Below are positions 1 to 18,297 of a stretch of 18,297 nucleotides of DNA, one piece after another. How positions within the stretch are numbered: position 1 is the first letter of the stretch; every line of letters starts with the position of its first letter. Source of the stretch: Candidatus Nanohaloarchaea archaeon (GTDB lineage Archaea; Nanohalarchaeota; Nanosalinia; Nanosalinales; Nanosalinaceae); assembly GCA_041640035.1 (NCBI GenBank), contig JBEQBC010000013.1:1-18297 (forward strand), in the 5' to 3' direction. The notes below the pieces were generated by a model, which searched no databases, had not been told where the DNA came from, and saw only the letters and a program-made list of their open reading frames with translations. The translations under genes were made by a program, and so were the position numbers.

Positions 1-1097
1 GTACCTACTCCTTCAGCATTCAGAACAAGTTCAGCGTCCTGAACCGAAGCCGTCTGAGGAATACCGAAGTTCTCAACATCGAAAACACCGGAGACATCAT
101 CACCGAAGAAGCTTCCGAACTGGGCGTTCACATACTTCAATGGATATCGCTCGGTAACAGTTTCCTCAGAACCAAGAGAAGGCTCCTCATTGTAATCAAT
201 ACGCAGCCTGCTTCCGGGATTCAGTATGCTTCCCGTCACGATGAAGCTATCTGTAGAAACGGTGATAGAGTTATTCTGCCCGGATTCAAGCTCCTCAAGC
301 ACCTGATAACGACGGTACTCATTATCTCCAGAAGAACTAAGAGAAGTGGAGTCCGTTACTTCCTGACCATTAACCTCTACGGTTACTTCTCCGCCACCGA
401 AGATACCATCAGAGGTGCGGAAGTTCAGATCAAGTTCTGCGTCCTGCATATCCCAGTCACTCGGCACCTCAACATACTGAGTGGTGTCAAAAGATGCAAA
501 ACTGAAGCCTACATCCTCCGGTATACTTCCTGAAGGCGAGATAGGCGTTATATCCGTTCTCTGTGCCTCAGCGTTTGTCACTCTTGCACGGGCGCGGTAT
601 CCTTCGTTCGATGCGTTCAGCCTGTGTCCAGATACAAGGCTCGATGCTGTTGTGACGAAGCCTGTGTTTTCCGGTCTATCTGTATCTCTTGGAAGTGTAT
701 AGGTGTCTTCACCTTCCCGAATCTGTATCTGGTAAGGACCATCTGTCCTTGGTTCGAAGTATCTTTCCGTGGCTTCTTCTGCATATGTGAAGTTGCCTGA
801 TGCCCAGAGATATGTTATACCATTGAGTACTGTTTTGTCCAGGTCAGAATTCTCCATTACAGAGTTTGCTACCAGTTCGTTCTGGAAGCTTTCATTGTAT
901 ACCTGGAAGGTCTGAGTAGATGCCAGACTCATCGTGTCCCGTGACTCCGTTTTCAGGTTCTCTGCCTGGCTGCCCTGCTGTGTCATACTGCTGTAGTTAG
1001 TGTCCATCATCCCCAGCATCATTACCAGTGTGGCGGACATAACTGTCAGCGCCAGTATCGCGTCGAACGAGAAGTAGAATCCTTTTCTTATCTCCAT
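1..1097 (-). CDS. Large pilin-like surface protein with class III-type signal peptide (5' part only, runs off the window edge; absent from the ORF track)
   Basis: Manual translation from ATG at 1097: MEIRKG/FYFSFDAILALTVMSATLVMMLGMMDTNYSS...QDAELVLNAEGVG, open to position 1. Basic RKG followed by a hydrophobic helix. Overlaps the 3' end of the upstream gene by 10 nt. Several N-X-S/T sequons (NYS, NES, NFT, NAS, NNS). Confidence 0.9.
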   Translation of the reverse strand, partial: MEIRKGFYFSFDAILALTVMSATLVMMLGMMDTNYSSMTQQGSQAENLKTESRDTMSLASTQTFQVYNESFQNELVANSVMENSDLDKTVLNGITYLWASGNFTYAEEATERYFEPRTDGPYQIQIREGEDTYTLPRDTDRPENTGFVTTASSLVSGHRLNASNEGYRARARVTNAEAQRTDITPISPSGSIPEDVGFSFASFDTTQYVEVPSDWDMQDAELDLNFRTSDGIFGGGEVTVEVNGQEVTDSTSLSSSGDNEYRRYQVLEELESGQNNSITVSTDSFIVTGSILNPGSRLRIDYNEEPSLGSEETVTERYPLKYVNAQFGSFFGDDVSGVFDVENFGIPQTASVQDAELVLNAEGVG

Positions 1098-3922
1098 ACT
1101 ACATACTCCAGCTCCACGGGTTGAATGTTCCCTGACCGATTTACGGCCACCTGCCTATCAACAACTATAACGGTTTCAGCTTCCGGTATAGGATCAATAC
1201 CCTGATTGAACGGATTCTCAGATTCCGCTACCACTTCTTCATCTGATTTAACTGATTCTGATACATTATCAAATCCAATCTGGTTCGGACCGTCTTCAGA
1301 CTCGAGTCCTGCCAGGTAGTATACTTTTCCATCACCGAAGTCCTTTCTACAAGCCATACATGCGGCGGGATCTCCTGTCGAGTTAGCGAACACTTTATCC
1401 ACATTTTGGAAGCCTGTCTGTACATTTGAGAACGGAACCTCGTCGCCGACCGAGTACTGCTCTGAGTTGAGCAATGGTTCGACCTGCTGTATCTCAGCAG
1501 TGTCGCTTCCGGGATCCTGAGTGTTCATACCAAATGTGTCCGAAAGGATCGATATATCGTTTCTCGTGTGAAGATAGGTCATGCCAGATTCTACAGCAGA
1601 TCTCAGGATGGCATCATTCTCTATGTTTCCTGGCTGTACATCAACATTCTCTGCGATTACGGTGTTGTAGTTGAGGCTGAGTGAGAAGTCGAAGTAGCCT
1701 AGACGGCTGTTCTGATTGGTTATAAGAGCATCATAGCCGTCATCATCGTTCAGCTGTGTCAGTGAGCCGGCTCTTCTGATTCTTGTGGTTTCCTCAGTCA
1801 CTGAATCGGTATTAGGATTGTAGTACTCTATCTGCTGGTCTGCGTTCTGGTAAACTATTTCCAGCTCCGGATTACCTGTCAGGTCTGCTGCTCCACCGGC
1901 GTAGCTTGCTTGTTGACCTGTATCCGTGTTTTCATCATCTACAGAGTCATAGTATTGTACTGTGTCATCCGCTATATAGATTATCTCCTGGTTTCCTTCC
2001 CTGTCGATATCCTCTGTGCCTCCGAGCGTATCTATCTGGCCTAGAGAGGTGAATTCTGTGACCTGATCGTCCTGGTAATCGTAGTATCCTAGGAAGTCAT
2101 TATCCGTCATGTAAGGAGTTTCAGGGAACCCATCATTATCCAGATCTGAAGGAACACCAATCTCCTTTCCTCTTACATTTGATCCATCTTCTTGAGCGAC
2201 TATAGATGTACCCTGCTCGAAGTCGTAATAATCGAGGTTACGGTTATCGTTGTCAATGTATGCTATCTCCTCTGCACCATCGCCGTCAAGATCAGCTGCT
2301 CCGCCGACATACTGTGCTGTTTCTCTTGAAAGAACTGTGTTCCGATCTTCACGGCTGTAGAAATTCAGGTATCCGCTTCCATCTAGGTAAGCGAACGACT
2401 GGCCGTAACCCGGTATATCTACCTGCCAGCAACCATCATCTGCTCTGATATCCTCTGAACTACCGGTTCTAAGGTATCTTCTAAGCTCTGTCTGTGGATC
2501 CCAGGCTGCGAGATCCTGGTTTCGCTCAGCATCTAGATACAGGACTGACTCCTGGCCATATACCTGTGTGAAGTCTGTTACTCCTTCTGCCTGTACATCG
2601 GATGATTGGAAACTACTTTCAGTGTAGTTCCAGACACCGAAATGATTGTTATTATTTGATAGAGCTGCTACCATTTCATCGCTTATCCATCCGACATCCT
2701 GGACCTGGAAGCTTGTCTCCTCTACAGAATCTGAATTAATATCGTAGAAAGCCAGGTTGCCATCTCCATTCTGGAACGCTACCTCGGTATTACCGTCGCT
2801 ATCTATGTCTCCGGCGCCACCTACCCTTTCCGCGGAGAAAGAGGTCTCAGTCTCTCCACTACCGGAGCTGAAGTATGCAAGTCTATCGTTCCCGTTGGTG
2901 AAGAACACCGTGTTTTCTCCACCCACTGATGCTGTATCCCCGACATCCTGTGCTCCTACCGTGGTTTCCGTGACTTGGTCTTCTTGAACGCTGTAGAATG
3001 CTATCTGGTCGTTATCATCGATATAGATAAGCTCCTGCCCTTCAGTTCCCGTGAAGTCTGCTACCGCTCCCATCCTGGCGAAACTTGTCACGGTACCGAG
3101 TTCTGTAGTAGTCTCTGTCTCCAGATCGTAGATATTCAGTATATCGTCGCCGTCCTTGTAGAACATTTCTCTGTTTCCGTCGCCATCCGGATCTGCTATC
3201 TCGGATGTTACAGCAGCTTCCACTCTTGAACCTATGCTGAACTTGTTGTATCCTTTGTCAGCTGCGTCCGCGATTATTCTCTCCATCATTGGAGGTCCGT
3301 CTCCACCGTTGGTGTAGACTTCTTCAGCTGTCAACTGGTCAAGCTGGTCGCTATCTTCCTCTGACGGGAAGTAGAAGTACCATTCACGGTTTGACTCGTT
3401 CAGATTGTCGAGCATCTCTAGGTTGGAAAGGGATGTACCTGATTGTACGATGTATGCGACTGGCTCCGAACCTATAGCGTTCGCTTCGAATCCCTCCTCC
3501 CCTTCTCCGCCGCCATCTCCACCGTCTTCTCCATTGATGGTTTCGTTCAGTATTTCTCCAGTTCTGGAGTCCCGGAATTCGAGCGTGAAGTTCTGTGTCT
3601 TGGTAAGTGTCTTCCTTCTCTCGTAACTCATGTTTCCGAAGGCTTTGATTTTCTCAGCTGATAGTACATTATCATTTTCTGCGAACCCTGGTATCCTGGC
3701 TTCTACGCCTGGTTCCTCCCAGTTGCTGGGGTATCCTTCTGTGGTTACCATGAAGTCGGCAGTTCTTTCGGCTTGTTTCCGTAGCATGTCTTCTCTGTCG
3801 AAGCTGGTCTGGCTGTCGACGCCGAGGCTCCACATCGTCATGAACAGGGTTAGTATGGCTCCGAAGATGGCTACTGAAGCCATGAAGTCGGTCATGAATG
3901 CCTGTGCCTTCTTATTGTTCAT
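1088..3922 (-). CDS. Pilin-like (class III signal peptide) adhesin candidate with FG-GAP/VCBS-like beta-propeller repeats, 944 aa
   Basis: N-terminus MNNKKA/QAFMTDFMASVAIFGAILTLFMTMW. Repeated DxDxDG-type motifs (DPDGDGNRE, DIDSDGNTE, DLDGDGAEE, DLDNDGFPE). Overlaps both neighbouring genes. Confidence 0.85.
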   Translation of the reverse strand: MNNKKAQAFMTDFMASVAIFGAILTLFMTMWSLGVDSQTSFDREDMLRKQAERTADFMVTTEGYPSNWEEPGVEARIPGFAENDNVLSAEKIKAFGNMSYERRKTLTKTQNFTLEFRDSRTGEILNETINGEDGGDGGGEGEEGFEANAIGSEPVAYIVQSGTSLSNLEMLDNLNESNREWYFYFPSEEDSDQLDQLTAEEVYTNGGDGPPMMERIIADAADKGYNKFSIGSRVEAAVTSEIADPDGDGNREMFYKDGDDILNIYDLETETTTELGTVTSFARMGAVADFTGTEGQELIYIDDNDQIAFYSVQEDQVTETTVGAQDVGDTASVGGENTVFFTNGNDRLAYFSSGSGETETSFSAERVGGAGDIDSDGNTEVAFQNGDGNLAFYDINSDSVEETSFQVQDVGWISDEMVAALSNNNNHFGVWNYTESSFQSSDVQAEGVTDFTQVYGQESVLYLDAERNQDLAAWDPQTELRRYLRTGSSEDIRADDGCWQVDIPGYGQSFAYLDGSGYLNFYSREDRNTVLSRETAQYVGGAADLDGDGAEEIAYIDNDNRNLDYYDFEQGTSIVAQEDGSNVRGKEIGVPSDLDNDGFPETPYMTDNDFLGYYDYQDDQVTEFTSLGQIDTLGGTEDIDREGNQEIIYIADDTVQYYDSVDDENTDTGQQASYAGGAADLTGNPELEIVYQNADQQIEYYNPNTDSVTEETTRIRRAGSLTQLNDDDGYDALITNQNSRLGYFDFSLSLNYNTVIAENVDVQPGNIENDAILRSAVESGMTYLHTRNDISILSDTFGMNTQDPGSDTAEIQQVEPLLNSEQYSVGDEVPFSNVQTGFQNVDKVFANSTGDPAACMACRKDFGDGKVYYLAGLESEDGPNQIGFDNVSESVKSDEEVVAESENPFNQGIDPIPEAETVIVVDRQVAVNRSGNIQPVELEYVVWR
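1681..3205 (-). repeat. About 12 degenerate ~40-48-aa protein repeats (propeller blades) inside the 944-aa gene
   Basis: Consensus by eye: G-(G/A)-x-D-(L/I)-D-x-D-G-x-x-E-(I/V)-x-Y-x-D/N-x(3)-L-x-(F/Y)-Y-D-x(5)-(V/T)-x-E-T. Counted manually. Confidence 0.75.
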
Positions 3923-4319
3923 TTACATACACCCCTGTCTCGTTGTGAAGCACCTTGAAATTATTCGTTTCGTTTGTAGTGAATTCGATTTCTCTGCCTC
4001 GGTAAAGTGTGGGCATCACATAGTTGCTATTCTCCCAGTCCACTACCAGTGTGGAGTTGATGACTTTGACCCTGTAGGGTTCTCCTGCTATCCTGTTGGG
4101 TAAAGTGAATGCTCTGGAGTATCCTTCTCCCTGGGCGAGCGCCATTTCGACCTGGAATGCTGCGTTCTGTCCTGTCATCCTTGAATCCATGTTGTTGCTT
4201 CTGAAGGATGCCTGGTTCTGTTTCATGGTGATGGCTGACATCAGGATGACGAGCATGAGCAGTGAGAAGCTTATGAATGCCATGAACTCGATGCTTGACT
4301 GTCCTTTCCGTTTGTTCAT
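3912..4319 (-). CDS. Type IV pilin-like protein, class III signal peptide (QxSxE / DUF361-type), 135 aa
   Basis: MNKRKG/QSSIEFMAFISFSLLMLVILMSAI: basic leader, G at -1, Q+1, S+3, E+5, then a hydrophobic helix. Confidence 0.88.
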   Translation of the reverse strand: MNKRKGQSSIEFMAFISFSLLMLVILMSAITMKQNQASFRSNNMDSRMTGQNAAFQVEMALAQGEGYSRAFTLPNRIAGEPYRVKVINSTLVVDWENSNYVMPTLYRGREIEFTTNETNNFKVLHNETGVYVNEQ

Positions 4320-4326
4320 GGTTATT

Positions 4327-4761
4327 TTAGTTCGCCTCTGTTATGTTCACCTGATCCTGCCAGGCTGTGACGCTTACCGGATGTCTTCCCTGGGTGTCAG
4401 GCAGCGAATCAGAATTTTCGACTACTTTGCTGTCAAATATCCTTGATACATTCGTGACCCCAGCCGGTGTCTGCACCGTGTAGACCACCGCTCTATCCTT
4501 TACTATGAATGATTTCTGTACTCTTCCAGGTATCCTCATAGAGAAACTTCTCTTAGCTGGCGGCCCTGATGCTTCAACTGTCGATACAGCTGCCTCCAGT
4601 TTGTCCATGGAGTTCTGTAGCTGTGCTGAGTCAGCTCCTGTCTGAAGCCTGACCACCGAGTTCTGGGCTGCTACAATGAAAGGTGCGGCTAGCAGCATCG
4701 CCAGTCCAAATACTGAGAGAAATTCGATCGATGACTGTGCTTTTCTGGTCGCTGAGGTCAC
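4327..4761 (-). CDS. Type IV pilin-like protein, class III signal peptide (QxSxE / DUF361-type), about 144 aa; GTG start at 4761 preferred over 4803
   Basis: (M)TSATRKA/QSSIEFLSVFGLAMLLAAPFIVAA. A TTTTAA box lies 23 nt upstream of the GTG on the minus strand. Confidence 0.85.
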   Translation of the reverse strand: MTSATRKAQSSIEFLSVFGLAMLLAAPFIVAAQNSVVRLQTGADSAQLQNSMDKLEAAVSTVEASGPPAKRSFSMRIPGRVQKSFIVKDRAVVYTVQTPAGVTNVSRIFDSKVVENSDSLPDTQGRHPVSVTAWQDQVNITEAN

Positions 4762-4874
4762 AGTATGTATATATTGTATGCGGGTTAAAATCAGCTTTCC
4801 CACTCAACTTGTTTTTACACCCTTCAATCATAACGCGTTTTTTATATGGCGCCTTGAACAAACGGTTAAACATT
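4762..4874. promoter_or_regulatory. Divergent promoter region for the pilin-like operon (-) and ppsA (+)
   Basis: Minus-strand TTTTAA at 4785-4790. Plus-strand TTTTTATA at about 4839-4846, about 28 nt before the ppsA ATG. Confidence 0.65.
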
Positions 4875-7421
4875 ATGAAAAATGTTCTCTGGTTCGAAAA
4901 CATAAATTCAGATGATACCTCTAAAGTCGGCGGAAAAAGCGCCAACCTCGGAGAGCTACGGAACGAAACAGATGTACCCGTACTACCAGGATTCGCGACC
5001 ACAGCCGACGCATACGACAGATTCATCAAGGAAACCAACTTAAAAGATAAAATAGAAAGACTGCTAGACGGATTAGATACAGATGATGTAACAGACCTCC
5101 AGAAAAGAGGAGAAAAAATCCGGGCACACATCAAGGAAGCAGACATGCCTAAAAGCCTGCGAGAAGACTTCATCCGAAGCTACGAAGAACTTGAGGAAAG
5201 ACTGGGAGTCGACAACCCTGAAGTAGCAGTGCGTTCTTCAGCTACAGCAGAAGACCTTCCAGGAGCATCATTCGCAGGACAGCAGGAAACATACCTGAAT
5301 GTATCAGGCAAACAGGACCTTATCAAAAGAATCAAAGACTGTTACGCCTCACTGTTCACTAATAGAGCTATTTCTTACCGTGAGGACAAAGGATTCAACC
5401 ACTTCGATGTCAAGCTTTCCGCAGTAGTCCAGAAGATGGGGCGGTCCGATATCGGAGCAGCAGGAGTTATGTTCACACTTGACCCTGACTCCGGATTCGA
5501 CAATGTAGTAACCATCAACGGAAGCTACGGACTAGGAGAATATGTAGTACTAGGAGAAGTCAACCCTGACGAGTTCACAGTATTCAAGGAGAACCTTGGA
5601 ATCATCGAGAAGAAACAGGGAGACAAAGAAATCAAACTAGTCAGAGACGACGATGACGAAGACAACGACAACATCGAGAAGAAGACGCCTGAGAGCGAAC
5701 GGAACAGCTACTGTATAACCGACAACCAAGTCAAGGAACTGGCTAAGTACGCGATGAAGATCGAAGAGCACTACGGCAAGCCCATGGATATTGAATGGGT
5801 GCTCGACGGCCAGACCAACGAACTGTACATCGTACAGGCACGACCTGAAACAGTACAGGCAGAGAAAGACGAAAATGTAATAGAAGACTACAAACTCAGA
5901 GAAGAAAGCGAGGTCAAACTGGAAGGAGCTGCGATCGGATCCAAGATCGGAAACGGGAAAGCACATGTGCTTGACAGTCCGAAACAGATCGATCAGTTCG
6001 AGGAAGGACAGGTACTCGTAACCGACATGACCGACCCTGACTGGGAACCTATCATGAAGAAAGCAGGAGCGATCATCACCAACAAAGGAGGAAGAACCAG
6101 CCACGCAGCGATCGTTTCAAGAGAACTCGGCGTACCAGCCGTAATCGGAACAGAGACCGCGACTTCTGATATCACGGACGGAGAAGAGGTCACCGTAGAC
6201 TGTTCATCCAGTAAAGGAAAGATTTGGGAAGGTAAACTTGACTTCGATGTCGAAAGACATCACTTGGACGAGGTACCGGATACAGATACAGATGTACAGG
6301 TCAACATCGGAGAACCTTCAGAGGTATTCCATGTAGCACAGTTACCTGTAGACGGAGTAGGACTCGCAAGAGAAGAGTTCATCATCTCAAGCCATGTAGG
6401 AGAACACCCACTCCACCTGATGGAGGAAGGACGGGAAGACGAATATGTAGAAGCACTGCGCTCCGGAATCGGAAAGATCGGCGCAGCATTCTACCCGGAA
6501 CAGGTAGTAGTACGGCTCTCAGACTTCAAGTCAGATGAATACGCAGAGCTTGAAGGAGGAGAGAAATACGAACCGGACGAAGCCAACCCGATGCTCGGAT
6601 TCAGAGGAGCATCACGGTACTATAGCGAAGAAGCACAGAAAGCATTCGAACTTGAATGTCACGCACTCAGACGCTGCATCGACGAATTAGGACTCGACAA
6701 CCTGACAATCATGGTACCGTTCTGCCGAACAATTGAGGAAGCGAACAAAGTTCGGTCTAAGATGAAGGAGTATGGACTGGACAAAGGCGATGTAGAGCTC
6801 TATGTAATGGCAGAAATCCCATCCAACATCATCCGAGCAGAAGAGTTCGCAGAAGTATTCGACGGATTCAGCGTCGGTACAAACGACCTAACACAGCTAA
6901 CACTCGGAGTAGACCGTAACAGCGACCAGCTCAAACATGTATTCGACGAAAGAGACCCAGCAGTCAAAGAATCAGTCAGCAAGCTGATCGAAAGAGCGCA
7001 CAAACACGGAAACCATGTAGGGATATGTGGAGACGCACCATCTACACACGATGGATACGCAGAATTCCTTGTAAACGAAGGAATCGACGCAATCAGCGTA
7101 TCACCAGATGTAGCACTTGAAACAATCCTCAAGGTAGCGGACGCAGAAGAAGACCGAGATGTAGAAACCGAGGAGCCTGAAGAATCTGAAAGGTCAGGTA
7201 CAGAGGTCTCCGTGAATGTAGATCTGAAGGTCGGAGAAACAGCCGGAAGAATCTACGACAAACTGGATGAACACGGTAGAGCGACCGCAGACAAGCTAAG
7301 CGAACTAACAGGAGAAGCAATCGATGAACGGCTTCTGGAGCAGGGACTTGGATGGCTTGCGAAGGAAGACAAGATCGAGATGAGGAAAGAAGGCGACAAG
7401 ACGATCTACGAGCTCAAATAA
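4875..7421 (+). CDS. ppsA: Phosphoenolpyruvate synthase (pyruvate, water dikinase) with C-terminal winged-helix extension, 848 aa; start at 4875 rather than 4683
   Basis: VGGKSANLGEL, VAVRSSATAEDLPGASFAGQQETYLN, DIEW..LYIVQARPETV, phospho-His motif GGRTSHAAIVSRELG, EANPMLGFRGASRY, FSVGTNDLTQLTLG, GICG. The 4683 start would overlap the divergent pilin gene and the promoter. Confidence 0.97.
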   Translation: MKNVLWFENINSDDTSKVGGKSANLGELRNETDVPVLPGFATTADAYDRFIKETNLKDKIERLLDGLDTDDVTDLQKRGEKIRAHIKEADMPKSLREDFIRSYEELEERLGVDNPEVAVRSSATAEDLPGASFAGQQETYLNVSGKQDLIKRIKDCYASLFTNRAISYREDKGFNHFDVKLSAVVQKMGRSDIGAAGVMFTLDPDSGFDNVVTINGSYGLGEYVVLGEVNPDEFTVFKENLGIIEKKQGDKEIKLVRDDDDEDNDNIEKKTPESERNSYCITDNQVKELAKYAMKIEEHYGKPMDIEWVLDGQTNELYIVQARPETVQAEKDENVIEDYKLREESEVKLEGAAIGSKIGNGKAHVLDSPKQIDQFEEGQVLVTDMTDPDWEPIMKKAGAIITNKGGRTSHAAIVSRELGVPAVIGTETATSDITDGEEVTVDCSSSKGKIWEGKLDFDVERHHLDEVPDTDTDVQVNIGEPSEVFHVAQLPVDGVGLAREEFIISSHVGEHPLHLMEEGREDEYVEALRSGIGKIGAAFYPEQVVVRLSDFKSDEYAELEGGEKYEPDEANPMLGFRGASRYYSEEAQKAFELECHALRRCIDELGLDNLTIMVPFCRTIEEANKVRSKMKEYGLDKGDVELYVMAEIPSNIIRAEEFAEVFDGFSVGTNDLTQLTLGVDRNSDQLKHVFDERDPAVKESVSKLIERAHKHGNHVGICGDAPSTHDGYAEFLVNEGIDAISVSPDVALETILKVADAEEDRDVETEEPEESERSGTEVSVNVDLKVGETAGRIYDKLDEHGRATADKLSELTGEAIDERLLEQGLGWLAKEDKIEMRKEGDKTIYELK

Positions 7422-7450
7422 CTCTTCCCACATTTTCTATCCTTTTCTTC
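7422..7450 (+). terminator. Pyrimidine/T-rich tract after ppsA, probable archaeal terminator
   Basis: CTCTTCCCACATTTTCTATCCTTTTCTTC immediately after the stop codon, followed by TATAAA (7451-7456), the probable tRNA promoter. Confidence 0.5.
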
Positions 7451-7486
7451 TATAAAACTGGTAGCCTATAATTCTAGTTAGTTCGT

Positions 7487-7569
7487 GCCGGGGTAGCCAA
7501 GTGGCCAAAGGCGACGGACTTAAGATCCGTTCCCGTAGGGGTTCACGGGTTCAAATCCTGTCCCCGGCA
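7487..7569 (+). tRNA. trnL: tRNA-Leu (anticodon TAA), no intron, CCA not encoded
   Basis: Acceptor stem GCCGGGG/CCCCGGC plus discriminator A; D-arm GCC..GGC; anticodon arm ACGGA-CTTAAGA-TCCGT; long variable arm; T-arm ACGGG-TTCAAAT-CCTGT. Confidence 0.97.
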
Positions 7570-7574
7570 ATCAG

Positions 7575-10500
7575 TTATTCTCCACTGTACCAGCTATCGG
7601 CTTCCAGAAGTTCTACATTTTGCTCCATGTCTTCAACTTCATCAGCGTGTTTGAGCTCTAGACCCATGCTATCGGATACCTTGGACATGTAGTCCTCGAA
7701 GTACTCTCCGGTATCTATATCTACATCTTTGTACTGGGAGGTGTTGTGGTAAACCATTTCCTCATCTTCCGTAATGAAAGCCTTCACTCTTGCTCTTTCA
7801 CGGCCTTCCTCGTCTTCAGCGTAGAATACCATCTTGTTAGCGTCAACTGCGTTACTTACTGATGCCCAGGCAAAGCTTCCGCCATCAACATCGTGGCATG
7901 AACCAAATCCTCTTCCCATCTGTGTGGTATCCATAGGATCAGCTACATGAAGTGTCAGTTCATCTGGAATTCCGGTTGAACGGTTTTCAACTGCTCTGTA
8001 ATTATTCAGTACATTTTTTGCTTCACCGTAGAGATCGGTTTCTTCAGGATCCATCTCGTCAAGAGTCTGTTCAGCCTCTTCAACCGAGTCGACAGTTCCT
8101 GCACCAAGATCGCTTAGGATTCCGTTCAGTTCAGTCCAGTACTGCTGTTTCTCTGCATCTACATCGAACTCTACACTTTCAGAGTCTATATCAACGGTTA
8201 ATGCGCTTCTGTATCCTTTATCTTCATCATGCCGATAGGTATCGTCTGCTTGGTCAGACAGATCGGGATCAATCATCTGCTCTGCTTCGAAGCCGTGCTC
8301 CTCCAACCACTGCTGATTGCTTTCGAGCTGGTAAACATCGTTCTGATGGCTTAAAAGTGTGTCTACTGTGTCCGAGTGTCCTTCATGCTCTTTTCTAACC
8401 TTCAGTGCAGCTAGCTCATTTTCAGTAAGTTCTTCAGGTCTCTCTCCTGTCGCTTCCTCGTACTCTTCCAGTGCTGCGTTGTATCCTACTTTCTGGAGGT
8501 TTTGCTTCAGGTATCCTCTTAGCTTGCTCTGTACATCTTTCTCCAGTTCCTTTCTTCTATCTTCTTTGAGACTTTCGATATCCTCTGGTTCTGGTTCGAA
8601 GTCTGTGTTCTGTCTGCGGCCTTCCTTTGATTTCAGCATTCCAAAGACATTTGAAGCGTCGTATTCAAGGTCAAGATTGTCTGCGAGGCCTCTGACCGTT
8701 CTAAGCTTTTCGGCCAGTTCCTGATCACTCATCTCACCGTACTCTGTATCTGTATCTTCCTGACCGGTTATCTCATCTATTACCTGTTTGTAAGGAGAAT
8801 CTTCGTCGAAGAAGTCATCTGCTTCAGGCAGATCGCCTTCTAGATCAAGGATTCCCTCTATCTCTTCGACTTCATCATCTACGAAGAAAGTGTATTCACG
8901 GTTGACTGCAATATCGAAAAGTGTGTTTCCGAACTTGCTGTCACCGGAGCTGTACTCTGTTCTTTCTCCGTGCTCTCCTACAAATCCTTCAAGTACTTCC
9001 TCATCTTTCTCTGTTCGAAGCGACTGGTAGATTAGATCTCTTGATTCATCGTCTAGCTGCTGTAGCAGTTCTCCGAATTCACGGAGCTGTTCTCTCTTGA
9101 AATCATCCTCATTAGGTATATCTTCTGCGACCTTCGAGATGATCTGTCCCTGTACGCGTGGATGGAAGTTGTCGTAGACATCTATCAGGTCTGCGTCAGA
9201 ACCAGCTTTACCAATCTGTTGTATTGCTTTAGCTGCGTATTCCTTCCGTAATTCTTCTACCTCTTCTTCCAGTCTCTGCTGTACGCCTTCAAGAGTATCT
9301 TTTTCGAAATCCTGTCCGTCCTGTTTTCTGTCCTGCTGTTCGACGACCCACTGCTCGATATCCAGATCTACATGTTCTCCTGAGAACTCTGCAAGGTATA
9401 CCAGGTTCTCGATTTCCTCGTTCTGTTCAACTGCATCGTTCAGATGTCCTCCAAGAGTTGAGAATCCCTGATGCCAGACACTGTCATCATCCCACTTACC
9501 TTTCAAATCGGATATATCGTAGAACTCCTGTTCACCGGACAGAACCTGTTCAACATACTTGCGGTCCAGGCCCTCTACATCATCGTCTGATACCTTCATC
9601 ATTCCGTTGATCAGGCTTGCGAACATCCTGTTATCTTCATCTGTGAAATCTTTGAGATGTCCTAAACGGGCAGCGATCGCATCCAGTGATTCTTCAGGAT
9701 CTACATCTAGTTCATCGGATAGAAGTTCCTGGAAATACCGTTCATTTGCGAAAAACCGGTTTCTGAAAGTTCTTGCATCATCACCGTATCTTTCAGCACC
9801 AGCGTCGGAATCATGCATCTCCTCTCTTATCTCTCTTGTTCTCTCCATTCTCTCATCGCTGTGAGGAGCTAAACCATCGGGAGCGAATATAGGAAGACCG
9901 TAAATCTCATCTTCTCTTTCCTTAACTTCCTGTTTGAAGCTGTTCCAGTCGTCCCAGTTGAAGCCTGTGCTTTCCATGTCACGGGCCGGGAATGTCGCGT
10001 CATTTTGGTATGTTCTGCTGCTTTTAGGCGTTACTACGAACATATCGCCGTCAGTATCATCTATATCTATATCATCTGCAATGACCAGTCCTCCTACGGA
10101 CTCATTATCAAGTTTCTGTATATCTATATTACTTGAAACAACTGTAGGGAGATTTGACCTTTTGAAAGCCGCATTAGAGTAGTCTCTAGGTGTACTAACT
10201 TTTGTTAGGTCTCCGAAATGGCTGATATTGTGAGATTCTCTGGCAAAATGTCTTCCGTACTCGGCGTCTCCCTCTATCGCGTTAACAGAGGAGTTTTTGA
10301 GAACGGTCTTTCCTGCAACATCTCCTCTGACTGTTCCTACTGTAGAATCTTCGATGGCGACCGTAGATTCAAGCGAACTTGTCGGAACCTGTACTGATCC
10401 TACTGATTCTATTTCCATGTCCTGGACTCCATGGGCGTATTCAGAGTTTTCGATAGTTACATCTCCGAAATGTTCCTCTTCCTCATTTGCTTCTGAGGGA

Positions 10501-10580
10501 GTCAGGGCTTCAACTACTGTGTCGGTTTCCTCTTGACCGTCGAGGTGGAGATCCCGGAGGTTTTGATCGGAGGCACTCAT
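7575..10580 (-). CDS. Large acidic hypothetical protein, 1001 aa: beta-rich N-terminus, helical/coiled-coil middle, globular C-terminal domain with a GSC motif
   Basis: Long uninterrupted ORF with halophile-like composition. No signal peptide or TM segment visible. TTATAT box about 24-29 nt upstream of the ATG. Confidence 0.9.
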   Translation of the reverse strand: MSASDQNLRDLHLDGQEETDTVVEALTPSEANEEEEHFGDVTIENSEYAHGVQDMEIESVGSVQVPTSSLESTVAIEDSTVGTVRGDVAGKTVLKNSSVNAIEGDAEYGRHFARESHNISHFGDLTKVSTPRDYSNAAFKRSNLPTVVSSNIDIQKLDNESVGGLVIADDIDIDDTDGDMFVVTPKSSRTYQNDATFPARDMESTGFNWDDWNSFKQEVKEREDEIYGLPIFAPDGLAPHSDERMERTREIREEMHDSDAGAERYGDDARTFRNRFFANERYFQELLSDELDVDPEESLDAIAARLGHLKDFTDEDNRMFASLINGMMKVSDDDVEGLDRKYVEQVLSGEQEFYDISDLKGKWDDDSVWHQGFSTLGGHLNDAVEQNEEIENLVYLAEFSGEHVDLDIEQWVVEQQDRKQDGQDFEKDTLEGVQQRLEEEVEELRKEYAAKAIQQIGKAGSDADLIDVYDNFHPRVQGQIISKVAEDIPNEDDFKREQLREFGELLQQLDDESRDLIYQSLRTEKDEEVLEGFVGEHGERTEYSSGDSKFGNTLFDIAVNREYTFFVDDEVEEIEGILDLEGDLPEADDFFDEDSPYKQVIDEITGQEDTDTEYGEMSDQELAEKLRTVRGLADNLDLEYDASNVFGMLKSKEGRRQNTDFEPEPEDIESLKEDRRKELEKDVQSKLRGYLKQNLQKVGYNAALEEYEEATGERPEELTENELAALKVRKEHEGHSDTVDTLLSHQNDVYQLESNQQWLEEHGFEAEQMIDPDLSDQADDTYRHDEDKGYRSALTVDIDSESVEFDVDAEKQQYWTELNGILSDLGAGTVDSVEEAEQTLDEMDPEETDLYGEAKNVLNNYRAVENRSTGIPDELTLHVADPMDTTQMGRGFGSCHDVDGGSFAWASVSNAVDANKMVFYAEDEEGRERARVKAFITEDEEMVYHNTSQYKDVDIDTGEYFEDYMSKVSDSMGLELKHADEVEDMEQNVELLEADSWYSGE

Positions 10581-10582
10581 AG

Positions 10583-10605
10583 TTGTTACTTACTCATAGT
10601 AACAA
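10583..10605. promoter_or_regulatory. Perfect 8-bp inverted repeat TTGTTACT-N7-AGTAACAA, candidate operator
   Basis: Lies between the TATA box and the ATG of the 1001-aa gene, in the divergent intergenic region. Confidence 0.55.
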
Positions 10606-10679
10606 TATAAGTCTTTTGGTTTTAGCCTCTTCACTCCTCCAAACAAAGGAATTTAAACCAGAGAGACAAAATTCTTTAT

Positions 10680-11138
10680 ATGAAATCACACGCGATGTTA
10701 ATCCTATTTGCTGCTGTGATAGCAGCAGGATGTACATCTTCTCAACCCACAGATACCCAAACACCACCAGAAGACACCGGCGACCCCGTAGAGCCGGAAA
10801 ACAGCACAAAGCCAACTGAGAACGAGGCAAACACCACCGTGATAACACATACTAGCTCAGGTTTCACACCTGAAACAATTACTATAGAAGCCGGAGAAAC
10901 AGTTGTCTGGGAATCAGAGACCGGGAATATGTGGGTGGCATCCGACCAGCATCCATCACATACAGAGTACAGTGGAACATCAAGAACCGAGCACTGCCAG
11001 AACGGAGATCAAAACACCGCAGCTTTCGACCAGTGTAACGCCGGTTCAACATTCTCATTCACATTCGAGCAAACCGGTGAATGGAGCTATCACAACCATG
11101 AAAACAGCTTCCAAGGCGGAACAGTGGTGGTAGAATGA
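10680..11138 (+). CDS. Cupredoxin/plastocyanin-fold lipoprotein, 152 aa
   Basis: Lipobox IAAG-C; P/T/E-rich linker; GFTPETITIEAGETVVW; FSFTFEQTGEWSYHNH...GTVVVE. TTTAAA box upstream. Confidence 0.85.
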   Translation: MKSHAMLILFAAVIAAGCTSSQPTDTQTPPEDTGDPVEPENSTKPTENEANTTVITHTSSGFTPETITIEAGETVVWESETGNMWVASDQHPSHTEYSGTSRTEHCQNGDQNTAAFDQCNAGSTFSFTFEQTGEWSYHNHENSFQGGTVVVE

Positions 11139-11653
11139 GCTTTCTAGAGAAACTTGACACAGTAGGAATCTGGGGAATCACAGTCACAGTCGGTTACCTA
11201 CTGACCGCAGCAGCCGGATACATAGGACTTACCGGATCCACAGTAAACTACGGATTAATCACAGCCTGGCTAGCATTAATGCTGATACCGACTTACTACA
11301 GCGTTCAGAAGTTCCGTGAAGACGGCGACTGGAAGAATCTGAACTTCATCTGGGCTGTACTTATGGTTCTAGGAGTCTTGGCGAACTACGCAGGTCAGGC
11401 AACCGCGACCGGACAGATTCTGCAGTACAGCTACTACCAGAAATGGTTCGTGCTTCCAGGAGCACTGTTCGCATACACAGCCTACAGAATGGACGGATTC
11501 TCAAGGAATGTGTACGCAGTCGCTACAGTACTGAACCTTGCAGTAGCATTCAGTCTTTCCAGCGTACCAGTGCTTCAGACACATGCTTTCACGGTTGCAG
11601 CAGTTATTCAGGGATTGCCTATGCTGATGGACTGGTACCAGTTCAACATGTAA
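11135..11653 (+). CDS. Hypothetical integral membrane protein (about 6 TM), 172 aa
   Basis: Multiple hydrophobic segments. ATGA start/stop overlap with the cupredoxin gene implies translational coupling. Confidence 0.85.
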   Translation: MSFLEKLDTVGIWGITVTVGYLLTAAAGYIGLTGSTVNYGLITAWLALMLIPTYYSVQKFREDGDWKNLNFIWAVLMVLGVLANYAGQATATGQILQYSYYQKWFVLPGALFAYTAYRMDGFSRNVYAVATVLNLAVAFSLSSVPVLQTHAFTVAAVIQGLPMLMDWYQFNM

Positions 11654-11697
11654 AAACACTGGGTTTACATCGTTTGTAATAGGAGGAACGAGATTCA

Positions 11698-12912
11698 GTG
11701 AGCAAAAGCATCAAGAGAACATTATTCCTCGTAGTACTCGCCGAAGTAATCGGCTTCGGAATACTCATACCGATACTACCACTTCTCTTCACCGAGCCAA
11801 GCAGCCAGTTCTTCATACTACCTGAACAGTACACAATCCAGACCGGATACATACTACTCGGCGTACTGATCGGATTATACCCGATCGGACAGTTCATATC
11901 AACACCGATACTCGGAGAGCTCAGCGATATCTACGGCCGTAAAAAAGTCATGAGCCTATCCATCATGGGAACAGTAGTTTCCAACCTGATATTCGCAGTA
12001 GGACTGGTAACAGCCAATATACCATTACTACTGATCTCAAGAAGCCTAAACGGTTTGACCGGCGGACTGATCTCAGTAGCACAGGCAACGATAGCAGACA
12101 TATCCAGCGACAGTGACAGAGCAGCGAACTTCGGATTAATCGGTGCAGCGTTCGGAACAGGATTCATCTTTGGACCTTTCCTCGGAGGACTGCTTTCATC
12201 AAAGATACTGCCGTTTCTGAACGATGTAACACCGTTCATCTTCGCATCAATCCTCTCTACACTCAGCATACTTTACCTCCGGTACGCGTTGAAGGAGACC
12301 TCGCCGATGGAGGACAAGAAGATTCAGTGGAGCAAACCGTTCACACAGCTCAAAAAGGGTTTGAAGATTCCAGGCTTGAAGAAACTGTTCGGAGTCAACT
12401 TCCTGTACTTCTCCGGCTTCTCATTCTTCACCACATTCATACCTGTCTACCTAGTAAGAGTCTTCGAATTCAGACAGTTCCAGACAGGCAACTTCTTCCT
12501 CTACCTCGGAATATTCATCCTGATAACACAGCTAGGAATCATACCGAAACTCTTCCCACGGTTCAAGGAAGAAGATATCATGCCGAAAACACTGTTCCTC
12601 ACAGGAATATTCATAATACTACAATTGCTGCCAAACAACCTTTACATCTTCCTCGCAGTCGTACCACTGTTCGCAATCAGCAACGGAATCACACAGGTCA
12701 CCTTGAACACTTTGATATCGAAGAAAGCTCCAAAGAAAGACCAAGGCCTGGCTTTAGGTACTAATCAAAGTATTAGAAGCCTGGCAAACGCCGGACCATC
12801 CATACTTTCAGGAGTAGCAGCCGCAGCATTCACACCCACAACACCATTGTTCATCGCCGGAACTATAATCGTTGTAGGAGCGACTGTCTACATAGTTTCT
12901 GAGAAAATTTAG
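11698..12912 (+). CDS. MFS transporter, TetA/DHA1-like, 404 aa
   Basis: Motif A GELSDIYGRKK, SRSLNGLTGG, motif C-like GFIFGPFLGGLL, about 12 TM segments. GTG start with AGGAGG upstream. Confidence 0.92.
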   Translation: MSKSIKRTLFLVVLAEVIGFGILIPILPLLFTEPSSQFFILPEQYTIQTGYILLGVLIGLYPIGQFISTPILGELSDIYGRKKVMSLSIMGTVVSNLIFAVGLVTANIPLLLISRSLNGLTGGLISVAQATIADISSDSDRAANFGLIGAAFGTGFIFGPFLGGLLSSKILPFLNDVTPFIFASILSTLSILYLRYALKETSPMEDKKIQWSKPFTQLKKGLKIPGLKKLFGVNFLYFSGFSFFTTFIPVYLVRVFEFRQFQTGNFFLYLGIFILITQLGIIPKLFPRFKEEDIMPKTLFLTGIFIILQLLPNNLYIFLAVVPLFAISNGITQVTLNTLISKKAPKKDQGLALGTNQSIRSLANAGPSILSGVAAAAFTPTTPLFIAGTIIVVGATVYIVSEKI

Positions 12913-13512
12913 TTAGAAGTCTTTCTCTGTAGCAGCCATCGTATGCAGATCCTTAGTATCGATAGGCTGGTCATTAACTCTGTGAACTCGTACATCCTTG
13001 TCCTCAAGTTTTTCGACTATCGAGGTCGGTGAATCCTTGATAACCAGTGTATCATTCAGGTTGACTGCGTTATCAATGATGTAGTCGGCGAACTCGTCAT
13101 CTGACTGTGCTTGGTGCTGTAAAGATGTACCCTGCCGGAAGTCCTCAGGTAGGTCGTCCGGTACTTCCTGACCCAGTTCATTCATCCCTTCTGCTTCTCT
13201 GTTAGTTGGATTTACAGGCCCTGCGTTGAATGCTCCTACCTGTACTTCAGGTTCGGATAGTACCTGAGCGGTGTAGATGAGTGGTTGTCCTCCGTAGTCT
13301 CCAAGCGCTCCGTAGACCACACCTTCTTCGAACGCCTCTGTCATGTATGCTTCGATCTCGGCTTTACGGGCCTCGGTGCTTGGTCTCAGGTCGTAGAATA
13401 TGTCGGCTCCAGGGTTATTATCCAGTTCTCCGTACAGAAGTGATTTGAACTGTGTTTCACCGAACTCTTCTGTCTCGGAGTTCTCATACAGTACGGAGAG
13501 ACCGTCTTCCAT
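12913..13512 (-). CDS. Hypothetical acidic soluble protein, 199 aa
   Basis: Acidic ORF whose stop abuts the MFS stop. TATATAT box about 26-32 nt upstream. No family recognised. Confidence 0.8.
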   Translation of the reverse strand: MEDGLSVLYENSETEEFGETQFKSLLYGELDNNPGADIFYDLRPSTEARKAEIEAYMTEAFEEGVVYGALGDYGGQPLIYTAQVLSEPEVQVGAFNAGPVNPTNREAEGMNELGQEVPDDLPEDFRQGTSLQHQAQSDDEFADYIIDNAVNLNDTLVIKDSPTSIVEKLEDKDVRVHRVNDQPIDTKDLHTMAATEKDF

Positions 13513-13596
13513 ACCTCTACACCTATGTACTGAATCATATATATCTGTTCAAGGGGGAAGAAGGTAAAAGGATAGTGACAAAATTTGTTTGTAATT

Positions 13597-13785
13597 ATGG
13601 AACTTGAAGACCTTAAAGAACCTGTACTTCACGGACTGACGGGAGTAGTTATCTCAGCAGTTATCACATACGGATTGCATGCAACACTGATCCCTTCAGA
13701 AGATATAGCATGGGCGCTGTACGCAGTAGTGTTCTCCTCGTTCTTCTCCACAGGTTCTTCAGTCTACTTCATGCAGCAGGAGTAA
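13597..13785 (+). CDS. Small 2-TM membrane protein, 62 aa (ATG at 13597)
   Basis: MELEDLKEPVLHGLTGVVISAVITYGL...WALYAVVFSSFFSTGSSVYF, two hydrophobic helices. Confidence 0.75.
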   Translation: MELEDLKEPVLHGLTGVVISAVITYGLHATLIPSEDIAWALYAVVFSSFFSTGSSVYFMQQE

Positions 13786-13826
13786 ACAGCTTTAAATCCT
13801 ATTTACATCTTATTTTTTCTCAAGAG

Positions 13827-14144
13827 ATGGAAGCCGGAACAGTACTGATACTAGGGATTCTGCTGGCCGCATCCGTAATCGCAGCTCTATCATTACTGAT
13901 CGTAAAGGAGCTTGTACAGGATGGAAAAACGGCGATGGTCAAGATGCAGCTCAGCCAAGAGGAAACTATCTCCGAGTTCAGACAGTTGCTTTTCTTCCAC
14001 TCACTGGTGCTTCCAGCACTTGTATTCGTCACTTTGTCCGGTATAACCGAAAACCCGTTATTCATAAACATCGGAAGAGCTATGATAGGAGTACAGGGCA
14101 TAGGAATCTTCTTTATCTTCTACAAATGGTGGAGGCGGTTCTAA
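13827..14144 (+). CDS. Small 3-TM membrane protein, 105 aa (ATG at 13827)
   Basis: MEAGTVLILGILLAAS..., with TTTAAA about 31 nt upstream. The 13710 start would overlap the previous gene. Confidence 0.8.
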   Translation: MEAGTVLILGILLAASVIAALSLLIVKELVQDGKTAMVKMQLSQEETISEFRQLLFFHSLVLPALVFVTLSGITENPLFINIGRAMIGVQGIGIFFIFYKWWRRF

Positions 14145-14147
14145 AAA

Positions 14148-14480
14148 ATGGACTACTCAATGATCGCACTCGGAGGCGGCGCAGGCATAATATTCATAGG
14201 CATAGTAACACTACTTTACCGCATAATCGGATTCATGCGTCAAGAACCTGATGTCGCACTCTCCAAACTTTTCCTACGGGACGAAGCACTTCTAGGATTC
14301 AAGGTACTGGCAGCAAGCAACTTCCTGTTCACCATACCTCTTGCCGCAGAAGCGATAGCTCTCATCATGGGAGATACCGGCTCAGCGATGAAAGCACGGT
14401 ACATCATGCCGTTAACGATGACCGGCTACCTCTACTTCTACATAAAGATCTACCGGGCTACCAAGCCGTACGAAGACTAG
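14148..14480 (+). CDS. Small 3-TM membrane protein, 110 aa, probable paralogue of the preceding gene
   Basis: Starts 3 nt after the previous stop. Same layout of TM1, amphipathic loop, TM2, TM3. Confidence 0.82.
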   Translation: MDYSMIALGGGAGIIFIGIVTLLYRIIGFMRQEPDVALSKLFLRDEALLGFKVLAASNFLFTIPLAAEAIALIMGDTGSAMKARYIMPLTMTGYLYFYIKIYRATKPYED

Positions 14481-15241
14481 ATAACGATATTGTTTTTACC
14501 TTCTTCCACTCTGGACTCGACCGCGTCAATATCAGCCATGACCGGCTGTTCAACACCTAGATCCTCGTCGTACAGATTTGTGAAGAACGCGTAGATATCC
14601 GCAGCGTTGTAGTCACCGTCATAATCATCCTCTCTACTGCTTCTAAGTCTATCCATTCTTTCCTCAAATGACTCAAGCTGGTCCCAGAAACTTTGAGCTC
14701 TGTCAACATCAAGCGGCATCTCGTACTGGTTCATCCTCTGGAACTCTTCCACGACTTGGTCCAGTTCTTCATCGTATGTCCGCAGTCGCTGTCTTTCTTT
14801 TTCGAAGTCGTTCAACTGGTATACACGGGCGTTCTGTGAGGCTTTCAGGAACTTGTTTAGCTGTCCTGCCAGCGCCGGAACGATCACATCATTATTTTGT
14901 AGGCTGTTGACTGTGGCTTCTGCCATCTCCTGGTACTGTGGGAACAAGGTGAATTCGTCGTAGATATCAGCCATGACCAGGTCTGAGATGTTTTCCTCGT
15001 CCATAACCTGCTGTAGTCTTTGCTGGTAGAAATCGTATTCTTCGCTGGGTTTGGATACTTCCTGCCAGGCGTTCACGAACTCACTAGTTTGAGGCATGTC
15101 GTTCACCGTGTACTGGCGGTTGACCATGGCTTTCAGTTCTTCTAGTTCCTGTATCTGTTCCTGTGTTTCACTTACTAGGTCGTCGACCCTGTCCGCGGCT
15201 TCTGCTGTGTGTCCTGGTATTACCTGGAGTTCTTCTGTCAT
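14477..15241 (-). CDS. Helical/coiled-coil hypothetical protein resembling a haloarchaeal uncharacterised family (DUF7260-like), 254 aa
   Basis: C-terminal motif WDQLESFEERMDRLRSSRE...NLYDEDLGVEQPVMADI. TTTTAA box about 27 nt upstream. Shares a CTAG stop overlap with the convergent gene. The family call is from memory. Confidence 0.8.
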   Translation of the reverse strand: MTEELQVIPGHTAEAADRVDDLVSETQEQIQELEELKAMVNRQYTVNDMPQTSEFVNAWQEVSKPSEEYDFYQQRLQQVMDEENISDLVMADIYDEFTLFPQYQEMAEATVNSLQNNDVIVPALAGQLNKFLKASQNARVYQLNDFEKERQRLRTYDEELDQVVEEFQRMNQYEMPLDVDRAQSFWDQLESFEERMDRLRSSREDDYDGDYNAADIYAFFTNLYDEDLGVEQPVMADIDAVESRVEEGKNNIVI

Positions 15242-15328
15242 CAGAATTGTCTAATGGGCTTGAAGAGTTAAAACCGGTACGGTCCGACCGAAACACTGAA
15301 ATATGTAGAGCACTACAACATTAAGGTC

Positions 15329-15634
15329 ATGGAACAACTGGAAGAATACCGGGAAGTACTCGAACAGGTGGAAGAACTAGACAGGCAGGAAGGACTGAAG
15401 TTCATGTGGAACCTGGACGAACTACTTGAACACGCACTGGACCAAGCAGAACCAGAAGAGAAAGAGGTATACGGCAAGTTCTACCCGCTCTTGATGGAAT
15501 CAGATGACCACGAGGAACTGGTAGACCGGACAGAAGATCTCTATACCGAGTTCTACACCCACGCAGACAGCCAGACAGAATATGTAGAAGATGTGGTCAC
15601 CGGACTCTACCAAGAAGCACTGGACCGGATTTAA
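15329..15634 (+). CDS. Hypothetical acidic helical protein, 101 aa
   Basis: Strongly acidic ORF with typical codon usage, divergent from the 254-aa gene. Confidence 0.8.
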   Translation: MEQLEEYREVLEQVEELDRQEGLKFMWNLDELLEHALDQAEPEEKEVYGKFYPLLMESDDHEELVDRTEDLYTEFYTHADSQTEYVEDVVTGLYQEALDRI

Positions 15635-15663
15635 ATTCCAGCCACCGTAAATTCTTTAATGAA

Positions 15664-17061
15664 ATGGTCAACCTGAAGCAGTTATTCAAAGATCTGAAAG
15701 AAAGCCTGTCAACAGCTGAACAGGACGCAGAAAGACTTAACACGGATGAAGAAAAAGAGATGAAGTACCTGAACCGGGAAGATGTACCCCGGTCACTGGA
15801 AATTTTCTCAGAGGAAGTCGACCTAGCAGTACAGCTGACCGAACACCTGGAAAACGCTGAAGAAGACGAACTACAGGCAGAAAAGTTTTTGAAGGACTCA
15901 GATGTACCGGAAGAAATCCGGGAAAGGTTCATGGAATCGGAGCAGGAAGTCGAAGGACTGGTGAAGAAAGCATTAGACGAGATGCAGACCTTGAAGAAAG
16001 AAGCCGAGATGCTGGAAGGCCAGATACAGAGCTCGGATGTACCGCAGGAAGCAGTCGAAGAGTACAGATCGGATAAACAGGAACTGAAACAGGCATTGAA
16101 TAACATGCAGGAAGTACAGCAGGAAGGAGAAATGATGATAAGCCGAAGAAATGCATTAGGCGTGATAGCAGGAGCTGCAGCAGGATCAGCATGGGCTATG
16201 AACCGGAAGATAAACCAGATAAGCAGGAAAGCAGAGAAACTAATAGAACAAAGAGAACGGAGACTTGAGGAAACTCAGAGAGCAACTAAAAAAGAAGCAT
16301 CTAAACCAAATACCGAGGTAAAAGGCGGCAAAGACCATGTAATGGAACAGATCAGTATCGGCGAGGACATCTACGCCAGATTAAATGTGGTAAGGACCTC
16401 TCCTACAACCGCATTAACTTATATCGAGATACAGAACAGGTCAAACCAGAAACAGAAACTGGAGCTTGAACTCTCACCTGAAAACTGGGAGATCACTACC
16501 GTACTGAACTTTTCGTCGGACAGGAAAAACAAGCCGGTCCAGACAGTAGAACTGACACCGGAAAGCAACTTTGAAGCCGGCGGACTGCTCAGAAGAACCA
16601 GTAGCAAAGCAGGAAGAGTAAAGTACAAAGTATCAACAGGAAAACAGTCAGAGACAATGCGTCTAAACCCTCCAGCAAAGACCTCCATGAACTCAGTTAA
16701 ACCAGAAGATGTATCAGGAGTAGAGATCGAGTACAGAAGAGAAACTGACTCGAAGAAAGCCGATCAAGAACTGAAATTCAGTATGGAGAACACCTCCGGT
16801 CAAAAACTCAATATACAGGCAACTTTGATACTGCCAGGAGGCTGGACAGCGGAAGGATTCGAAAACCTTGACAGTTCCGGAGCAGGTATGTACAGCATCT
16901 CATCAGATCTCAGGAACAGAGCGGTTGACGGATTCAACTTATACATAAGCAAAGAAGCAACAAAGGCATCTAAAGCAGCAGCCCTCTCTGTAGCGGTAAT
17001 AGATGATAAACAACCGGAGAAAATCCAGGACTACATAATTCCGGTGGCACTGGAACAATGA
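15664..17061 (+). CDS. 465-aa protein: acidic coiled-coil N-terminus, internal RR motif plus hydrophobic helix, two Ig-like beta-sandwich repeats
   Basis: MMISRRNALGVIAGAAAGSAWAM at aa 157-179. Repeats IEIQNRSNQKQKLELELSPENW and FSMENTSGQKLNIQATLILPGGW. Confidence 0.87.
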   Translation: MVNLKQLFKDLKESLSTAEQDAERLNTDEEKEMKYLNREDVPRSLEIFSEEVDLAVQLTEHLENAEEDELQAEKFLKDSDVPEEIRERFMESEQEVEGLVKKALDEMQTLKKEAEMLEGQIQSSDVPQEAVEEYRSDKQELKQALNNMQEVQQEGEMMISRRNALGVIAGAAAGSAWAMNRKINQISRKAEKLIEQRERRLEETQRATKKEASKPNTEVKGGKDHVMEQISIGEDIYARLNVVRTSPTTALTYIEIQNRSNQKQKLELELSPENWEITTVLNFSSDRKNKPVQTVELTPESNFEAGGLLRRTSSKAGRVKYKVSTGKQSETMRLNPPAKTSMNSVKPEDVSGVEIEYRRETDSKKADQELKFSMENTSGQKLNIQATLILPGGWTAEGFENLDSSGAGMYSISSDLRNRAVDGFNLYISKEATKASKAAALSVAVIDDKQPEKIQDYIIPVALEQ

Positions 17062-17294
17062 ACCGGAAGACGATGGAGCGTTTCATGGAGTTCCTCGTAG
17101 TAGGGATAGTCATGGGAACAGTAGAAGACCTGATCGCAGTACGGTTGGTGACAGGAGAAGCCGTAGACCCGCGTACAATCTTCATCGTGGTCGGAGTTGC
17201 GATACCGTTCGCCGCATTCTCAGAACTCGTAGTCGACCATGAAGAATACGATCATTTCCAGCAACTGGCTGACAAGGTCAAAAAAGTACTCTGA
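17058..17294 (+). CDS. Small 2-TM membrane protein, 78 aa
   Basis: ATGA overlap with the upstream gene. Two hydrophobic helices with embedded acidic residues (EFLVVGIVMGTVEDLIAV; IPFAAFSELVVD). Confidence 0.82.
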   Translation: MNRKTMERFMEFLVVGIVMGTVEDLIAVRLVTGEAVDPRTIFIVVGVAIPFAAFSELVVDHEEYDHFQQLADKVKKVL

Positions 17295-17298
17295 TTTC

Positions 17299-17673
17299 TT
17301 ATCCGTGGAAGTACTCGTAGAAGAAAACTGCCAGTGCTAGTAGGATTCCTACTGCTAGAATCATTTTAACTTCCTGACCTAGATTATTGAATTTCTCAAC
17401 AAAACCTTCGGTAGTTTCGGATATCTGACCTGTAACCGTTTCAGGCTCTTCATAACAAGGACCTGACTCAACACCCGTGATATTCTCACATCCGCTCAGG
17501 GTCGCGGAAGAACCGTTTTCACTACACTGAACCATGACCTCTCTACCGTCCTGATAGACAGGGAACTCCTCTCCTGCCGGACAAGTCCAGTCCTGCCTCG
17601 TTACCTGAGCTGAAGCAGAGAACACCGAGATACTGTAGAAAAGAATCAGTACGGTTGCTGCTTTCTTATTCAT
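17299..17673 (-). CDS. Secreted, C-terminally anchored small protein with 4 Cys, 124 aa
   Basis: Sec signal MNKK...SASA/Q. Cys in WTCP, VQCS, SGCE, GPCY. C-terminal TM ILAVGILLALAVFF. Confidence 0.82.
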   Translation of the reverse strand: MNKKAATVLILFYSISVFSASAQVTRQDWTCPAGEEFPVYQDGREVMVQCSENGSSATLSGCENITGVESGPCYEEPETVTGQISETTEGFVEKFNNLGQEVKMILAVGILLALAVFFYEYFHG

Positions 17674-17942
17674 TCCTCATCACCGCTTTCCTCATCTGAT
17701 TCTCCAGCCTCCTTGTCTTCCTCTTCTTCAGTACTAGTTTCTGGTATTGCTTCGGTGGCGTTTTTCAGTCCATAGATTATCATTCCTGCTGCGAGGAATG
17801 TGAGAAGCGCTAATATGAATGTTTCGAAGTTGGTAGCATGGACACCCTGACTGGATGCAGGTTCCTGTTGATGTGTCATATGTGCGGCAGTGTTCACTGC
17901 CTGAAGTAAAGTTGCTGTGGTGGCTGCCGCTACCTTCTTCAT
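17670..17942 (-). CDS. Small membrane protein with signal peptide, His-containing N-terminus and acidic tail, 90 aa
   Basis: MKKVAAA...TAA/HMTHQQ...H, one TM, E/D-rich tail. ATGA overlap with the next gene. TTTTAT box upstream. Confidence 0.78.
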   Translation of the reverse strand: MKKVAAATTATLLQAVNTAAHMTHQQEPASSQGVHATNFETFILALLTFLAAGMIIYGLKNATEAIPETSTEEEEDKEAGESDEESGDEE

Positions 17943-18060
17943 AACAAGTAGATATTTGACTACCTGAATAAAAGAGTAATCAGTAGATTAGTGGCCGGAG
18001 TACATTTAGTACACTGTGTTATGTATACCGCTCTGTACAGGTCGATAACTTGACTATGGC

Positions 18061-18297
18061 ATTTTAAAGTTAACGAAAGTTTAAGAAGTGTTTATTTCCG
18101 GTTTGAAAGGTTTTACTTGGTTTTCTGTGTTTTGTAAACGGTTAAAACCGTTTTTATTTCTGGAAGGTTGAAAGAAGTTCGAAAAGATTCGAACAAAATG
18201 GATAACCGGTTAGAGACATAATAAAGCGTTTAGAAAGTTTTATTTCTAATTGTGAACAGTCAAGAACTGTTAAAAACGGCTCGTGAACGGTTAGAAC
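18061..18297. repeat. AT-rich non-coding tract with clustered short direct and inverted repeats
   Basis: AACNGTT at 18137, 18146, 18265, 18286. TTTATTTC at 18091, 18153, 18238. Inverted repeat AAACGGTT-AA-AACCGTTT at 18136-18153. Line 18061-18120 has 17/60 G+C by manual count. Confidence 0.55.

Follow-up and report, generated by a model that had tools for sequence, protein, structure and literature searches.

A PEP synthase fused to a DUF2582 winged helix in one nanohaloarchaeal family: a conserved tail that may act as a self-associating docking module

In one lineage of nanohaloarchaea, the PEP synthase PpsA is fused at its C-terminus to a small winged helix of the DUF2582 family, a tail that is under purifying selection and is retained in orthologues whose enzyme body has decayed. 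From structural modelling we infer that the tail would associate with itself and thereby affect the quaternary structure of the enzyme; with moderate confidence, we interpret it as a self-associating docking module, the constraint on which would be independent of catalysis. The gene lies in a stretch of DNA of 18,297 nucleotides, the whole of which was analysed (hereafter referred to as the window).

Results

The fusion gene and its assembly support

The ppsA-DUF2582 fusion gene occupies positions 4875..7421 of the + strand and encodes 848 amino acids plus a stop, as supported by the open reading frame and its translation, the Pfam architecture, a match to the NCBIfam PpsA equivalog and a start common to its relatives. 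The ATG at 4875 is likely to be the start, rather than the GTG at 4683, because the relatives share the same initial methionine and the ATG is preceded, at a distance of about 30 nt, by a TATA-like element. On the + strand, the frame runs from ISVSPDVALETILKVADAEE through DRDVETEEPEESERSGTEVSVNVDLK to VGETAGRIYDKLDEHGRATADKLSELTGEAIDERLLEQGLGWLAKEDKIEMRKEGDKTIYELK and the stop at 7419–7421, uninterrupted by stops. An earlier examination of the letters alone (the sequence-only reading) had named an assembly error as a way in which the fusion could prove spurious. This was excluded: contigs from two other studies (X2 and X3), about 93% identical to the window, cover 6600–7515 unbroken and bridge the junction, and the tail recurs in 48 of 50 genomes of the family (see below). 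The sole indel within the gene in these contigs is an in-frame 9-nt insertion, located in the linker. A further contig piece, from run X1, is identical to the window over 7044–7295, X1 being possibly the window's own source sample. A Pfam scan of the 17 open reading frames of the window found no family for 12 of them and nothing metabolic adjoining ppsA.

The enzyme body

The gene product is predicted to be a catalytically intact PEP synthase. Its residues 1–761 match the full architecture of canonical PpsA (NF005057, TIGR01418), with the three Pfam domains in the usual order on the + strand: the PPDK_N ATP-grasp nucleotide-binding domain (PF01326, residues 17–339, 4923..5891, 421.3 bits), the PEP-utilizers mobile (swivel) domain with its GGRTSH histidine (PF00391, residues 375–445, 5997..6209, 96.2 bits) and the PEP-binding TIM-barrel domain PEP-utilizers_C (PF02896, residues 470–748, 6282..7118, 207.6 bits). 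The TIM barrel carries NPMLGFRGASRY, GTNDLTQ and GICGD (alignments A3 and A4), which, like GGRTSH, are intact. His410 of GGRTSH (6102–6104, + strand) is invariant in alignment A4 and Cys718 of GICGD (7026–7028, + strand) is retained by 90% or more of its rows; both are also visible in alignment A3, and we take them to be the catalytic residues, as in the PPDK and PpsA literature. The protein scored 1047 bits against the TIGR01418 equivalog (cut-off 739.75) and 1071 bits against the NF005057 equivalog (cut-off 598), the latter match spanning residues 2–761 only. The full-length AF2 model had a mean pLDDT of 82.5. The PSRP/DUF299 regulator was not found in the window's genome, which is 89% complete.

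In contrast to canonical PpsA, the window protein is extended at its C-terminus by about 87 residues, made up of the acidic linker and DUF2582, that lie outside the family models. The earlier statement that canonical PpsA has no such domain thus agrees with the end of NF005057 at residue 761 and with the PpsA frames of sister families, which are without DUF2582.

The linker and the winged helix

The linker, at about residues 760–784 (7152..7226, + strand), is acidic, variable and disordered, as indicated by pLDDT, by the composition of the relatives and by dN/dS. Its residues 764–784 had pLDDT values below 50 in the full-length AF2 model, and in 43 relatives it measures 17–43 amino acids (median 19), 35% of which are D or E. 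The DUF2582 (PF10771) winged helix follows at residues 785–848 (7227..7418, + strand), identified by Pfam, AF2, Foldseek and the two-copy model described below. With a Pfam cut-off of 24.2 bits, PF10771 matched residues 785–843 at 44.9 bits in the whole protein and scored 49.5 bits (E 4.7e-13) on the last 93 amino acids alone; a profile search of the window's genome placed the match at 7227–7403 with 49.4 bits. The family signature LGWLAKE corresponds to residues 825–831.

The isolated tail was modelled by AF2 with a pLDDT of 90.8 and the order H1-S1-H2-H3-wing (S2-S3); in the full-length model it forms a separate domain with pLDDT 77–88. Foldseek placed the DUF2582 structure 2L01 first (E 3.1e-4, TM 0.79, rmsd 1.6 A), followed in the list by AspA, ArsR/HlyU and MarR. 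The original assignment of the C-terminal domain to DUF2582 therefore holds, and the absence of any winged-helix match, which would have spoken against it, is excluded by the PF10771 score. A likeness to Z-DNA-binding (Zalpha) domains at Foldseek ranks 31 and 50 was taken as ordinary winged-helix similarity; the tail presumably has no Zalpha contact motif.

The fusion is confined to one family

The tail is present on a PpsA or PpsA-like gene in 48 of the 50 genomes of one nanohaloarchaeal family. The DUF2582 match lies within a frame of 835–1290 amino acids in 40 of the 50 and within cut, masked or decayed frames of 353–713 amino acids in six; in one a contig end truncates it, and in another the gene is broken into two frames, of 635 and 157 amino acids. 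The two other genomes, both 79% complete, contain no PpsA at all. Thus, every family genome with a PpsA(-like) gene has the tail (48/48). Nine full-length PpsA frames (758–781 amino acids) of sister families carry no DUF2582, and the tail-bearing PpsA sequences form a single clade (SH-aLRT 99, in a tree without rows under 500 amino acids).

Word-index searches with the tail returned only four clusters, all of them PpsA fusions. These searches are too insensitive for a survey of architectures, and a profile search was used instead, from which the best 150 of 1420 matches were listed and 23 of these 150 representatives were Pfam-scanned, a coverage that would miss PpsA fused elsewhere to a more distant DUF2582. 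Tandem proteins with two to four DUF2582 copies are common among the closest relatives so listed, and the Pfam scan of the 23 revealed one protein, P0104, in which DUF2582 is joined to a response-regulator receiver. In a contig scan for relatives by one peptide pattern, 36 of the best 80 of 291 relatives had long frames, in records labelled nanohaloarchaea or 'uncultured archaeon' and one labelled 'Colwellia polaris'; the remaining 44 were bacterial small frames.

Our literature search found no paper that describes a PpsA-DUF2582 fusion, as the sequence-only reading had supposed, and none on DUF2582, a family with a known function for no member. The possibility that the fusion is already widespread and characterised thus applies in its first part only, and there only inside one family.

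The tail is constrained even where the enzyme has decayed

For dN/dS we compared 14 pairs, in which the tail dS was finite (0.49–2.37) for seven and saturated (nan) for the other seven. The seven pairs with finite tail dS gave tail dN/dS ratios of 0.008–0.056; those of the body were 0.015–0.129 and those of the linker 0.023–0.651, the highest of the three regions. Such ratios indicate that the tail is under purifying selection, and 47 tails have seven invariant and seven nearly invariant columns in common.

Seven divergent PpsA-like clusters have a tail that is 37–42% identical to that of the window and a body that is 18–49% identical. The catalytic histidine is missing in three of the seven, the NPMLGFRGASRY block is deleted in six and GICGD is gone in all; the most decayed bodies also lack the ATP-grasp GGK motif (alignment A3). 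In the GTDB genomes, the divergent copies and the canonical gene share one locus; such positional orthologues keep an intact tail even with a body down to 18–26% identity. Four strongly decayed copies group together (SH-aLRT 96), with end branches of 2.5–6.8 changes per column; as branches of this length make long-branch attraction possible, independent decay events were not counted from the tree. The sequence comparison thus suggests that selection maintains the tail independently of PpsA catalysis. Since the tail persists in orthologues without catalytic motifs, its role would not simply be to report PpsA catalysis, and since the fusion is kept throughout the family even where the enzyme has decayed, the tail seems to serve a function of its own.

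Read-through gene fusions occur, the phylum contains stand-alone DUF2582 genes, and the loss of a stop codon could have joined ppsA to a small downstream gene, leaving a tail without function. We regard such a neutral accident as highly improbable. It is contradicted by the selection data, namely by the low dN/dS of the tail, by the invariant columns across the 47 tails, by the presence of the tail in all 48 family genomes with the gene and by its intactness on bodies of 18–26% identity.

The tail is predicted to pair with itself

When two copies of the 70-aa tail were modelled together, the ipSAE was 0.65 against 0.02 for the best of three controls, a pass that may reflect the model's memory of deposited DUF2582 structures, as PDB entries 2L01 and 2L02 contain two chains each, which would itself suggest a homodimer. 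Among proteins solved as pairs of one chain, 20 of 30 reached the same ipSAE mark, as did one of 23 solved as single chains, counts that hold only roughly because we supplied an alignment of our own. The two-copy runs agreed in at least 95% of contacts, with a partner pLDDT of at least 83. In 70-aa tail numbering, the modelled interface comprises residues 8–9, 12, 27, 40–41, 44–49, 51–53, 58 and 65, the closest pairs being W49-W49 (W827-W827), G48-G48 and K52-K52. It corresponds to the helix 3 signature of the family, QALGWLAKE, and coincides with the invariant columns, which include G9, A12, G48, W49, L50 and E53. A point against the pairing reading is that a patch conserved in the fused copies alone (HG-K-A-T-A-x-K-L...T) lies mostly outside this interface. 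Helix 3, the usual DNA-reading helix, is buried in the tail–tail interface of the model. The multi-copy tandem DUF2582 proteins of the relatives fit a domain that works in pairs.

The same conserved surface could instead pair the tail with a stand-alone DUF2582 protein or another partner, so that PpsA would be recruited to that partner or the small protein would be sequestered. Fused and stand-alone copies are both encoded in the window's genome and in many relatives, and the two differ very little at the modelled interface residues (NQALGWLAKE in the fused and NMAIGWLARE in the stand-alone copy). The stand-alone copies retain basic residues of the kind typical of DNA contacts, so their sequestration could regulate transcription. 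However, the fused copy is the only one (PF10771, E <= 0.001) in three of eight single-contig family genomes (G046, G058 and G065, 95–99% complete), and therefore the tail cannot depend on a stand-alone partner everywhere. Nor is there a shared gene neighbourhood, the stand-alone gene adjoining that of an M29-like aminopeptidase. We consider heterotypic docking to be rather unlikely.

DNA binding by the tail is less likely

The sequence-only reading had proposed a nucleic-acid-binding or docking module. Under the first of these options the fusion would be a trigger enzyme, a term under which we class the enzyme–regulator fusions BirA and PutA, and the tail would be a DNA-binding module linking PEP/pyruvate status to transcription. 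Its fold resembles DNA-binding winged helices, as the Foldseek matches after 2L01 illustrate, and the receiver-DUF2582 protein P0104 has an architecture that is usually read as having a DNA-binding output. The tail of the window protein is also relatively less acidic than its body (net charge per 100 residues of −6 and −9, respectively), and bodies that have decayed around a retained tail are what one would expect of an enzyme on its way to becoming a regulator. A DNA-binding regulator, moreover, would be expected to look like a dimeric winged helix, so pairing is compatible with DNA contacts through the wings or helix 2.

Against this stand the burial of the exposed helix 3 face in the modelled dimer and the loss of basic residues. 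Where helix 3 begins, the stand-alone paralogues have R at a frequency of 0.78 and K at 1.00, and at the wing tip they have R at 1.00; at these three positions, basic residues occur in the fused tails at frequencies of only 0.11, 0.23 and 0.04, and the wing of the fused tails is acidic. The most decayed bodies, having lost GGK, are in addition unlikely ligand sensors.

The promoter region bears on the same question. A conserved module, ATSAYAACR-N4-T-rich TATA-like box, lies at 4827..4848 on the + strand, 27 nt before the ppsA ATG. Nearly every one of the 26 family loci listed has it ahead of ppsA and neither of the two tail-less loci listed does, and at one mismatch or fewer its pattern has a single match in the genome of 978,572 bases (a control pattern had none). 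An element specific to ppsA, unique in the genome and missing from the tail-less loci could be the target of the tail. Yet it lacks the palindromic form expected of a site for a symmetric dimer, and it may accompany the tail through shared ancestry only. The trigger-enzyme reading thus appears less likely, indeed rather unlikely, and protein pairing is a more likely role of the tail than DNA reading: of the two original options docking fits better, with helix 3 buried in the model and the basic residues lost.

Discussion

We propose that, in the ancestor of one nanohaloarchaeal family, PpsA would have gained a C-terminal DUF2582 on a short flexible acidic tether, and that the tail probably acts as a self-associating protein–protein module. 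Contact between two tails would be made by the exposed helix 3 face (N/E-Q-x-x-G-W-x-x-K-E, residues 822–831) and the start of helix 1 (G787 and A790), surfaces that correspond to the two defining motifs of DUF2582. Such pairing might clamp the PpsA dimer (PDB 2OLS, as cited in bioRxiv 10.1101/2022.08.11.503304) or link dimers into larger assemblies; alternatively, and no less plausibly, other DUF2582 proteins could dock on the tail. Against this reading, it is not obvious what an enzyme that is already a dimer would gain from paired tails.

Archaeal PpsA with a C-terminal self-assembly element has a precedent. According to the same preprint, a C-terminal oligomerisation motif assembles the enzyme of hyperthermophilic archaea (Pyrococcus furiosus and the MAPS of Staphylothermus marinus) beyond the catalytic dimer into 24-mers, the motif being alpha-helical, inside the PEP-binding domain near its C-terminus and with iron coordinated by a Met. 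The window protein differs in having a separate winged helix on a disordered tether and an assembly that is modelled only. The tail shares family, fold and the IG-x-x-AG and GWLA(K/R)E signature with stand-alone DUF2582 proteins (2L01 and 2L02, about 65–80 amino acids), from which it differs by its fusion to an enzyme, a two-residue insertion before helix 3 and Y for W in helix 1; compared with the nanohaloarchaeal stand-alone copies, it has also lost R-x-K and the wing-tip arginine.

Metabolic enzymes covalently joined to a winged HTH, a point in favour of a trigger enzyme, are known in archaea, for instance RbkR with its riboflavin kinase (PMC5397151). The trigger enzymes have an N-terminal HTH with demonstrated DNA binding, in contrast to the C-terminal tail of the window protein, the modelled dimer of which occludes helix 3. 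A precedent for docking is the small C-terminal winged helix added to a larger protein, DprA, in Gram-negative bacteria; according to a preprint (bioRxiv 10.1101/2024.10.21.619469), it docks a protein rather than dsDNA and hits PF10771 among other profiles. The likeness is one of description, DprA being a bacterial system with another host protein and ComM as the partner.

A further reading, which we hold to be quite unlikely, is that PpsA-DUF2582 is a dual-role protein in which the non-catalytic role of the tail (assembly, scaffolding, or control of a free DUF2582 protein and thereby of transcription) is the more conserved one, with the tail persisting through pseudoenzyme decay in several nanohaloarchaeal lineages. 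If true, this would be a transition from enzyme to regulator or from enzyme to scaffold caught midway in a genome-reduced symbiont.

Nanohaloarchaea are symbionts with genomes of about 1 Mb that store glycogen and live off haloarchaeal hosts, and their PpsA is drawn as an ordinary PEPS in the literature consulted, including PMC7443923. PpsA is their point of entry into gluconeogenesis. An extra domain under selection throughout a family would offer a first concrete handle on DUF2582, a self-pairing surface made from its own signature motifs. With orthologues losing their catalytic motifs, maps of central metabolism that rely on 'pps present' can mislead in the case of some nanohaloarchaea, and the decay series provides natural material for the study of how enzymes acquire non-catalytic roles.

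A PEP synthase that ends in a winged helix

On the + strand, the frame ending at 7421 is open throughout: the C-terminus of PpsA (...ISVSPDVALETILKVADAEE) is followed by acidic residues and these by VGETAGRIYDKL...GLGWLAKEDKIEMRKEGDKTIYELK. The ORF list starts this frame at the GTG at 4683. Relatives instead start with MKNVLWFENI, the Met of which corresponds to the ATG at 4875; about 30 nt 5′ of this ATG is a TATA-like box rich in T. On the basis of the shared start and the position of the box, we took the gene as 4875–7421 (848 aa). Pfam placed PPDK_N at residues 17–339, the mobile His domain at 375–445, the PEP-binding domain at 470–748 and DUF2582 (PF10771) at 785–843. The sequence-only reading had recognized a DUF2582-like domain in the C-terminal region (residues 779–848, hereafter the tail), and the Pfam scan upheld this assignment, the last 93 residues alone scoring 49.5 bits (cut-off 24.2). 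The NCBIfam PpsA equivalogs matched with 1071 and 1047 bits, both over their cut-offs, and these matches ended at residues 761 and 758. In alignments, the catalytic motifs GGRTSH, NPMLGFRGASRY, GTNDLTQ and GICGD were all intact. A tRNA-Leu(TAA) gene (7486–7570) lies 3′ of the fusion gene. The genome (978,572 bases in 24 contigs, 89% complete) also encodes pyruvate kinase, and the PSRP/DUF299 regulator was not found in it at this completeness.

Three further ORFs of the window, at 1088–3922 (−), 7575–10580 (−) and 15664–17061 (+), encode 944, 1001 and 465 aa and have no Pfam match at E ≤ 0.001, and small ORFs near them match nothing beyond the haloarchaeal DUF families DUF7266 and DUF7260.

The continuity of the frame through the linker, the acidic tether between enzyme and tail, was borne out by further contigs. 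In sequencing run X1, possibly the source sample itself, a contig piece is identical to the window over 7044–7295. Two other studies yielded contigs about 93% identical that are unbroken over 6600–7515, their sole indel in the gene being 9 nt inserted in frame in the linker. The fusion is thus no assembly artefact, and the comparative evidence for this is stronger than that of the contigs. The 9-nt insertion in the linker, at window position 7158 in a contig of run X2, duplicates the local D-V-E codons, so the linker is polymorphic in length among close relatives.

In the literature searched, no paper names DUF2582 and none brings together PEP synthase, a C-terminal winged helix and archaea; none of the searched papers mentioning 'PF10771' concerns this fusion. 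Two papers on nanohaloarchaeal genomes present PEPS as an enzyme of the ordinary kind (PMC7443923 and PMC9563170). In precomputed Pfam strings the four domains already appear together, so databases reveal an architecture that the papers searched do not describe.

Distribution of the fusion

PF10771 and the PpsA core served as queries against 70 genomes of the phylum, and odd cases were read individually. Within family f1, the nanohaloarchaeal family of the window genome (50 genomes, the window genome included), 40 had a DUF2582 match inside a frame of 835–1290 aa, and six had a match in frames of 353–713 aa that were cut by contig ends, masked or decayed. One PpsA frame leaves its contig 28 residues into the tail, one tail is split over overlapping frames of 635 and 157 aa, and the remaining two genomes, both 79% complete, showed no PpsA. 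In the other four families, nine genomes encode full-length PpsA (758–781 aa) with the domain absent; the two C-termini that we read were ...ADAEEKHRG and ...ADAEGS. Four genomes of one genus outside f1 have stand-alone DUF2582 only (77–111 aa). Since the tail-bearing proteins formed a single clade in the protein tree (SH-aLRT 99), with tail-less PpsA outside it, the sequences fit a single gain of the tail.

Outside the phylum, the fusion was not found in two limited samples, a one-genome-per-species scan and a protein library. The best 80 of 291 relatives in the scan comprised 44 bacterial small frames (70–158 aa) and 36 long frames, whose records are titled Nanohaloarchaea, Nanosalina, Nanohalobium or 'uncultured archaeon' and, once, 'Colwellia polaris'. 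From the library of 1.84 billion proteins we took the best 150 of 1420 matches; all long proteins scanned among them that have the domain at the C-terminus were PpsA-like.

Some individual records deserve mention. The 10,039-base record titled 'MAG: Colwellia polaris' (L074) encodes a PpsA-DUF2582 fusion, its tail sharing 77% identity with that of the window; its title is at odds with its content, and it is probably mislabelled or mis-binned. One genome of family f1 has, beside its tail-bearing copy, a second, tail-less PpsA (G038:C13:20642–22873; 776-aa frame, 61% identical), which may reflect contamination or transfer from another family. A record titled Ca. Nanosalina sp. J07AB43 (L096) carries the tail in a 157-aa frame. 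At L032 (306–4175), the 1290-aa PpsA frame of a relative includes an intein of about 413 aa bearing a LAGLIDADG homing-endonuclease domain; it separates GGRT from SHAA, two residues ahead of the catalytic His, begins with Cys, ends in ...VSN and is followed by Ser.

A non-palindromic promoter module, CCAC-N8-ATSAYAACR-N4-TTTTTAWATGG (window 4827–4848), begins 40–44 nt before the ATG. It was present upstream of ppsA in nearly all of the 26 family loci compared (L033–L064), was not seen upstream of two tail-less PpsA genes (L069 and L070), and has one match in the whole 978,572-base genome with at most one mismatch allowed.

The tail is conserved even where the enzyme has decayed

AF2 run on 47 fused tails gave a confident winged helix (pLDDT 90.8) composed of H1, a short strand, H2, H3 and a two-stranded wing. 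Foldseek ranked 2L01, the NMR structure of a DUF2582 protein, first; next came AspA, a centromere-binding protein of archaea, and regulators of the ArsR/HlyU/MarR type. The full-length model (mean pLDDT 82.5) shows the tail as a domain of its own and gives residues 764–784 a pLDDT below 50. The linker of 43 relatives measures 17–43 aa (median 19) and is 35% Asp+Glu.

Between most genera, identity was 41–51% in the tail versus roughly 75–87% in the enzyme core. The dN/dS of the tail, 0.008–0.056 for the 7 of 14 pairs with finite tail dS, was similar to that of the enzyme part (0.015–0.129) and dissimilar to that of the linker (up to 0.65). By these comparisons, the tail evolves faster than the enzyme yet is under strong purifying selection.

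A profile search revealed, among the best 150 of 1420 matches, seven further tail-bearing PpsA-like clusters of 695–828 aa (P0035, P0032, P0050, P0021, P0059, P0017 and P0154). Such divergent copies occur in five genomes of family f1. Loci that carry them are L037 1–2058, L041 1284–2906, L046 839–2977, L065 999–3337 and L067 2630–4480. In alignments, all seven clusters had lost GICGD with its Cys, six lacked the NPMLGFRGASRY block by deletion, three had no counterpart of the catalytic His and three had lost the ATP-grasp GGK lysine; Pfam no longer detected the PEP-binding domain in five. Their identity to the window protein was 18–49% in the enzyme domains and 37–42% in the tail, the latter no lower than that of canonical proteins from other genera. 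Because the divergent copies in GTDB genomes are flanked as canonical ppsA is, by aIF6 on the upstream side and by small conserved ORFs on the downstream side, they are diverged orthologues and not an old paralogue, and their long intact frames at such divergence mean that they are still selected. The tail is the best-kept part of these orthologues, which, with their catalytic motifs lost, are probably pseudoenzymes. That the tail is a neutral accident seems extremely improbable. The tree groups four of the divergent copies, but on branches of 2.5–6.8 changes per column.

Fused and stand-alone DUF2582 domains

Besides the fusion, the window genome, like many relatives, has a gene for a stand-alone DUF2582 protein of about 66 aa. 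Aligned by hhalign (probability 99.1), the fused and stand-alone subfamilies share 28% identity. Stand-alone copies conserve basic residues in three columns: R (78%) and K (100%) where helix 3 starts, and R (100%) at the tip of the wing. In fused tails, whose wing is acidic, these columns are basic in 11%, 23% and 4%, and conservation falls instead on K at tail position 29, D39, Q45 and Y67. Docking of the tail to the stand-alone copy or another partner is conceivable but rather unlikely; three of eight single-contig family genomes showed the fused copy only.

In the window's own genome (L001, contig C8), the stand-alone gene (1498–1701) is followed after 29 nt by a gene of about 320 aa (1731–2687), the sequence of which resembles an M29-type aminopeptidase; a second genus has a like arrangement (L066, 1039–1233 then 1237–2199). 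Tandem proteins of 2–4 DUF2582 copies are common among the closest relatives within the best 150 of 1420 matches. The architectures in which the domain occurs elsewhere (P0006, P0009, P0013, P0011, P0012, P0023, P0026 and P0104) are such tandems of 2–4 copies, a pair of copies ahead of a long coiled-coil-like region and, in one case, the domain behind a response-regulator receiver domain.

A predicted self-pairing surface and the role of the tail

Folding of two copies of the tail gave an ipSAE of 0.65 (best of three controls, 0.02). Among proteins of known structure, 20 of 30 solved as pairs of one chain and 1 of 23 solved as single chains reached this mark; these counts apply roughly here, since the tail was folded with our own alignment. 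At least 95% of contacts agreed between runs, with partner pLDDT of at least 83. The modelled interface involves the start of helix 1 (tail residues 8–9 and 12) and, above all, helix 3 (44–49 and 51–53), that is, G787, A790 and 822–831 of the protein, with W49-W49, G48-G48 and K52-K52 meeting across the axis. N/E44, Q45, G48, W49 and K52 lie on one helix face by helical periodicity. The exposed Trp and the Gly beside it, both invariant, are what a tight helix-helix crossing requires. The signature that the sequence-only reading had given for DUF2582 recurs in both fused and stand-alone copies, as G-x-x-A-G in helix 1 and G-W-L-A-(K/R)-E-x-K in helix 3, and in the model these two motifs also form the pairing surface. 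As PDB 2L01 and 2L02 hold two chains each, the two-copy score may partly reflect these solved structures; it is a likeness rather than a demonstration that this copy pairs.

The sequence-only reading had proposed a nucleic-acid-binding or docking module, possibly that of a trigger enzyme. If helix 3 is buried in the pairing, the canonical DNA-reading surface would be unavailable, and the basic residues of the stand-alone copies are lost in the fused tails; for these reasons we now consider DNA binding unlikely, although contacts through the wing or helix 2 could still be made.

A self-associating docking module would have functional analogues in two systems. In hyperthermophile PpsA, a C-terminal oligomerization motif builds 24-mers (bioRxiv 10.1101/2022.08.11.503304), likewise a C-terminal assembly element, whereas pairing here is a model prediction. 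The C-terminal winged helix of DprA docks protein (bioRxiv 10.1101/2024.10.21.619469), as we propose for the tail. The fusion is a known enzyme in a new form and not a new kind of system; the reading that we favour, giving it about an even chance, is that the tail would act as a self-associating docking module, clamping or cross-linking PpsA dimers.
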